Assembly (NCBI GenBank): GCA_963977675.1
Contig: CAXBPY010000008.1
Span: 1,399 to 65,398, forward strand
DNA from: an uncultured bacterium
GTDB taxonomy: Bacteria; Bacteroidota; Bacteroidia; Chitinophagales; UBA10324
DNA: 64,000 nt
Reading direction: 5' to 3'
Within the stretch, counting starts at the first letter, position 1. Every line of letters begins with the position of its first letter. The notes below the pieces were generated by a model. It saw nothing but the letters and a program-made list of their open reading frames with translations, ran no database searches and was not told the DNA's origin. Below are positions 1 to 64,000 of this stretch, piece by piece. The translations under genes and the position numbers were made by a program.

Positions 1-37
1 AAAAAAGAAGAACGCTTCGGTATGCGAAGCGTTCTTC
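1..37 (-). terminator. Rho-independent terminator of the TBDR-cargo-PorV operon
   Basis: 13-bp perfect stem GAAGAACGCTTCG/CGAAGCGTTCTTC (7-37) with A6 at 1-6 (U-tract on minus strand), just past the stop at 64. Confidence 0.85.
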
Positions 38-63
38 AGTGTTAAATTTTTTCGGGGGTAAAC

Positions 64-1140
64 TTACATATTAAATCGAACTCCCAAAGTGTGTGTACCT
101 CCCCACGGGTTACTTGCGCGATAAGAATAATCTAAACCAACAGTGTTTCCGGTTTTTTTACTCAATGGTAATTCAAAAGTAAATCCGCCGGCAATACCAG
201 TATAAACCGTAGTGCGTTCATCCGGGTTTGTAATTCCAGATTCATAGTTATATCCAACCCGAACCATAAATTCATTTTTCAATGAGTACTCAAGTCCAAT
301 TCCAATATTATCACGACTGAATGAATGAGAAGCAAAATTTCCTGCCAGTGTAATTCTGTTGGTTGTCATATTAGTTTTTCCTTCCATTTTTTTTCCAAAA
401 TGAAAATCATAGGAAGCTCCGATATTCAGCAATGATGGCAATTCAAACTCCTGCGAACGCTCAGATACAGTCATTGTGTAATTTCCATCCTGTGCATCGC
501 CTTTATAGGTAAGAGCATCACCCTGAAATTTTAATGGAGTTCCTATGTTTCGAAGAGCAATACCGAATTTGATTCGGTCATCATATCTGCCATCGCCAGT
601 TACATATTGTATTCCAGCATCGAGACCAATTCCGGAAGCTTTTGCATCAGCAATACCTTCTGTTACTCCTCTTAATGTAATTCCGCCATAAATGCTTCTG
701 GAAAATGCTTTGGAATAAGCAAGTGCAAGATTGATAAATTGAGGCTTGAAAGTACCAATTCCTCCCTCGGGCAAATTCACGGTCGTGGTCATAATATCAC
801 CAAAACTCATCGACATTACATCTACGCCAATAACTCCATCGTGACCAATGTTTTGGCTGAAACCGAAACTATTGATATTTATTCCGGTTCCCTGAAGATA
901 GTTACAGTGCGAAAAAACGACTTCAGTTTTTCCGGTGAATGCAAGTCCACCAACATTCAGATTGAGTGCTTCAATACCATGAACACATGCAGTATTTATT
1001 CCATGCCATCCGCTGCTGCGCGCCCATGGATTAATGAGTAATTCATATGCCCCGGCTTGTCCGGCGCGATCTTTATTTCCAGCAGTGGCCGCATTCAATC
1101 CTGTGATTAAAATGAGCGTTACGATTAATATTTTATTCAT
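64..1140 (-). CDS. PorV/PorQ-family outer-membrane beta-barrel (T9SS shuttle paralog)
   Basis: Signal peptide; N-terminal 'AGAYELLINPWARSSG...LNVGGLAF' typical of the PorV/FadL-like family; amphipathic strands; C-terminal strand LGVRFNM. Confidence 0.8.
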   Translation of the reverse strand: MNKILIVTLILITGLNAATAGNKDRAGQAGAYELLINPWARSSGWHGINTACVHGIEALNLNVGGLAFTGKTEVVFSHCNYLQGTGININSFGFSQNIGHDGVIGVDVMSMSFGDIMTTTVNLPEGGIGTFKPQFINLALAYSKAFSRSIYGGITLRGVTEGIADAKASGIGLDAGIQYVTGDGRYDDRIKFGIALRNIGTPLKFQGDALTYKGDAQDGNYTMTVSERSQEFELPSLLNIGASYDFHFGKKMEGKTNMTTNRITLAGNFASHSFSRDNIGIGLEYSLKNEFMVRVGYNYESGITNPDERTTVYTGIAGGFTFELPLSKKTGNTVGLDYSYRASNPWGGTHTLGVRFNM

Positions 1141-1178
1141 GAATCTGTTTTATTTTCTTGAGAGTGATTGAAGTTTTT

Positions 1179-4100
1179 TTAGAAGCTATTCAAATCAGTA
1201 GGTCGCATGATTCCGAAAAACTTTAAGGTCTTTTCTCCAATTCCTGGAGCGCTGATGTGAATAAGATAAACACCACTTGAAACTGGAACTCCTGCTGAGT
1301 TTTTCAGATCCCAATCCAAGGAAGTGATGGTTTCATCATCGCGTTCGAAACGGCGAATTAAAACTCCGTCGACTGAGAAAATTGAAATTGTGCATTTCAC
1401 AGGAAGGTTCGTAATCTTCACCCGGTTGTCAAGTTGTGAAGATTCATAAGAGCTATAAGCAAAATATGGATTAGGAACAATGTTGATTGTATCCATCGCA
1501 TTTTCAGCTGTAAGCGCATCGCCTTTAACAGCAGCCATTTCTTTGGTGCTGAAAGTGTATCTTGGATAACCATTGTTGGTTTCAGGATTTCCGGTGTGAT
1601 ACATCTGGTATGGTTTTGCAACTTTGATATAAATTGTAGTTTCAGTAGGAATCAAACCATCACTAACAGGAAGGAACTGATATCCCTGATTGATTAGCGG
1701 CATACTAACCCACGCAATTTTCTTATAAACATTGGCAGCAATTACGGGATTAAGTTCACCAGTTCCAGTGAGTGGAGTTAGGTTTTGACGGATGTAATTA
1801 CATTCATCATACCTTGTTCTGGAAACATATATATAATGACGGCCTCCCAGTAATACTTCACCTGTGCTTGAAAAATATTTTGAAGTTGGATTCCAGATCA
1901 TATCCGAACCATTTTCAGTCACATCGCGCGAATCTTCTCCAAACATTATATTTAATCTTTCCCCGTTTTCAAGATTAACTGCATAACCTGGGAACCATGA
2001 GTAACCGGTAGTCATTGGATCATTTGTATCGATGGTCATGTATGTTCCATCTTTATTCATTGATGCATGTTTGCGAATTGACATCTTCGGAGCATTTCCT
2101 TCAGATAAAGTTTTTTCAGGGCAGGTTTCAATAACAAGACAATGTGACCATAAACTTTGATCGGGAGTAAATACAATTTTTACACTGATCAAACTATCAA
2201 GTTTGTTTTGAATCAGAGTAGAATTATTTGCCCACACGGGTCCCCAATCAGGGTCAGTTGAACAAAGACGATATGGAGCCCATGTTTTATCAAGAATATT
2301 TTCAAAGTCCTGGTTATCATCGACACCAACATAATCCGGGTGCTGAGAGTTGGTTGGATTAAATGTTCCGGCACGAATCCAGTTCAAATCAGATTCACCT
2401 TCATCATCCTGAATTCCGCTCAGCCATGCTTTTGATGGCTCCTTGTAGGTGATGGATGATTCAATAAAACCATTGTTGTCAGAAGCATCATTGCTTCCCG
2501 GATTTCGAACCTGCTTAACAAAAACTGAAAGTCCCCATTTCTCCAGAATCTTTTCATTCGGGAATGAGATAACATCATCGCTGTATTCAGATTCGCCTGA
2601 TGTCAGGTCAGTTAATTTCCAGTATGTTTTATTAGCATTCATTACAACACCTGGTGTTGAAGAGCTGTCAACCATGGTTAATTCAAAATCATCTGCAGGT
2701 ACATTTTTAGGATCAATTACTTTAACCATTACTGGGCCTGAACCACCTTTATATTCAGTTTGCGGCATATAGGTGTTTTGAATAATTTGAGTGATTGCGT
2801 TATCTGTCAAATCGAGACTAAGAGCTCCGTTGCCCTTTCCTTCTTCGCGATAAATGATAGGTCCATCTCCATAATCAGAATTAAGTTGTAAACCATATGA
2901 TTCGGGGGCCGGGATATGAGGAATACATGTATATACTTTGGTATTTTTTCTTCCCTGAAGATACTTGGTCTTTTGCTGATCAGAACCATTGTATGCGTAG
3001 GCAACCACCATATAGAAATATTTTTTGTGATTGATTAAGCGTTTGTCACCAGATGCGAATGCATCATTTTCAAAAACAAATGAGTGTTGTATTCCTGCAT
3101 TCACACCATCAACTTTCAATGTAGGAACATCAGCTTCGAGAGTTGGATCATAAATGAAATTTACAATCTTGCCGATTGAATCGCGCACATCACATTGAGC
3201 CACCAATCTAGCTTTAGCCGGATCGCCTAACTCCTGAGCACTAACTTTTGTATCTACTAATTGGAAGATCTGATATCCTTGAAAATGATAGAGAGGATCA
3301 GGATCGCCAAGTGCCGCAAGAATCGGATCAGAGTCTACATACAGTTCCGTTTCAGGTGTGTAAGTATTCAATAGACTGAATGCAAGTTTTTTGTCAAGCT
3401 CAACAATTTTCAGATCAGGAGCCTTTGGTCCGTCAAGAATTTTAAAGTTAGAATCAAATAGAGCTTGTGCTTTATCATCAGCTTTTTGTAAAAGAGAAAA
3501 ACTTGGACAAGGATAACTTCCTACCGGAGGGCGAACCCACACCACACCCACAATAATTTCATTGCTGGCGCCAGGCAATAATTTGAAAGGACCTGTAGAT
3601 TCAATAAACCGGCGATCGGCCGGGGTATTATTTTCAGAACATTCGCTCCACTGACTTGGAATATTAGGAACGCCCGGAAAAACAAAATGTGTAGGAACAG
3701 AACCGCCGTATGCATTTCCTCCTTCAGTGAATGGGGTTCCATCTTTCCAAGATCCGGACAAATAACCATAATAGTGTGAAGCATTTTCAGGGTTACCGGT
3801 TACCGTAAAATCATTATTGTAGTAGAGAAAATTTGTCATCCCTAACTCCACGCTATCTTCATTTATTGGGCCTTTGAAATAATCCACTCCAAGTAAAGGG
3901 GGCTGATTGCCATAGCCAACAGGACAAGGCTGATCATCTCCATCAGCATTATAAATAATGCCAAGTCCTCTGGTAGTATCGCATCCGATATAATCGTCAA
4001 GATAGCAACCAAGATCGGGATCCACCCACTGGCCCATAAATACTGAATCAAGTGTTGTTGTAGCTCTATTCAATAATTCATATTTATAAAAAGTCATATT

Positions 4101-4910
4101 GTCAATCTCATCAGTCGTTTTAAATGCAAACGCAAGTGCATTCACCTGCATTCCAATTGCAAGTCCTCCGGTTTCAGTATGAATATTTCCTTTGTCATTA
4201 TAAGTCCACCATATCATTTGATCAGCATAATTTGTGTAAGCAGAATTAATCACCGGAAAATCACCTTGTGTAGGATCATAGGTGTCAGGATCAGCATCTA
4301 CATTATAGAACGGTGCAAGATCACGATCGCCAACAGGAACTTCTGCATAGGGATTATTTTTTGCAGGCCATTTCAAAATGTTTGATGGAACCTGGCTTGC
4401 ATCAATTTGAGTTGTAGATGAAGAGAAAAGTCCTCTGAAGGCATCGATCTCATCTCCATAAACCTGAAACTGATGATCCCAGTCTGTACATGTTTGAGCA
4501 TCAATTTCACCATTTGCGTCAAGAGGTCCCGGAAAAAAATCATTTCCATTCTGACGATAGGTTCCGGCAGCAACTTTAAGTTGTCCTCCCTGATCAATTC
4601 CGCCAATCCAGATTGAACCGGCAAAAAGAGAACTTACCCTTGGTTCTGTACTTTCAATAGGAATCTTTGGCACCTCATATTTTGCGGCATCATTAAGATC
4701 CCACCACATGTCGCCACCATTCATTAATCGAGCCCGAACATTATTAATGTTTAGATCAATCTGAGAAGTTGCAGGAGTGCAATCTCCTGCTTCGATCTTG
4801 TGACCTGATTCGATCTTGTGTGGCATGCCTATGTTCTCATAAGCAAGCGAACGCATAGCTGGAAAAGCCAGCATAGCTGCAAGAGCGAAAGATGAGGTGA
4901 GCTTTTTCAT
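1179..4910 (-). CDS. Large secreted protein with T9SS-type C-terminal sorting domain
   Basis: Signal peptide; C-terminal 'INIVPNPY...ISIFSVDGVLIR...WDLKN...SGVYLIHI...KTLKF' matches the type A/FlgD-Ig-like CTD pattern; 1243 aa, Asp/Pro-rich. Confidence 0.75.
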   Translation of the reverse strand: MKKLTSSFALAAMLAFPAMRSLAYENIGMPHKIESGHKIEAGDCTPATSQIDLNINNVRARLMNGGDMWWDLNDAAKYEVPKIPIESTEPRVSSLFAGSIWIGGIDQGGQLKVAAGTYRQNGNDFFPGPLDANGEIDAQTCTDWDHQFQVYGDEIDAFRGLFSSSTTQIDASQVPSNILKWPAKNNPYAEVPVGDRDLAPFYNVDADPDTYDPTQGDFPVINSAYTNYADQMIWWTYNDKGNIHTETGGLAIGMQVNALAFAFKTTDEIDNMTFYKYELLNRATTTLDSVFMGQWVDPDLGCYLDDYIGCDTTRGLGIIYNADGDDQPCPVGYGNQPPLLGVDYFKGPINEDSVELGMTNFLYYNNDFTVTGNPENASHYYGYLSGSWKDGTPFTEGGNAYGGSVPTHFVFPGVPNIPSQWSECSENNTPADRRFIESTGPFKLLPGASNEIIVGVVWVRPPVGSYPCPSFSLLQKADDKAQALFDSNFKILDGPKAPDLKIVELDKKLAFSLLNTYTPETELYVDSDPILAALGDPDPLYHFQGYQIFQLVDTKVSAQELGDPAKARLVAQCDVRDSIGKIVNFIYDPTLEADVPTLKVDGVNAGIQHSFVFENDAFASGDKRLINHKKYFYMVVAYAYNGSDQQKTKYLQGRKNTKVYTCIPHIPAPESYGLQLNSDYGDGPIIYREEGKGNGALSLDLTDNAITQIIQNTYMPQTEYKGGSGPVMVKVIDPKNVPADDFELTMVDSSSTPGVVMNANKTYWKLTDLTSGESEYSDDVISFPNEKILEKWGLSVFVKQVRNPGSNDASDNNGFIESSITYKEPSKAWLSGIQDDEGESDLNWIRAGTFNPTNSQHPDYVGVDDNQDFENILDKTWAPYRLCSTDPDWGPVWANNSTLIQNKLDSLISVKIVFTPDQSLWSHCLVIETCPEKTLSEGNAPKMSIRKHASMNKDGTYMTIDTNDPMTTGYSWFPGYAVNLENGERLNIMFGEDSRDVTENGSDMIWNPTSKYFSSTGEVLLGGRHYIYVSRTRYDECNYIRQNLTPLTGTGELNPVIAANVYKKIAWVSMPLINQGYQFLPVSDGLIPTETTIYIKVAKPYQMYHTGNPETNNGYPRYTFSTKEMAAVKGDALTAENAMDTINIVPNPYFAYSSYESSQLDNRVKITNLPVKCTISIFSVDGVLIRRFERDDETITSLDWDLKNSAGVPVSSGVYLIHISAPGIGEKTLKFFGIMRPTDLNSF

Positions 4911-4937
4911 ATTATTTGAATTAATTTTTTTCAGAGT

Positions 4938-7900
4938 TTAAAAGGAGAATGACAAACCACAGCGGATGGTGCGTGGGTTAGTGTAGTTACCAGGTGAATT
5001 TATTTTAATCGCGTATTGATCAATAAATGCCTGGCGGTCTAATTGTGTTTCAAGTGACTGTTGTCCTACAGCAGATGACAAATAACCATCATCATCAGGA
5101 TTGCCGGTGTATGGATAAACACCCAAAACATTGAGCGTATTAAGCGCATTCTGAACAAGAATATATCCGTTCACATAAAATGGTTCTCTTCCGGGAGTTG
5201 TAGCTGTTTGAGGAATGCCTTTGCGAACAATAAAATCTTTATCCAGTTTTAAATCAATTCTAAAAGTCCATGGTAATCTGGCGCCATTCAGTGTTCCTTG
5301 CAAACTTGATTGAGTAGCTACACCGCTGAGGCCGGCAGGAGTTGGGTTGCTTTGACGAGTATATGGAGTTCCGGAACCTGCTGTAAATATTACATCCAAC
5401 CCGGTGTTCTGAAGAATTGGTTTATCTTTTTTGCCAACCAGTGGACCGTCATATTTTTTCCCTTCACCATAACGATAATCGAAGGTCGCACTGAATGTAT
5501 GACGCTGATCGTAATAAAAAGGAATGATAGTTTTCAGATTCGGTGTTACTTCACTGATAAAACCTAGTGATGAAGTTTGATCAGAACCGGTACCATCAGC
5601 AAATTGAAGCGTGTAATTAATATCCATGCGGATATTATTGGTGCGCTGCATTTCATAGGCGAGTTGCAAAGATTTCACTGTTCCGAAATCTTCATTTCCG
5701 TATGTAGTGTAATTTGTAGGATAAGCGTAAAAATATTTTTTAGCCTGAACCTGATTTTTTAATTCACGGTAAATTCCTGAAATGGTTAAAGCTGATTTCT
5801 TAGAAAGAGCTTGCTTGAATCCAACCTGATAGTCAATAGTTTTTTCAGGACGAAGATTTGGATTCTGCAGAACTGCGTTCACTGCAATTGAATTGAGGAA
5901 ATAGTAATTGAAAGGATTGCCACGATTGGCTGTGGGACGCTGAGACAATACATCATAGTGAGCAAAGAACAACGCGTCTTCATTCAGGCGGAATGAAAAA
6001 GCTATACGAGGCATTAATGTGTATTGCGGATCATAATCTTTGAAAGCATCCGGTGTCACCTGTAAACTATCAGTACTTGAACTTTCAAGGTATGGAGAAA
6101 TTTTTCCGGTAGATGAAAGTAATGCAAGTGTGCTTGCGCTTGAAATTTCTGTACCATCAGCGTCATACCATGTATCTCCATGTCTGTAACCAACAATCTG
6201 ATGAGGATCTGTTGGATTGTCAACATATACAACATAATCAGGCCCCATGTTAGCAGGATGATTTGGATCTTGTCCGTCAATTGTAGTTACTTCTTCAACA
6301 GTTTTTGCCGGATAAAGCAAGTAAGGATCTTTCAAAACTTTTTGGTTGGCATCATAGTAATCTACGCGAAGTCCTATGTCAAAAAATAAATCATTAAAAT
6401 GGAAATTATCCTGAATATAACCTGCAACATAAGTGGGACGATAGGCTGCATTATTTCTTACATAGTTTCCGTTATCATCCTTCTTGGTAAAAAAGTCATC
6501 AAAAGAAGGCTGGCGTTTTAATACATTTCCAAGATAATCGTAACCATAATAGCTTACATAAGCACTTCCGTTATTGAATAATTCATCGGGACTAAACATA
6601 TCCAGGCTAAGGTTGGATGGATCTACTGCGTCGAAATCAATATAGTCAAGACCATGTGGATCTAAACCAAGTTTGTTTCTCAAGTTGAGATCGAAATAGG
6701 TTTGATCATTTCCGAGACGGCGGTTGTAGTTAATGGTATCCTGAAACACTCCGAATTCATCATAAACCAAAATCGGGTTCTCGGTATCGAAATCAAGAAT
6801 ATGAGAATTGGTTAATTGTCTGGCTAAACCCCATAAGCCGATTGGAGCAACTGTGTATGCACGGTCAACTCGTTGTTCATACTCAACTCCAAATTCTATC
6901 GCATGCCTGTTCTTTTCAGCCTTATCTTTTGATGAACCTTTTACAATATCAACTGAACTAAAAAATGACAGACGATACTGATCATTATTTTGATAGCCGA
7001 AACTTCCTACCTGAGCACCTGTACCGCTCCACATTGAATAAATAGTAGGGGCGCCATCGCCATTCAACAAGCCGCCGCCAATAAACAGATCAGTTAGCGA
7101 TGAGTAATATAAATTTTGATTGTCCTGACTTGCATCTACCAAACCGTAAACTCCATCAACGGGAGTGCTTCCGGCCAATGTGTAATACTGTGCAGTATAA
7201 TCAGCAAGAAGAGGATTTTCAGTTCCGGGTTCAAAGGTTACAAGTGTATCACGGTAACCAACCAAAACCATTCCTTCATAAACATGACCATCAGAAGGAA
7301 GCGTATCCTTGCTGAAAAAATAAACCGGTTCTTTATATGTGGTGTACTTTCCAAGATAACCGTATTTGAATGCATCAAATCCCTTCTCTTTATCTTCAAA
7401 GCGACGACGGAATTTTGAATAGTCAACCTGAATTGAATAATATGCATTTTGGAAAACAGAAGAACTCAACTGTTCGGCAGTTTTATTTGAACCAAAGCGC
7501 TGAGTGAATCTTGCAAAACCACGATAAGTAAGGTCTTGATAATACTGCGCTGTTGTGGGAGTGAACATTTGATTTGTAAATCCATTTGACCAGAATTGAG
7601 AGTAGTTTGCATTTCCTCCGGCTGTAAGAGTTACATACTTATTTAATCTGTAATCAACTTTGAGCGAGCCTCGGAAATTGTTATCATTTCCATGAATGAT
7701 AGCGTTATGATGATAAAGCGAATCCTTTGTAACATATGAAGCTGAAGTTACAAATCCGGTTCCGATAGTTGATGGGCGAAGAGGATTAGTTTGCAGGTCA
7801 TTTAAAATACTATCCTTCACAGTCCAATAACCAACAGCGGAAGGATCCGGATCAATGTTGCCTTCATATTCAAGTGAAAGAAAGAAACCCATTTTAGCTT

Positions 7901-8717
7901 CTGAAGAATCTTTGGAAGTACCCATCGAAGATTTATACTTGGTATAGAGAGGTCCGCTGAAATTCAGACTCACCAGTTTGTATCCGTACGGATCCAGGAA
8001 GTATGAATTGCCAAGTTCTAATCCGCCGCTATAAAATTTAGAAGGGCCGCGAGTGGTAATATTAATTACACCACCTGTTGCATCACCATACTTAGCGGGT
8101 AATCCACCGGTGATTACTGAAAGTTGTTCGATTGCTGATGATGGTAGAGAAATACTTCCGCGCATTGGGATTCCATCAACATAATATTTCTGAGAATATG
8201 ACCGGGCTCCATTTATATATAAAGCACCGCCATTATCTGCCTGAAATACTCCGGCAGATTTTGCAGCGATGTTATTTGGATTGCTACGAACAATAGCTGA
8301 TTCCTGAATTTTCTTTTTGTCCATGGTGTGTGTTTGTGATACATCACCCGGGTTAATAAGCGGATCGGCTACAATAATTACATCTTTCAAAATCTTGGAA
8401 CCAACAGTTAATGTTCCATCATAGGTGGAGGTAACATCAGATTTAATAACAATTCCGCTTGCTCTAAGCGTGTCATAACCGGTTGCAGTTATCAATAAGT
8501 CGTAAGTTCCGGGCGTGATTGGCTTTATAATATAGTTACCGTCAAAATCTCCGACATTCCCTGTTATAAGATTACCTGTTTGAAAAAGCCGCACAGTCGG
8601 GGCAATGATGCCCTCACCTTTTGAGTCAAGAATTCGTCCTTGTAAAACTCCGGATTGTGCAAAAGCCGATGCAGAAAACAGGATCATCAGCGATAGAAGG
8701 GAGTAAATTTTTCTCAT
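4938..8717 (-). CDS. TonB-dependent receptor with N-terminal carboxypeptidase-regulatory-like domain
   Basis: Signal peptide; plug motif 'GGLPAKYGDATGGVINITTR'; 'NPNLRPEKTIDYQVG'; C-terminal Phe. Confidence 0.85.
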   Translation of the reverse strand: MRKIYSLLSLMILFSASAFAQSGVLQGRILDSKGEGIIAPTVRLFQTGNLITGNVGDFDGNYIIKPITPGTYDLLITATGYDTLRASGIVIKSDVTSTYDGTLTVGSKILKDVIIVADPLINPGDVSQTHTMDKKKIQESAIVRSNPNNIAAKSAGVFQADNGGALYINGARSYSQKYYVDGIPMRGSISLPSSAIEQLSVITGGLPAKYGDATGGVINITTRGPSKFYSGGLELGNSYFLDPYGYKLVSLNFSGPLYTKYKSSMGTSKDSSEAKMGFFLSLEYEGNIDPDPSAVGYWTVKDSILNDLQTNPLRPSTIGTGFVTSASYVTKDSLYHHNAIIHGNDNNFRGSLKVDYRLNKYVTLTAGGNANYSQFWSNGFTNQMFTPTTAQYYQDLTYRGFARFTQRFGSNKTAEQLSSSVFQNAYYSIQVDYSKFRRRFEDKEKGFDAFKYGYLGKYTTYKEPVYFFSKDTLPSDGHVYEGMVLVGYRDTLVTFEPGTENPLLADYTAQYYTLAGSTPVDGVYGLVDASQDNQNLYYSSLTDLFIGGGLLNGDGAPTIYSMWSGTGAQVGSFGYQNNDQYRLSFFSSVDIVKGSSKDKAEKNRHAIEFGVEYEQRVDRAYTVAPIGLWGLARQLTNSHILDFDTENPILVYDEFGVFQDTINYNRRLGNDQTYFDLNLRNKLGLDPHGLDYIDFDAVDPSNLSLDMFSPDELFNNGSAYVSYYGYDYLGNVLKRQPSFDDFFTKKDDNGNYVRNNAAYRPTYVAGYIQDNFHFNDLFFDIGLRVDYYDANQKVLKDPYLLYPAKTVEEVTTIDGQDPNHPANMGPDYVVYVDNPTDPHQIVGYRHGDTWYDADGTEISSASTLALLSSTGKISPYLESSSTDSLQVTPDAFKDYDPQYTLMPRIAFSFRLNEDALFFAHYDVLSQRPTANRGNPFNYYFLNSIAVNAVLQNPNLRPEKTIDYQVGFKQALSKKSALTISGIYRELKNQVQAKKYFYAYPTNYTTYGNEDFGTVKSLQLAYEMQRTNNIRMDINYTLQFADGTGSDQTSSLGFISEVTPNLKTIIPFYYDQRHTFSATFDYRYGEGKKYDGPLVGKKDKPILQNTGLDVIFTAGSGTPYTRQSNPTPAGLSGVATQSSLQGTLNGARLPWTFRIDLKLDKDFIVRKGIPQTATTPGREPFYVNGYILVQNALNTLNVLGVYPYTGNPDDDGYLSSAVGQQSLETQLDRQAFIDQYAIKINSPGNYTNPRTIRCGLSFSF

Positions 8718-8770
8718 GCCCGTAGGTTTTGTTTTGGTTAAAGTTGTTTTAGTTTTTTTCGAGAGGCGGA

Positions 8771-8778
8771 CAAATTTA
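8771..8778 (-). promoter_or_regulatory. Bacteroidota -7 promoter box (TAAATTTG) for the TBDR operon
   Basis: Matches TAnnTTTG 54 nt upstream of the ATG at 8717. Confidence 0.6.
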
Positions 8779-8886
8779 ATTGTGCATTTGAATTATGGAA
8801 TAAATGTAAAATGATGAAGAATGCTTATGCAAGTGCGCCTTTTGATTATGACAATTCTTTTACAATCGATTGCTTGTTTCATGATG

Positions 8887-9663
8887 CTATTTTGAAAATC
8901 TGTTCGCCAGCTCGATGAATGTTTCTACACTTAACTGCTCCGCTCTTTTGCTGAAAATTTCTTCGTGCAGTTTTTCTTTCGGCAGCAAACCACTAAGGGA
9001 ATTGCGGAGAGTTTTTCTTCTTTGGCTGAATGCTTGTTTCACGAAAGCAAAGAAATATTTCTCGTCATTTAGATGTGGTGCATTTTCTTTTTTTGACAAT
9101 CTTATGACAGCGCTCTTCACCTTTGGTGGAGGTGTGAATGACTCCGCTTCAACTACAAAAAGATTTTCGACTTCATAAAATGTCTGCACAAGCACACTTA
9201 GAATTCCATAAACTTTATTTCCGTGTTTTGATGAAATCCTGTCGGCAACTTCTTTCTGAAACATGCCCACCATCAACGGAATTTTATTTCTTTCTGAAAG
9301 AATCCTGAAAATTATTTGAGAAGAAATATTATAGGGGAAATTACCAACTATAGAAAAATCATTTTCGAAGATTTCGTTAAGATTAATATTCAAAAAATCT
9401 TTTTGAATGATTTTGTTTTTCGTTTCGGGAAATTCTTTTTCAAGATGCTGAACCATCCTCGCATCAATTTCTACAAGCTTGAGATTGATTTTTTGTTTCA
9501 GTAAATACTGAGTAAGCGCGCCGGGACCGGGACCAATTTCCAAAACATTTTCACCGGAAAGTTTATACATCAGCGATTCAACAATCTTCATTGAAATATT
9601 TTCATCATGAAGAAAATGCTGTCCGAAAGATTTTATTGCGCGAGGAGAGGAAATAGGTTTCAG
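8887..9663 (-). CDS. rsmA: 16S rRNA m6,2A dimethyltransferase RsmA/KsgA (start probably CTG at 9663)
   Basis: Motifs EIGPGPG, VGNFPYNIS, FTPPPKVKS, RRKTLRN; the conserved N-terminal KSFGQHFL lies in frame upstream of the ATG at 9591. Confidence 0.93.
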   Translation of the reverse strand: MKPISSPRAIKSFGQHFLHDENISMKIVESLMYKLSGENVLEIGPGPGALTQYLLKQKINLKLVEIDARMVQHLEKEFPETKNKIIQKDFLNINLNEIFENDFSIVGNFPYNISSQIIFRILSERNKIPLMVGMFQKEVADRISSKHGNKVYGILSVLVQTFYEVENLFVVEAESFTPPPKVKSAVIRLSKKENAPHLNDEKYFFAFVKQAFSQRRKTLRNSLSGLLPKEKLHEEIFSKRAEQLSVETFIELANRFSK

Positions 9664-9696
9664 GCTTTTGATTTTTGATCTGATGTTTTGCGAAAA

Positions 9697-10125
9697 TTAT
9701 TTCTCTTCTAAAATTTTCCTGAATGAATCAGGCACAGCCGTCACTTTTCTGTTTTTGTAGTCGAAGCAAACCATACCGGTTTTTGCCCTGGCTATTTCTT
9801 TTTTTGTATTTATTTCTGTAACGAGATAAAAAATATCAAAACTCACTTTTGAAATATCCTGAACAAAGATTTCAATATTCAATACATCACCATAAAAACT
9901 TTCATTCTTAAATACGATCGCCACATCTCCCATAATTACTGAGGTTCCAAATAAATCCAACTCAGAACTGTTCATCGATTTGAAAAACTGAACCCGCGCT
10001 TCTTGTAAAATGGAAAGAATAGAATCATTGCCTACATGACCTCCGTAATTGATATCAGTGATGCGCACTGCAATTTCAGTTGTGAAAATAAATTTCTCTG
10101 GCAGGTCTATTTTGATGCGAGGCAT
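9697..10125 (-). CDS. Hot-dog-fold acyl-CoA thioesterase (4HBT-like)
   Basis: Motif 'VRITDINYGGHVGN...QEAR'. Confidence 0.85.
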   Translation of the reverse strand: MPRIKIDLPEKFIFTTEIAVRITDINYGGHVGNDSILSILQEARVQFFKSMNSSELDLFGTSVIMGDVAIVFKNESFYGDVLNIEIFVQDISKVSFDIFYLVTEINTKKEIARAKTGMVCFDYKNRKVTAVPDSFRKILEEK

Positions 10126-10170
10126 AGAGACAAATCAAAACGCAAAACTCAAATTTCAAAAATGATAGCT

Positions 10171-11175
10171 TTATAATTCGATCCTTGCTTTCGGTACAAC
10201 CGATTGATTGGCGAAATCATTTTTCAAAAATTTATAATATGCAGCAATAGCAATCATCGCAGCATTATCAGTGCAGTATTCAAATTTCGGGATGAAGGTT
10301 CGCCAATTGTTTTTCTTTCCAAACTCAGAAAGTTTTTCGCGAAGCAGGTGATTGGCCGATACACCACCTGCAATTGCAATGTCTTTAATATTCAGGTCTT
10401 GGGCGGCTTTTTCAATTTTATTTAGAAGTATAGTAACTATCCGGTACTGAATGGAAGCGCAGATGTCACTTAGGTTTTCATTTACGAAATTCTCATTCTT
10501 CTTTTTTTCATCGCGAAGGAAATAGAGAAAAGAAGTTTTCAATCCGGAAAAACTAAAATCGTAATTCGCAATCCTGGGTTCTGGAAATTGAAAGCGGTAT
10601 TTATTTCCTTCACGCGCAAGTTTGTCAATCATCGGGCCACCGGGGTAGGGCAACCCAAGGACTTTTGCCGCTTTATCGAATGCTTCACCTGCTGCATCAT
10701 CCTGAGTTTCGCCAATCACCTCCATCATCAGAAAATCTTTTACCAATACAATTTGTGTGTGGCCACCTGAAACTGTAAGGCACAGAAAAGGAAATGCAGG
10801 TTTTGAGGTTTCAATGAAATGTGCGAGTACATGCGCCTGCATGTGGTGAACAGCTATTAACGGAATATCTAACGCGAGTGCAAATCCTTTTGCAAATGAA
10901 CTGCCCACCATGAGCGAGCCAATTAAACCCGGGCCTTCAGTGAAAGCTATGGCTGATAAATCTTCTCTTGAAACACTTGCTTCTTTCAATGCAGCATCAA
11001 TTACCGGAACAATATTTTGCTGATGCGCGCGCGATGCCAGTTCGGGTATAACTCCGCCATATTGTTCATGCACTTTTTGATTCGCAATTTTATTCGAAAG
11101 CAAAACTCCATCTCTTATTACTGCCGCTGCAGTATCATCACATGAAGATTCGATTGCAAGAATTGTTACAGGCAT
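10171..11175 (-). CDS. tsaD: tRNA t6A37 threonylcarbamoyltransferase TsaD
   Basis: ILAIESSCDDT, GGVIPELASRAH, HHMQAH, VSGGHT, DDAAGEAFDK, CTDNAAMI; ATG 11175 follows a TAGATTTG box at 11184-11191. Confidence 0.97.
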   Translation of the reverse strand: MPVTILAIESSCDDTAAAVIRDGVLLSNKIANQKVHEQYGGVIPELASRAHQQNIVPVIDAALKEASVSREDLSAIAFTEGPGLIGSLMVGSSFAKGFALALDIPLIAVHHMQAHVLAHFIETSKPAFPFLCLTVSGGHTQIVLVKDFLMMEVIGETQDDAAGEAFDKAAKVLGLPYPGGPMIDKLAREGNKYRFQFPEPRIANYDFSFSGLKTSFLYFLRDEKKKNENFVNENLSDICASIQYRIVTILLNKIEKAAQDLNIKDIAIAGGVSANHLLREKLSEFGKKNNWRTFIPKFEYCTDNAAMIAIAAYYKFLKNDFANQSVVPKARIEL

Positions 11176-11321
11176 TTGGCGGCCAAATCTAAATTCAATC
11201 AAATTGCTTCTGTCTATCGGTGAATTGAAAATCAAAAAAGCGATTCACTTTTTTTTGAATCTCTTTTTTTTATACTGAAGAATTCCTCATTGTGAAATTA
11301 TAAAACCTCAAACTGAAATAG

Positions 11322-11395
11322 TCGGGGTGAGAAGACTCGAACTTCCGACCCCCAGCACCCCATGCTGGTACGCTAGCCAACTGCGCCACACCCCG
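11322..11395 (-). tRNA. tRNA-Pro (GGG)
   Basis: CGGGGTG acceptor stem, D arm TGGCGCAGTTGGCTAGCG, anticodon arm CCAGC-ATGGGGT-GCTGG, T loop GTTCGAGT; CCA not encoded; TATTTTTG box at 11411-11418. Confidence 0.96.
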
Positions 11396-11503
11396 AAATT
11401 TGTGAGCCGCCAAAAATAAAAATCCGTTGCACAATTCATTTGTTCATCTGCCGTTATTTTCGCCAATGATTTTAGTTTCTAATTTTTAATTTCTTATTTC
11501 AAA

Positions 11504-13534
11504 TTGCAGTTTCTATTTCCGTCATTTCTCTTCGCTCTTTCGACCATCGCAATTCCTATTATTATTCATTTATTCAATTTCAGGAGATATAAGACTATTT
11601 ATTTTCCAAGTATCCGTTTTCTTAAAGAAGTAAAACAACATACGCAAAGCACTTCGCAGCTTAAGCATCTGCTGGTTCTGCTTGCCAGGATTCTAACAAT
11701 TGCTTTTTTAGTTTTTGCTTTTGCTCAACCATTTATTAAGCCAGCTGAAGGAATTTCAAACACTGGAAAAAAAGCGGTAAGTATTTACATCGATAATTCT
11801 TTTAGTATGAGTACCCGCTCAGGTGATGTGCCGCTTTTAGAAATTGCAAAACGAAAAGCTCAGGAACTGGCAAGTGCTTATGCGCAGGATGATGAATTTC
11901 AGTTGCTCTCAAATGATTTTGAAGGAAAGCAACAGCGACTTGTGAACCTTGATCAGTTTAAGCAATTCACTGATGAGGTAAAGTCATCGCCAAATACCCG
12001 AATGCTGAGTCAGGTTGTAGCCAGAGAAAAGGAAGCGCTCAATTCGTCATCATCTTCTCAAAAAAATATTTATATCCTTTCTGATTTTCAAAAATCTACT
12101 TCTGACATACAAAACATTCCGGTTGACAGTAACATCAAAATATTTTTTATACCAATTAATTCTTTAGCGCAAAAAAATGTTTCCGTTGATTCATGTTGGT
12201 TAGAAACGCCGGTTCAAATGATTAATCAGCCGGCGAAACTTCATGTGAAAATTACCAACTATGGAGACGAAAGCATCGAGGACGAAAGAATTACACTTCG
12301 AATTAATGATGAAATAAAAACAATTGCAGATTTGAATCTTAAAGCCGGTAGCACGGTGGAGGATACACTGGTATTTAATATCACTCAAAGCGGTTGGAAT
12401 AAAGGTGAACTGCAAGTGACTGATTTTCCAGTTTCATTTGATGATTCATATTATTTTACTTTCAATGTAAAACCGGTTGCAAATGTTCTTTCAGTAAATG
12501 GCGCATCTTCTAATCCATTTCTTGATGCGCTGTTCAGCAACTCTTCCCTTTTCAGTTATTCGAATTCTTCGATCGGGCAATTAGATTATTCATCACTTGG
12601 AAAATTTGATTGCATTGTCTTAAATCAGCCACCTTCAATTTCTTCTGGTTTATCCGATGCCTTGAAACAGTATATGACGAAGGGTGGAAACATTTTGTTT
12701 ATTCCAGGTATTAATTCGAACATTGAAAGTATAAATGAATTTCTGGAATCAATTAATTCAGACCTGTTGCAACAATGGTTGAAAGAAAAGCGCTCTGTTG
12801 TCAGCATCAATACAAATATGGAATTGTTTGCAGATGTATTCGGAAAGATAAATTCAAACATGGCGCTACCTGTTACTGATGGGCTTTTTCTTTTGAAACA
12901 AAGAACTCAAAGTCCGGCTGAACAACTTATGAAGTTTAATGATGGAAACAGTTTGATGAACCGCTATCAATTGGGATATGGAAATTTTTATCTCTCCTCA
13001 GTACCTTTTGATAAGTCAATAACAGATTTTCCATTAAGTCCGGTGTTTGCCCCTCTTATTTTTAAAGTGGTTGTTCTTAAAAATTCAATTCCGGCAATTT
13101 ACTATACGATTGGCGAGCCGGGATTTTTCCTTGCAGAAAACAACGGAAGCAGCGAGAAAAATCTTTACCATCTAAAGAGCGGCAATCATGAAATTATTCC
13201 TGCTCAGCGCCCGCTTGGAATGGATGTACAAATCAATTTTGGAAATGAAATTTCGGAAGCTGGTTTCTACGATTTGTTTTTACCCGACACTTCAGCACAT
13301 TACTGGCTGGGTTTTAATTTCAATCGCAAGGAATCTAATCTTGAATTAATGAATAGCGAGGAGTTAAAAGCACAGGCGAAAAGATTGAATGCTCAGATTA
13401 TCAGCAATTCGGATGCAGACTTGTCTGCTGTGGTCTCGGAATTGAATCATGGAATCCCATTGTGGAAATATTGTATTGTTTTTTCATTGCTATTTATGTT
13501 AATCGAAATATTGATTCTCCGGTTTTGGAGATAA
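11504..13534 (+). CDS. BatA-domain / vWA-like membrane protein
   Basis: N-terminal 'PIIIHLFNFRRYKTIYFPSIRFL...AFAQP', vWA-like 'IYIDNSFSM', C-terminal TM helix. Confidence 0.85.
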   Translation: MQFLFPSFLFALSTIAIPIIIHLFNFRRYKTIYFPSIRFLKEVKQHTQSTSQLKHLLVLLARILTIAFLVFAFAQPFIKPAEGISNTGKKAVSIYIDNSFSMSTRSGDVPLLEIAKRKAQELASAYAQDDEFQLLSNDFEGKQQRLVNLDQFKQFTDEVKSSPNTRMLSQVVAREKEALNSSSSSQKNIYILSDFQKSTSDIQNIPVDSNIKIFFIPINSLAQKNVSVDSCWLETPVQMINQPAKLHVKITNYGDESIEDERITLRINDEIKTIADLNLKAGSTVEDTLVFNITQSGWNKGELQVTDFPVSFDDSYYFTFNVKPVANVLSVNGASSNPFLDALFSNSSLFSYSNSSIGQLDYSSLGKFDCIVLNQPPSISSGLSDALKQYMTKGGNILFIPGINSNIESINEFLESINSDLLQQWLKEKRSVVSINTNMELFADVFGKINSNMALPVTDGLFLLKQRTQSPAEQLMKFNDGNSLMNRYQLGYGNFYLSSVPFDKSITDFPLSPVFAPLIFKVVVLKNSIPAIYYTIGEPGFFLAENNGSSEKNLYHLKSGNHEIIPAQRPLGMDVQINFGNEISEAGFYDLFLPDTSAHYWLGFNFNRKESNLELMNSEELKAQAKRLNAQIISNSDADLSAVVSELNHGIPLWKYCIVFSLLFMLIEILILRFWR

Positions 13535-13576
13535 TTTTTCTTCTTCCGCAACTAAAAATTATTTCTTTTGCACTTC

Positions 13577-14851
13577 ATGAATCTGCTGCTGCGTTCCGCA
13601 ACAATCATCGACTCCACTTCACCATATCATTTAAAGCAGATAGATATTCTAATCAAGAACGGCATTATTGATTTGATTGACAAAAAAATTTCAAGCGATT
13701 CAAAAGTCAGAGAGATGGACTGCAAAGGCCTTTTGGTTTCTCCCGGCTGGTTTGATATGTATGCGTGCTTTTGTGATCCCGGATATGAATATAAGGAAGA
13801 CATTAACAGCGGATCACTTGCAGCTGCCGCAGGTGGTTTTACCGGTGTTGCTGTTTTACCCGATACGATTCCTGCGCTTCATTCAAAATCCGAAATTGAA
13901 TATGTTCTGAATAAGGCAAAAGGAAATTTAATTGATGTTTACCCAATTGGTGCAATTACCCGCAAGTGTGAAGGACAAGAACTGGCTGAGATCTATGATA
14001 TGCATCATGCAGGCGCAATAGCATTTAGTGATGCCGGTAATCCCGTGAGCGATTCCGGAGTTATGATGCGTGCACTTCAGTATGCGAAGCTTTTTAATGG
14101 AGTAATTTTTTCTCATCCCGATGATGTTAATGTATCGCATGGCGGAACAATGAATGAAGGCGTAACCAGCACCAATCTTGGATTAAAAGGAATTCCATCA
14201 TTGGCAGAAGAACTGATGGTTGTTCGTGATATTTATCTTGCTGAGTATACACAAAGCCGCGTACACTTCAGTATGATTTCTACTGCTCGTTCCGTGGAAC
14301 TGATTCGCGCTGCAAAAAAGAAAGGCGTGAATGTTACCTGCGGAGTTTCATCGATTCACCTTATGTTTTCTGACAATGAGTTAAATGAATTTGACTCTAA
14401 CTTTAAGCTGAATCCACCCCTTCGGACAAAAGACGATATAGCAGCGCTGAAAGCCGGATTGAAAGACGGAACTATAGATGTAATTATTTCGGCTCACACT
14501 CCGCAGAATGCAGAGTTGAAAGAAGTGGAATTTGATTACGCTGATTTCGGCGCCATTAACTTGCAGACTTCATTTGCCTTAGCTAACAGTTCAGTGGGAA
14601 AAAATATCGGAGCTGAAGGTTTGGTTGAAAAATTTTCAGTAAATCCCAGGAAAATACTTGGAATAAAAATTCCATCTGTCAATATCGGGCACGAAGCTAA
14701 TCTTACTGTTTTCAGCATGGAAGATGAATTCATCTTTGCGCAGGAAAAAAATTATTCTAAATCAAATAACACTTCACTCTTCGGCAAAAAATTTTCAGGA
14801 AGTGTAAAAGCTGTAATTAATAACAATCAATTTTCAGAAGTAAAAAAATAA
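13577..14851 (+). CDS. pyrC: Dihydroorotase-family protein, likely catalytically inactive (PyrC'-like)
   Basis: AAAAGGFT, KLNPPLR and amidohydrolase layout; HxH replaced by MYACF and the catalytic-site TDHAP replaced by SAHTP. Confidence 0.8.
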   Translation: MNLLLRSATIIDSTSPYHLKQIDILIKNGIIDLIDKKISSDSKVREMDCKGLLVSPGWFDMYACFCDPGYEYKEDINSGSLAAAAGGFTGVAVLPDTIPALHSKSEIEYVLNKAKGNLIDVYPIGAITRKCEGQELAEIYDMHHAGAIAFSDAGNPVSDSGVMMRALQYAKLFNGVIFSHPDDVNVSHGGTMNEGVTSTNLGLKGIPSLAEELMVVRDIYLAEYTQSRVHFSMISTARSVELIRAAKKKGVNVTCGVSSIHLMFSDNELNEFDSNFKLNPPLRTKDDIAALKAGLKDGTIDVIISAHTPQNAELKEVEFDYADFGAINLQTSFALANSSVGKNIGAEGLVEKFSVNPRKILGIKIPSVNIGHEANLTVFSMEDEFIFAQEKNYSKSNNTSLFGKKFSGSVKAVINNNQFSEVKK

Positions 14852-14854
14852 ATT

Positions 14855-15436
14855 ATGGAAACACAATCTGCGAACCTGAATAAGGAAGCCATAAAGTATG
14901 GAGTTTTTTTCGGCTTGTTTAATGTCGTTCTGTTTTTAATTGTCTACCTTATAGATTTTACACTCTTTGTAAGCTTCAAACTCATTTTGCTTTCTATTGT
15001 AATTGCAATCGGGGCTTTGATATTCTTTTCCCGTACATTCAGAAAATTGAATGGAGGATTCATCACCTTCAATAAACTTTTCCAATTATTATTTATTTCA
15101 TACATCGTATCTATATTGCTTGGAACTGTGTTTACCGTCATTTTAAACACTGTGATTGATCCTGAACTACCGGAACACCTGAAAAAAACAGTCATGGATA
15201 ATACTTATCAGTGGATGCATGATTGGAATGTTCCGGATGCAAAAATTGATGAAACAATGGCAGAAATGGAAAAGCAGGATTTCAGCCCTTCATTTAAAAA
15301 CACAACACTCAAAACCTTTAACAAAATTCTTGTTGCCGCAGTCATGTGCCCGATTTTCGCAGCGATTTATAAAAAGAAAAATAAGGAAGCAGATTATGAG
15401 GCACTACTTGCTAACGAATCTAATCAGAGTTCATAA
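14855..15436 (+). CDS. DUF4199-like membrane protein
   Basis: Four TM segments with 'GGFITF' and 'VIDPEL'; usual Bacteroidota position upstream of a GT2 gene. Confidence 0.7.
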   Translation: METQSANLNKEAIKYGVFFGLFNVVLFLIVYLIDFTLFVSFKLILLSIVIAIGALIFFSRTFRKLNGGFITFNKLFQLLFISYIVSILLGTVFTVILNTVIDPELPEHLKKTVMDNTYQWMHDWNVPDAKIDETMAEMEKQDFSPSFKNTTLKTFNKILVAAVMCPIFAAIYKKKNKEADYEALLANESNQSS

Positions 15437-15440
15437 TTAA

Positions 15441-16376
15441 ATGCAGCTAAGCATCGTTATTCCTTATCTGAATGAAGTGGAGTCGATTCCTGAATTGACT
15501 CAATGGATAGAGCGTGTAATGCACGCCAATAATTTTTCATTCGAAATAATTTTGATAGATGATGGAAGTACGGATGGCTCGTGGGCTTTGGTCGAAAAAC
15601 TTGCCTCTGAAAAGAAAAATATCCGTGCTATTAAATTTCGCCGTAACTATGGAAAAAGCGCAGCGCTGAATGAGGGTTTCAAAATTGCCGAGGGTAATGT
15701 GATTATAACGATGGATGCTGACCTTCAAGACAGCCCTGATGAAATTCCTGATCTCTATAAAATGATTGTTGAAGATGGGAATGATTTAGTAAGCGGGTGG
15801 AAGAAGAAAAGACATGATCCGGTTTCAAAAACAATTCCTTCGCGCTTGTTCAACCGCGTAACGCGTATGATGAGCGGAATAAAAATTCATGATTTCAATT
15901 GCGGACTAAAAGCCTATCGCCGTGATGTGATCAAGCATATTGAAATTTCAGGAGAAATGCACCGTTATATTCCTGTGATTGCTAAGTGGGCAGGCTTTAC
16001 GAAAATAAAGGAGAAGGTAGTGCTGCATCGGGAACGCAAATACGGAAAATCTAAATTCGGTTGGGAGCGGTTTATAAATGGATTCCTCGATCTGTTGACG
16101 ATAAATTTTGTAACACGATTTGGTAAAAAGCCAATGCATCTGTTTGGATCACTGGGATTGATTTCATTTATAATCGGTTTTTGTATTTCAGTCTATCTAG
16201 GTTTTGCAAAATTTTATTGGCAAGAATATAAAATGACTGACCGCCCGGTTTTCTACATTGCTCTTGTTGCCATGATTATTGGTGTTCAGTTATTTGTTGC
16301 CGGCTTTCTTGCTGAATTAATTCACAGGGCATCACCACACCGAAATGAATATCAGGTGGAGAAAAGAATGAACTGA
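15441..16376 (+). CDS. Glycosyltransferase family 2 (ArnC/DPM1-like)
   Basis: DDGSTDGS, RNYGKSAAL, MDADLQD, HDFNCG, GEMHRYIP; two C-terminal TM helices. Confidence 0.92.
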   Translation: MQLSIVIPYLNEVESIPELTQWIERVMHANNFSFEIILIDDGSTDGSWALVEKLASEKKNIRAIKFRRNYGKSAALNEGFKIAEGNVIITMDADLQDSPDEIPDLYKMIVEDGNDLVSGWKKKRHDPVSKTIPSRLFNRVTRMMSGIKIHDFNCGLKAYRRDVIKHIEISGEMHRYIPVIAKWAGFTKIKEKVVLHRERKYGKSKFGWERFINGFLDLLTINFVTRFGKKPMHLFGSLGLISFIIGFCISVYLGFAKFYWQEYKMTDRPVFYIALVAMIIGVQLFVAGFLAELIHRASPHRNEYQVEKRMN

Positions 16377-16381
16377 ATGAA

Positions 16382-16723
16382 TCAGAACAACGCGCTCGTT
16401 GTTCCATCGAACAAATCAATCCATATTCGGAAATTAAGAATGTAAACCGGAATAAAAATTATCACCATAATCACATTCAGGAAATCATAAACGAAAAGAA
16501 TTCTGATTTCAATCCGGTTGTATTGCATTAAACTTTTGAAAAAAAATATTGGAACAACCATCATTGGAAGATTGAGCCAGAAACCGAGTTGATATTTTAT
16601 TAAACCATCAACCCAAATCGCAATAGTCCAGCAAGCCAAAACAAAATTGAGAAGAAAGAATAAAATAATTTTCGACTCAGACATAGTGGCGAGTTTATCT
16701 TCTTCAGAAAATGAAATTTTCAT
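16382..16723 (-). CDS. Hypothetical membrane protein
   Basis: 113-aa ORF with three hydrophobic segments, convergent on the GT2 gene. Confidence 0.5.
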   Translation of the reverse strand: MKISFSEEDKLATMSESKIILFFLLNFVLACWTIAIWVDGLIKYQLGFWLNLPMMVVPIFFFKSLMQYNRIEIRILFVYDFLNVIMVIIFIPVYILNFRIWIDLFDGTTSALF

Positions 16724-16758
16724 AATTGTATGCTGACCTTCTCAATATGTAGCACAAA

Positions 16759-16796
16759 ATAAAAAAGCAAGCGAGGCTCTCCTTCCCCGCTTGCTC
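16759..16796 (-). terminator. Intrinsic terminator with no upstream minus-strand CDS
   Basis: Minus strand GCAAGCGGGG-aaggagag-CCTCGCTTGC followed by TTTTTTATTTT. Confidence 0.7.
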
Positions 16797-16942
16797 ATTC
16801 AAACTAAAACCTCCCGTTTTTGAATCGGGATTCCACTATGAAAAAAATTTCGATACAGAAACGCAGGTTTTATTTTTTTATTGTATATCTATAATTTTTT
16901 TTCGAAGAAAGAATTTTATCCTTGTGAAAAGAATATTTAAGA

Positions 16943-17362
16943 ATGAAAAAAAATAATTGGGATATCGCTTTGTTGATTCTTAGGATCGGAATTGGATTCT
17001 CCGTTGCCTATGCTCATGGATGGGGAAAAATTACAGGTGGAGAAGAAAAGTGGTTAAAACTTGGAACCAACATGAGCCTTATCGGAATCACCTTCGCTCC
17101 GGTATTTTGGGGATTCATGGCTGCGTTTTCTGAGTTCGCAGGTAGCATTATGATTGGTCTTGGCTTTTTCACAAGGTTGTCTTCATTCTTTCTTGCCTTC
17201 ACCATGTTCATTGCATTTTACATGCATATTCATGATGGGGATGGGTTTGGTGAGGCATCCCATTCATTCGATTTATTGATTGTATCTCTGTTCTTCCTTG
17301 TAGCAGGTGCCGGGAAGTATTCGCTTGATTCCAGATTTCGGTTTTCAAGGTGGCTACAGTAA
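16943..17362 (+). CDS. DoxX family membrane protein
   Basis: 'LLILRIG...HGWGKI...EFAGS...GFFTR...GAGKYSLD'. Confidence 0.9.
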   Translation: MKKNNWDIALLILRIGIGFSVAYAHGWGKITGGEEKWLKLGTNMSLIGITFAPVFWGFMAAFSEFAGSIMIGLGFFTRLSSFFLAFTMFIAFYMHIHDGDGFGEASHSFDLLIVSLFFLVAGAGKYSLDSRFRFSRWLQ

Positions 17363-17472
17363 AAGAAATTCTGATATTTAAACTTAAGATAAGCTGCTGA
17401 GTTTGCGGCTTAAAAAATAAAGATAGATTTGTGCCCCTTCGTATTTAAGGAGAAAACCACAAACCAAAAAAG

Positions 17473-18579
17473 ATGAGTGTAGTAAAAAGCAAACCAGAAA
17501 TTGATGTACCGCAGGAAGGAATCTTCAGTCAGATTGAGGGATATGAGCACGAGCAGGTTGCTTTCTTTAATGATAAAGCCAGCGGTCTTAGATCGATTGT
17601 AGCCATTCACAATACTATTCTGGGACCATCACTTGGTGGCACACGGTTTTGGAATTATAACAATGAAGCAGAAGCTGTTCGAGATGTTCTTCGACTTAGT
17701 CGAGGAATGACATTTAAAGCAGCGGCTGCCGGTCTCAATTTGGGAGGAGGCAAGGCAATTATTATCGGTAACTCAAGAACTGATAAATCAGAAGCGCTTT
17801 TCCGCCGGTATGGAAAATTTGTAAATAGTTTGGGAGGAAAATATATCACTGCCGAAGATGTTGGAACCAACACACAGGACATGGAATGGATTGCACTTGA
17901 AACTAAACATGTGACAGGAATTCCCGAGAGCATGGGCGGTAGCGGAGACCCAAGTCCATTCACTGCATATGGAACTTTTCTGGGAATAAAAGCGAGTGCA
18001 AAGCAAATGTTCGGCAATGATGATTTGAGTGGAAGAAAGGTAGCAGTTCAAGGTATTGGCCATGTAGGTGAAGTTTTGGTAAAACACCTGATTGAAGCCG
18101 GCGCCAAAGTCACCGTTACCGATATTCATAAAGATCGCATCCAGCACATGGTAAAAACTTATGGCGTAAGCGCTGTTGAAAGTGATGAGATATATGATGT
18201 AGATATGGATATTTATTCTCCTTGTGCTCTTGGCGCTACACTGAATACGGAAAACATTAACCGACTGAAATGCCATATTGTTGCAGGTGCAGCAAACAAT
18301 CAGTTAGCTGACGAAAAATTGCATGGAAACATGCTTATTGAAAAGGGAATCCTTTATGCTCCTGATTTTGTTATTAATGCCGGAGGACTAATTAATGTTA
18401 GTTGTGAGTTAGAGGGTTACAACCGTGAGCGGGTAATGGATCAAACAGAAAAAATTTATAATCGCCTTCTGGAGATTTATACTATTGCTAAAGAAGACAA
18501 TATCACAACACAGGAAGCAGCCATGCAACTTGCTATAAAACGATTGAATGATATTGCCTCATTAAATTCAAGAAGGTAA
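17473..18579 (+). CDS. Leucine dehydrogenase (Glu/Leu/Phe/Val dehydrogenase family)
   Basis: LGGTR, LSRGMTFK, LGGGK, TAEDVGT, QGIGHVG, GAANNQL, NAGG. Confidence 0.92.
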   Translation: MSVVKSKPEIDVPQEGIFSQIEGYEHEQVAFFNDKASGLRSIVAIHNTILGPSLGGTRFWNYNNEAEAVRDVLRLSRGMTFKAAAAGLNLGGGKAIIIGNSRTDKSEALFRRYGKFVNSLGGKYITAEDVGTNTQDMEWIALETKHVTGIPESMGGSGDPSPFTAYGTFLGIKASAKQMFGNDDLSGRKVAVQGIGHVGEVLVKHLIEAGAKVTVTDIHKDRIQHMVKTYGVSAVESDEIYDVDMDIYSPCALGATLNTENINRLKCHIVAGAANNQLADEKLHGNMLIEKGILYAPDFVINAGGLINVSCELEGYNRERVMDQTEKIYNRLLEIYTIAKEDNITTQEAAMQLAIKRLNDIASLNSRR

Positions 18580-18681
18580 TTTCAAGCGGAAATTAAATTA
18601 TTTAATTTAAGGTTTTTGAAATTTCTAAAATAGATACATGTACTCAAAGCCTTAAATCTTGATTTTTAAATCTAAAATCTT

Positions 18682-19644
18682 TTGCTTTTATCAAGAAGAA
18701 ATATTCGTATTAAAGTTATGCAAGTGCTTTACTCGCATTTGCAAGACAAAGAAATACCGTACACCAACCTTGAAAAAAACCTTCTGACAAATATTGATGA
18801 AGCTCTCCGTCTTTATCTTTATCAGATTTATCTCCTCTGCAAAACTGCTGAGTTTGCGGTAGAAGACGCCTCCATCAGGTCATCCAAATTTTTACCCAAC
18901 GAGAAAGACAAACAGATTTCTGTTCGCATTTTTCATAACCAGGTGATACAGAGAATTTTTTTGGATGAAGATTTTAAAAAGCAGGTTCATCGCTTTCATT
19001 TTGAACTCTTGATTGATAAAGATTTTATCAGGAAATTTTTTCACGAGTTAAATTCTTCAAAGGAATATGAGCAATATGTAAATGAAAAGAACCCAAGTAT
19101 TCGAGATGATAAAAAGATTCTTTTTTTTCTCTTTCATTCAATTCTTATGAGGAATGAATTGTGCCTTCAACATCTTGAAGACAATTTCAATAATTGGGCT
19201 GACGACACTGTAATTCTTTCAAATCAATTATCTGCCTTTTTAGAAAACATTACCAAACAGTTGGAAAAAGAAGTTGATGAAAAAAAGAGGATTAAGATTC
19301 CGAACAATATGAAAGAAGAAAATGAGTTTGCGTCCGAACTTCTTAACAAAACTTACTACAACGAGCAATATCTTGAAGATTTAATTCAACCCAAACTCAA
19401 AAACTGGGATATGGACCGCGTGGCCCAAACAGATCTAATTGTCATAAAAATGGCAATCGCCGAAATGCTTTACTTCCCATCTATACCGGTGAAGGCAACC
19501 ATGAATGAATATATTGATATTGTAAAAAGCTATTCAACTCCTAAGAGCAATGAGTTTGTGAACGGAATTATTGATCGAATTTTAAAGGACTTACAATCTA
19601 AAAACCTTATTAAGAAAGAAGGCCGAGGATTGATCGAGCTTTGA
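18682..19644 (+). CDS. nusB: Transcription antitermination factor NusB (long Bacteroidota form)
   Basis: RRNIRIKVMQVLY; C-terminal 'WDMDRVA...NEYIDIVKSYSTPKSNEFVNGIID'. Confidence 0.92.
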   Translation: MLLSRRNIRIKVMQVLYSHLQDKEIPYTNLEKNLLTNIDEALRLYLYQIYLLCKTAEFAVEDASIRSSKFLPNEKDKQISVRIFHNQVIQRIFLDEDFKKQVHRFHFELLIDKDFIRKFFHELNSSKEYEQYVNEKNPSIRDDKKILFFLFHSILMRNELCLQHLEDNFNNWADDTVILSNQLSAFLENITKQLEKEVDEKKRIKIPNNMKEENEFASELLNKTYYNEQYLEDLIQPKLKNWDMDRVAQTDLIVIKMAIAEMLYFPSIPVKATMNEYIDIVKSYSTPKSNEFVNGIIDRILKDLQSKNLIKKEGRGLIEL

Positions 19645-19679
19645 TTAATAGTCAGTCACTATTTTATTATTGTTATCTA

Positions 19680-19918
19680 TTCATCGAACGATATATACCC
19701 ATTTAACGAATTATATTATATAATTTGTTTAATTAAATTGATGTAGTAACATCGATTTATTTAGTCCATTCGTCGAAATATTTCAACATATCGTCTTCAA
19801 ATGATTGACTGGAGCGGGTTTGATGGTGTGCAAAAGATTTGATGAATGTCGAAACAAATTTGATTCTTTTTGTCAAATGAAATCAATCATTCATCGAACA
19901 AAAAAAATAATTCATCGA
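19680..19918 (+). promoter_or_regulatory. Array of TTCATCGA-like direct repeats with 21-22 bp period (LytTR-type geometry)
   Basis: TTCATCGA 19680 / TTTAACGA 19702; AACATCGA 19748 / TTCGTCGA 19769 / ATCGTCTT 19790; TTTGTCAA 19869 / TTCATCGA 19890 / TTCATCGA 19911. Confidence 0.65.
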
Positions 19919-19985
19919 CTTACAAATAATTCCTGAAATATGTTTATCAAAAATACGAAGCGCAATAACTAATAAACTACTACCT

Positions 19986-21251
19986 ATGAAACACATCATT
20001 AACATCGAAAGTCGCAACCAAATTACCAATCAGGTTATGACTGAAACGGCCCAAAAGGGAATTGTTCAATTGTCAACTCAAGACAAGGTGCTTGACGGAA
20101 GACAAATTACTGTTAAAGGTAAAAAATTGATTTCTTTCGGTTCTTGCAGCTACCTTGGCTTAGAAACACACCCAGCTTTAAAAGAGGCAAGTAAGGAAGC
20201 AGCTGAAAATTACGGAACTCAGTTTTCATCTTCTCGAGCATATGTTTCTTTAGGATTATATGATAAATTGGAAACCTTGCTCGGAGTAATGTTCAATGCT
20301 CCTGTTATGGTTAGCGCATCCACCAAACTTGGCCATCTGGCAAATATTCCGGTATTGGTTGAAAATCATGATGCTGTTATACTGGACGAACAAGTTCATG
20401 CGAGCGTGCAAATGGCTGTTCAATTATTGAAGGCAAGGAACATTACAGTTGAAATTATTCGTCACAATCGAATGGATATTCTTGAAGAGAAAGTTAGTTC
20501 TTTAAAAGAAAATCATCGTAAAATATGGTACATGGCTGATGGTGTTTATTCAATGTATGGAGATGCTGCTCCTTTAAAAGAAATGATGGAACTTGTATAT
20601 CTCTATCCACAACTTAATTTGTATATTGATGATGCCCACGGATTGAGCTGGAAAGGACTTAATGGTTCAGGAATGGCAAAAACTGTGTTGCCCAGGCATG
20701 AACAGATTTTCATTGCAACATCAATGGCAAAAGCATTTGGAGCAGGAGGAGGAATTATGATTTATCCAAATGATGACTATCGCAGGAAGGTTCGTAAATG
20801 CGGAGGCACAATGATTTTTTCCGGACCAATTCAGCCACCAATTCTTGGCGCCTGCATTGCATCAGCAGAAATTCATTTATCAAACGAGATTTATAAATTA
20901 CAAAATGAGCTTGAAGGAAAGATCAATTATTTTATACAATTAGCTCAACATCTAGAACTGCCTTTAATCAGCAGAAATAATTCACCAATAAAATTCATTG
21001 GTGTGGGTAAACCGGGCATTGGATATAGCATGATCCGTCGACTAATGGAAGCTGGGTATTATGCTAATCTCTCTGTATTTCCAAGCGTAAGCTACAACCA
21101 CACAGGAATACGCCTACCACTGACAAATCATCTGACTTTCGAGGACATAGAAGGATTGTTATACACTGTTGCCGAGCAACTTCCATTAGCGTTAAATGAA
21201 GAGAAGTTTAGTATAAGACAGATTAACCGAGCTTTCAAAATTGCAGTCTAA
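19986..21251 (+). CDS. PLP-dependent alpha-oxoamine synthase family enzyme (BioF/Kbl/SPT/CqsA fold), substrate unknown
   Basis: SCSYLGL, DEQVHAS, HN, DGVYSMYGD, DDAHG, PLP lysine in SMAKAFG, FSGP. Confidence 0.85.
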   Translation: MKHIINIESRNQITNQVMTETAQKGIVQLSTQDKVLDGRQITVKGKKLISFGSCSYLGLETHPALKEASKEAAENYGTQFSSSRAYVSLGLYDKLETLLGVMFNAPVMVSASTKLGHLANIPVLVENHDAVILDEQVHASVQMAVQLLKARNITVEIIRHNRMDILEEKVSSLKENHRKIWYMADGVYSMYGDAAPLKEMMELVYLYPQLNLYIDDAHGLSWKGLNGSGMAKTVLPRHEQIFIATSMAKAFGAGGGIMIYPNDDYRRKVRKCGGTMIFSGPIQPPILGACIASAEIHLSNEIYKLQNELEGKINYFIQLAQHLELPLISRNNSPIKFIGVGKPGIGYSMIRRLMEAGYYANLSVFPSVSYNHTGIRLPLTNHLTFEDIEGLLYTVAEQLPLALNEEKFSIRQINRAFKIAV

Positions 21252-21291
21252 AAAAATCTAAATCTATATCATTAAATCAAAATCTAATTCT

Positions 21292-21723
21292 ATGTATTTT
21301 AAAATTCCAAACCCGGTTACAATTATGATTGTTGATGCATACCGGCAAAACTATGAATTGTTTAAAACCATTGCAGGGTTTTCTGATACACCCGTTAGAT
21401 CTTTTCAAAAGGATAACTTAAATGCTGCTATCAACTATCTTTCTACACCAAACCTCACTAATATTCCTCCTGAAATTATTTTTTGCAATGAGCAAATCGG
21501 AGAACGAAACGGAATTGAGTTTCTTGAAAAGTTTGCTGAAACTAAATATGGAAAAGAAGGAGTGGTTCCTGTTTATTTAATTTCATCTAACAAAGATTCT
21601 AATTCAATTATCAAGTCAGCAAGTGCATTTCAATTCTTCAAAGGAATTTTACAAAACCCGATTCAGATCGATGAACTCAATGAGATTCTTGTTCGCCATA
21701 ATTCAGTGGTGCATAAAGAATAA
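21292..21723 (+). CDS. Stand-alone atypical receiver-domain protein
   Basis: Receiver layout 'IMIVD...PEIIFCNEQIGERNGIEFL...VYLISS...LQNPI'; Asn at both the phospho-Asp and the conserved Lys positions. Confidence 0.7.
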   Translation: MYFKIPNPVTIMIVDAYRQNYELFKTIAGFSDTPVRSFQKDNLNAAINYLSTPNLTNIPPEIIFCNEQIGERNGIEFLEKFAETKYGKEGVVPVYLISSNKDSNSIIKSASAFQFFKGILQNPIQIDELNEILVRHNSVVHKE

Positions 21724-21756
21724 AATTCAGTCTGATTATTTAGTTTAACAAAACGC

Positions 21757-21789
21757 AAAGGCCGTACATTCAAATGAGCGGCCTTTTTT
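21757..21789 (+). terminator. Intrinsic terminator of the synthase-receiver operon
   Basis: AAAGGCCG...CGGCCTTT stem followed by a T run. Confidence 0.75.
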
Positions 21790-21873
21790 ATTCCAGGCCT
21801 TTTATCTCCAAACAAAAAATAATATCGAATTCAAAATTTCTGCTAGAGCTTATTTTATAATTTCATAAAAAAT

Positions 21874-21893
21874 AATTTAGATTTGCCTAAAAT
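21874..21893. promoter_or_regulatory. Putative MntR/DtxR-family operator
   Basis: Palindrome TTTAG-atttgc-CTAAA (21876-21891) overlapping a TAGATTTG box directly upstream of mntR. Confidence 0.65.
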
Positions 21894-21904
21894 ATAATTT
21901 TAAA

Positions 21905-22558
21905 TTGAAAAATATTTCTGAAGAAAACTACCTTAAGGCTATCTTCATTCTTAGCGGCAAGAATGATCAGGAGGTATTTACTAACGATCTCGCTCTCTAT
22001 CTGAGCAATAAAGCCGCGTCAGTAACTGATATGCTTAAAAAACTTGCACAAAAAAAATTCGTCAGTTACAAAAAATACAGCGGTGTAACCCTTACTGAAC
22101 AAGGAAAGAAGAAAGCCATTGACATTGTTCGCAAGCATAGACTCTGGGAATTCTTTTTAGTGAATCAGCTTGGATTTACCTGGGACGAAATTCATGAAGT
22201 AGCAGAACAGCTTGAACATATCCAATCAGATTTACTGATCGAGCGACTCGACGCCTACTTGCGGTTTCCACAATCAGATCCTCATGGAGATCCAATTCCA
22301 AATAGAAATGGAAAATTTAAACAAACCAATTCAAAAGCTCTGGCTGAACTTGCTGAAAGATCTAACGCAATTGTTTTTACAGTTACAGATAAACCTGATT
22401 TGCTTCGCTATCTAAGCAAAATTGGAATTGCACTTGGCACAAAAGTTAAGGTGCTTGAGAAAATTCCATTTGATAATAGCTTGTTATTACAATTAAATGG
22501 AAAGAACAAAATTCAGGTCAGCGCAGATATTGCCAAACATATAAAGGTTCAACTATGA
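21905..22558 (+). CDS. mntR: DtxR/MntR metal-dependent repressor with FeoA-like C-terminal domain
   Basis: SEENYLKAI, ASVTDMLKKL, RKHRLWE, AEQLEH, DPHGDPIP. Confidence 0.9.
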   Translation: MKNISEENYLKAIFILSGKNDQEVFTNDLALYLSNKAASVTDMLKKLAQKKFVSYKKYSGVTLTEQGKKKAIDIVRKHRLWEFFLVNQLGFTWDEIHEVAEQLEHIQSDLLIERLDAYLRFPQSDPHGDPIPNRNGKFKQTNSKALAELAERSNAIVFTVTDKPDLLRYLSKIGIALGTKVKVLEKIPFDNSLLLQLNGKNKIQVSADIAKHIKVQL

Positions 22559-24432
22559 GTCAATTAAAATCAACTTCAAAATCATTAGAAGAAGTTCACT
22601 CGACAGTTGACACTATAAAAAAAAGAAACTGGTTACAGACTCTTCTGGCCTTCGCCGGGCCCGCTTATATGGTGAGCGTTGGATATATGGACCCGGGAAA
22701 TTGGGCAACAGATATTGCAGCCGGAAGTGCATTTGGCTACCAGCTAATTTGGGTACTTCTGATGTCTAACCTGATTGCATTATTGCTGCAAAGTCATTGT
22801 GCACGCTTAGGAATAGTTCGAGGCCGTGATCTGGCACAGGCTTCAAAGGAAAATTATCATTCAATCATAAACATCCCGCTTTATGTATTGGCAGAAATTG
22901 CTATTGCTGCCTGTGATCTGGCCGAAGTGCTGGGTCTCGCAATTGGTTTAAACTTACTTTTCCATATTCCACTTTTATACGGCGTTGCATTGGCTGTTCT
23001 TGACTGCTTAGTGCTTTTGCTTTTAATCAATATCGGTATTCGAAAAATGGAGGCATTCATTATTTCGATGGTGGTGATTATGGGGGCTTGCTTTTTTACT
23101 GAACTTGTAATTGCCAAACCCGATGCCCGAGAAATTGTTTCCGGATTTGTGCCAACCAAACTTAATGATGTGGCTCTTTACCTTGCGATCGGAATTATTG
23201 GCGCAACCGTGATGCCTCATAATCTGTATTTGCATTCGGCGCTGGTTCAAACAAGAAAAATTGATCGTTCACCTGGTGGATTGAAGCGTGCGTTTAGGTT
23301 CAATGTAATTGATTCTGCTGTTGCTCTGAATCTAGCGTTGTTTGTTAATGCTGCAATTTTGATCCTCGCTGCTGCAGTTTTTTACACTCGTGGCTTATTC
23401 AATATTGCTGATATTAATGAAGCACATAGATTATTGGAACCTCTGCTTGGTGCTTCATTTGCCCCGGTTCTTTTTGCTATAGCGCTAATTGCAAGCGGGC
23501 AAAGCAGCACCATTACCGGAACTCTTGCCGGCCAGATTGTAATGGAAGGGTATCTCAATCTGCGAATTACACCATGGTTACGAAGACTTATCACTCGAAT
23601 AATTGCTGTGGTTCCGGCGTTTTTAGTCATTTGGTTGAATGGCGAAAATTCAACAGGCGATTTGTTGATTCTGTCTCAAGTCATACTTAGTATGCAATTG
23701 GGATTTGCGATCATTCCGCTCATTCACTTTGTAAGCGATAAAAAAACCATGGGAGAATTTGCAATTGGTCTTCCTTTAAAAATTGCATCATGGATTTCAG
23801 CCATTGTAATTGTAGGATTGAATGTCAAATTGGTTGGAGAAGAAATTTTTTCATTACTTGAAAGCAGTGGAAACTCATGGTGGGTTTATACATTTATTAT
23901 TCCTTCAGCTATTGGGGCTGCCTTGCTTTTATTATATATTACATTTTCTCCGTTTATATCAAAAGCCAATAAAAAACGAATTAGCATTCATCAACTGAAG
24001 ATACCCGAGTTAATCGATCAGGAAGATTTTACACGAATTGCTATCACTCTTGACTTTAGTACAATAGATAGCAAAACAATTTCCCGGGCTGTTTACATTG
24101 GAAATAAGTCCGCCTCTTATCACCTGATTCATGTAGTAGAAAGTGCGGGCGCTATATTAATTGGCTCTCAAACAAGAGATAAAGAAGAAGAAGAAGACCT
24201 GCGACACTTATTTGCTGTTGCTGAAGAACTCTCTCGAAACGGATATCATGTCACTTATGAATTGTGCTTCGGAAAAAGAAGTGATGCGATTGCAAAATCA
24301 GTTCGTGAATTTAATGCGCAACTTCTGGTGATGGGAGCTCATGGCCACAAAGGGTTAAAGGATATTATTCTCGGCGAAACCATTTCACAGGTTCGTCATA
24401 AAGTAAAAATTCCAGTGCTGGCGGTAAATTGA
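22555..24432 (+). CDS. mntH: Nramp Mn2+ transporter with C-terminal universal-stress-protein domain
   Basis: DPGN, MPHNLYLHS, QSSTITGTLAGQIVMEG; USP motif 'LLVMGAHGHKG...GET'. Confidence 0.93.
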   Translation: MSQLKSTSKSLEEVHSTVDTIKKRNWLQTLLAFAGPAYMVSVGYMDPGNWATDIAAGSAFGYQLIWVLLMSNLIALLLQSHCARLGIVRGRDLAQASKENYHSIINIPLYVLAEIAIAACDLAEVLGLAIGLNLLFHIPLLYGVALAVLDCLVLLLLINIGIRKMEAFIISMVVIMGACFFTELVIAKPDAREIVSGFVPTKLNDVALYLAIGIIGATVMPHNLYLHSALVQTRKIDRSPGGLKRAFRFNVIDSAVALNLALFVNAAILILAAAVFYTRGLFNIADINEAHRLLEPLLGASFAPVLFAIALIASGQSSTITGTLAGQIVMEGYLNLRITPWLRRLITRIIAVVPAFLVIWLNGENSTGDLLILSQVILSMQLGFAIIPLIHFVSDKKTMGEFAIGLPLKIASWISAIVIVGLNVKLVGEEIFSLLESSGNSWWVYTFIIPSAIGAALLLLYITFSPFISKANKKRISIHQLKIPELIDQEDFTRIAITLDFSTIDSKTISRAVYIGNKSASYHLIHVVESAGAILIGSQTRDKEEEEDLRHLFAVAEELSRNGYHVTYELCFGKRSDAIAKSVREFNAQLLVMGAHGHKGLKDIILGETISQVRHKVKIPVLAVN

Positions 24433-24491
24433 ATCGATAAAAATTTTGGTCTGATTAAAAAACCAGAATCAAAAAGTCATAAGGAAACTTT

Positions 24492-24575
24492 TTACCGAAT
24501 TCTCTTTTCTGCTTTATAAAGAACTGCAGAGATAACTGCTACTAAAGTTGAAAGTGTGACAAAAGCTGAAATCAT
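24492..24575 (-). CDS. Candidate 27-aa membrane microprotein (MISAFVTLSTLVAVISAVLYKAEKRIR)
   Basis: ATG...TAA; one hydrophobic helix plus basic tail; TATTTTTG box at 24591-24598 just upstream. Confidence 0.45.
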   Translation of the reverse strand: MISAFVTLSTLVAVISAVLYKAEKRIR

Positions 24576-24705
24576 GACTGTATGTTTTTCCAAAAATAAT
24601 TTGCACTAACGGCGCCTGATCTTAACCCTTACTCACAAAAACTGTTTCTCCGTCTGCTTTCTCAGACAAGGAATTCCGATACTATTATTGATGAAATTTT
24701 TTGAA

Positions 24706-25674
24706 ATGAAATATAGAAGGCTTGGAAGATCAGGGTTGCAGGTAAGCGAACTTTCATTTGGTTCATGGATGAATTTCACTAACCGGGCTGCCGACGATGT
24801 AAATGAAAAATGCATGAAGTATGCATACGATCATGGAGTAAATTTTTTTGATAACGCAGAAGGCTACAACTTCGGTGAATCAGAAAAACTAATGGGAAAA
24901 ATTCTGAAGAAGATGAAATGGCACAGGGATTCATATGCAATCAGCAGCAAGGTTTTTTTTGGAGGAAATGGAAAACTCCCAATGCAGATTGGCCTCTCGC
25001 GCAAACATGTATTTGACGCCTGTCACGATGCTTTAAAGAGAATGCGGATTGAATATCTCGATCTTTATTTCTGCCATCGCCCGGACCCGGAAACTCCGAT
25101 TGATGAAACGGTTTGGGCAATGCACCAGCTCATTATGCAGGGAAAAATTTTATATTGGGGAACCAGTGAATGGAGTGCAAATGAACTGAAACAAGCCTTT
25201 GTTGTTGCTGAGCGCCACAATCTGATTCCTCCAACAATGGAGCAGCCACAGTATAATTTATTAATGAGAGACAAAGTCGAAAATGAATTTGTTCCGCTTT
25301 ATGCAAAAGGTTTGGGAACTACAATCTGGTCGCCGCTTGCATCAGGACTGTTGACCGGAAAATACATTAATAGTATTCCGAAAAACTCAAGACTTGGAAT
25401 TAAGAATATGGAATGGCTGAAAAAGAAAACCGTAGAAGATGATTCGAAAATGGAAAAGGTAAAAAAGCTATCTCTCCTTTGTGAAAAAATTGGAGTACCA
25501 ATGAATCAACTGGCGATTGCCTGGTGCCTGAAAAATAAAAATGTAAGTACAGTCATACTTGGGGCATCTAAACTTGATCAATTGAAAAGCAATTTGAAAT
25601 CACTTGAAGTTTATGGTTCGCTGAATGAAGATGTGATGAAGGAATTAGATAAAATAACTTTGGCGAAGAATTAG
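24706..25674 (+). CDS. Aldo/keto reductase, Kv-beta-like subfamily
   Basis: YRRLGRSGLQVS, FDNAEGY, GLSRKH, YFCHRPD, YWGTSEW, WSPLASGLLTGKY. Confidence 0.92.
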   Translation: MKYRRLGRSGLQVSELSFGSWMNFTNRAADDVNEKCMKYAYDHGVNFFDNAEGYNFGESEKLMGKILKKMKWHRDSYAISSKVFFGGNGKLPMQIGLSRKHVFDACHDALKRMRIEYLDLYFCHRPDPETPIDETVWAMHQLIMQGKILYWGTSEWSANELKQAFVVAERHNLIPPTMEQPQYNLLMRDKVENEFVPLYAKGLGTTIWSPLASGLLTGKYINSIPKNSRLGIKNMEWLKKKTVEDDSKMEKVKKLSLLCEKIGVPMNQLAIAWCLKNKNVSTVILGASKLDQLKSNLKSLEVYGSLNEDVMKELDKITLAKN

Positions 25675-25675
25675 T

Positions 25676-26029
25676 TTACCAAAGTTTTACAATCAAAATT
25701 CCAAGACCAATAATCACAATACCAATACAGCAACAAGCGCCTATTGCAGTATCCTCATCATCAAAATCTGAAAACATAAGTTGATTGCACAATGAATCTG
25801 AAGAATTCAGATTCAGATTCTTTACAGAATTTTCTATCTTCAATGTTGAATTAAAATTTCCTTTCATGATTCCGGCATCTGTTAAATCTTTTTCAAGATG
25901 TTGAAGTTGACTGACTGATGCATTCACTTTTGATTTATCGTAGCTGAAGAGTTCGCTCTTAGAAGCAAAGGATTTTTGTGAAAAGAAAAAAATGTTGTTA
26001 ATGAGTAGATGAATAATATTCTTGTTCAT
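25676..26029 (-). CDS. Hypothetical protein with C-terminal Cys-rich TM segment
   Basis: 117-aa ORF ending 'GACCCIGIVIIGLGILIV'. Confidence 0.5.
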   Translation of the reverse strand: MNKNIIHLLINNIFFFSQKSFASKSELFSYDKSKVNASVSQLQHLEKDLTDAGIMKGNFNSTLKIENSVKNLNLNSSDSLCNQLMFSDFDDEDTAIGACCCIGIVIIGLGILIVKLW

Positions 26030-26092
26030 GTTTGACAGTTAATAACTGATTTCAAAAATCATTTCTATCATTACAACAAGCAAATAAATAAG

Positions 26093-27022
26093 TTGACATC
26101 TGCTGAATCGTCGTTCGCTTTTATTTTAAATCCTGTTTCTTCAGGCGGAAAGTCATTGAATTTCTGGAAGAGTTTTGAAAAAAATTTAAAGAATGAAAAT
26201 ATTTCTTATCAGCTTTTTCAAACAACAAAATCAGGTGAAGCAGTTGAACTCGTTCAAAAAGCAATTCAATCTGGGTTCAAAAAGATTATTGCCATAGGGG
26301 GCGATGGAACCTTGCATCAGGTAGCAAACGGAATTCTTTCTCAAAGTTTCTATGACACAAAAGATATAGCCATGGGTTTAATTCCGATGGGTACAGGGAA
26401 TGATTTCGGCCGTTACTGGAAACTTCCAGTAAAAAATTCGCTAATAATTTCTATGATGAAGAATCACAAAATTGTTTTGCAGGATGTTATTAAGGTTAAT
26501 TACATCCGTGAGAATAAAAATATTTTCCTGATCAGTATGGGCGGATGTGGTTTTGATTCTTCAGTGGCTTTAAAAGCGCATAACGAAAAATTGAAGGGCA
26601 GGGGAGGAAAATTGGTTTACCTGCGTTGCCTTCTGCAATCGCTTTTCGGTTACAAAAGCACCACGATGAAAATTGTGGTGGATGAAAAAAAATATGTAGG
26701 AAAATTTTTTTCTGTTGCAATTGGAAATAACCATAGCAACGGAGGCGGAATCATGCAATGCCCCGGTGCATCTATGACAGATGGTAAACTCAATATCACG
26801 ATGCTTGGTGATCTAACACTGGGAGAGATTTTGTGGAATCTAAAAGGAATGTTCAATGGAAGTTTTACAAAGCATAAAAAAGTAACCACATCGTTTGGCC
26901 AAAAAATATTTCTCGAGTGTTCAGAAGAAAATATTTTGGAATTAGATGGAGAACCATATTATAATCTTCCTGTTAGCTTAGAAATTGTCCCTTCGATGTT
27001 AAGCGTGATTATTCCGAAATGA
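26093..27022 (+). CDS. Diacylglycerol/lipid kinase family (YegS/DgkB-like)
   Basis: NPVS, GGDGT, PMGTGNDF, GGG, LDGE. Confidence 0.9.
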   Translation: MTSAESSFAFILNPVSSGGKSLNFWKSFEKNLKNENISYQLFQTTKSGEAVELVQKAIQSGFKKIIAIGGDGTLHQVANGILSQSFYDTKDIAMGLIPMGTGNDFGRYWKLPVKNSLIISMMKNHKIVLQDVIKVNYIRENKNIFLISMGGCGFDSSVALKAHNEKLKGRGGKLVYLRCLLQSLFGYKSTTMKIVVDEKKYVGKFFSVAIGNNHSNGGGIMQCPGASMTDGKLNITMLGDLTLGEILWNLKGMFNGSFTKHKKVTTSFGQKIFLECSEENILELDGEPYYNLPVSLEIVPSMLSVIIPK

Positions 27023-27099
27023 TTTAATAAAGGATCGGAATGAATTCAATATAGACTAAAATAAACCGCAAATAAACTGAGGGCTGAATTCGAAATAAA

Positions 27100-27468
27100 T
27101 TAATTCAGAAATTCCTGGCGCAGTACTTCAATTGAAATACTAACTGAACTTTTATGGCTTTTCAATTGAAAATTCAATTTCGAAATTTCGTCATGCACAG
27201 AAACCGGAATCGTGGTCATAAAAAAACCTTTTGTAACTTTTTTGGAAAACAGTTCAATATCTTTTTTACCCTGCAGGTAACTAATTCTCAACTCACCATC
27301 AAATGGAATAATTGAACTGATTCGAATTTCAGAATCAAGTGTTAGTTCGGCAGCCGCACGAAGAGAAGACTGATGTTTTATCTTCAATTCCGGAGATGGA
27401 ATAATATCTTCTTTGTAATCGAAATTATTCTTTGATTTAAACACTCCGCTATAGTGTTCGGATTTCAT
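27100..27468 (-). CDS. Hypothetical protein
   Basis: 122-aa ORF with ATG start, co-oriented with the ftsX block. Confidence 0.45.
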   Translation of the reverse strand: MKSEHYSGVFKSKNNFDYKEDIIPSPELKIKHQSSLRAAAELTLDSEIRISSIIPFDGELRISYLQGKKDIELFSKKVTKGFFMTTIPVSVHDEISKLNFQLKSHKSSVSISIEVLRQEFLN

Positions 27469-27533
27469 TTGGGTTAATTATATGGGCGGTGAATTTATAC
27501 TCTTAAGCCCGAATCATTGCAAAAGTCCGACTC

Positions 27534-27797
27534 TTAATCTTTCGGTCTTCTAAGAATTCCAAAAATCACAATTACATACCCTGCAATTACTACTATTGGT
27601 GCAAGGGTGACTCTTCTGAAACTATATATTTCTTCAATTTTATACTCATCAGGTTTTTGATCTCCCCCTGCCATCAACATGTATCCGACTATCAGAACTA
27701 TCACACCTGAAATAATCAGCAAATAATTTTCTCTATTGAAAAGAAATCCTTGATTTTGAGCATCGGATTTTTTAGCGGTTTCCTTAGTTGTGGCCAT
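27534..27797 (-). CDS. DUF3098 family membrane protein
   Basis: 'FNRENY...GYMLMAGG...IYSFRRVTLAP'; usual position downstream of ftsX. Confidence 0.85.
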   Translation of the reverse strand: MATTKETAKKSDAQNQGFLFNRENYLLIISGVIVLIVGYMLMAGGDQKPDEYKIEEIYSFRRVTLAPIVVIAGYVIVIFGILRRPKD

Positions 27798-27951
27798 AAA
27801 TATTTTTTCGGTTGACGAAAGTATATGCAGGAATGTGAAAAGTGAAACGATGAATGATCAAATCAAACTGTATTACTTATAAAGGATAACCTTAAACAGC
27901 GAAGCAATGAGTTCAATAACTACATTTATTTAATACGAATAAATTGCTTCT

Positions 27952-28824
27952 CTAATAAAGTTCATCAAGATGCATTCTAAGATATTTGTTTGAAACTACA
28001 AAGCTGCTGAGAGCAGTAAAGAGAATTCCAAAAGCAATGATGAGTAAAAAAAGCAAAATAGTTCCGTTGAAATCCTGAAGTGCTTTTAAGTCAGGAAGCA
28101 CACTTATTAAAAAATTCAGGAGAGTGAAAAGCAATGTGACTGCAATCAACCCGCTGATTAATCCATTGAACAAAGCCCGGATAAGAAATGGTTTACGAAT
28201 AAATGCGTTTGTGGCACCAACCAATTGCATGCTTCGCAATAAAAATCTTTGAGAATACATTGCAAGCCGGGTAGTTGAATCAATTAATGTATACGAAACA
28301 AATCCGAGCAAAAGAGAGAGTGCTATAATTATGTAGCTAAAGGTTCTGAAATTTTTATTTGCAAGTTCAACCAGTTTGCTCTCATAATAAAATTCCTGAA
28401 CCGAAGGATTAGCCTGTATTCTGGTTTGTATGGCGGTAATACTATCGGGTAATGAAAAACCTGCGTTGATTTTTAAATCGATAGAAGCGAAAAGAGGATT
28501 CTCATTGAGCATATCATGGTAATCATCATTGAATTCATTGATATAAATTTTTTCTGCATCATCTTTCGAAATGTATTCTGCCGATTTAGCCCATGGCTGA
28601 GCCATTATTTCAGCACATAATTTTTTCCCGGCATCATCACTCACTCCGTTTTTAAGAATTATTGTAAAAGAAATATTCTCTTTTATGTAATCGGAAAGTT
28701 TTCTTCCATGAATCAAAAGCAAGAATAAGATCCCCACCACAAAAAGAACCAAAGCAGTACTGATAATGCTATAAATGTGGGAGGGTTTGAATCTTTTTTT
28801 TGCTTTGTTTCTACCGGTTGCCAT
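27952..28824 (-). CDS. ftsX: Cell division permease FtsX
   Basis: SIISTALVLF, ENPL, 'TRLAMYSQRFLLRSMQLVGATNAFIRKPF', C-terminal LDELY; TACTTTCG box at 28831-28838. Confidence 0.92.
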   Translation of the reverse strand: MATGRNKAKKRFKPSHIYSIISTALVLFVVGILFLLLIHGRKLSDYIKENISFTIILKNGVSDDAGKKLCAEIMAQPWAKSAEYISKDDAEKIYINEFNDDYHDMLNENPLFASIDLKINAGFSLPDSITAIQTRIQANPSVQEFYYESKLVELANKNFRTFSYIIIALSLLLGFVSYTLIDSTTRLAMYSQRFLLRSMQLVGATNAFIRKPFLIRALFNGLISGLIAVTLLFTLLNFLISVLPDLKALQDFNGTILLFLLIIAFGILFTALSSFVVSNKYLRMHLDELY

Positions 28825-28951
28825 TCGCAGCGAAAGTAGATTCCCCTGAATGCTCAATGCGAGTTTGAATATTTCATTTTCCACAATGAAAATTGTAAAT
28901 ACAAATTATGAATTCACTTCTGCTCTCGCTGTTAGATTTGCGAACTTCAAT

Positions 28952-31939
28952 ATGGATTACAAGTTTACTGAGATAGAAGAGTGGGCAAAAAATTTCTGGA
29001 AGGAAAAAAATATTTATCGTGTCGGTGATGCCGAAAGCGGCAAGCCGAAATTTTATGTGCTCGATATGTTTCCTTATCCGAGCGGCGCAGGGCTGCATGT
29101 CGGTCATCCGCTGGGATATATTGCCAGTGACATTTATTCGCGCTACAAGCGGATGAAAGGATTCAATGTGCTTCATCCAATGGGCATGGATTCGTTCGGG
29201 TTGCCTGCAGAACAATATGCGATTCAAACAGGTCAGCATCCAGCAATTACAACTGAACGAAACATTGCGACTTTCAAAAAACAAATGGACCAGTTGGGAT
29301 TTTCATTCGACTGGAGTCGAGAAGTGCGCACCAGCGATCCGAAATTCTACAAGTGGACGCAATGGATTTTCATTCAGCTTTTTCATTCGTGGTATAACAA
29401 TGCTTCTAATAAAGCAGAGAAGATTGATTCGCTGATTTCAGAGTTTGAGAAAAGCGGAAATGCAAATGTGAAAGCCGCAACTGCTCAGGAAGAAATTTTT
29501 TCTGCAAGTGATTGGAAAAATTTTTCTGCAAAACAAAAGAGTGATGTACTGCTCAATTATCGTCTCGCATACATAGCCGACTCGTGGGTGAACTGGTGCC
29601 CCGCTCTCGGAACTGTGCTCGCGAATGATGAAGTGAAGGATGGAGTGAGTGAGCGCGGCGGTTATCCGGTTGAGCGAAAACTGATGAAGCAATGGAGCTT
29701 GCGCATCACAGCTTACTCTGAAAGATTGTTGCAGGGTTTGAATGAACTTGATTGGAGTGATTCAATAAAAGAAGCGCAACGCAACTGGATTGGAAAGAGT
29801 GAAGGAGCTTCAGTGAAGTTTGATGTTGGAACTTTGAACTTGGAAGTAAGTTCAACCTCGAACAATAAATCCAAGATCCAAGATCAAACATCCAAGATCA
29901 GCATAGAAGTTTTTACTACAAGACCCGACACCATTTTCGGTGTAACATTTTTAACGCTTGCACCGGAGCATGAATTGATTTCGCAGATCACAACTGCTGA
30001 GCAGAAAAAAGCAGTTGAAGAATATGTCGCTTATGCGAAGAACCGCAGCGAACGCGAGCGCATGACTGATGTGAAAAAAATTACCGGCGTGTTCAGCGGC
30101 GCTTATGCTGTTCATCCGTTCAGCGGAAAACAAATTCCTATTTGGATTGGTGAATATGTGCTGGCGGGTTACGGAACCGGCGCAGTGATGGGAGTTCCCG
30201 GTCACGACAGCCGCGATTATGGTTTTGCAAAACATTTTAATCTTGAAATTATTGAAGTGGTGAGCGGCGGTGATATTTCGAAGGAAGCTTTTGAAGACGA
30301 AGGCACAAGCATCAACTCTGATTTTCTGAACGGACTGAAAACTGCCGATGCAAAACAGAAAGCGATTGAAGAGATAGAGAAAAAAAATATCGGCACACGA
30401 AAAATAAATTACAAACAGCGCGATGCGATTTTTGGAAGGCAGCGCTACTGGGGCGAACCGATTCCTGTGTATTACGACGAAGAAGGAATTCCGAAAACGG
30501 TGGATGAAAATGATTTGCCTGTAAAACTTCCGGAGGTTGACAAATATCTTCCAACGGAAACAGGAGAACCTCCATTAGCTCGCGCATCAAACTGGAAGTA
30601 TAAAGAGAAATATAATTTCGAGTTGACTACAATGCCTGGATGGGCTGGCTCTTCGTGGTATTTTCTGCGCTACGAAGACCCGAACAACGAAAACAGTTTT
30701 GCTTCAAAAGATGCCATTAATTATTGGCGCAATATTGATTTCTACATCGGCGGTTACGAGCACGCCACAGGTCACTTGCTTTACTTCCGCTTCTGGACAA
30801 AATTTTTATTCGACCTCGGTTACATTCCTTTCGATGAACCTGCACAGCGATTGGTGAATCAGGGGATGATTCAGGGAGTGAGCGCAAAAGTTTTTAAAAA
30901 CAATTTCAATTTTAAAACTGCGCCTGCAGCAGTTCCATTCAAAAGAAGAATTGCTGAATTTATTCCTGATGAAAAACTTGTTGATGAAATTGTTGATGTG
31001 TACCTGTGTAAAGATTTTGTTGTGAATGAATCTAACAAGTTGGGATTGCCTGATGTTTATTCCGATATAAATCTTCCAGCGGACTATGCTGATTTCACAA
31101 AACATCAGTATGACATAAAAGAATTTTACGATTCAGGAGATAACCGCGCGAAGAATATTTTATTCATGTTCAAAGGTGGAGTTTTTCTGAATGGAAAATT
31201 TTACTCAGAACAAAATGTAAATACCTGTTCATTCGGTTTTACAGCTGTTCCTGAAAAAATGTCGAAGTCGAAATACAATGTTGTAAATCCTGAAGACATT
31301 GTTTCGAAGTATGGTGCTGATTGTTTCCGTTTGTATGAAATGTTTTTAGGTCCGATTGAAATGAGCAAGCCGTGGGACACAAAAGGAATTGACGGAGTGA
31401 GTCGCTTCCTGCGCAAACTCTGGAAATTATTTTATGATGAAAATGGAAACTGGCTGGTGCGCGACGAAGCAGCAACCAATGAAGAATTGAAAATCCTTCA
31501 CAAGACAATCAAGAAAGTAGAAGACGATATGGAAAAACTTTCTTACAACACATCAGTCAGTGCATTCATGATTTGTGTGAACACCCTCACCGATTTGAAG
31601 TGTAACAAAAAAGAAGTGCTGAAAGATTTATTGCTCATCATGGCGCCGTTCGCTCCATTCACTACAGAATATTTGTGGAGAGAATTAAAACAAGAAGGAA
31701 GTGTAGTAGCGGCTTCATTCCCGAAAGTGAGAGAAGAATTATTGGTAGAAAATTCTTTCGAATATCCGGTAGCAGTAAATGGAAAAACAAAAACAAAAAT
31801 TTCTTTTCCGCTCGACAAAGAAATTCTTGAAATAGAAAAAGAAGTTGTGGCGACAGAAGCATTACAGAAATACTTCGAAGGAAAACAACCGAAAAAAATA
31901 ATTGTAGTTAAGGGAAGAATGATAAATGTTGTGATTTGA
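28952..31939 (+). CDS. leuS: Leucine--tRNA ligase
   Basis: DMFPYPSGAGLHVGH, QRNWIGKS, FTTRPDT, RQRYWGEP, KMSKS; ATG 28952 follows TAGATTTG. Confidence 0.98.
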   Translation: MDYKFTEIEEWAKNFWKEKNIYRVGDAESGKPKFYVLDMFPYPSGAGLHVGHPLGYIASDIYSRYKRMKGFNVLHPMGMDSFGLPAEQYAIQTGQHPAITTERNIATFKKQMDQLGFSFDWSREVRTSDPKFYKWTQWIFIQLFHSWYNNASNKAEKIDSLISEFEKSGNANVKAATAQEEIFSASDWKNFSAKQKSDVLLNYRLAYIADSWVNWCPALGTVLANDEVKDGVSERGGYPVERKLMKQWSLRITAYSERLLQGLNELDWSDSIKEAQRNWIGKSEGASVKFDVGTLNLEVSSTSNNKSKIQDQTSKISIEVFTTRPDTIFGVTFLTLAPEHELISQITTAEQKKAVEEYVAYAKNRSERERMTDVKKITGVFSGAYAVHPFSGKQIPIWIGEYVLAGYGTGAVMGVPGHDSRDYGFAKHFNLEIIEVVSGGDISKEAFEDEGTSINSDFLNGLKTADAKQKAIEEIEKKNIGTRKINYKQRDAIFGRQRYWGEPIPVYYDEEGIPKTVDENDLPVKLPEVDKYLPTETGEPPLARASNWKYKEKYNFELTTMPGWAGSSWYFLRYEDPNNENSFASKDAINYWRNIDFYIGGYEHATGHLLYFRFWTKFLFDLGYIPFDEPAQRLVNQGMIQGVSAKVFKNNFNFKTAPAAVPFKRRIAEFIPDEKLVDEIVDVYLCKDFVVNESNKLGLPDVYSDINLPADYADFTKHQYDIKEFYDSGDNRAKNILFMFKGGVFLNGKFYSEQNVNTCSFGFTAVPEKMSKSKYNVVNPEDIVSKYGADCFRLYEMFLGPIEMSKPWDTKGIDGVSRFLRKLWKLFYDENGNWLVRDEAATNEELKILHKTIKKVEDDMEKLSYNTSVSAFMICVNTLTDLKCNKKEVLKDLLLIMAPFAPFTTEYLWRELKQEGSVVAASFPKVREELLVENSFEYPVAVNGKTKTKISFPLDKEILEIEKEVVATEALQKYFEGKQPKKIIVVKGRMINVVI
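29817..29897. repeat. Inverted heptamer arrays inserted in frame in leuS
   Basis: AGTTTGA TGTTGGA ACTTTGA ACTTGGA ... TCCAAGA TCCAAGA TCAAACA TCCAAGA. Confidence 0.75.
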
Positions 31940-31947
31940 TGCTAAAG

Positions 31948-32039
31948 AATAGGACACGGATTTGAACAGATGTAACAGATTAAAACGGATTTTAAAATCA
32001 GTGACAATCCGCTTAATCAGTTTAAATCAGTGTCCCATT
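31948..32039. repeat. REP-like palindrome made of four ACRGAT units and four mirrored ATCMGY units
   Basis: Units at 31956/31966/31975/31985 mirrored at 31997/32007/32016/32026; outer arms GGACAC/GTGTCC. Confidence 0.8.
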
Positions 32040-32040
32040 A

Positions 32041-33288
32041 ATGAATAAACAAATGACCGAATCAACAGATAACTTAAAATATTCTCAACGCGGAGTGAGC
32101 GCTTCGAAAGAAGATGTTCATGCGGCGATAAAAAATATTGACAAGGGTTTATTCCCCAATGCGTTTTGCAAAATCTATCCTGATGTTTTAACGGGAGATG
32201 AAAACTATTGCAACATTCTTCATGCAGACGGAAGCGGCACCAAGTCGGCGCTCGCTTACATGTATTGGAAGGAGACCGGGGATATCTCAGTGTGGAAAGG
32301 AATTGCGCAAGACAGCATCGTCATGAACCTCGATGACTTGTTATGTGTAGGTGCAGCCGGTCCGTTTATTTTTTCTTCCGTTATCAATCGCAACAAGAAT
32401 TTAATTCCCGGTGAAGTGTTACAGCAAATCATTGAAGGCAATCAACTCTTCTTTGATGAAATGAAAAAGCACGGAGTAGAAATCGGATACCTTGGTGGTG
32501 AAACTGCCGACATGGGTGATGTGATTCGCACAGTGAGTGTTGACTCAACTATCGCATGTCGAATGAAGCGCAGCAATGTGATTGAAATAAATCTTCAGCC
32601 CGGCGATGTGATTGTTGGATTAGCTTCTTACGGAAAAGCAATTTATGAAACTGAATACAACAGCGGCATCGGCAGCAACGGACTCACAGCCGCGCGCCAC
32701 GATGTGCTGAGTAAATTTTACGCAGAAGAATATCCTGAGAGTTTCGATACTGACTTACCACACAAAATTGTTTTCACCGGAAGCAAGCGGCTCACTGATA
32801 CAGTTGAAGGCTCAGAATTAAATGCAGGAAAATTATTGCTATCACCAACACGAACTTTCGCTCCTGTCATCCTTGAAGTGTTGAAAAAGTATTCGCTGCT
32901 TCCCTCTCCTTTGGAGAGGGGCTCCGAAGTTGGTGAGGATAAACAGCGAAGTGAAAATCCAATTCACGGCATCGTTCACAACAGCGGCGGCGGACAAAAA
33001 AAAGTAATGCACTTCAACAAATCAGTTCATGTAATTAAAGATAATTTATTTCCGACACCAACTGTCTTCAAACTCATTCAGCAAGAATCAAAAACTCCGT
33101 GGAGCGAAATGTATCAGGTGTTCAACATGGGAACACGAATGGAAATTTATTGCAAAGCCGAAGCAGCAGATGAAATCATCAGCATCTCAAAATCATTCGG
33201 AGTAGAAGCACAAATTATCGGCAGATGCGAAGCCAGCGCTCAACCCAAACTTACTATTGAATCAGAGTTCGGGAAGTTTGAGTATTGA
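32041..33288 (+). CDS. purM: Phosphoribosylformylglycinamidine cyclo-ligase (AIR synthase), Bacteroidota type
   Basis: RGVSASKEDVH, HADGSGTK, MNLDDL, GGETADMGD, GSNGLT, VFNMG. Confidence 0.92.
   Translation: MNKQMTESTDNLKYSQRGVSASKEDVHAAIKNIDKGLFPNAFCKIYPDVLTGDENYCNILHADGSGTKSALAYMYWKETGDISVWKGIAQDSIVMNLDDLLCVGAAGPFIFSSVINRNKNLIPGEVLQQIIEGNQLFFDEMKKHGVEIGYLGGETADMGDVIRTVSVDSTIACRMKRSNVIEINLQPGDVIVGLASYGKAIYETEYNSGIGSNGLTAARHDVLSKFYAEEYPESFDTDLPHKIVFTGSKRLTDTVEGSELNAGKLLLSPTRTFAPVILEVLKKYSLLPSPLERGSEVGEDKQRSENPIHGIVHNSGGGQKKVMHFNKSVHVIKDNLFPTPTVFKLIQQESKTPWSEMYQVFNMGTRMEIYCKAEAADEIISISKSFGVEAQIIGRCEASAQPKLTIESEFGKFEY
32900..32938. repeat. REP-like hairpin inserted in frame in purM
   Basis: CCCTCTCC-TTT-GGAGAGGG followed by GC...GGTGAGG; encodes LPSPLERGSEVGE. 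Confidence 0.75.
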
Positions 33289-33306
33289 TAAATTGTTTCA
33301 TAATTC

Positions 33307-33831
33307 TCAATGATAAACTATCGGGGAATTATTTGATATTGTAAAAAACACGGATGAAAAATCTCCGCATGGATTGCTGATTTGATTATTCGGGACTTCA
33401 AAATCGGAAGTGGTACTTCCATTTGGAATACTTGTGAACTTACTAAAACTAAAAAAAATATTTCCGCTTCCTTGAATAAAATTATATAAATCAATGTTGT
33501 TTACTGTGAGGTTTTTTATCCTATAAAAAATTAAACAACTATCTGATCCGCAACCTCTGTCATTAAATTTTTTTGTCGTCTGTGTAAAGTAAAACCGAGC
33601 AACAACCTGATTAAAGTGTGTACTGGCAGAGTTATCATCAATCAAATCAATCGAATCAACTCCTGAAATCTTCGCTATTGAATCGCAGTAAATACACGAG
33701 CCATCTTTTTTCCTGGCAATTGAATTAAAGTTGAGTGCATTTTTACCAGTACATCCTTTCGGCTGGCAACTTTCAGCAAGAAAAAAAATTACACAACCGA
33801 ACAGGAAATAGATGTAAAAACATTTTTTCAT
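33307..33831 (-). CDS. Cys-rich lipoprotein
   Basis: Lipobox AESC; 'GCTGKNALNFN...DGSCIY' resembles the GCTDxxAxNY...DDGSC repeat. Confidence 0.65.
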   Translation of the reverse strand: MKKCFYIYFLFGCVIFFLAESCQPKGCTGKNALNFNSIARKKDGSCIYCDSIAKISGVDSIDLIDDNSASTHFNQVVARFYFTQTTKKFNDRGCGSDSCLIFYRIKNLTVNNIDLYNFIQGSGNIFFSFSKFTSIPNGSTTSDFEVPNNQISNPCGDFSSVFFTISNNSPIVYH

Positions 33832-33842
33832 AAACAGAAATT

Positions 33843-34562
33843 CTAAAACTTGATTATCAGAAATAACACAGCTGGAAGCGTGAGTGAAAATTTTGTAAAT
33901 GAAGTGTCGGTGTTTGTATTCGTTGATGTCACCTGCACAAAACTCCCGGAGGTTATTACATCCTTGACAAAAACATTTTGCTTATTCGAAGTGAATTGTA
34001 AATAATAATTTGCCTCTGTGCCTATAAAAATTCTTCTGGAAATATTGAAATTCAAATTTCCTCTCAACCCGCCCCCAATACTACCACTAACAGTGCTTGT
34101 AGTGGTGGAAGTTGAATCAGAATTCCCCCCGCCAAAACTTGTTACGCTTAATGAAAATGTTTTGTCATTTTGATTTGATCCTGCAAAGTCAATTGCACAT
34201 TCTGCCTCAAATCTTTTTCCGATATGGCATTTTTTTCCAAAACCAACTCTGTAAAACACATCATTGATTCTTGAAATGTGATTAGAAGGAGAATTTTTAT
34301 CTTGAAATGATTGATAGGAATAACCTACTCCTGCATCTAAACTCAGTTTGCATTTTGTAAATGTTAGTGAGTAGCTCATCAAATATGGATTGGTTACAGT
34401 TGTGGCATTTCCGCTGTTCAGGTTTATCAATTGGCGCAGCAATGGGTTTGCCTGAATACCAAGCTCGTGATATATTTTTTTCGACTGTGCGGAATCCATT
34501 TGCGCACGCGCTGATTTTAACTGCGATAGAAAAACAATCGCGAGCAGAATTTTTTTTATCAT
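33843..34562 (-). CDS. Putative small outer-membrane beta-barrel protein
   Basis: Signal peptide, alternating beta strands, C-terminal LFLIIKF. Confidence 0.65.
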   Translation of the reverse strand: MIKKILLAIVFLSQLKSARAQMDSAQSKKIYHELGIQANPLLRQLINLNSGNATTVTNPYLMSYSLTFTKCKLSLDAGVGYSYQSFQDKNSPSNHISRINDVFYRVGFGKKCHIGKRFEAECAIDFAGSNQNDKTFSLSVTSFGGGNSDSTSTTTSTVSGSIGGGLRGNLNFNISRRIFIGTEANYYLQFTSNKQNVFVKDVITSGSFVQVTSTNTNTDTSFTKFSLTLPAVLFLIIKF

Positions 34563-34574
34563 CAGGATTTTAAT

Positions 34575-35684
34575 TTACTGAACAACTACAAATGGGCTTG
34601 AGAATTTTTTATCAAGCACAGCCGAATAATCAGTCAGTGTGTTTAAGAAGGCGATGAGCGCTTCCTTTTCATGATCAGAAATATTCATACGCCTTGGTTG
34701 GTTACTGCTGTCTCTCAACCGTGAGTCAAGATTCGCGTTGTCAGTTATTCCGTGACTGTAATGTTCCAGCACATCATTCAGTGTTGCAAATCTTCCGTCG
34801 TGCATGTAGGGTGCGGTGAGTGCAATATTTCTGAGTGAAGGCACTTTAAACTTTCCGTCGTCAGAAGATTTTCCTGTTCTTGCTCCTAAGCCTTTATCAG
34901 CGTAAACCACATCGAGACCAATATTTAAGAAAGCTTGCGTAGTATCGAATCCATATGGATTTGGAACTGTAACTGACAGATGGCAACTGCTGCAGTTGTA
35001 TTTTGTAAAGAATAAATTTTTTCCTTCCGGCTCAATGGAAGAAAGAATTCCCGGTTGAAAATTTGACTGATCAAATTTTGTGTTTGAAGAATTGATTGAT
35101 GAGCAAAAGGCAGCAAGGGCAGTTCCAATATTTGCAGGAGTATAATAATTAGTAACTGAATCAGGAAAAGCTGCGGCAAAAAGCGATTCATAATAAGGAA
35201 GAGCGCTCACTCTTTAAGCAATGTCATTGTCATCTCCCATTCCCATTTCAACATGATTCGTAATTGGTTTTAGCACCATGGAAGAAAGAAATGATTCTCT
35301 TCCGTCCCAAAACAATGGAGTGGGTACCGGAACTTCCATAGGAAATGTACTCTGAGAAAGATTTTGAATTGGAAGCGAATTGCGTCCGGTGAGTTTGTTT
35401 TCAAAGCCGCGACTGAATGCAGTGTTATCTGAAAATGCAAATTGCTGCTTGTGACATGAAGCGCACGAAATGGAATTGTTCACCGAAAGGTGAGTGTCAT
35501 AAAACAAAACCCGACCGAGTGTGATCATTTCGTTAGTTGATAAAAATGAATTGTATTGATAAGGGACATCCGGCAGATCTAAACGGGTGTATGATGGTTT
35601 TACTACCTTGTTTTCTTTTATACAAGAAAAGAAAACTGAGAAAGAAAAAGCAACAACTAACGACAGGAAAATTTTTGTTTTCAT
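34575..35684 (-). pseudogene. Di-heme cytochrome c peroxidase/MauG-family lipoprotein interrupted by in-frame TAA at 35214-35216
   Basis: One frame reads ...LGRVLFYD..SCASCH..FWDGR..HVEMGMGDDNDIA*RVSALPYY..CSSCH..FKVPSLRNIALTAPYMHDGRF. Confidence 0.8.
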
Positions 35685-35805
35685 GTTTTTGTTTTTATGA
35701 TGAAATCAAATTTGAAGTTTTAATTATTCAAATCAAAGCCTTCAATAATTTGTTCTTACCTTTTTTAAAATACACGAAATCAATTCTGGTTTTGGTTGGG
35801 GAAGT

Positions 35806-37533
35806 TCAAAACACTCTGCAAACCGGATAGCGGTTCACGCTTGTTTCGTAGTCGGGCGAGTGACGATAAATAAAATCAAGTTGCGCATCGGCATCTTTTG
35901 CAAAATCAGGATTTGATTTTTTTTCTTCTTCAAATAATTTTTTCAGTTCAGAATTCGTACTAAGAATTTGTGCTGCTTTGTCTTCCCACACATAATTGTT
36001 GTAGCCCTCTTTCTGCTGAAGAATAGCATCAAAATAATTCCAGGCAAAAAATCCATCCATGCTTTGCGGTTCCAGGCATTCAAGAATAAATCGGTTTGCC
36101 GGCTGATTCATTTTTACAAGTACATCGCCTGCATAAAAATGAATCATCAATGTATCCTTCTGAACTGAAATGTTATTGTGCAGATAATGTCCTTCGTAAG
36201 GATGATCTCCTGTTTTGTAATCGAGAATGTAGTAGCATTCTACTTTCATAATTGTGTCGTGCGTGAGTTGCTGCATTTGCACTCCGTTGTTTTGAAAAAT
36301 GTCAATCACTTTTTTACAATGCTGAGGAATGATATAGGCTGAAGGTTTCGGAATGGTAAGTTGTGCTGTGTATGTATTGTAGAAAGGAATTTTTTTATTG
36401 TATGGTGATTGCTCATCATAATACAATCGAGACTCGCCACTTACATCAGAAGGTTTGTATTTCGCTTCGTAACCTTTGAAAGAAATTTCGGTTTGCGAAT
36501 TCATATCAAGTTTATAATTGATAGGAAAATCATTTTCAAACGCACTTGTTTTTTCATCAGCAAACTCATGCAAACCATGAATCACTCCATGATCGATATA
36601 AGCTTTCTGAATCCAACTGAGCAGAAAGGCATATGTGGATCTTACACGCGAATCATATGGTTTAAGCATGTGTGTTTCTAAAACAAAACCAATACAGTTG
36701 AATAAGGCTGCGTAACCGGTAGAAAAGCGAGGTGATTCTAAAAACTCTGCAATACCTGAATCGGGGGTTTCTTTCAGTGTGTTAACATAAGGACACATTT
36801 CATATCCGGATTTTGACATTTCACTTTTCAGATATGGAACAAGTGTGTTGGTTTCATAGTCAGCAAGTTTTGGCGAAAGTTTGTTGTGCTGTGTAGCAAT
36901 GTAAGTCATGGTATAGGTGTAATCGGCGCCATCACTTACATGCGTATCGGCAAACCAATCAGGGTGCCATTGAGTGAAAATATTTTCGAAAGAAAAAGTT
37001 TCCGGAGCATCATTCTTCATGAAGTCACGATTGAGGTCGAGGTTCTGTGCATTCGCTCTGAACCCATATTCAAGCGGTCCGTTTTGATTTGCCCGGCTGC
37101 AGCAGCCACGATTCATGCAGCCGGCAATATTGTAAACCGGTATAATCAGCACCACCACATGAGAGAGCAAAGCATTCATTTCTTTTTTAAAAAGTAAATC
37201 GCGCGCCAGCATCATGCTGGCATCAATTCCGTCTGGTTCACCGGGATGAATTCCATTGTTGATGAACAACACTGCTTTTTCTTTTCTGTTTACTTCAGTT
37301 GGTTTTGAAATTCCGGCCCTTGAAATGATGATGAGATGGTAGGGTTTCCCAACACTGGAATTCCCTTGCTGAATAATTTTTATTTCAGGAGAAAGCGCTG
37401 CGAGTTTCTCATAATAAGAAATGCACTCCTCATAAGTTGCAGATTGAGTGCCTCCACTTTTTTCAAAAGGAGTTTGTAGTGAATCTATTGGAGAAGTGAA
37501 TAGGAGGGAAGATAGAAATAAGAGAAAATTCAT
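35806..37533 (-). CDS. M14 zinc carboxypeptidase family protein
   Basis: GIHPGEPDG, NAQNLDLNRDF, DTH; signal peptide. Confidence 0.88.
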   Translation of the reverse strand: MNFLLFLSSLLFTSPIDSLQTPFEKSGGTQSATYEECISYYEKLAALSPEIKIIQQGNSSVGKPYHLIIISRAGISKPTEVNRKEKAVLFINNGIHPGEPDGIDASMMLARDLLFKKEMNALLSHVVVLIIPVYNIAGCMNRGCCSRANQNGPLEYGFRANAQNLDLNRDFMKNDAPETFSFENIFTQWHPDWFADTHVSDGADYTYTMTYIATQHNKLSPKLADYETNTLVPYLKSEMSKSGYEMCPYVNTLKETPDSGIAEFLESPRFSTGYAALFNCIGFVLETHMLKPYDSRVRSTYAFLLSWIQKAYIDHGVIHGLHEFADEKTSAFENDFPINYKLDMNSQTEISFKGYEAKYKPSDVSGESRLYYDEQSPYNKKIPFYNTYTAQLTIPKPSAYIIPQHCKKVIDIFQNNGVQMQQLTHDTIMKVECYYILDYKTGDHPYEGHYLHNNISVQKDTLMIHFYAGDVLVKMNQPANRFILECLEPQSMDGFFAWNYFDAILQQKEGYNNYVWEDKAAQILSTNSELKKLFEEEKKSNPDFAKDADAQLDFIYRHSPDYETSVNRYPVCRVF

Positions 37534-37856
37534 TTCAGCTTTTCATTTTGTTTGTGTCGCTGCGAATCTCTTGAATTTTTTTTCTCCAAATTTTTTTTCA
37601 ATGCTTCTTCCAAATCAATTCCGGTTTGGTTGGCTATGCAAATGAGAACAAACAACACATCAGCCAATTCATCATCCAGATTTTTTTCTTTATCAGATTC
37701 CTTGAAAGATTGTTCACCATATTTTCTTGCGATGATTCTTGCTACTTCACCTACTTCTTCAGTAAGCATTGCCATGTTAGTGAGCTCATTGAAGTAGCGA
37801 ACACCTGTCGTTTTAATCCAGGAGTCAATTTGTTTTTGTGCTTCGGAAATGGTCAT
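37530..37856 (-). CDS. MazG-like nucleotide pyrophosphohydrolase
   Basis: LTEEVGEVAR...DELADVLFV...ANQTG. Confidence 0.9.
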   Translation of the reverse strand: MTISEAQKQIDSWIKTTGVRYFNELTNMAMLTEEVGEVARIIARKYGEQSFKESDKEKNLDDELADVLFVLICIANQTGIDLEEALKKNLEKKNSRDSQRHKQNEKLK

Positions 37857-37866
37857 AAAAAAATTT

Positions 37867-38574
37867 TCACGAAACTATCTCATCATTATCCGCACTGAAA
37901 CGGAACCCAAGCCGCTTACCGGTTTGAGTTTGAATCAAACCTTGTTGTTCCATCTTCATTTGTAGCGTAAGCTCTTTCACCATTTCATATGGTGGCGCAA
38001 ATAAGTCGAAGTTGAGTGTATAGAGAATGCCCGATTCAATCACTTCCTGAATGTGTGAATTATCAAGCACAAGATTTTCAAAATCATTATAAAGAAATCC
38101 GAGTTGCCGTTTTCCCTCTACAAAAAAGTGTTTGTCTTTATTCACAAACATTCTTGCAACAAGATAACCAACATCATGAGCGCGATTATACTTGAATGAG
38201 TCACTGAGGAAATTGTAGACCTGTATCATTCCGCATTGGGCGCGAAGCGGATCTTCCTGCACATACGGCAAACGCCAGATAAAATGGTCGGAATCGAAAG
38301 TAAATACATTGGTGTGTTGTGCAAAAATTACAAGCTCATCATTGAGTCGCATCTCGGCTTCAAACTGTCCTTTGTCGCTATACTGAATGTCAACTTTGAT
38401 TTCATTCTTGGCAAGTTCAAATGCAAGTTCGCTTTGCGTTTTGCGCAAAAGTTTTTTCAATTCAAGAAAAACATCTGAAGTGATTCGGTTTACCTTGTTA
38501 ATCACCTGACCTTTTTCGCGAAGCGATTGAATAATTAAATCGCGCGGAGTTTGTTCTTCTTTTCGTTTTGCCAT
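37867..38574 (-). CDS. Conserved hypothetical protein
   Basis: Long ORF coupled to proS with 'YNFLSDSFKYNR..DVGYL', 'HFFVEGKRQLG' and 'TGKRLGF'. Confidence 0.75.
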   Translation of the reverse strand: MAKRKEEQTPRDLIIQSLREKGQVINKVNRITSDVFLELKKLLRKTQSELAFELAKNEIKVDIQYSDKGQFEAEMRLNDELVIFAQHTNVFTFDSDHFIWRLPYVQEDPLRAQCGMIQVYNFLSDSFKYNRAHDVGYLVARMFVNKDKHFFVEGKRQLGFLYNDFENLVLDNSHIQEVIESGILYTLNFDLFAPPYEMVKELTLQMKMEQQGLIQTQTGKRLGFRFSADNDEIVS

Positions 38575-38576
38575 GA

Positions 38577-40052
38577 TCAATATGCTTTAGCAAACAGCAC
38601 TCTTTTATTCGAAGGATTTCCGGTGAGCACACACTTACCTTCTTCGTGCTGCGCATCAAGAGGAATGCATCGAATGGTTGCTTTTGTTTGCTGTTTTATT
38701 TTCTCTTCTGTTTCAGCAGTTCCATCCCAGTGAGCGGAAACAAATCCTGTTTTGTTTTCGAGTGTGTTCACAAATTGTTCCCACGAATCAACACGAGTAA
38801 TGTGTTCATCACGGAAGTCAAGCGCTTTCTGATAAATGTTTTGCTGAATCTGCTCTAACAAGTGTTCGACTTTGTTTGAAAGATCTGTAATTGCATAAGT
38901 GTGTTTTTCGCCTGTATCACGGCGTGCGAGTTCAACGGTTCCGTTTTCCAGATCCCGCGGACCAATTGCCATGCGAAGAGGAACTCCCTTCATTTCATAT
39001 TCAGCGAATTTCCATCCGGGCTTTTGCTTATTGTCATTGTCGTACTTGACAGAAATTCCTTTTGCTTCAAGTTCCTTTTTTATTTCAAAAACTTTTTCAT
39101 CCAAAAGCTTTTGCTGCTCATCAGTTTTAAAAATGGGAACAATAACAACTTGTATGGGAGCAAGTTTCGGAGGAAGAACCAAACCGTTGTCATCGCTGTG
39201 AACCATGATTAGCGCACCAATCAATCGTGTGGAAACACCCCACGAGGTTGCCCAAACAAACTCCTGCTTGTTCTCCTTATTCACGAACTGAACTTCAAAA
39301 GCTTTCGCAAAATTTTGTCCTAGAAAATGTGAAGTACCCGCCTGTAATGCTTTACCGTCCTGCATAAGCGCTTCAATGCAATAAGTGTCTTCTGCACCGG
39401 CAAATCTTTCATTCGGCGATTTCACCCCTTTCACTACAGGTATTCCCATCCACTTTTCAGAAAATTCAGCATACACACCAAGCATCTTCATTGTCTCTTC
39501 CACCGCTTCTTCTTTCGTTGCATGAGCAGTATGACCTTCCTGCCAAAGAAATTCTGCTGTGCGCATAAACAATCGGGTGCGCATTTCCCAACGCACCACA
39601 TTCGCCCACTGATTCACTAGAAGCGGTAAGTCGCGATAAGATTTTATCCAGTCCTTGTATGTGTTCCAGATAATTGTTTCAGAGGTTGGCCGCACTATCA
39701 ATTCTTCTTCAAGCTTCGCTTCAGGGTCAACAATAACTCCGCTTCCATCGGGTGAATTTTTTAAACGATAATGTGTTACCACTGCGCATTCTTTCGCGAA
39801 GCCTTCAATATGAGCTGCTTCTTTTGCAAGAAAACTTTTTGGAATGAAAAGTGGAAAGTACGCATTCACATGCCCTGTTGCTTTGAACATATCATCAAGT
39901 GTGCGCTGCATTTTTTCCCATATAGAATAGCCGTAAGGCTTAATTACCATGCAGCCCCGAACAGCAGAATAATCTGCAAGCCCTCCCTTTATCACAAGAT
40001 CGTTATACCACTGTGAATAATCCTGATTTCTGGGTGTAATTTCTTTACTCAT
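38577..40052 (-). CDS. proS: Proline--tRNA ligase (archaeal/eukaryotic type)
   Basis: [45 protein letters not shown]-terminal AKAY. Confidence 0.98.
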
Positions 40053-40193
40053 TTATTTTTTGGCATGATGTTCGGAAACAATAGTAGAAAATGTTTTCGG
40101 ATTCGGAATAAGTGGATAATAAACCACTTAGTTTTCATTCACGATTTTGACTACATTTGAAAAAAGAAACACAAAAAGAAAATTTTAAACCCG

Positions 40194-42083
40194 ATGAAAA
40201 AATTTACATCCAACATTTTAAATCTTTCAGCTATGAACAAGATTTTCGGAATCATCGCAGTTGCTGCCATCATCACATCATGCAGCACCACAGGTCAGGT
40301 TTCAAAAACCAATGATGACCTCTATTACACAAAACAGGATCGGGTTAGCAATGAGGAGCATGCAAATAATTATGATCAAAAACCTGTTCAACAAGAACAG
40401 CAGCAGCAATATGTTCAGGATAATAACCAGCAACAGGCGGATGGTTATAATTCGCCGAGTTCAACTACGCGCACTGAGGATGGCAACGGAAATACTTATA
40501 TAACCAATAACTACAACAATGCCGGTGAGAGTTACTATTTCGATGATGATGACTATTACTACTCTCGCAATTTACGCAGGTGGTATTCTCCTTACAATGG
40601 TTATAGTTACTACAGTGATATTTATTGTTCTCCTTATTGGTATTCTTACAATCCTTATGATTTCTGGAGTCCTGGTTTGAGTTTCTCAATTTCATTTGGA
40701 AATTATTATTCCCCTTATTGGTGGTATCCTCATTATCATAATTATTACTACGATTATTACCCGTATTCATATTACAACTACTACTACCCTTCTTATAGTT
40801 ATTATTACAACCCTTGGTATTATAATAATTATGGATATGGTTATGGTTGCGGATATGGCTATAATCCCTGGTATGGTTATAATTACTATGGTTACAATAG
40901 TTACTGGAGTGGTTACTACAATGGATATTATGATGGGTACAATGATGGGTACTGGGGTAACAACTATTATGGATACGGATATGGAAATAATTACTATAAC
41001 CCAACCACTTACTACGATAATACCTACTACGGTTATCACACAAACTATGGAGGCAACACTTCTAACACCACTTATGAGCAAGGGGGCTTCAGTGGTAAAA
41101 CTGAAGGCAGCGGTGTGCATATGACATCAACTGACGCCGGTAATTTTCAGAGCAATGATTTGAGCTCTCAGAATAATAGTTCAGGTAATACAAGTGTTAC
41201 AGAGAGAAATGTTGGTCAATTGAACCAGCAGAATGGAACGGGTGGAAGTCTGAATGCTCCGAATAATACCAGTGGCAGTGTGCAGATGAACAACCCTTCG
41301 CTCAATACGCTGAACAATACTTCTGCAAACAATGGAACTAAAACCGGGACTGTGAATCAAAATGCAAGCGGGACAAATCTTAACAATGCGAACAAGTTTG
41401 ATACTGCACCGCAAGTGCAACAACAATCACAAAGCATTAACGGCGGAACAAATCCGCAATTGAATACTCAACAACAGTATTCAAAACCTGGAAACAATTA
41501 TCAGCAACAACAACAATACTCAGCTCCGCAACAGCAGCAATATTCTAAGCCGAATAATTCTTATCAGCAACAACAACAGTACTCTGCTCCACAGCAACAG
41601 TATTCTAAACCTGATAACTCGACTCAGCAACAGAATGCTCCTTACGAAGCGCCTCAGCAGCAATACTCAAAACCAAATAATTCTTATCAGCAGCCGCATC
41701 AACAATATCCTGCTCCACAGCAGCAGAATCCTAAACCTGATAACAATAACTATCAGCAACAACAAAACTCTGCACCGCAGCAATATTCAAAACCGCAACA
41801 GCAGCAGCAACAATATTCTGCACCACAACAGCAATATTCAAAGCCACAGCAGCAACAACAAGGTTCATCTCCGCAGCAACAGAAGGCGCCGAAAGAAAAT
41901 TCATACAATTCTTCTTCCCAAAATAATCAGAGTTACAGCAAGCCACAGCAACAGAGTTCTTCAAATACCAATTACTCAAAACCAGGCAACAGCTCATCCT
42001 CTGGTGGTTCAATTAAGAGTTCTTCAGGAAGCAGTAGCAATTCTTCTGGTGGTTCTACTTCGCCAAAGAAATTCCCTCATTAA
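40194..42083 (+). CDS. Low-complexity Tyr/Gly/Asn- and Gln-rich lipoprotein (alternative start 40233)
   Basis: Lipobox IITSC, 'DDLYY' motif, Y-rich block, N/S-rich linker, Q-rich repeats, S/G tail; TACATTTG box at 40152-40159. Confidence 0.8.
   Translation: MKKFTSNILNLSAMNKIFGIIAVAAIITSCSTTGQVSKTNDDLYYTKQDRVSNEEHANNYDQKPVQQEQQQQYVQDNNQQQADGYNSPSSTTRTEDGNGNTYITNNYNNAGESYYFDDDDYYYSRNLRRWYSPYNGYSYYSDIYCSPYWYSYNPYDFWSPGLSFSISFGNYYSPYWWYPHYHNYYYDYYPYSYYNYYYPSYSYYYNPWYYNNYGYGYGCGYGYNPWYGYNYYGYNSYWSGYYNGYYDGYNDGYWGNNYYGYGYGNNYYNPTTYYDNTYYGYHTNYGGNTSNTTYEQGGFSGKTEGSGVHMTSTDAGNFQSNDLSSQNNSSGNTSVTERNVGQLNQQNGTGGSLNAPNNTSGSVQMNNPSLNTLNNTSANNGTKTGTVNQNASGTNLNNANKFDTAPQVQQQSQSINGGTNPQLNTQQQYSKPGNNYQQQQQYSAPQQQQYSKPNNSYQQQQQYSAPQQQYSKPDNSTQQQNAPYEAPQQQYSKPNNSYQQPHQQYPAPQQQNPKPDNNNYQQQQNSAPQQYSKPQQQQQQYSAPQQQYSKPQQQQQGSSPQQQKAPKENSYNSSSQNNQSYSKPQQQSSSNTNYSKPGNSSSSGGSIKSSSGSSSNSSGGSTSPKKFPH
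41469..41984 (+). repeat. Imperfect coding repeats Qn-YS[K/A]P
   Basis: Eight YSKP and three YSAP units plus variants, with diverged synonymous codons. Confidence 0.85.
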
Positions 42084-42111
42084 TTTTTTCATTTCAACCA
42101 AATAAAAAATC

Positions 42112-43608
42112 ATGAAAAAGATTTTGACAGCCCTAAGTGTGTCGTTACTCATTGCGAATTTTTCTTTCGCTCAAAGCGATGAAGATGCGCTCCGTTTTTC
42201 TCAACTCGTTTATGGTTCAAGCGGAAGAGGAGTGGGCGCAGGAAGCGCATTTGGTGCGCTCGGTGGTGATTTCAGTTCAATGACCATTAATCCTGCCGGT
42301 GTTGCCATCTTTCAGAAAAACCAATTCAGTTTTACTCCGTCTTTTGTTTCAGTGAAAAACAATTCGCTGTTCGATGGAAATTCATCTGGCAGTCATAAAT
42401 ATAATTTCAATGTAAGTGGCTTCGGTCTGGTGTGGGCAAAGCAGAATGATCAGGATGGTAAGAGTAAGTGGCGCAATGTGAATTTTGCAATGGGAGCAAA
42501 TCGTGTAGCAGGATTTCACAACAGTGTTTACTGGCAGGGATACAATCCTTCTTCAAGCCTGGCTGAGAAGTATGCAGAGCTTGCGAACAGCAGCGGCGTT
42601 TCTCCCGAAAACATTGCAGGAATCTATCCATTTGACGCAGGTTTAGCTTACAACACTTCATTGCTTCAATTTGATTCTGCATCCGGATACTGGGCACTTC
42701 CTGAAGGAGGTGGCGTGAAACAAGAGCAGAGTTACAAAACACGCGGCGGGTTGACTGAATATTTATTTGCATTCGGAGGCAATTACAATGACCGTATTTA
42801 TGTGGGTGGTTCTGTTTCAATTCTTGATGCGAATTATCGTTACAATTCTTCGTACACAGAAACTGATGTAAACAATGCAATTCCTTACTTTAAGAGTTTT
42901 ACACTCGATCAATCGCAGCGCACTACTGGTGGCGGTGCTGTGATGAAGTTCGGAATGATTGCGCGCCTCAATGATTATGTCCGTATTGGTGGAAGTGTGG
43001 CAAGTCCCGATTTTCTTTTCCTGAATGATAATTATTCTGCTTCGATGAACACCGTACTCGATTCAACTTACGGAACCGATAATGCTTCTTCTCCTGATGG
43101 TCAATATTCATACAACATCACTACCCCATGGCGGATGAATGCGAGTTTGGCGCTAACAATTAAGAAATATGGTTTCCTATCGGTGGATTATGAGTTCCTC
43201 GATTATAGCGAAGCATTTTTTACACTTAACAACGACAATAGCACCGATGCGAAGGCATTTGAAAATAATTTGAATACAACCATTAGCAAGAAGTATGGCC
43301 CAGCCTACAACATTCGCTTGGGCGGCGAAGGAGTGATAAATGATTTTCGCATTCGTGCTGGCTATGGTTTGTATAACACGCCATTCCAAAGCGAAGTAGC
43401 TGAACCGGGTTATGATAATAAGATTACTGTGTACTCCGGCGGCATTGGTTTCAATGAAGACGATTATTTTCTTGATTTCGGATTTGCGCGTTCTCAGTTC
43501 AATTCTTTTCTTCAACCTTACTCACTTGCTTCAGGTGTGAATGTGAATGGTGTGAAGGAATCTACTTTCTCTAATCAGTTTACATTTACTATTGGATGGA
43601 AATGGTAG
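42112..43608 (+). CDS. OmpP1/FadL-like outer-membrane barrel
   Basis: 'DALRFSQ...GSSGR..GAGSAFGALGGDFSS..INPAG' hatch region; C-terminal IGWKW. Confidence 0.82.
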   Translation: MKKILTALSVSLLIANFSFAQSDEDALRFSQLVYGSSGRGVGAGSAFGALGGDFSSMTINPAGVAIFQKNQFSFTPSFVSVKNNSLFDGNSSGSHKYNFNVSGFGLVWAKQNDQDGKSKWRNVNFAMGANRVAGFHNSVYWQGYNPSSSLAEKYAELANSSGVSPENIAGIYPFDAGLAYNTSLLQFDSASGYWALPEGGGVKQEQSYKTRGGLTEYLFAFGGNYNDRIYVGGSVSILDANYRYNSSYTETDVNNAIPYFKSFTLDQSQRTTGGGAVMKFGMIARLNDYVRIGGSVASPDFLFLNDNYSASMNTVLDSTYGTDNASSPDGQYSYNITTPWRMNASLALTIKKYGFLSVDYEFLDYSEAFFTLNNDNSTDAKAFENNLNTTISKKYGPAYNIRLGGEGVINDFRIRAGYGLYNTPFQSEVAEPGYDNKITVYSGGIGFNEDDYFLDFGFARSQFNSFLQPYSLASGVNVNGVKESTFSNQFTFTIGWKW

Positions 43609-43660
43609 TGACGAGAGGTTATTAGTGAATCGTTATTAGTTATTACTAAATACAATTTTT

Positions 43661-43698
43661 AATTCCCGCTTTGCGATTGCAGGGCGGGAATTTTTTTT
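43661..43698 (+). terminator. Intrinsic terminator
   Basis: AATTCCCGCTTTGC-gatt-GCAGGGCGGGAATT followed by a T run. Confidence 0.85.
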
Positions 43699-43744
43699 GT
43701 TTTTAATATTCGAAGAACTTTTTTCAACTAATTACTTTCGTGCC

Positions 43745-45643
43745 ATGTATTCTTCACTCCGGGAATTTATTCAGCTCTTAGAAAAAGAAGGAGAACTTAT
43801 TCGGATAAAAGAATATGCAAATCCTGAATTAGAAATTTCTGAAATCACTGATAGAATCAGCAAGCAACAAGGCAAAGCATTGTTGTTTGAAAACACAGGA
43901 ACAGGAATTCCGCTTCTCATCAATGCATTTGGTTCAGAGAAAAGAATGTGCATGGCGCTTGGAGTGAATCATCTCGATGATGTATCGAAGCGCATCGAAA
44001 CACTTTTCAAAACACTGATGAAACCGAAGGATAACATCATAGAAAAACTTCGGATGCTTCCTCAACTGTCACAGATGGCTTCTTGGATGCCGAAGTTGGT
44101 GAAAGGAAAAGGCGCATGTCAGGAGGTGATTAATATGAATCCCGACATCACAAAATTTCCGGTTATGAAGTGCTGGCCCGAAGATGGCGGCGCATTCATC
44201 ACATTGCCTGTCATTCATACGAAAGACCCAAACACGCACATTCGGAATGTAGGAATGTATCGGATGCAAATTTTTTCCCCGGCTGAAACAGGCATGCACT
44301 GGCACAAGCACAAAGTTTCGGCGCGGCATTTTCAGGAATACAAAAAACTCGGAAAGAAAATGCCGGTAGCTGTTGCCCTTGGCGGCGACCCGGTTTACAC
44401 TTATTGCGCCACTGCTCCGCTTCCCGATAATATTGATGAATACATGCTTGCAGGTTTTCTCCGAAATAAAAAAGTGCAACTGGTGCAGTGCATCACGCAG
44501 GATGTGCAGGTACCCGCAGATGCTGAAATAATTATCGAAGGATATGTTGACCCGATGGAAGAAGAAATTCTGGAAGGACCATTTGGTGATCACACCGGAT
44601 ATTATTCGCTTGCTGATTTCTATCCGAAGTTTCATATCACATGCATCACGCACCGCAAAAATCCAATTTATCCTTCCACCATTGTTGGCATCCCGCCGCA
44701 GGAAGATGCATGGCTTGGCAAAGCGACGGAAAGAATTTTTCTCGCTCCGATTAAGATGACTATGATTCCTGAAATCGTTGACATGGAGCTTCCTATTGAA
44801 GGTGTGTTTCACAATCTCACCATCGTGAAGATCAAAAAGGAATATGCAGGGCAGGCAATCAAGGTGACTAATGCCATGTGGGGCGCAGGGCAAATGATGT
44901 TCAACAAAATTCTCGTCATCGTGGATGATGACATTGACATTCACAATTACAAATCAGTAGCGCAAGTCATGAGCGCGAATGTTGACCCGCAGCAGGATAT
45001 TTATTTTTCACAAGGTCCGATGGATGTGCTCGACCACAGTTGCAGCAAATTTTCTTTCGGAGGAAAAATGTGTGTGGATGCAACCAGGAAATTTCCGGAA
45101 GAGAAAAGAATTGACAATGGACAATTGACAATTGACAATTCAGTTTCAAAAATTGATTTTGAAAAACTGAAAAAAGATTTCCCGGAAATTGTTCAGGTGA
45201 ATGATGAACTTTTGAATTTGAATATTTCTGTTGTGTTTCTGTCAGTACAAAAAAATCGAAGAAATCATTTGAAGGAATTGAGTGAATCGCTTTTCAAAAA
45301 ATCTGAATTGAGCTATATAAAATTTTTAATCTTCCTCGAAGCGAATGTTGACTGCTCTGATATTAAAGATGCCATCTGGCGTTTTACAAACAACATTGAC
45401 CCTCGCCGCGATAGTTTTATTATAGAAGGAAAAGAAATCTCTCACATCGCATTTGACGGTACAAGAAAAACAAAAGAATATGATGGCTTCGAGCGCGACT
45501 GGCCCAACATTCTGGCGATGGATGAAAAAACAATTTCTCTCGTAGATGAGAAGTGGGAGAAATATCAATTGGGAAAATTTATTCCATCTCCGTCATTGAA
45601 ATACCGCAGGCAATTGTATAAAGGAGGCGCAGTGGCTGAGTAG
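43745..45643 (+). CDS. UbiD-family decarboxylase (menaquinone/futalosine MqnL-like) with extended C-terminus
   Basis: LLINAFGS, WPEDGG, NVGMYRMQ, EGPFGDHTGYY, DVLDH; second 'NNIDPRRD...DGTRK' module. Confidence 0.85.
   Translation: MYSSLREFIQLLEKEGELIRIKEYANPELEISEITDRISKQQGKALLFENTGTGIPLLINAFGSEKRMCMALGVNHLDDVSKRIETLFKTLMKPKDNIIEKLRMLPQLSQMASWMPKLVKGKGACQEVINMNPDITKFPVMKCWPEDGGAFITLPVIHTKDPNTHIRNVGMYRMQIFSPAETGMHWHKHKVSARHFQEYKKLGKKMPVAVALGGDPVYTYCATAPLPDNIDEYMLAGFLRNKKVQLVQCITQDVQVPADAEIIIEGYVDPMEEEILEGPFGDHTGYYSLADFYPKFHITCITHRKNPIYPSTIVGIPPQEDAWLGKATERIFLAPIKMTMIPEIVDMELPIEGVFHNLTIVKIKKEYAGQAIKVTNAMWGAGQMMFNKILVIVDDDIDIHNYKSVAQVMSANVDPQQDIYFSQGPMDVLDHSCSKFSFGGKMCVDATRKFPEEKRIDNGQLTIDNSVSKIDFEKLKKDFPEIVQVNDELLNLNISVVFLSVQKNRRNHLKELSESLFKKSELSYIKFLIFLEANVDCSDIKDAIWRFTNNIDPRRDSFIIEGKEISHIAFDGTRKTKEYDGFERDWPNILAMDEKTISLVDEKWEKYQLGKFIPSPSLKYRRQLYKGGAVAE
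45110..45140 (+). repeat. Heptamer array in frame in the UbiD gene
   Basis: ATTGACA ATGGACA ATTGACA ATTGACA ATT, encoding IDNGQLTIDN. Confidence 0.8.
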
Positions 45644-45650
45644 AATGATC

Positions 45651-45707
45651 CTTAACTTTTACTTAACACAGTCACTAATATGCAGTTGAAAGCCTAAATT
45701 ACTTTTG
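45651..45707 (+). promoter_or_regulatory. 11-bp-period CTTAAC direct repeat plus TACTTTTG box upstream of the response regulator
   Basis: CTTAAC at 45651 and 45662; TACTTTTG at 45700-45707. Confidence 0.5.
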
Positions 45708-45714
45708 CGCACGA

Positions 45715-46395
45715 ATGGAGAAAAATAATTTCAAAATTCTTGTAGTGGATGATGAACCGGATATCGTTGAATTCATTGTTTACAATCTGAAGCGCGAAGG
45801 GTACGAAGTATCAAGCGCACATGACGGACTCGAAGGAATTAAAGTAGCGGAAAAAGTAAAGCCGGATCTGATTGTTCTGGATATAATGATGCCGCGACTA
45901 GATGGCGTAGAAGTTTGCGAGCATCTTCGCCGCAATCCTACATTCAAAAACACGCTCATTATTTTCCTCACAGCATTGGGCGACGAGCAATCTGAAATTA
46001 AGGGATTAAATGCTGGAGCAGATGATTATATTGTTAAACCAATTAAACCCAAAATCCTTCTGACTCGTGTTAAAGCCCTTCTGCGCCGGTTATCTCCGGA
46101 CGAGGTAAGTGGAAAAAACCAAATTGGTGATTTTATTATTGATACCGAGCAATACCTGGTTCACTATAAAAAGGATCATTATTCCCTGCCTAGAAAAGAA
46201 TTCGAATTGCTTAATCTTCTTATCTCAAAACCTGGAAAAGTTTTTCACAGAGATGAAATTCTGAACAAGGTATGGGGTACTGAAGTAATTGTTGGCGACA
46301 GAACAATTGATGTTCATATCCGCAAACTGCGCCAACGGTTTGGTGACGACCATATTTCTACAGTTAAAGGAATAGGTTACAAATTCGAAGCTTGA
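45715..46395 (+). CDS. OmpR/PhoB-family response regulator
   Basis: VVDDE, LDIMMP, GADDYIVKP, winged helix 'RTIDVHIRKLR...TVKGIGYKF'. Confidence 0.93.
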   Translation: MEKNNFKILVVDDEPDIVEFIVYNLKREGYEVSSAHDGLEGIKVAEKVKPDLIVLDIMMPRLDGVEVCEHLRRNPTFKNTLIIFLTALGDEQSEIKGLNAGADDYIVKPIKPKILLTRVKALLRRLSPDEVSGKNQIGDFIIDTEQYLVHYKKDHYSLPRKEFELLNLLISKPGKVFHRDEILNKVWGTEVIVGDRTIDVHIRKLRQRFGDDHISTVKGIGYKFEA

Positions 46396-46461
46396 AATTA
46401 TTTGACAACATTCTGAATGTTGCCAAATCTGAAAACTAATTCTGAAGTCATATTTGTTGCA

Positions 46462-47490
46462 ATGAAAAATCCAAAGCCAACATTGCTTGCATTCATTTCT
46501 GCCATCGTAGTCGCTATAGTTGCTTCTTTGCTCACATTTATTTTTTCATCCGAAGCAAAAATTTCAATACTCGTATTTCTCACTTCAATTATTTCAGGGT
46601 ACTTCACATTCCTTTATATTCTTCAGAACTTTATTTACCGGAAAATTAAGCTGGTGTATAAATCCATTCACCAGTTAAAAGCCGGTAGCGATGAAATTTC
46701 ATTGAAACAAAAGTTAAGTGACGACCCGCTTGAAATGGTAAATAAGGAAGTGCTCGAATGGGAAAATGAAAAACTGGGAGAGATTGAGCAACTAAAAAAA
46801 TTGGAGATCTATCGCAAAGAGTTTGTAGCGAATGTGACCCATGAACTAAAAACTCCTCTCTTTAGCATTCAGGGATATATACATACGCTGCTTGACGGTG
46901 CATTGCATGATGAAGAAGTAAATAAAATGTTTTTAGAAAAGGCAGCACGCAATGTAGACCGCCTCACCAATCTGATTGCTGATCTTGAAGCAATAACGCA
47001 ACTTGAATCCGGAAGCTACACACTGGAAAAGGAAGTGTTCGATATTCACTCACTGGTGAAGGATGTGATTGAATCTTTGGAAATGAAAGCAGACAAACGA
47101 AGAATCAGTCTTGCATTTAAGAAAGGTTGCGATAAACCATTTTATGTTTTTGGCGATAAGGATAAAGTCCGGCAAGTGTTAATCAATCTGATTGATAACA
47201 GTATTAAGTATGGAAAAGAAAATGGGAATACAATCATTAGTTTTTATGATATGGATGAAAACATATTGACAGAAATTACCGATGATGGAAATGGAATTGA
47301 AGAACATCATTTAAATCGTTTGTTCGAAAGATTTTATCGCGCTGATAAAAGCCGTTCGAGAGAGATCGGAGGAACCGGTCTTGGTCTCTCAATTGTAAAA
47401 CACATTATTGAAGCACATGACAAAACAATTAATGTGCGCAGCAGAGTAGGAGTGGGTACCACATTCGGGTTTACGCTGGAAAAAAAGTAA
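46462..47490 (+). CDS. PhoR-like sensor histidine kinase
   Basis: Two TM helices, HELKTPL, NLIDNSIKY, DDGNGI, FERFYR, GGTGLGL. Confidence 0.92.
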   Translation: MKNPKPTLLAFISAIVVAIVASLLTFIFSSEAKISILVFLTSIISGYFTFLYILQNFIYRKIKLVYKSIHQLKAGSDEISLKQKLSDDPLEMVNKEVLEWENEKLGEIEQLKKLEIYRKEFVANVTHELKTPLFSIQGYIHTLLDGALHDEEVNKMFLEKAARNVDRLTNLIADLEAITQLESGSYTLEKEVFDIHSLVKDVIESLEMKADKRRISLAFKKGCDKPFYVFGDKDKVRQVLINLIDNSIKYGKENGNTIISFYDMDENILTEITDDGNGIEEHHLNRLFERFYRADKSRSREIGGTGLGLSIVKHIIEAHDKTINVRSRVGVGTTFGFTLEKK

Positions 47491-47691
47491 TTCTCAATTT
47501 ATTATTAAACCTGAAGGCGGGATTTAAAATTTTTTGCCAACAACAAGCGTTGTTTTTTTTTATTTAATTTTTCAAATGAAAATATTCTTGAACCAAACTG
47601 CAGGACCATTTCGGCTTTGCTCTTGTCTTCACATTTCAATTGAAGTCTTCATTTTAGTTTGACCCGCCAGAATTTTATATTTGACCTGCTC

Positions 47692-49455
47692 ATGGAAAAT
47701 TTCATTGTTTCTGCCAGAAAATATAGACCAGCAAGATTTGAAGATGTAATTGGTCAACCTCAAGTGACACAAACTTTAAAGAATGCCATCCGGAATAATC
47801 AGTTAGCGCAGGCATTTTTATTCTGTGGCCCTCGCGGCGTGGGCAAAACCACCTGCGCCAGAATTTTGGCAAAGGTCATTAACTGTGAAAACATAACAGC
47901 CGATATAGAAGCGTGCGATGCGTGTGAATCATGCAAATCATTTAATCATAATGCCTCATTTAATGTTCATGAATTAGACGCGGCATCGAATAATAGCGTA
48001 GAAGATATACGCTCGCTTATCGATCAGATTAGGTTTGCACCACAAACCGGCCGAAAAAAAATATACATAATAGACGAGGTGCATATGTTGAGTAATGCAG
48101 CGTTCAATGCATTTCTTAAAACACTGGAGGAGCCGCCGCCTTATGCAATTTTTATTCTGGCAACCACTGAAAAACATAAAGTAATACCCACTATTCTTTC
48201 GCGTTGCCAGATTTTTGATTTCAATAGAATAAAAACTGAAGATACTGCAAATTATCTTTTCAATATTGCCCGTAAAGAAAATATCAAGGCCGAAAAAGAT
48301 GCACTTCACATTATCGCGCAGAAAGCCGACGGTGCATTGCGCGATGCACTCAGCATATTTGATCGTATCAGTATTTTCACTTCTGGAAATCTTACTTATC
48401 AGGCAGCGTTAAGCAATCTTAATATTCTTGATTACGATTATTTCTTCCGGTTCATTGATTATTTTCTTCAGGAAAATATTTCAGACACACTCTTGACTTA
48501 TGATGAAATTCTGAATAACGGTTTTGAGGGTGAAAATTTTCTGAGTGGCCTCGGCTCACATCTCAGAAGTTTGCTGGTGAGTAAGGATAAAATAACCCTT
48601 CAGCTTCTCGAAACTTCTGAAAATTTAAGAAACCGTTATGGAGAGCAAGCATCCTTTACCACTGTATCATTTCTTTTGAATGCTTTGAGCATTGTTAATG
48701 AATCGGAAATTCAATATCGCACAAGCAGAAATAAGCGATTATGTGTTGAGCTGGCATTAATGAAATTGTGCTTCCTCAGTAAAAGAATAAAACCCGTTAC
48801 TGAATCTGCAGCTCAGACCGATTCAAAAAAAAAAGATAATGCATTAAGCAACTCGCCCGTTCCAGTTGTGAACGATAACGCTAAAAAATACGGATCGGAG
48901 AAACCTATCTCAAAGCAAAGCCCGGAAAATCTTTCTAAGCAAAATTTGAATATGCCGGTTGGCGCTGCTTCATCATCTTCATTCAAGATGCCATCGCTAA
49001 GTGATCTAAAAAATAAGATTGAATCAGAAAGAAAAACTGAAACAGATAATATTCACACAGAAAAAACCGAGGGAGAAGTACTGGATGAAACCAAATTGCA
49101 GTTTGCACTGAGTAATTATTTGCAAAAACTTCAGGCAGAAAAAAAATTCCCTGTTCTTGAAATCCTAAAAATGTATCCGCCGGTTCTTCAGAACAACAGG
49201 ACTGTTATAATCACAGTGGGTACACAAAGCCACTCCCAATTATTGAATGATGAACGAGATAACATGATCGCATTCCTCAAAAATAAATTGGAGAAAAAAA
49301 ATATTGACCTGACTATAAATGTTGATTCAGAAAAAGCCAAAATTGAAAATAAGAAACGACCATATACGCCAACAGAAAAATTCGAATTCATGGCAAATAA
49401 AAATCCTATTCTGCGTGAATTGCGCGATGAATTAAAACTTGAAACTGATTTTTAA
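47692..49455 (+). CDS. dnaX: DNA polymerase III subunit gamma/tau
   Basis: SARKYRP, GPRGVGKT, ELDAASN, IDEVHML, SRC; TATATTTG box upstream of ATG 47692. Confidence 0.97.
   Translation: MENFIVSARKYRPARFEDVIGQPQVTQTLKNAIRNNQLAQAFLFCGPRGVGKTTCARILAKVINCENITADIEACDACESCKSFNHNASFNVHELDAASNNSVEDIRSLIDQIRFAPQTGRKKIYIIDEVHMLSNAAFNAFLKTLEEPPPYAIFILATTEKHKVIPTILSRCQIFDFNRIKTEDTANYLFNIARKENIKAEKDALHIIAQKADGALRDALSIFDRISIFTSGNLTYQAALSNLNILDYDYFFRFIDYFLQENISDTLLTYDEILNNGFEGENFLSGLGSHLRSLLVSKDKITLQLLETSENLRNRYGEQASFTTVSFLLNALSIVNESEIQYRTSRNKRLCVELALMKLCFLSKRIKPVTESAAQTDSKKKDNALSNSPVPVVNDNAKKYGSEKPISKQSPENLSKQNLNMPVGAASSSSFKMPSLSDLKNKIESERKTETDNIHTEKTEGEVLDETKLQFALSNYLQKLQAEKKFPVLEILKMYPPVLQNNRTVIITVGTQSHSQLLNDERDNMIAFLKNKLEKKNIDLTINVDSEKAKIENKKRPYTPTEKFEFMANKNPILRELRDELKLETDF
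48825..48834 (+). other. A10 slippage/frameshift site in dnaX
   Basis: TCA AAA AAA AAA GAT AAT GCA TTA A: both shifted frames stop within 1-3 codons, at the end of the clamp-loader core. Confidence 0.7.
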
Positions 49456-49545
49456 TATTTTTTATTTATCTGAGTTTTAATTGCAACCAATAAGAATCAA
49501 TAGCACTCTACATTCATTATTCATAAAACAAATACACAATCAAAA

Positions 49546-49971
49546 ATGAAAAGGAAAATTTTTTCAATCGCTGTTTCTGCTTTCGTGCTTGCTTTAATCA
49601 TTTCATCATGCACTTCACCTAATAAGGTTTTGGTTAAGAAGGATGGTAACTGGACTGCTATCACTACTACCAAAACAACCGCAGGTGGTGTGTCCGTTAC
49701 TACAGTTGATACAAGCACAATGAATTTTAAAGACGATGGAACCGGAACGATTGCTTCTGGCGGGCTTACCTTAAATTTCAATTGGACTTGGGATAAGAAG
49801 GATAAGAAAATAGAATTCACAATCACAATTGCAGGTGTTCCATACATAAAGGATTACACGGTGACAGAGAAAAAAGCAAAATCAGAAAAATGGTCTTATA
49901 GTAAAACCGAAACTACCAGCGGTGTAACTACAGTTACTGACGAGCAGGTTAGTTTAACAAGAATGGACTGA
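49546..49971 (+). CDS. Lipoprotein, possibly lipocalin-like
   Basis: Lipobox ISSC, 'GNW', 'FKDDGTG', C-terminal LTR. Confidence 0.7.
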   Translation: MKRKIFSIAVSAFVLALIISSCTSPNKVLVKKDGNWTAITTTKTTAGGVSVTTVDTSTMNFKDDGTGTIASGGLTLNFNWTWDKKDKKIEFTITIAGVPYIKDYTVTEKKAKSEKWSYSKTETTSGVTTVTDEQVSLTRMD

Positions 49972-49988
49972 TAAGTCTTAGTCTATTT

Positions 49989-50023
49989 AAAGCCATTCAT
50001 TAAAAAAAATGAATGGCTTTTTT
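49989..50023. terminator. Bidirectional terminator between convergent genes
   Basis: AAAGCCATTCATT-aaaaaa-AATGAATGGCTTTTTT. Confidence 0.8.
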
Positions 50024-50477
50024 ATTTCCCGTCGATTGCTGGAAGTTCTTGAAGAAAAATATATTCTTCTGTTTCGAAATTGATCTTGCATATCAGTGTC
50101 TCGTTTCCATTTGATACAACTATAAATGGCGCTTTTAATTTTAAGTTATATCTCGAAACCTGATCGAGCACAGCTTGTGTAACTTTTATTGCCGGAGCTT
50201 TACACTCAATCAGTAAAAATGGTTTTGCGTTTTTATCAAAAACGATCAAATCGGTTCGCTTGTTCAATTCAAAAACTTTTAGACCGGTTTCAATCGAAAT
50301 CAATCCTTTGGGATAGTGTTTATCAAAAACAAGATGGTGAAGAATATTTTGCCTCACAAATTCTTCCGGTGTAAGGGCAACAAATTTTTTTCGGATAATG
50401 TCAAAAATTTTTTCCTCTTCTTTTTCTTTTCTGAACCGGAAATCATAATTCCTGAATTGAATCTGCAAACTTTTCAT
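50022..50477 (-). CDS. Stand-alone HsdR N-terminal-domain (PD-(D/E)xK) protein
   Basis: 'IRKKFVALTPEEFVRQ', 'RTDLIV...IECKAP', 'QVSRYN', 'SNG'. Confidence 0.85.
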   Translation of the reverse strand: MKSLQIQFRNYDFRFRKEKEEEKIFDIIRKKFVALTPEEFVRQNILHHLVFDKHYPKGLISIETGLKVFELNKRTDLIVFDKNAKPFLLIECKAPAIKVTQAVLDQVSRYNLKLKAPFIVVSNGNETLICKINFETEEYIFLQELPAIDGK

Positions 50478-50503
50478 TGAGATAGATTCTTTTCAATCCA
50501 CAA

Positions 50504-51184
50504 CTAATCTTTCAAAAGATCAGGGCGCCTTTGTTTAGTTCTTTCCACAGCTTTCTCATGACGCCAATCATTTATTTTTTTTTCATGACCCGAAAGAAGA
50601 ATGCCGGGCACCTGCCAGCCATTATAAACTTCGGGCCTTGTATAAACCGGAGGAGATAAAAGATTATCCTGAAATGAATCAGTAAGTGCAGATGTTTCAT
50701 CATTCAATACTCCGGGAACCAAGCGCACAATGGAATCAACTAAAACAGCCGCCGGCAATTCGCCACCACTTAAGACATAATCACCAATAGAAATTTCCCG
50801 CGTTATGAAATGTTCGCGCACCCGTTCATCTACGCCCTTGTAGTGTCCACACAGGACAGCAATATTTTTTTTAAGCGAAAGTTGATTGCAATGTTTTTGT
50901 TCAAGTTTTTCTCCATCAGGTGTCATGAAAATAATTTCATCCAATTGTCTTTGTTCCTGAATTTTTTGCAGGCAGCGGTGAATTGGTTCGATCATCATTA
51001 CCATTCCTGCACTTCCTCCATACATGTAGTCATCTGTTTTCTGGTGCTTGTCAGTTGTAAAATCTCTGATGTTGTGGATTTCAATCTTCACTAATTTTTT
51101 TTTCTGTGCACGGCTCAGGATTGAATGACTGAACGGACTTTCAAGCAATTCCGGTAAAACGGTTAAAACATCAATGTGAAGCAT
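50504..51184 (-). CDS. trmD: tRNA (guanine37-N1)-methyltransferase
   Basis: [42 protein letters not shown]. Confidence 0.97.
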
Positions 51185-51245
51185 CGTGCAAAAGAAACTT
51201 TTTCCTGAAAATAATTCCGGAGAATCAGTGACTTAATTTGTCAGC

Positions 51246-51557
51246 TTGTCAAGAACAGAGATTTTAAAAAAACTAATTGAAGAGAATCCATCGGATGAAT
51301 TCAGCCGATATGCACTGGCCCTGGAAATGACGAAAGAAAAAAATTATGAAGAGGCAGAAAAAAATTTTCGATATCTGACTGAACACTCTCCGGAATATGC
51401 GGCAAGCTATTATCAGTTTGGAAAATTGCTGGAAGAATTGAATCGCACCGATGAGGCAATTGATGTGTACAAAGCAGGCATGGAGATTGTCAAATACAAG
51501 AATCAAAAAACATTTAGTGAACTTCAAAGCGCTTTAAATAACCTTTCATTTGACTAA
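51246..51557 (+). CDS. Small TPR protein
   Basis: 'NPSDEFSRYALALE...PEYAASYYQFGKLLE...EAIDVYKAG'. Confidence 0.8.
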   Translation: MSRTEILKKLIEENPSDEFSRYALALEMTKEKNYEEAEKNFRYLTEHSPEYAASYYQFGKLLEELNRTDEAIDVYKAGMEIVKYKNQKTFSELQSALNNLSFD

Positions 51558-51643
51558 AAGAGACACACACATTTTTCTCTAACACATCAACCGATTTGCA
51601 ATTCACAATACTTTGCTTTCTTTGAAAACAATTAATTCTAATT

Positions 51644-52360
51644 ATGAATAAAAAAATTCTTTCAACTTTTTTCCTCTCATTGATCAGTTCTGTTGTACTT
51701 GCGCAGAAACCTTATTTCAGTAATGGCGGTGATTTAATTTTTTCTTATGCTATGGTAACGGATAAAGCAGGTAATGACATCAGCAGCAATCTTCGCTTCT
51801 CTGAGTGGTATAATGCTGATCAAACAATGAATATTGATTTCAGTAAATCGCTCGGAATGTCATTGGGAATTTCAGCCCACAATGTTGGAATGATTACCCG
51901 GCCGAATGATTCCGTTCGGTTAAAGCAACGGGCTTATGCTCTTGGAATTCCGCTTTCATTCAAACTTGGTGACCTTGAAAACAGAATTTTCTTTTCTGTT
52001 GGAGCTGAAACAGAATTAATGTTGGATTACAAGGAAAAAGTTTTTCTTGATGGGAAGAAAACACAAAAACATCATGAATGGCTCTCAGATAATACTGAAC
52101 TTTTTAATCCGTCAGTTTTTATTCGCTTTCAGCGAAAGAGTATTTATTTTCAGGCGAAGTATTACCTATATGATTTTTTCAAACCGAGCGATGTGATTTG
52201 GATAAACCGCACTTCGTATATTCCTCCTTTCCCGCAAACAGCACAAATGTTTTATCTCTCTGTAGGTTATTCTTCAAAAGCAAAATCAAAAGGAAAAAAA
52301 ATAAGTGAACCGAAAAAAGTAAACCTCACACAATCTGATAAAATCATGATTGTTGAGTAA
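51644..52360 (+). CDS. Putative outer-membrane beta-barrel protein
   Basis: Signal peptide; beta strands 'YALGIPLSFKLG' and 'FYLSVGY'. Confidence 0.6.
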   Translation: MNKKILSTFFLSLISSVVLAQKPYFSNGGDLIFSYAMVTDKAGNDISSNLRFSEWYNADQTMNIDFSKSLGMSLGISAHNVGMITRPNDSVRLKQRAYALGIPLSFKLGDLENRIFFSVGAETELMLDYKEKVFLDGKKTQKHHEWLSDNTELFNPSVFIRFQRKSIYFQAKYYLYDFFKPSDVIWINRTSYIPPFPQTAQMFYLSVGYSSKAKSKGKKISEPKKVNLTQSDKIMIVE

Positions 52361-52454
52361 TAAAATTTTCTTTTAATTCAGATTTCTAAATTCCGTTTCA
52401 TTTGAAGCGGAATTTTTTTTGTATAGACCAATGAACCATTGAACTAATGAACAA

Positions 52455-53333
52455 ATGCTTTCTTTGATTCTCTGCATTCTCTTTACTGCCTCGCTTGGAC
52501 TTTTTTTTAAATGGTTCGAAAAATTTGGAATTAATAATTTTCAGGCAATCGTATTTAATTATGTATCGTGTGTTCTTACAGGATGCATTGTTCAGCAATC
52601 ATTTCCGGATTACCTAGCTTATAGTTCTGCTGGCTGGTTCCCATTCGCTATCACATTAGGTTGCAGTTTTCTGTTTTTCTTTAATGTAATGGGAAGAATT
52701 GTAATGCAAAGCGGAGTCACAGTTATGAGTGTTGCCAACAAACTTTCTTTGGTGATTCCGGTAGTTGTTGCTTTCATTTTGTATCATGAAAGTGTTACGG
52801 CACTAAAACTCGCCGGAATTTTTCTAGCACTCATTTCAGTCATTTTTGTTTCATTGAAAAAGGAAGTAAAACATAATTCATCTCAAAAAAATATTAATGC
52901 ATCAATGCTTGCCCTTCCTCTCTTGCTTTTTTTCGGAAGCGGCGCCAATGATTCGCTGGTGAAGTATGCACAGATAAATTTTATGAGCGACACAGACAAT
53001 GCGCCATTCAATATCACAATTTTTTCTGCATCGGCATCAGCCGGCATTGCCATTCTTTTATCGCAGATTATTTTTTTTGGAAAAAAAATCAGCTGGAAAA
53101 GTGCAGCGGGCGGTATCATTTTGGGTATACCAAATTATTTCACTATGCATTTTCTTGTAAAAGCACTTGCTAATTCCGGATTGGAAAGCTCGGTAGTTTT
53201 TCCCATTAACAATATTGGTATTGTGGCCGCCTCTGCTCTTTTTGCTTATTTACTGTTCAGGGAAAAACTTTCACTCCTCAATCTTATTGGATTGGGGCTT
53301 GCGTTTGCTGCTATTGTTTTGATTGCAGTTTAG
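52455..53333 (+). CDS. EamA/DMT family transporter
   Basis: About ten TM helices; 'QAIVFNY', 'KLSLVIP', 'LGIPNYF', 'LFREKL'. Confidence 0.85.
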   Translation: MLSLILCILFTASLGLFFKWFEKFGINNFQAIVFNYVSCVLTGCIVQQSFPDYLAYSSAGWFPFAITLGCSFLFFFNVMGRIVMQSGVTVMSVANKLSLVIPVVVAFILYHESVTALKLAGIFLALISVIFVSLKKEVKHNSSQKNINASMLALPLLLFFGSGANDSLVKYAQINFMSDTDNAPFNITIFSASASAGIAILLSQIIFFGKKISWKSAAGGIILGIPNYFTMHFLVKALANSGLESSVVFPINNIGIVAASALFAYLLFREKLSLLNLIGLGLAFAAIVLIAV

Positions 53334-53404
53334 CATTCATTTCATTTTCAAATCATGTACACGCTCATACATTTGCGCGCCTTCAGATAAAAGAAAACTT
53401 TTGC

Positions 53405-53453
53405 GATTTGAAATCTGAAGTTTGAAATCAAAAATCTAAATTCAAAAATCTTA
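53405..53453. repeat. Inverted heptamer array in the ettA leader
   Basis: GATTTGA AATCTGA AGTTTGA / AATCAAA AATCTAA ATTCAAA AATCTTA, between a TACATTTG box (53368) and the ATG. Confidence 0.6.
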
Positions 53454-53463
53454 AATAAAGATA

Positions 53464-55137
53464 ATGGCTGATCAAACAATAATTTTTTCCATGCTTGGTG
53501 TCGGGAAAGTTTATCCAGGCGGAAAACAAACTCTCAAAGATATTTATCTCTCATTTTTCTATGGAGCAAAAATCGGAATCATCGGATTAAATGGTTCTGG
53601 AAAATCGACACTACTGAAACTGATCGCAGGTTTAGATAAAGAATATCTTGGTAAGATTGAATTCTCGAAAGAATATTCAGTGGGGCATCTTGCACAAGAA
53701 CCAGAACTGGACAACTCAAAAACAGTAAAAGAAATTGTTCAGGAAGGAGTGAAGCCCGTGATGGATTTGCTTCGTGAGTTTGAAGAAGTGAGCAACAAAT
53801 TCAGCGAACCCATGAGCGATGCTGAGATGGACAAGTTGCTGACTCGGCAAGGAAATTTACAGGAGAAAATAGAAGCGGTAAATGGCTGGGAAATTGATTC
53901 GATGCTGGAACGCGCTATGGATGCGCTGCAGTGCCCCGAAGGCGATACACCGGTGAAAGTTTTGAGCGGTGGTGAAAGAAGAAGAGTTGCTTTGTGCCGG
54001 CTGCTTTTACAAGCCCCGGATATTTTGTTGTTGGATGAGCCAACCAATCACCTCGATGCTGAATCAGTGTTGTGGTTAGAAAAGCATTTAAGTGATTACA
54101 AGGGCACAGTGATTTGCATTACCCACGATCGGTATTTCTTAGACAATGTAGCAGGATGGATTCTTGAACTCGACAGAGGCGAAGGAATTCCATGGAAAGG
54201 AAATTACACTTCATGGCTCGAACAGAAATCTGCACGGCTCGAACAGGAAGAAAAAACAGAAAGCAAGCGCAGAAAAAATCTTGAGCGTGAATTGGAGTGG
54301 GTGCGCATGGGAGCGAAGGGACGACAAGCAAAATCAAAAGCGCGACTTCAGAATTACGAGAAGATGGCTGGTGAAGAAGTGCGTGAGAAGGAGGCAAAGC
54401 TGGAACTTTTCATTCCACCCGGCCCCCGACTTGGTGCAAATGTGATTGAGTTTGAAAATGTGTCGAAAAGTTTTGGTGATAAATTGTTGTATGAAAATCT
54501 TTCGTTCAAACTTCCGCAGAATGGAATTGTTGGAATCATTGGACCAAATGGCGCCGGTAAAACCACTTTGTTCCGAATGATTCTCGGCGAACAAAAACCC
54601 GATAGCGGAGCAATTAGAATCGGAGAGACGGTAAAAATTTCTTATGTAGATCAGCAACACGCAGAAATTGATCCTGAGAAAACCGTATATCAGCAAGTAA
54701 GCGGTGGGACAGAATATATTGAGTTTGGTAAAATGAAAATTGTGAGTCGCGCATATGTGGGCAAGTTCAACTTTAACGGGCAGGACCAGGAGAAAAAAAT
54801 AAAAGTACTATCTGGTGGAGAAAGGAATCGTTTGCACCTGGCGCTTACATTAAGACAAGAAGCAAATGTTCTTCTGCTTGATGAGCCAAACAATGATCTG
54901 GATGTAAACACGATGCGCGCACTTGAAGAAGCGCTCGAAGATTTTGCAGGTTGTGCAGTCATCATTTCACACGACCGTTGGTTTCTTGACAGAGTTGCAA
55001 CTCACATTCTCGCATTCGAAGGCGATGCAAATGTTGTATTCTTTGAAGGAGGCTTTTCTGATTATGAAGAAAATCGAAAGAAGAGAATGGGAGAAACCGT
55101 GAAGCGATTCAGATACAAGAAACTTGTCGCGAATTAA
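53464..55137 (+). CDS. ettA: Energy-dependent translational throttle ABC-F protein EttA
   Basis: Two ABC domains; 'LSFFYGAKIG', linker 'ELEWVR...KGRQAKSKARL', C-terminal RYKKL. Confidence 0.95.
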   Translation: MADQTIIFSMLGVGKVYPGGKQTLKDIYLSFFYGAKIGIIGLNGSGKSTLLKLIAGLDKEYLGKIEFSKEYSVGHLAQEPELDNSKTVKEIVQEGVKPVMDLLREFEEVSNKFSEPMSDAEMDKLLTRQGNLQEKIEAVNGWEIDSMLERAMDALQCPEGDTPVKVLSGGERRRVALCRLLLQAPDILLLDEPTNHLDAESVLWLEKHLSDYKGTVICITHDRYFLDNVAGWILELDRGEGIPWKGNYTSWLEQKSARLEQEEKTESKRRKNLERELEWVRMGAKGRQAKSKARLQNYEKMAGEEVREKEAKLELFIPPGPRLGANVIEFENVSKSFGDKLLYENLSFKLPQNGIVGIIGPNGAGKTTLFRMILGEQKPDSGAIRIGETVKISYVDQQHAEIDPEKTVYQQVSGGTEYIEFGKMKIVSRAYVGKFNFNGQDQEKKIKVLSGGERNRLHLALTLRQEANVLLLDEPNNDLDVNTMRALEEALEDFAGCAVIISHDRWFLDRVATHILAFEGDANVVFFEGGFSDYEENRKKRMGETVKRFRYKKLVAN

Positions 55138-55167
55138 TTCATTAGCGATTCACGAAGAAGAATCATT

Positions 55168-55422
55168 TCAAACTTTTTTCTGAATAATAATTCGAAGCGC
55201 TTTACTGAGAAAACTCATTCCAATAATTGCGAAGAGGAATAAAAAGTTTTTTTCATGCTCTAAAATTGTGTAGCAAATTCCATAACCAGTTCCGATTCCA
55301 AATAGCAAAAAGAGAATCGGTGCCCATTGAATTTTTTTTTCAGCCCAAAATGGAAGCATGAAAAATATCCAGGCAATAAACATTGGAATGAAAATCATGT
55401 ATTCAACTAGCCCTTGTGTCAT
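55168..55422 (-). CDS. Small hypothetical membrane protein
   Basis: 84 aa, three hydrophobic segments, 6 nt downstream of the DUF5777 gene. Confidence 0.55.
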   Translation of the reverse strand: MTQGLVEYMIFIPMFIAWIFFMLPFWAEKKIQWAPILFLLFGIGTGYGICYTILEHEKNFLFLFAIIGMSFLSKALRIIIQKKV

Positions 55423-55428
55423 TTCAGA

Positions 55429-56349
55429 TTAAAAGTTTTGCGGGTTCGTCAATTTCGGTTTTTGATGATTCTGCTTATCATAAATCGTAAATACGCGGGA
55501 GAGATTAAACCCGAAACCAAGATTTCCTTTCGACCACTTGCCGGTGGTTTCAGTTATCAGCGCCCGCTCACTCATGGCTGACGCATTAGTAATGTGTAAT
55601 TGAAAGACATGGCCGCCGGTTTCAATATCAACTCCAAGTGAAAGTGGCATTGTTGCAGTTTCAGGAAGTTGATTTGGAAAAATGTAGAAGTAGTCAGCAT
55701 TTACTGAAAATCTTTTTGTCAATTTAATTCTACCCCCGATTTCGCAGGAGTAAATATCATTTGGTTCATCCGCATGCTCCACAAAGTTCCGGTGAACAAC
55801 CACCGGGCCGCCCTGGATTGATAACCGATCGCTGAATTTTCTGCCAACAATTAGTTGATGATAATAGGCAATGCGAGAGGAGAAGTAATTTTTTCGATCC
55901 GGGAATTCCCAGGGAGTTCCGTACACAGTTATGCCTGAAACAAGTTCTATAGTAAATGGCATCCGATACTTCCCCTTCGTCTGCCAGAACAATCTGTATT
56001 TTGCGAATGCATCAGCTTCTTCTTTAAAAGTACTGCGGCCAATGCCAATCATAAGCCGCTTACTTATTCCGTAATCTAAACCGATTCTCATGCTTGCTTT
56101 ATCAAACCCGAAGGCACCAGGTAAACCCATGCTAAACATTCCGAAGCGATGTAAAATTCTGAAATCAAGCGCTCCCGCGCCTACATGCTCAATTGAGTGG
56201 CTCATGATTACGCGTGTAGACTTAAATGCATTCGTTACATGCTCGCGTTCGATTGGAATATCTGCATCTAACATATTCAGCAATGAATCCTGTGCCGATG
56301 AATAAAATGATATGAAAAATAAAATGAAAGAGAGACAACCGGTTTTCAA
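55429..56349 (-). CDS. DUF5777-family beta-barrel protein
   Basis: 'AFKSTRVI..HSIE', 'FRILHRFG', 'DIETGGHVFQLHITN', 'GFNLSRVF'. Confidence 0.8.
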   Translation of the reverse strand: MKTGCLSFILFFISFYSSAQDSLLNMLDADIPIEREHVTNAFKSTRVIMSHSIEHVGAGALDFRILHRFGMFSMGLPGAFGFDKASMRIGLDYGISKRLMIGIGRSTFKEEADAFAKYRLFWQTKGKYRMPFTIELVSGITVYGTPWEFPDRKNYFSSRIAYYHQLIVGRKFSDRLSIQGGPVVVHRNFVEHADEPNDIYSCEIGGRIKLTKRFSVNADYFYIFPNQLPETATMPLSLGVDIETGGHVFQLHITNASAMSERALITETTGKWSKGNLGFGFNLSRVFTIYDKQNHQKPKLTNPQNF

Positions 56350-56398
56350 ATAAGGCAGATTTATTCATCAAATGTAAAATCATTACAATCAATGGAAA

Positions 56399-56434
56399 TA
56401 AAAAAAGTGCGAAAGGATATTCCGCACTTTTATT
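56399..56434 (-). terminator. Terminator between yceI and the DUF5777 gene
   Basis: AAAAGTGCG...CGCACTTTT stem with an A run on the left; a TACATTTG box follows at 56369-56376. Confidence 0.65.
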
Positions 56435-56454
56435 TGTTTATGCTCAGATAGCAT

Positions 56455-57033
56455 TTACTTAAATGGTTTGTAAGTAGCCGCCACTTCAATTTTTACAGAG
56501 TTACTGACTTTATCTTTTACTACAGATGGAATAGAAATTCCATAGTCTGAAATCAAAATATTGAATGTGGATGTTGACGAAACTTCTCCCTTGCTAACTA
56601 AAATTTTTCCCTTCGCGGTTAAATCTTTTGTTACCCCATGAAGTGTCATTTTACCCGCAATAGTAACCGGATATTCTCCATCGACTGTCCACTTCACCGT
56701 TTCTTTGTTTGTAATGGTTCCCTTAAAAATCGCTTTTGGATATTTATCACTCTCCATGTAATTCTCGTTAAAATGTTCCTGCATGAGTGCTTTTTGAAAT
56801 TCAAAACCTTTAACCAGAACTGTAAATTCAATAGCGCCGGAGCTGTCGTTAATCAAACTATTAACTTGATTATTGACCCCTGAAATTTTTTCGAGTGGCG
56901 CATCAGAATAAAAAGTAATCACTCCGTCTCGAGTGAAATACTTGGTTGCAGTTTTTTGAAAAGTAAAGGACATCAGGAGTCCTAATAAAGAGAAAATTGA
57001 GATTGATTTTATCATTGGGTTATTCATTTTCAT
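56455..57033 (-). CDS. YceI-family lipid/polyisoprenoid-binding protein
   Basis: Signal peptide; 'ALMQEHFNENYMESDKYPKAIF', 'GKMTLHGVTK', 'DYGISIP'. Confidence 0.88.
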   Translation of the reverse strand: MKMNNPMIKSISIFSLLGLLMSFTFQKTATKYFTRDGVITFYSDAPLEKISGVNNQVNSLINDSSGAIEFTVLVKGFEFQKALMQEHFNENYMESDKYPKAIFKGTITNKETVKWTVDGEYPVTIAGKMTLHGVTKDLTAKGKILVSKGEVSSTSTFNILISDYGISIPSVVKDKVSNSVKIEVAATYKPFK

Positions 57034-57463
57034 TTTTTTGAGAAACAATTGAGCAGCGGGTTAGCTTTATGTCCATATCCATGCCAACACATATTCCGCG
57101 AATGGTTAGGGTGCTGTGTTTTTCAGGAATTACAAAATTTTCTCCTGTTCGCTGCAAGCCACAACTCACTCCAAACATTCCGTTACCACCATCCAATATA
57201 ATAAGTAAGCTTGAGGTGTCTTTTTTTGAAACATCACTTACAACCCCTGTAACCTCTATAACTTTATTTATATATTTCAAATTAGCTGAATCTTCATTCT
57301 CCGAATAATAATTATAAAAATCAACTGCAGAAATGGTGTAGTCGGCTTTCAGGTCGGCAGTTCTTTCGTTCGGCTTGAAATATTCATATAACCCAAAAAC
57401 AACTGCGCCTGCGACTAATATGATTACAACAAAAAGTATCCGAAACATTTTTTTTCTTCTCAC
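57020..57463 (-). CDS. Membrane-anchored OB-fold protein (tRNA_anti-like family)
   Basis: N-terminal TM helix; 'NEDSANLKYINKVIEVTGVV', 'GVSC', 'IRGICVG'. Confidence 0.75.
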   Translation of the reverse strand: MRRKKMFRILFVVIILVAGAVVFGLYEYFKPNERTADLKADYTISAVDFYNYYSENEDSANLKYINKVIEVTGVVSDVSKKDTSSLLIILDGGNGMFGVSCGLQRTGENFVIPEKHSTLTIRGICVGMDMDIKLTRCSIVSQKNENE

Positions 57464-57472
57464 AAAACGCGT

Positions 57473-57859
57473 TTAGTTATTGAGCACTCCATTCCTCACC
57501 CAGGCTTCAACAGATTCTATGCTGCATTCATCCAACATAGGTTGTCCATCGGGCATTGGCCTGAATCCGGCATAATGCCTGATACTTCCTACCAGTAAGC
57601 CATTATTCGCATACACTGCAACATTATTATACCCTTCAAGGTTCACGCTACCAAGAAATGAAACATGATTGTGACAAGAAATACAATTATCCTGAATTAT
57701 GGGAAGTATGTCCGCTGAAAAAGTGATAGATGAAGTATCGCAATCATTTGGACCTTTAGGATAAATAGTATCACCGTTGTCATAATAGCAGGAAGCCAAA
57801 GAGAAATAAATTCCTGCTGTTAAAGAGAGAATGAATAATTTAATTATCCGGGGCACCAT
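57473..57859 (-). CDS. Mono-heme cytochrome c lipoprotein
   Basis: Lipobox LASC-YYD, heme motif CISCH, distal 'PMP', C-terminal WVRNGVLNN. Confidence 0.8.
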   Translation of the reverse strand: MVPRIIKLFILSLTAGIYFSLASCYYDNGDTIYPKGPNDCDTSSITFSADILPIIQDNCISCHNHVSFLGSVNLEGYNNVAVYANNGLLVGSIRHYAGFRPMPDGQPMLDECSIESVEAWVRNGVLNN

Positions 57860-57860
57860 C

Positions 57861-58550
57861 TTAAATCCAGATTCTGATTTGTGCAATTTTACAATCAGAA
57901 AGTTTAGGAGCCTGATCTGGCATTGGAATCCAGCCTAGCTGATGATTTATTGAACCAAGCAAGCTTCCATTAATTACAGCATTATAAACTTCTGAATAGG
58001 TTTCAAGTTTTATGTTTCCGGAGTCGCTGCACATTTGATGACAACCCACACAGTTGTCCTTTAATATTGGCTTGACTACGCCGCTATAGGTCACATTTGA
58101 AGTATCGCATAATTCATCGCAGTAAAGATTTTTTGCTCCCTGTAAAATCCATTTTTTTATTAAAGCAATCTGCATGCTATCTAGTGCATTGCATGGAGTT
58201 GGGGGCATTCTATCATCAGGATCGCCATTAAGAATTGAATGAATTATTTTTCCTGAATCAGGAAAGAAAGCAAAAACCTGATTGCTCATCATTATGTTTT
58301 GATAAGTATTAAGTATATATCCGTCTTTATGCGATTGAGCATCATGACAATGGCTTGAAGCGCAGGTTGAAACAAAAATCGGAAGTACTTGCTGGCTGAA
58401 ATAAACAGAGTCAGGAGAACAAGGTGGTTGTGTTGTATGATGGGATGTATCGCCGGGCCCAGTAATAGGGGGTTGAACAGGATGTTTGCATGAAAAACTA
58501 AGAATCGATATAAAAAGAAGCAGAAATGAAAGTCGCAAAAGCATTCGCAA
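57861..58550 (-). CDS. Two-domain cytochrome c lipoprotein (CX4CH and CXXCH), C-terminus clipped by TAA
   Basis: Lipobox SFSC; CASSHCH and RMPP; CVGCH and PMP; reads WI*DGAPDN*. Confidence 0.8.
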   Translation of the reverse strand: MRMLLRLSFLLLFISILSFSCKHPVQPPITGPGDTSHHTTQPPCSPDSVYFSQQVLPIFVSTCASSHCHDAQSHKDGYILNTYQNIMMSNQVFAFFPDSGKIIHSILNGDPDDRMPPTPCNALDSMQIALIKKWILQGAKNLYCDELCDTSNVTYSGVVKPILKDNCVGCHQMCSDSGNIKLETYSEVYNAVINGSLLGSINHQLGWIPMPDQAPKLSDCKIAQIRIWI

Positions 58551-58769
58551 TAGCTATTGATTGAAACAAATTTGAAGCTGCAATTTATACCTTAATTGCA
58601 AAAATAGATGAACAGGAAATTTGTTTAACTGATTCGGATTTTTCTTGACTAATATTTTTTTATAAAATCATTTATCCCTTTTATGATCACTTTGACCTCA
58701 ACTCTTTTCTTTTACTTTTACCGCCCGTCCGAAATGCATCGGAATAAAAGGCAAAACACTAACGAGATA

Positions 58770-59510
58770 ATGAAGTTTTTAGTTTGTATCAGCAAGGCAC
58801 CCGACACCACCACCAAGATTTCTTTCACTGACAACAGCACAAAGTTTAATAACGATAAGGTGCAGTTCATCATTAATCCATATGATGAGTGGTATGCGCT
58901 CGTAAGAGCTATAGAGTTGAAAGAAAAGCTCGGCGGAACGGTAACTGTTCTTAATGTTGGTGCTGCAGATAATGAAGCAATTATTCGTAAAGCCCTCGCA
59001 ATAGGCGCCGATGATGCGGTTCGCATTGATGCTGAACCAGACGATGCACTTTTTGTTGCCAGTCAAATAGCACAGCATGTTAAATCGGAAACTTATGACA
59101 TTGTTTTGTGCGGAAAAGAAACCATTGATTATAACGGCAGCGAAGTTGGCGGCATGATTGCCGGATTCCTCGACTGGACTTTTGTGTCACTCGCTACAAG
59201 CCTTGAATTAAATGGAAACACAGCAACGCTGAATCGTGAAATTGCCGGTGGTCATGAAGTGATAGAATTAACCACCCCGTTTGTCCTCAGCGCTGCCAAA
59301 GGAATGGCAGAAGCTCGGATTCCGAATATGCGCGGCATAATGGCGGCGCGTACTAAACCTATTAAAGTAATAAGTCCTGTTTCGGCTGAAAAATTTTCAT
59401 CCATTGTTTCATATGAACTCCCGAAAGAAAAATCTGGAGTGAAACTCATCAGCCCTGAACATCCAGATGAGTTAGTGAATTTGTTGCAGAATGAAGCCAA
59501 AGTGATTTAA
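58770..59510 (+). CDS. etfB: Electron transfer flavoprotein beta subunit
   Basis: PDTTTKI, INPYDE, KALAIGAD, GKETIDYNG, RIPNMRGIM. Confidence 0.95.
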   Translation: MKFLVCISKAPDTTTKISFTDNSTKFNNDKVQFIINPYDEWYALVRAIELKEKLGGTVTVLNVGAADNEAIIRKALAIGADDAVRIDAEPDDALFVASQIAQHVKSETYDIVLCGKETIDYNGSEVGGMIAGFLDWTFVSLATSLELNGNTATLNREIAGGHEVIELTTPFVLSAAKGMAEARIPNMRGIMAARTKPIKVISPVSAEKFSSIVSYELPKEKSGVKLISPEHPDELVNLLQNEAKVI

Positions 59511-59542
59511 TCATTCATTAAAAGTTCTATTTAGAAAAATAT

Positions 59543-60514
59543 ATGTCAGTATTAGTTTTTGTTGAGAGTACAAACGGCAGTTTTAAAAAATCAGCATTCG
59601 AAGCAGTGAGTTATGGGGCCAGAATAGCAGCTCAAATTGGAACCGAAGCTCATGCCGTTGCGCTTGAAAATATACCGGATGATATGCTGAAATCATTAGG
59701 AGAATATGGAGCATCAAAAGTTTGCAGCATAAAAAATGATTCATTAAAAAATTTTGATGCAAATGTTTTTGCTTCTGTGATTAATGATATAGCCGCGAAA
59801 CTTTCAGCAACAATAGTTATCTTCTCTATGTCTTATTCAGGAAAAGCCATTGCTCCTGTTCTTGCGGCTAAAATGAATGCCGGTATGGTTCCGGGCGCAA
59901 TTGATTTGCCAAAATGGGAAGGAAGCGAAATGAAGGTAAACAAAAATGTGTTCAGCGGAAAAGCAATTGCGACCTATGCCCTTCACTCTGAGAAAAAAAT
60001 CATTTGCCTTACTCCAAACACAGTTGCTGCCGAAAAAACAGAAAACAAATCTTCTGTTGAATCTATAGATGTCACAGTACCTGTTTCAAAAATTACTGTG
60101 AAAGAGGTGGTGAAAGCAGGAGGCAAAATCAGTTTGACCGACGCTGATATCGTAGTGAGCGCTGGTCGAGGTATGAAAGGGCCGGAAAACTGGGGGATGA
60201 TTGAAGAGATGGCAAATATTCTAGGCGCTGCAACGGCATGTTCCCGGCCGGTAGCTGATATTCACTGGCGCCCTCATGAAGAGCATGTTGGTCAAACAGG
60301 ATTAACGGTTCGCCCTAATCTCTATATCGCAATCGGAATCAGTGGTGCAATACAACATCTCGCAGGAGTGAATGGAAGCAAAGTGATTGTAGTGATTAAT
60401 AAAGATCCTGAAGCACCATTTTTCAAAGCTGCTGATTATGGAATTGTTGGCGATGCATTTGAGGTTGTACCGAAGTTGAATGAAGCATTTAAAAAATTCA
60501 AATCAGCTGTTTAA
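59543..60514 (+). CDS. etfA: Electron transfer flavoprotein alpha subunit
   Basis: VVSAGRG, CSRPV, VGQTG, GISGAIQHLAG, INKDPEAP. Confidence 0.95.
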   Translation: MSVLVFVESTNGSFKKSAFEAVSYGARIAAQIGTEAHAVALENIPDDMLKSLGEYGASKVCSIKNDSLKNFDANVFASVINDIAAKLSATIVIFSMSYSGKAIAPVLAAKMNAGMVPGAIDLPKWEGSEMKVNKNVFSGKAIATYALHSEKKIICLTPNTVAAEKTENKSSVESIDVTVPVSKITVKEVVKAGGKISLTDADIVVSAGRGMKGPENWGMIEEMANILGAATACSRPVADIHWRPHEEHVGQTGLTVRPNLYIAIGISGAIQHLAGVNGSKVIVVINKDPEAPFFKAADYGIVGDAFEVVPKLNEAFKKFKSAV

Positions 60515-60535
60515 TTACATTTACCATCGAACCAG

Positions 60536-61171
60536 ATGAAGAAAATTGAACTCGAAATAGTCGCGCTCTCTCATAGCATCACACAATCACATTCTTATGC
60601 TGTGGTGCTTGGCGAAGTTGGCGGCATCAGAAGATTACCTATCGTGATTGGTGGCTTTGAAGCGCAGGCCATAGCTGTTGCGCTTGAGAAGATGAACCCC
60701 AGCCGCCCGCTTACACACGATTTAATGAAAACGCTTTGTCAGTCATTTGCTATCAACCTGAAAGAAATTGTAATTAACAATCTGGTAGATGGAATTTTCT
60801 TTTCACAACTGGTTTGTCAGCGCGACAATGAAATTATTGAAATTGATTCCCGAACATCTGATGCAATAGCACTCGCTATCCGATTCGATTGTTCCATTTT
60901 TACATATGATTTTATTCTGGACTCAGCAGGATTGGTGATTGAAGAACAAGACCAGGACAAACCGGCAGGATCTGCTTCTTCTTCGAAAGAAGAGAAGAAA
61001 AAAGCAGAACCAAAATCACCTGCGGTTTCTGCATCGCTCACTAATGCGGATTTATCGAAGCATTCTTTGAAAGAATTAAATGACATGCTTCAGAAGTTTA
61101 TTGAGAAGGAAGACTACGAACGCGCCATAGCCGTGCGCGATGAAATTGGAAGAAGAAAGAAACAGTCGTAG
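60536..61171 (+). CDS. Bifunctional nuclease family (DUF151) protein with C-terminal UVR domain
   Basis: LPIVIGGFEAQAI, RPLTHDL, DSRTSDAIALA; 'EKEDYERAIAVRDEI'. Confidence 0.9.
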   Translation: MKKIELEIVALSHSITQSHSYAVVLGEVGGIRRLPIVIGGFEAQAIAVALEKMNPSRPLTHDLMKTLCQSFAINLKEIVINNLVDGIFFSQLVCQRDNEIIEIDSRTSDAIALAIRFDCSIFTYDFILDSAGLVIEEQDQDKPAGSASSSKEEKKKAEPKSPAVSASLTNADLSKHSLKELNDMLQKFIEKEDYERAIAVRDEIGRRKKQS

Positions 61172-61212
61172 AAATTCTGATTCAGAATTTTTTTTTTGAT
61201 GATCTGAACGGC

Positions 61213-62454
61213 TTATTTCACTTTTATCAAGCTGTTATTTTTGAATTCAAGTATGAAAACATTTTTGTTTTCAAGGAATTCAGTTTCTGAAGTGTTACTG
61301 TTCATCGGTTGAATATTAAAATTCACTCCGGCTTCTTCGGTTTCATCATCAATATGTTCAAACCACTTGTTATTGTTTTCTTTCCAAAGGCTTCCTATAA
61401 ATAAAAAAATCGAATAACCCTGGTATGAAAATTCATCGGGACGAGAGTTGAATTTCGATTTGTATAAACTCCGAATCTGTTTGAATGGAGAAATTGTATC
61501 TACTGAATAATAAGAGCTGCTTATATGTGTGTGAATAGATTGAAGATAATCCAGTCTTAAAGTTTCCATGTCTTTCCAGGTTGGCATGCCAAATACATAA
61601 AATGTATAATCGGTTGACAAGCCATGCAATTGTTTTGTTAAAATACTTACGAACTCTTCATCGAAACTTGGAATGATAATAATGTTTGGATTTATGGCAG
61701 AGATGAAATCATCAATATGAAAACAATTGCTGTCGCTCTTCTCGGTTAGTTCTATTGGTTTGGTTTTTAGTTTGTCTTTAAAGTAAGAGGCATATACACT
61801 TTCAGTTTCTCTTCGGTAAACCATGATTACCCTTGCAGATGAATATTTTGAATTAATAAATTCTGCAAGCGCCTCGCAGTGTGTTTTCAAACCGGCATTT
61901 GCAAGCACAAAGTTTTTATTTTTTCCAGCCAGGTTATATGAAGAAGATAACGGCGATATCAAAACCTGCTTTCGTTCACCACAAATTTTTGAAGCGACGG
62001 TTAATTCAATGTTGCTGACAGGACCAATCACTACATCAGCATTTACTACATCGCTCAAGCTTAGAATATTTTTCAACCTGTCAGTATCGCGCCGGGTATC
62101 ATAAACATTGACTTTCATTTTTATTCCTTCATGGTCAAGTGAATCAAGCGCTAACTGAACACCGCGGAAGTATTGAGTTGCCATTATTGATTTTTCTGAA
62201 ACAGAAGTAATGCTAATACCGAGCGAATCATATTCAATTTCATTAGTATAAAACGGCAGCAATAGTGCTACTCTCATTTCTTTGCGATCATTCAAAGGAG
62301 ATTGAATAATATTTTCGACTGGATTGTCATGTTTCACGGAATCAAGAGCCGAAACAGAAACTTCATTCGGAACAGTGTGTGTAGTATTGGATGAAACACT
62401 GCATCCGATTATTCCGTTTACCAATAAAAATTTTATGTGCAGTGCCTTCAACAT
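61213..62454 (-). CDS. Type-1 periplasmic-binding-fold lipoprotein
   Basis: Lipobox IIGC; 'VALLLPF', 'YFRGVQLALDSL', 'VYDT', 'DVVIGP', 'ISPLS'; usual position downstream of guaA. Confidence 0.7.
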   Translation of the reverse strand: MLKALHIKFLLVNGIIGCSVSSNTTHTVPNEVSVSALDSVKHDNPVENIIQSPLNDRKEMRVALLLPFYTNEIEYDSLGISITSVSEKSIMATQYFRGVQLALDSLDHEGIKMKVNVYDTRRDTDRLKNILSLSDVVNADVVIGPVSNIELTVASKICGERKQVLISPLSSSYNLAGKNKNFVLANAGLKTHCEALAEFINSKYSSARVIMVYRRETESVYASYFKDKLKTKPIELTEKSDSNCFHIDDFISAINPNIIIIPSFDEEFVSILTKQLHGLSTDYTFYVFGMPTWKDMETLRLDYLQSIHTHISSSYYSVDTISPFKQIRSLYKSKFNSRPDEFSYQGYSIFLFIGSLWKENNNKWFEHIDDETEEAGVNFNIQPMNSNTSETEFLENKNVFILEFKNNSLIKVK

Positions 62455-62507
62455 TTTTTATACATCATTATATCAATACAAATTCTACAGTATTCATGAT
62501 CAATTTT

Positions 62508-64000
62508 TTATTCCCATTCAATTGTTGCCGGCGGTTTACTCGATACATCATAAACAACGCGATTTATACCTTTAACATTATTGATGATCTCATTGCTCAC
62601 TTTTGCCAGGAAACTATGAGGCAGGTGGCAGAAATCTGCTGTCATTCCATCAGTAGATTCAACAGCACGGAGGGCTACTACATTTTCATAAGTCCGTTCG
62701 TCGCCCATGACGCCAACCGACTGAACCGGAAGCAGCATGACTCCGGCTTGCCAAACCTTATCATATAGATTTTCTTTTTTCAAAGCACTAATAAAAATTT
62801 CATCTGCATCCTGCAGAATGCGAACTTTCTCTGCTGTTATATCGCTGATAATTCTAATTGCCAGTCCAGGTCCTGGAAACGGATGACGGCGCAAGATCTC
62901 TTCGGGAAGATTTAATTCTTTGCCCACGCGGCGAACTTCGTCTTTAAACAAAAGCCGCAATGGCTCCAGCACTTTCATATTCATTTTTTCGGGCAAGCCA
63001 CCAACATTATGATGTGACTTTATAGTTACTGAAGGACCATGAACCGAAACTGATTCAATAACATCCGGATAAATTGTTCCCTGTGCAAGCCACTTAATTC
63101 CACGGAGAAGATGCGCTTCTTCATCAAACACTTCAATAAATAGCTTACCAATTATTTTTCTTTTCTTCTCAGGGTCTGAAACATTTTTCAGCTCATTCAA
63201 AAATCTTTCGCTCGCGTCCACACCTTTTACATTCAATCCCATTCCTTCATATGCTTTCAAAACATTTGCGAATTCGTTTTTGCGCAGCAGTCCATTATTT
63301 ACAAAAACACAGTGCAGCTTATTTCCAATTGCACGATGAATTAACCCCGCAGCCACCGTGCTGTCCACTCCACCGCTGAGGGCCAAAATCACTTCATCAT
63401 CACCTGCTTTCTTTTTTATTTCCTCTACAGTTGATTGAACAAAAGAAGCCGGGGTCCATGACTGGTGGCAGCCACAAATGCGAACACAAAAATTATAGAG
63501 AATTTTTTTTCCTTCAATTGAATGTGTGACTTCTGGATGAAACTGGATGCCGTAAACCGGAAATGAATAAGCATCATCATTGCTTCTGAAAGCTGCTACA
63601 GGAATAGATTCAGTGCGAGCAATCAATTCACTGTGTTCAGGAATTTTTGTAACAGTATCTGCATGGCTCATCCACACCTGGCTATCGTGTTCAACTGCCT
63701 GAAGTAAAATATCATCCTCAATTAACTGATGAAGATGAGCTCGTCCATACTCTCGCTTGTTACTTTTTTCTACCTTCCCACCGCTAAGGTGCGAGATCAA
63801 CTGGGCCCCGTAACAAATGCCAAGTACAGGTTTTTTTCCCAACACTTCCTTAAGATTCAGTGAAGGAAAATTTTTATCGTGTACTGAACTTGGCGATCCG
63901 CCGAGAACAACTCCTTTCACACTATCATCGAGCTCAATCTGGTGGTGATACGGGTAGATTTCACAGTAAATGTTCAGTTCGCGGATTCTACGAGCAATAA
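62508..64000 (-). CDS. guaA: GMP synthase (glutamine-hydrolyzing); 5' end lies beyond the window
   Basis: IARRIREL at the window edge, [36 protein letters not shown]. Confidence 0.98.

Follow-up and report, generated by a model that had tools for sequence, protein, structure and literature searches.

The 64,000-nucleotide stretch of DNA analysed here (the window), from an uncultured bacterium of the Chitinophagales, carries a two-gene unit that consists of an intact alpha-oxoamine synthase (AOS) gene and a gene for a degenerate receiver domain (Table 1). We are highly confident that the synthase belongs to a separate, two-component-linked AOS clade of the Bacteroidota, in which the window copy is nested among kinase-linked relatives and has itself lost the kinase adjacency. 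Members of this clade are repeatedly encoded beside two-component proteins, mostly an Rcp1-like stand-alone receiver and a membrane multi-helix histidine kinase.

Table 1 Features of the AOS locus in the window
Feature	Position	Strand	Remarks
Intergenic spacer from nusB to the AOS gene, 341 nt	19645..19985	+	Three exact ATTCATCGA copies
ATTCATCGA copies	19679-19687, 19889-19897, 19910-19918		Two of the three extended to 11 nt
Inverted near-copy of ATTCATCGA	19838-19847
AOS, PLP-dependent acyl/amino-acid condensing enzyme, 421 aa	19986..21251	+	Assigned from Pfam, NCBIfam, PDB, alignment and tree
Pseudo-receiver, 143 aa	21292..21723	+	Begins 40 nt past the AOS stop; CheY-like fold
Intrinsic terminator	21757..21794	+	G+C-rich 9-bp stem, inner 3-bp helix, then UUUUUUAUU

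Identity of the window synthase

AOS superfamily membership was judged from the PLP-binding Lys in SxxK, the Asp-x-x-His motif (DDAH), the PLP-stacking His and the C-terminal Arg. All are found in the window AOS (K249, D215/H218, H138 and R376) and do not vary across the 26 rows of a family alignment, nor do the residues of FGSCSYLGL (51–59), YIDDAHG (213–219) and SMAK (246–249), which bears out the intact 421-residue PLP enzyme with DDAH and SxxK motifs described in the initial annotation. The protein scores 70.9 bits on Pfam PF00155 (fold-type I PLP; cut-off 19.7), placing it in the AOS superfamily, and retains 86 of 87 family-conserved columns; its paralog in the same genome, described below, retains 81.

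The window AOS misses every curated NCBIfam cut-off. Its highest-scoring model, NF005697 (PRK07505, 'hypothetical protein'), spans residues 4–398, near the full length of the protein, at 268.6 bits, yet lies below its cut-off of 342, which was reached by none of 14 control genomes; the model carries no function. We rejected BioF (157.5 bits on TIGR00858, cut-off 426.45; neither bioA nor bioB was found over cut-off in this genome, rated 99.99% complete), Kbl (114.6 bits on TIGR01822, cut-off 493, and 137.1 bits on NF005394, cut-off 460) and SPT of the CFB type (152.9 bits on NF047600, cut-off 640), and in the tree the window AOS stands apart from an over-cut-off SPT (L202). Cysteate-C-fatty acyltransferase was likewise rejected, its solved representatives 28eh and 7u7h giving only 61.4 and 54.3 bits, respectively, and so was the CqsA/LqsA type (78.6 bits on NF005526, cut-off 428). 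Some sources call relatives of the window AOS 'KAPA synthase-like'.

The top solved relative of the window AOS is 8xha (129.7 bits over residues 34–391). This is Alb29 (named in PMC11906848), a Streptomyces albogriseolus AOS of secondary metabolism. Alb29, in 8xha and related entries, has the same catalytic residues as the window AOS, whereas the similarity is distant, the phylum is a different one and no biosynthetic gene cluster surrounds the window AOS. Alb29 is reported to use glutamate. SPT and Kbl are the PDB classes that rank next; of all classes represented in the 54 PDB sequences that match the window AOS (E up to 1e-6), CAI-1 synthase scores lowest, at ~41.5 bits. Kinship with CqsA and LqsA, which the initial annotation named as members of this enzyme family, is not supported by the family model, the structural ranking or the tree, while the reading as an orphan AOS distinct from BioF, Kbl and SPT holds. 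Judged by sequence, the window gene encodes an intact AOS outside the BioF, Kbl, SPT, cysteate acyltransferase and CqsA/LqsA groups.

The pseudo-receiver and the surrounding sequence

The 143-residue protein scores 23.2 bits on PF00072, below the 30.2 cut-off. Its predicted structure is a confident (beta-alpha)5 arrangement of alternating strands and helices (pLDDT 86.8), and receiver domains make up nearly all of the Foldseek matches listed, including 1i3c, 6xvu and 5brj, with the top TM-score (0.80) for 3ilh. Compared with 13 AOS-linked receivers, the phospho-acceptor Asp is replaced by N, the second acidic Asp by A and the conserved Lys by N. Because all three are replaced, the label 'pseudo-receiver' given in the initial annotation is right: the protein has the receiver fold and lacks the phospho-acceptor, an intact acidic pair, the Lys and a gathering-level score. 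Rcp1/bacteriophytochrome response regulators share their single-domain architecture and fold with both the pseudo-receiver and the AOS-linked receivers; unlike Rcp1-type regulators, the window protein has neither phospho-acceptor Asp nor conserved Lys. No homologue was found by tblastn in 80 loci, and a search of 5.8 billion proteins returned nothing beyond a near-identical sequence.

The unit had been described as opening with a repeat-rich leader of 340 nt. The 341-nt spacer with its three repeats is there, but the repeats are not conserved upstream of relatives: inspection of the upstream regions of 7 relatives and of the paralog showed no such motif. Genome-wide the 9-mer ATTCATCGA is not enriched (29 found vs 34 expected), and the spacer is the sole site in the 2.9-Mb genome with three TTCATCGA inside 300 nt. 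The spacer folds with a z-score of -2.26 and is unmatched in Rfam, where the whole window yields just one tRNA. RNA-library contigs from three runs of one study match the AOS ORF at ≥95% identity, which is weak evidence of expression because DNA can occur in such libraries. These contigs leave 19409–19932 uncovered and begin at 19933 and 19961; since contigs cannot show a transcript start, their starts say nothing firm about the spacer as a leader. The spacer may be a regulatory region.

At the other end, the predicted terminator was confirmed as a hairpin (21757–21786) followed by a U-tract, with a dG of -15.1 kcal/mol and a z-score of -3.07; none of 200 shuffles folded as well. A simple terminator scan, whose rule admits loops of 3–8 bases only, had missed it. 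Of the flanking genes named initially, nusB stands (TIGR01951, 96.7 bits, cut-off 88.35), and the supposed mntR is better described as a DtxR/MntR-family repressor, MntR models remaining below cut-off (best 157.1 vs 350). No kinase adjoins the window AOS. The initial annotation saw no cognate kinase in the window and needs one correction: a two-component pair, consisting of an OmpR-type regulator and a kinase, is present at 45715–47490, 24 kb from the AOS. No relative shares the layout of the window locus, either in species-genome or in metagenome loci.

A Bacteroidota clade encoded beside two-component proteins

In our tree, which was built without Vibrio CqsA and Legionella LqsA sequences, the clade of the window AOS has an SH-aLRT of 99 and is separate from the outgroup, four over-cut-off CqsA-type sequences (L198–L201) that form their own clade with support of 100. 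The window AOS lies inside a 12-row clade (97), itself inside a 17-row clade (98), the other members being kinase-linked. It thus has the placement and the conserved columns of the family and lacks an adjacent kinase or functional receiver. Its closest relatives (L101, L114, L115 and L116) have neither kinase nor receiver among their neighbours; lanthipeptide-type genes adjoin one of the four. The clade is almost wholly Bacteroidota; species genomes contain no fewer than 594 stretches that belong to it. Its distribution is patchy: it occurs in 11 of 24 genomes from the family of the window's genome, but in only 1 of 16 from other families of the order. True CqsA-type genes in this GTDB phylum were found in a single family only (27 of 301 genomes). 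Searches of the literature on oxoamine synthases and sensor kinases, CqsA/LqsA in Bacteroidota, bCerS and PF13480 found no description of this AOS family.

We fetched 80 loci from species genomes and examined gene neighbourhoods in the 76 where an AOS ORF was called. The one named cultured isolate noted among the 80 was Parachryseolinea silvisoli, whose AOS is of the fused type. A stand-alone receiver of ~142 residues is present in 39 of the 76; in 33 of these it is the next gene downstream and is encoded on the opposite strand. A multi-TM histidine kinase is present in 38. A conserved ORF of ~116 residues, which matched no Pfam or NCBIfam family, occurs in 23 loci. Less frequent are fusions of the AOS to a GNAT domain (7 loci), a TM-PAS-GAF kinase (4) and a LytTR regulator (4); in the one LytTR locus scanned (L016) a LytS-type kinase adjoins the regulator. 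The partner regulators mostly have no DNA-binding output. One locus (L080) encodes a DUF7793 protein, matched by Pfam DUF7793 and by no NCBIfam model. An independent metagenome set, obtained with an alignment query after a single-protein query had matched nothing, comprised 71 loci with an AOS ORF, 64 of them having at least two called neighbours. Here a receiver or kinase lies no more than two genes away in 37 of the 71, in the same layout as in the species genomes. We estimate chance kinase adjacency at a few per cent, because the genome holds only 13 kinase-core ORFs. In the comparison of ortholog neighbourhoods suggested in the initial annotation, then, kinases and receivers, together with some LytTR regulators, proved to be frequent neighbours.

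The AOS-linked kinases have 2–7 hydrophobic segments (mostly 3–6) in their first ~225 residues. These N-termini constitute a conserved domain without a Pfam or NCBIfam family, searches of the sensor domains against both collections giving just sub-threshold MASE7 and MASE3 matches. The membrane domains of the two main kinase types are unrelated to each other, and an HMM of the common N-terminus matched neither the window's genome nor the paralog-type kinases.

Elsewhere in the same genome, on contig C15, lies an AOS paralog, 61% identical to the window copy, with a kinase and a receiver. A search of 41 related genomes for the membrane domain of this paralog-type kinase detected it in 11, all of which have the AOS; put differently, it is present in 11 of 13 AOS-positive and in 0 of 28 AOS-negative relatives, counts that are not independent because the genomes are related. 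In one of these relatives (G007) AOS and kinase are on separate contigs, so an unlinked pair can persist. The window copy is a paralog or an acquired copy, with the kinase-linked copy elsewhere in the genome. Because the clade and the C15 paralog are kinase-linked, we interpret it as a decoupled paralog of a kinase-coupled family.

Possible functions of the family and of the window copy

In the alpha-hydroxyketone quorum-sensing systems Cqs and Lqs, a synthase of the AOS family is combined with a multi-helix histidine kinase embedded in the membrane and with a receiver that has no DNA-binding domain. The gene content of CqsA/CqsS in Vibrio and LqsA/LqsR/LqsS in Legionella matches that of the window AOS's family. 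The family AOS, however, is not of the CqsA type and forms a separate clade; no relationship was detected between its kinase sensors and the kinase-like flanks of true CqsA-type genes, in whose partial flanks our sensor-domain HMM found no match; and the window locus is wholly without a kinase.

Because about half of the family loci adjoin sensor kinases, the AOS is a candidate maker of a chemical cue. We hypothesize that the enzyme would join an amino acid and an acyl thioester in a condensation whose product is an alpha-aminoketone or a compound derived from one, for instance a hydroxyketone, a pyrazine or an N-acyl form, and that an aminoketone-type product could be the cue read by the membrane kinases, in a system working like Cqs/Lqs with non-orthologous parts. 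The window AOS might then supply the C15 kinase as the second producer in this genome, and the pseudo-receiver might be a phosphorylation-independent accessory. A signal-synthase role of the family is plausible, and we only infer it; for our explanation as a whole, with this mechanism included, we consider the chances about even. The initial proposal of a signal producer gains from the kinase co-occurrence of the family and loses at the window locus itself, which has no kinase, a degenerate receiver and unlinked closest relatives; the lack of relationship between the membrane domains of the two main kinase types also weighs against our explanation. We entertain only tentatively the broader idea of an undescribed small-molecule signalling system, widespread in the Bacteroidota, in which an aminoketone-derived autoinducer made by a dedicated AOS acts through novel membrane kinases on stand-alone receivers and in which, here, two synthases would share one kinase and the pseudo-receiver would modulate the second synthase independently of phosphorylation.

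The adjacency itself fits both a kinase that senses the product and an enzyme controlled by the kinase pathway. The clade could make a structural or stress amino-lipid (sphingoid-like, or an N-acylated aminoketone), with the two-component system regulating envelope remodelling and sensing no product, which we regard as rather unlikely. In bacterial ceramide synthesis, an AOS acts first and an N-acyltransferase second. The fused forms have a C-terminal GNAT domain: PF13480 scores 36.8 bits (cut-off 22) in the L047 fusion and is found on 52% and 51% of the members of two Atlas clusters, which have 118 and 55 members, respectively. These fusions speak for lipid products that are N-acylated, at least within the fused subclade, and the rank of SPT and Kbl directly after Alb29 among the PDB classes agrees with a lipid. 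On the other hand, genes for a reductase, an acyl carrier or an acyltransferase are absent from the surroundings of the AOS in most loci, the window's genome has no free-standing homologue of the GNAT domain, DNA-binding outputs are scarce among the partner regulators, and so patchy a distribution would be unusual for a core lipid.

Returning to the window copy as a decoupled member of a kinase-coupled family, it is improbable that this copy is a duplicate in decay that no longer has a function. Its receiver has lost the phosphorylation residues and has no detected orthologs, the AOS has a longer terminal branch in the tree (0.43) than its paralog (0.28), and the locus layout is unique among the relatives; but the AOS frame is intact and better conserved in the family columns than the paralog, the pseudo-receiver fold is still predicted with confidence, and the RNA-library contigs on the ORF, weak evidence as they are, argue in the same direction. 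It is very improbable that the gene is merely a divergent housekeeping AOS (BioF, Kbl or SPT), as the general AOS fold, the catalytic residues and the 'KAPA synthase-like' labels might suggest, given that it is below all equivalog cut-offs and in a separate clade, that the genome encodes a true Kbl (on C27, 685 bits) and, as its fourth AOS, a cysteate-C-fatty acyltransferase (on C45, 601 bits to 28eh and 581 bits to 7u7h) elsewhere and has no bioA or bioB over cut-off, and that the family co-occurs with a kinase.

Bacteroidota are a phylum dominant in soils, in waters and in the gut, and their cell-to-cell chemical signalling is poorly understood. A phylum-wide synthase family that is co-inherited with at least three kinds of sensor kinase offers a concrete, testable system. 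With this family, the alpha-oxoamine synthases, enzymes of interest as biocatalysts that form C-C bonds, would also gain a new functional branch; if its product is a lipid, the family would point instead to a new lipid pathway under kinase control.

Identity of the alpha-oxoamine synthase

It is well supported that the window encodes an intact alpha-oxoamine synthase (AOS) from an uncharacterised Bacteroidota clade coupled to kinases; here the gene is a second copy, decoupled and accompanied by a degenerate receiver. The hallmark motifs FGSCSYLGL, DDAHG and SMAK are invariant across a 26-row family alignment, and the protein retains 86 of the 87 columns conserved in 90% or more of 89 family rows (81 for its paralog on contig C15), bearing out the description of an intact PLP enzyme with DDAH and SxxK motifs in the initial annotation. 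In one study, contigs from three RNA-library runs map to portions of the ORF, one crossing the stop codon; DNA can occur in such libraries, and the contigs reveal neither transcript ends nor expression levels.

The enzyme had been thought not to be a usual BioF, Kbl or SPT, and all three identities were rejected: it scored below the NCBIfam equivalog cut-offs for bioF (157.5 against 426), SPT-CFB (152.9 against 640) and Kbl (137.1 against 460), as it did for ALAS (88.9 against 339) and CqsA-type synthases (78.6 against 428), and our tree separated it from all three. The best NCBIfam model was NF005697, without assigned function (268.6 against 342). Among solved structures Alb29 ranked top at 129.7 bits (so named in PMC11906848). 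SPT and Kbl came next at ~84-90 bits, ahead of cysteate acyltransferases (54-61 bits) and, in last place, CAI-1 synthase (~41.5 bits).

Four AOS genes occur in the host genome (2.9 Mb, completeness rating 99.99%): the window copy and its 61%-identical C15 paralog, a true Kbl (685 bits), and a cysteate-C-fatty acyltransferase that scores 601 bits to PDB 28eh. Because these last two lie elsewhere and neither bioB nor bioA was found over cut-off in this genome, each AOS role known from Bacteroidota either falls to another gene or is missing. The lack of bioB and bioA over cut-off also suggests biotin auxotrophy. The acyltransferase gene, assigned to capnine/sulfonolipid synthesis, lies on contig C45 near lpxC-fabZ and lpxA; it scored below every scanned NCBIfam cut-off, and no model among those scanned represented this enzyme.

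A tree of 99 rows, built with IQ-TREE (quick search, LG+G4) and with SH-aLRT as its sole support measure, placed the family in a clade of its own (SH-aLRT 99). Outside it fell BioF and Kbl of E. coli, the Kbl and cysteate acyltransferase of the host genome, an over-cut-off SPT and an outgroup of four over-cut-off CqsA-type sequences, with the caveat that certain outgroup long branches meet and that Vibrio and Legionella sequences were not among the rows. Kinship with CqsA/LqsA, raised in the initial annotation, thus found no support in the CqsA-type score, the solved-structure ranking, where CAI-1 synthase was the weakest class, or the tree.

Gene neighbourhoods of the family

Relatives sought in one genome per species numbered at least 594, and the best 80 of these, nearly all from Bacteroidota MAGs, were taken for loci. 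An AOS ORF was called in 76 (absent from L037, L049, L066 and L076), and up to three genes on each side were clustered. The proposed search of ortholog neighbourhoods for LytTR genes and kinases proved productive: a histidine kinase lay near the AOS in 38 of the 76 loci, a kinase of the TM-PAS-GAF type in 4, a LytTR regulator in 4 (with a LytS-type kinase alongside in the one locus scanned) and MerR in 6. A ~142-aa stand-alone receiver occurred in 39, directly downstream on the opposite strand in 33. In the common kinase the first ~225 residues contain 2-7 hydrophobic segments, usually 3-6, and this N-terminus is a conserved domain whose own HMM matched 37 neighbour ORFs and which matched none of the curated families. 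Immediately 3' of the kinase, 23 loci have a ~116-aa ORF (~95-130 aa) with no Pfam or NCBIfam match and no conserved His among the sequences listed.

A second, independent sample of 80 metagenome loci, many truncated (71 with an AOS ORF, 64 with at least two called neighbours), kept the same gene order of AOS, opposite-strand receiver, kinase and small ORF. Within two genes of the AOS, a receiver was present in 33 of the 71 and a kinase in 22; 37 had at least one of the two. The same query found only 13 kinase-core ORFs in the host genome, and we estimate chance AOS-kinase adjacency at roughly a few per cent.

Seven of the 76 loci encode a longer AOS (801-829 aa), the added C-terminal domain being a GNAT (PF13480, 36.8 against a cut-off of 22 in L047), with which Atlas clusters concur; the host genome has no free-standing homolog of this domain. 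The fused subclade spans 796-882 aa (L047, L071, L074, L075, L077, L080, L086 and 12 metagenome loci). In L080 a DUF7793 protein and a hybrid kinase follow the fusion, and in L184 AOS and GNAT are two adjacent, unfused genes.

The C15 paralog and the window copy

Features of the window and of related loci
Feature	Location	Strand	Remarks
nusB	18682-19644	+	
Spacer, 341 nt	between nusB and AOS ORF		three exact ATTCATCGA copies
AOS ORF, 421 aa	19986-21251	+	
Receiver-fold ORF, 143 aa	21292-21723	+	
Hairpin terminator	21757-21786	+	-15.1 kcal/mol, z -3.07, then U-tract
DtxR/MntR-family repressor gene, then Nramp-Usp gene	3' of terminator		
Nramp-Usp transporter gene	22555-24432		
OmpR-type regulator and kinase	45715-47490		
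C15 paralog locus	L005:5205-11220		
C15 paralog	L005:7906-9234		
Cysteate-C-fatty acyltransferase	L007:6017-7258	-	
Small ORF 3' of kinase (example)	L051:9409-9759		
Locus of closest genome relative	L101:1473-7743		

The C15 paralog is divergent from a TM-PAS-GAF histidine kinase and a 133-aa receiver and convergent with a TPR-adenylate/guanylate cyclase gene; 7 of 9 fetched relative loci share the divergent kinase and receiver. Among 41 related genomes, 13 have the AOS, and the C15-type kinase's membrane domain was found in 11, every one of them among those 13; it was found in none of the 28 that are AOS-negative. These counts are non-independent because the genomes are related. The two AOS-positive genomes without the domain have an AOS broken by a contig end (G020) or of the fused type (G039). 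In G007, kinase and AOS lie on separate contigs, and the AOS, which among genome relatives is nearest to the window copy, stands beside lanthipeptide-type genes: just upstream are ORFs that by eye resemble LanC (369 aa) and a large lanthipeptide dehydratase (1059 aa), along with one of 108 aa, and a TPR membrane protein (651 aa) follows the AOS.

The window AOS falls in a 12-row clade (97), internally unresolved in branching order, with the C15 paralog, unlinked L101, L114, L115 and L116 and TM-PAS-GAF-kinase-linked sequences; this nests in a 17-row clade (98), in which the remaining branch is likewise kinase-linked. Because the unlinked copy is nested in this way, kinase linkage looks ancestral and the window copy derived.

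The 143-aa protein scored 23.2 bits against PF00072 (cut-off 30.2), and AlphaFold gave a confident (beta-alpha)5 model (pLDDT 86.8). Nearly all listed Foldseek matches were receiver domains, including phytochrome-type stand-alone regulators (top TM-score 0.80, to 3ilh). Compared with 13 aligned AOS-linked receivers, the phospho-acceptor Asp is replaced by Asn, the second acidic Asp by Ala and the conserved Lys by Asn, so that the earlier label of pseudo-receiver is correct. A large protein database returned only a near-identical sequence; the 143-aa protein's weak top matches among AOS neighbours and in the host genome were receivers of the same stand-alone subfamily.

The spacer is the sole site in the 2.9-Mb genome with three TTCATCGA inside 300 nt; the ATTCATCGA 9-mer is not enriched genome-wide (29 found, 34 expected), Rfam gave zero matches to the spacer, and on inspection the motif was not seen upstream of the C15 paralog and seven relatives. 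Downstream, the Nramp (MntH-like) transporter gene, with a fused C-terminal universal stress protein domain, overlaps the repressor stop codon. The initial annotation saw no cognate kinase in the window: the AOS unit indeed adjoins none, but 24 kb downstream there are genes for an OmpR-type response regulator (226 aa) and a small kinase of HisKA-HATPase type (357 aa).

A possible aminoketone-derived cue

Our literature search found no description of a kinase-linked Bacteroidota AOS family. True CqsA-type genes were found in 27 of 301 genomes of this GTDB phylum, all of one family, f36 (27 of its 63 sampled genomes); four such synthases (L198-L201) score 592-642 bits against 428 and are flanked by multi-TM kinase-like ORFs. 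Green sulfur bacteria are known to carry cqsA. Synteny of CqsA homologs and kinases in CPR bacteria is reported in PMC7567580.

The main rival reading is a kinase-controlled lipid pathway, for which the GNAT fusions speak. We infer instead that the AOS product is an aminoketone-derived cue read by membrane kinases, since the sensors sit in the membrane, the AOS link recurs across unrelated kinase types, most partner regulators lack DNA-binding outputs and most loci lack other biosynthetic genes. The AOS would make the cue and the membrane kinases would sense it, a proposed operation like that of the Cqs/Lqs systems in a family that does not belong to them.
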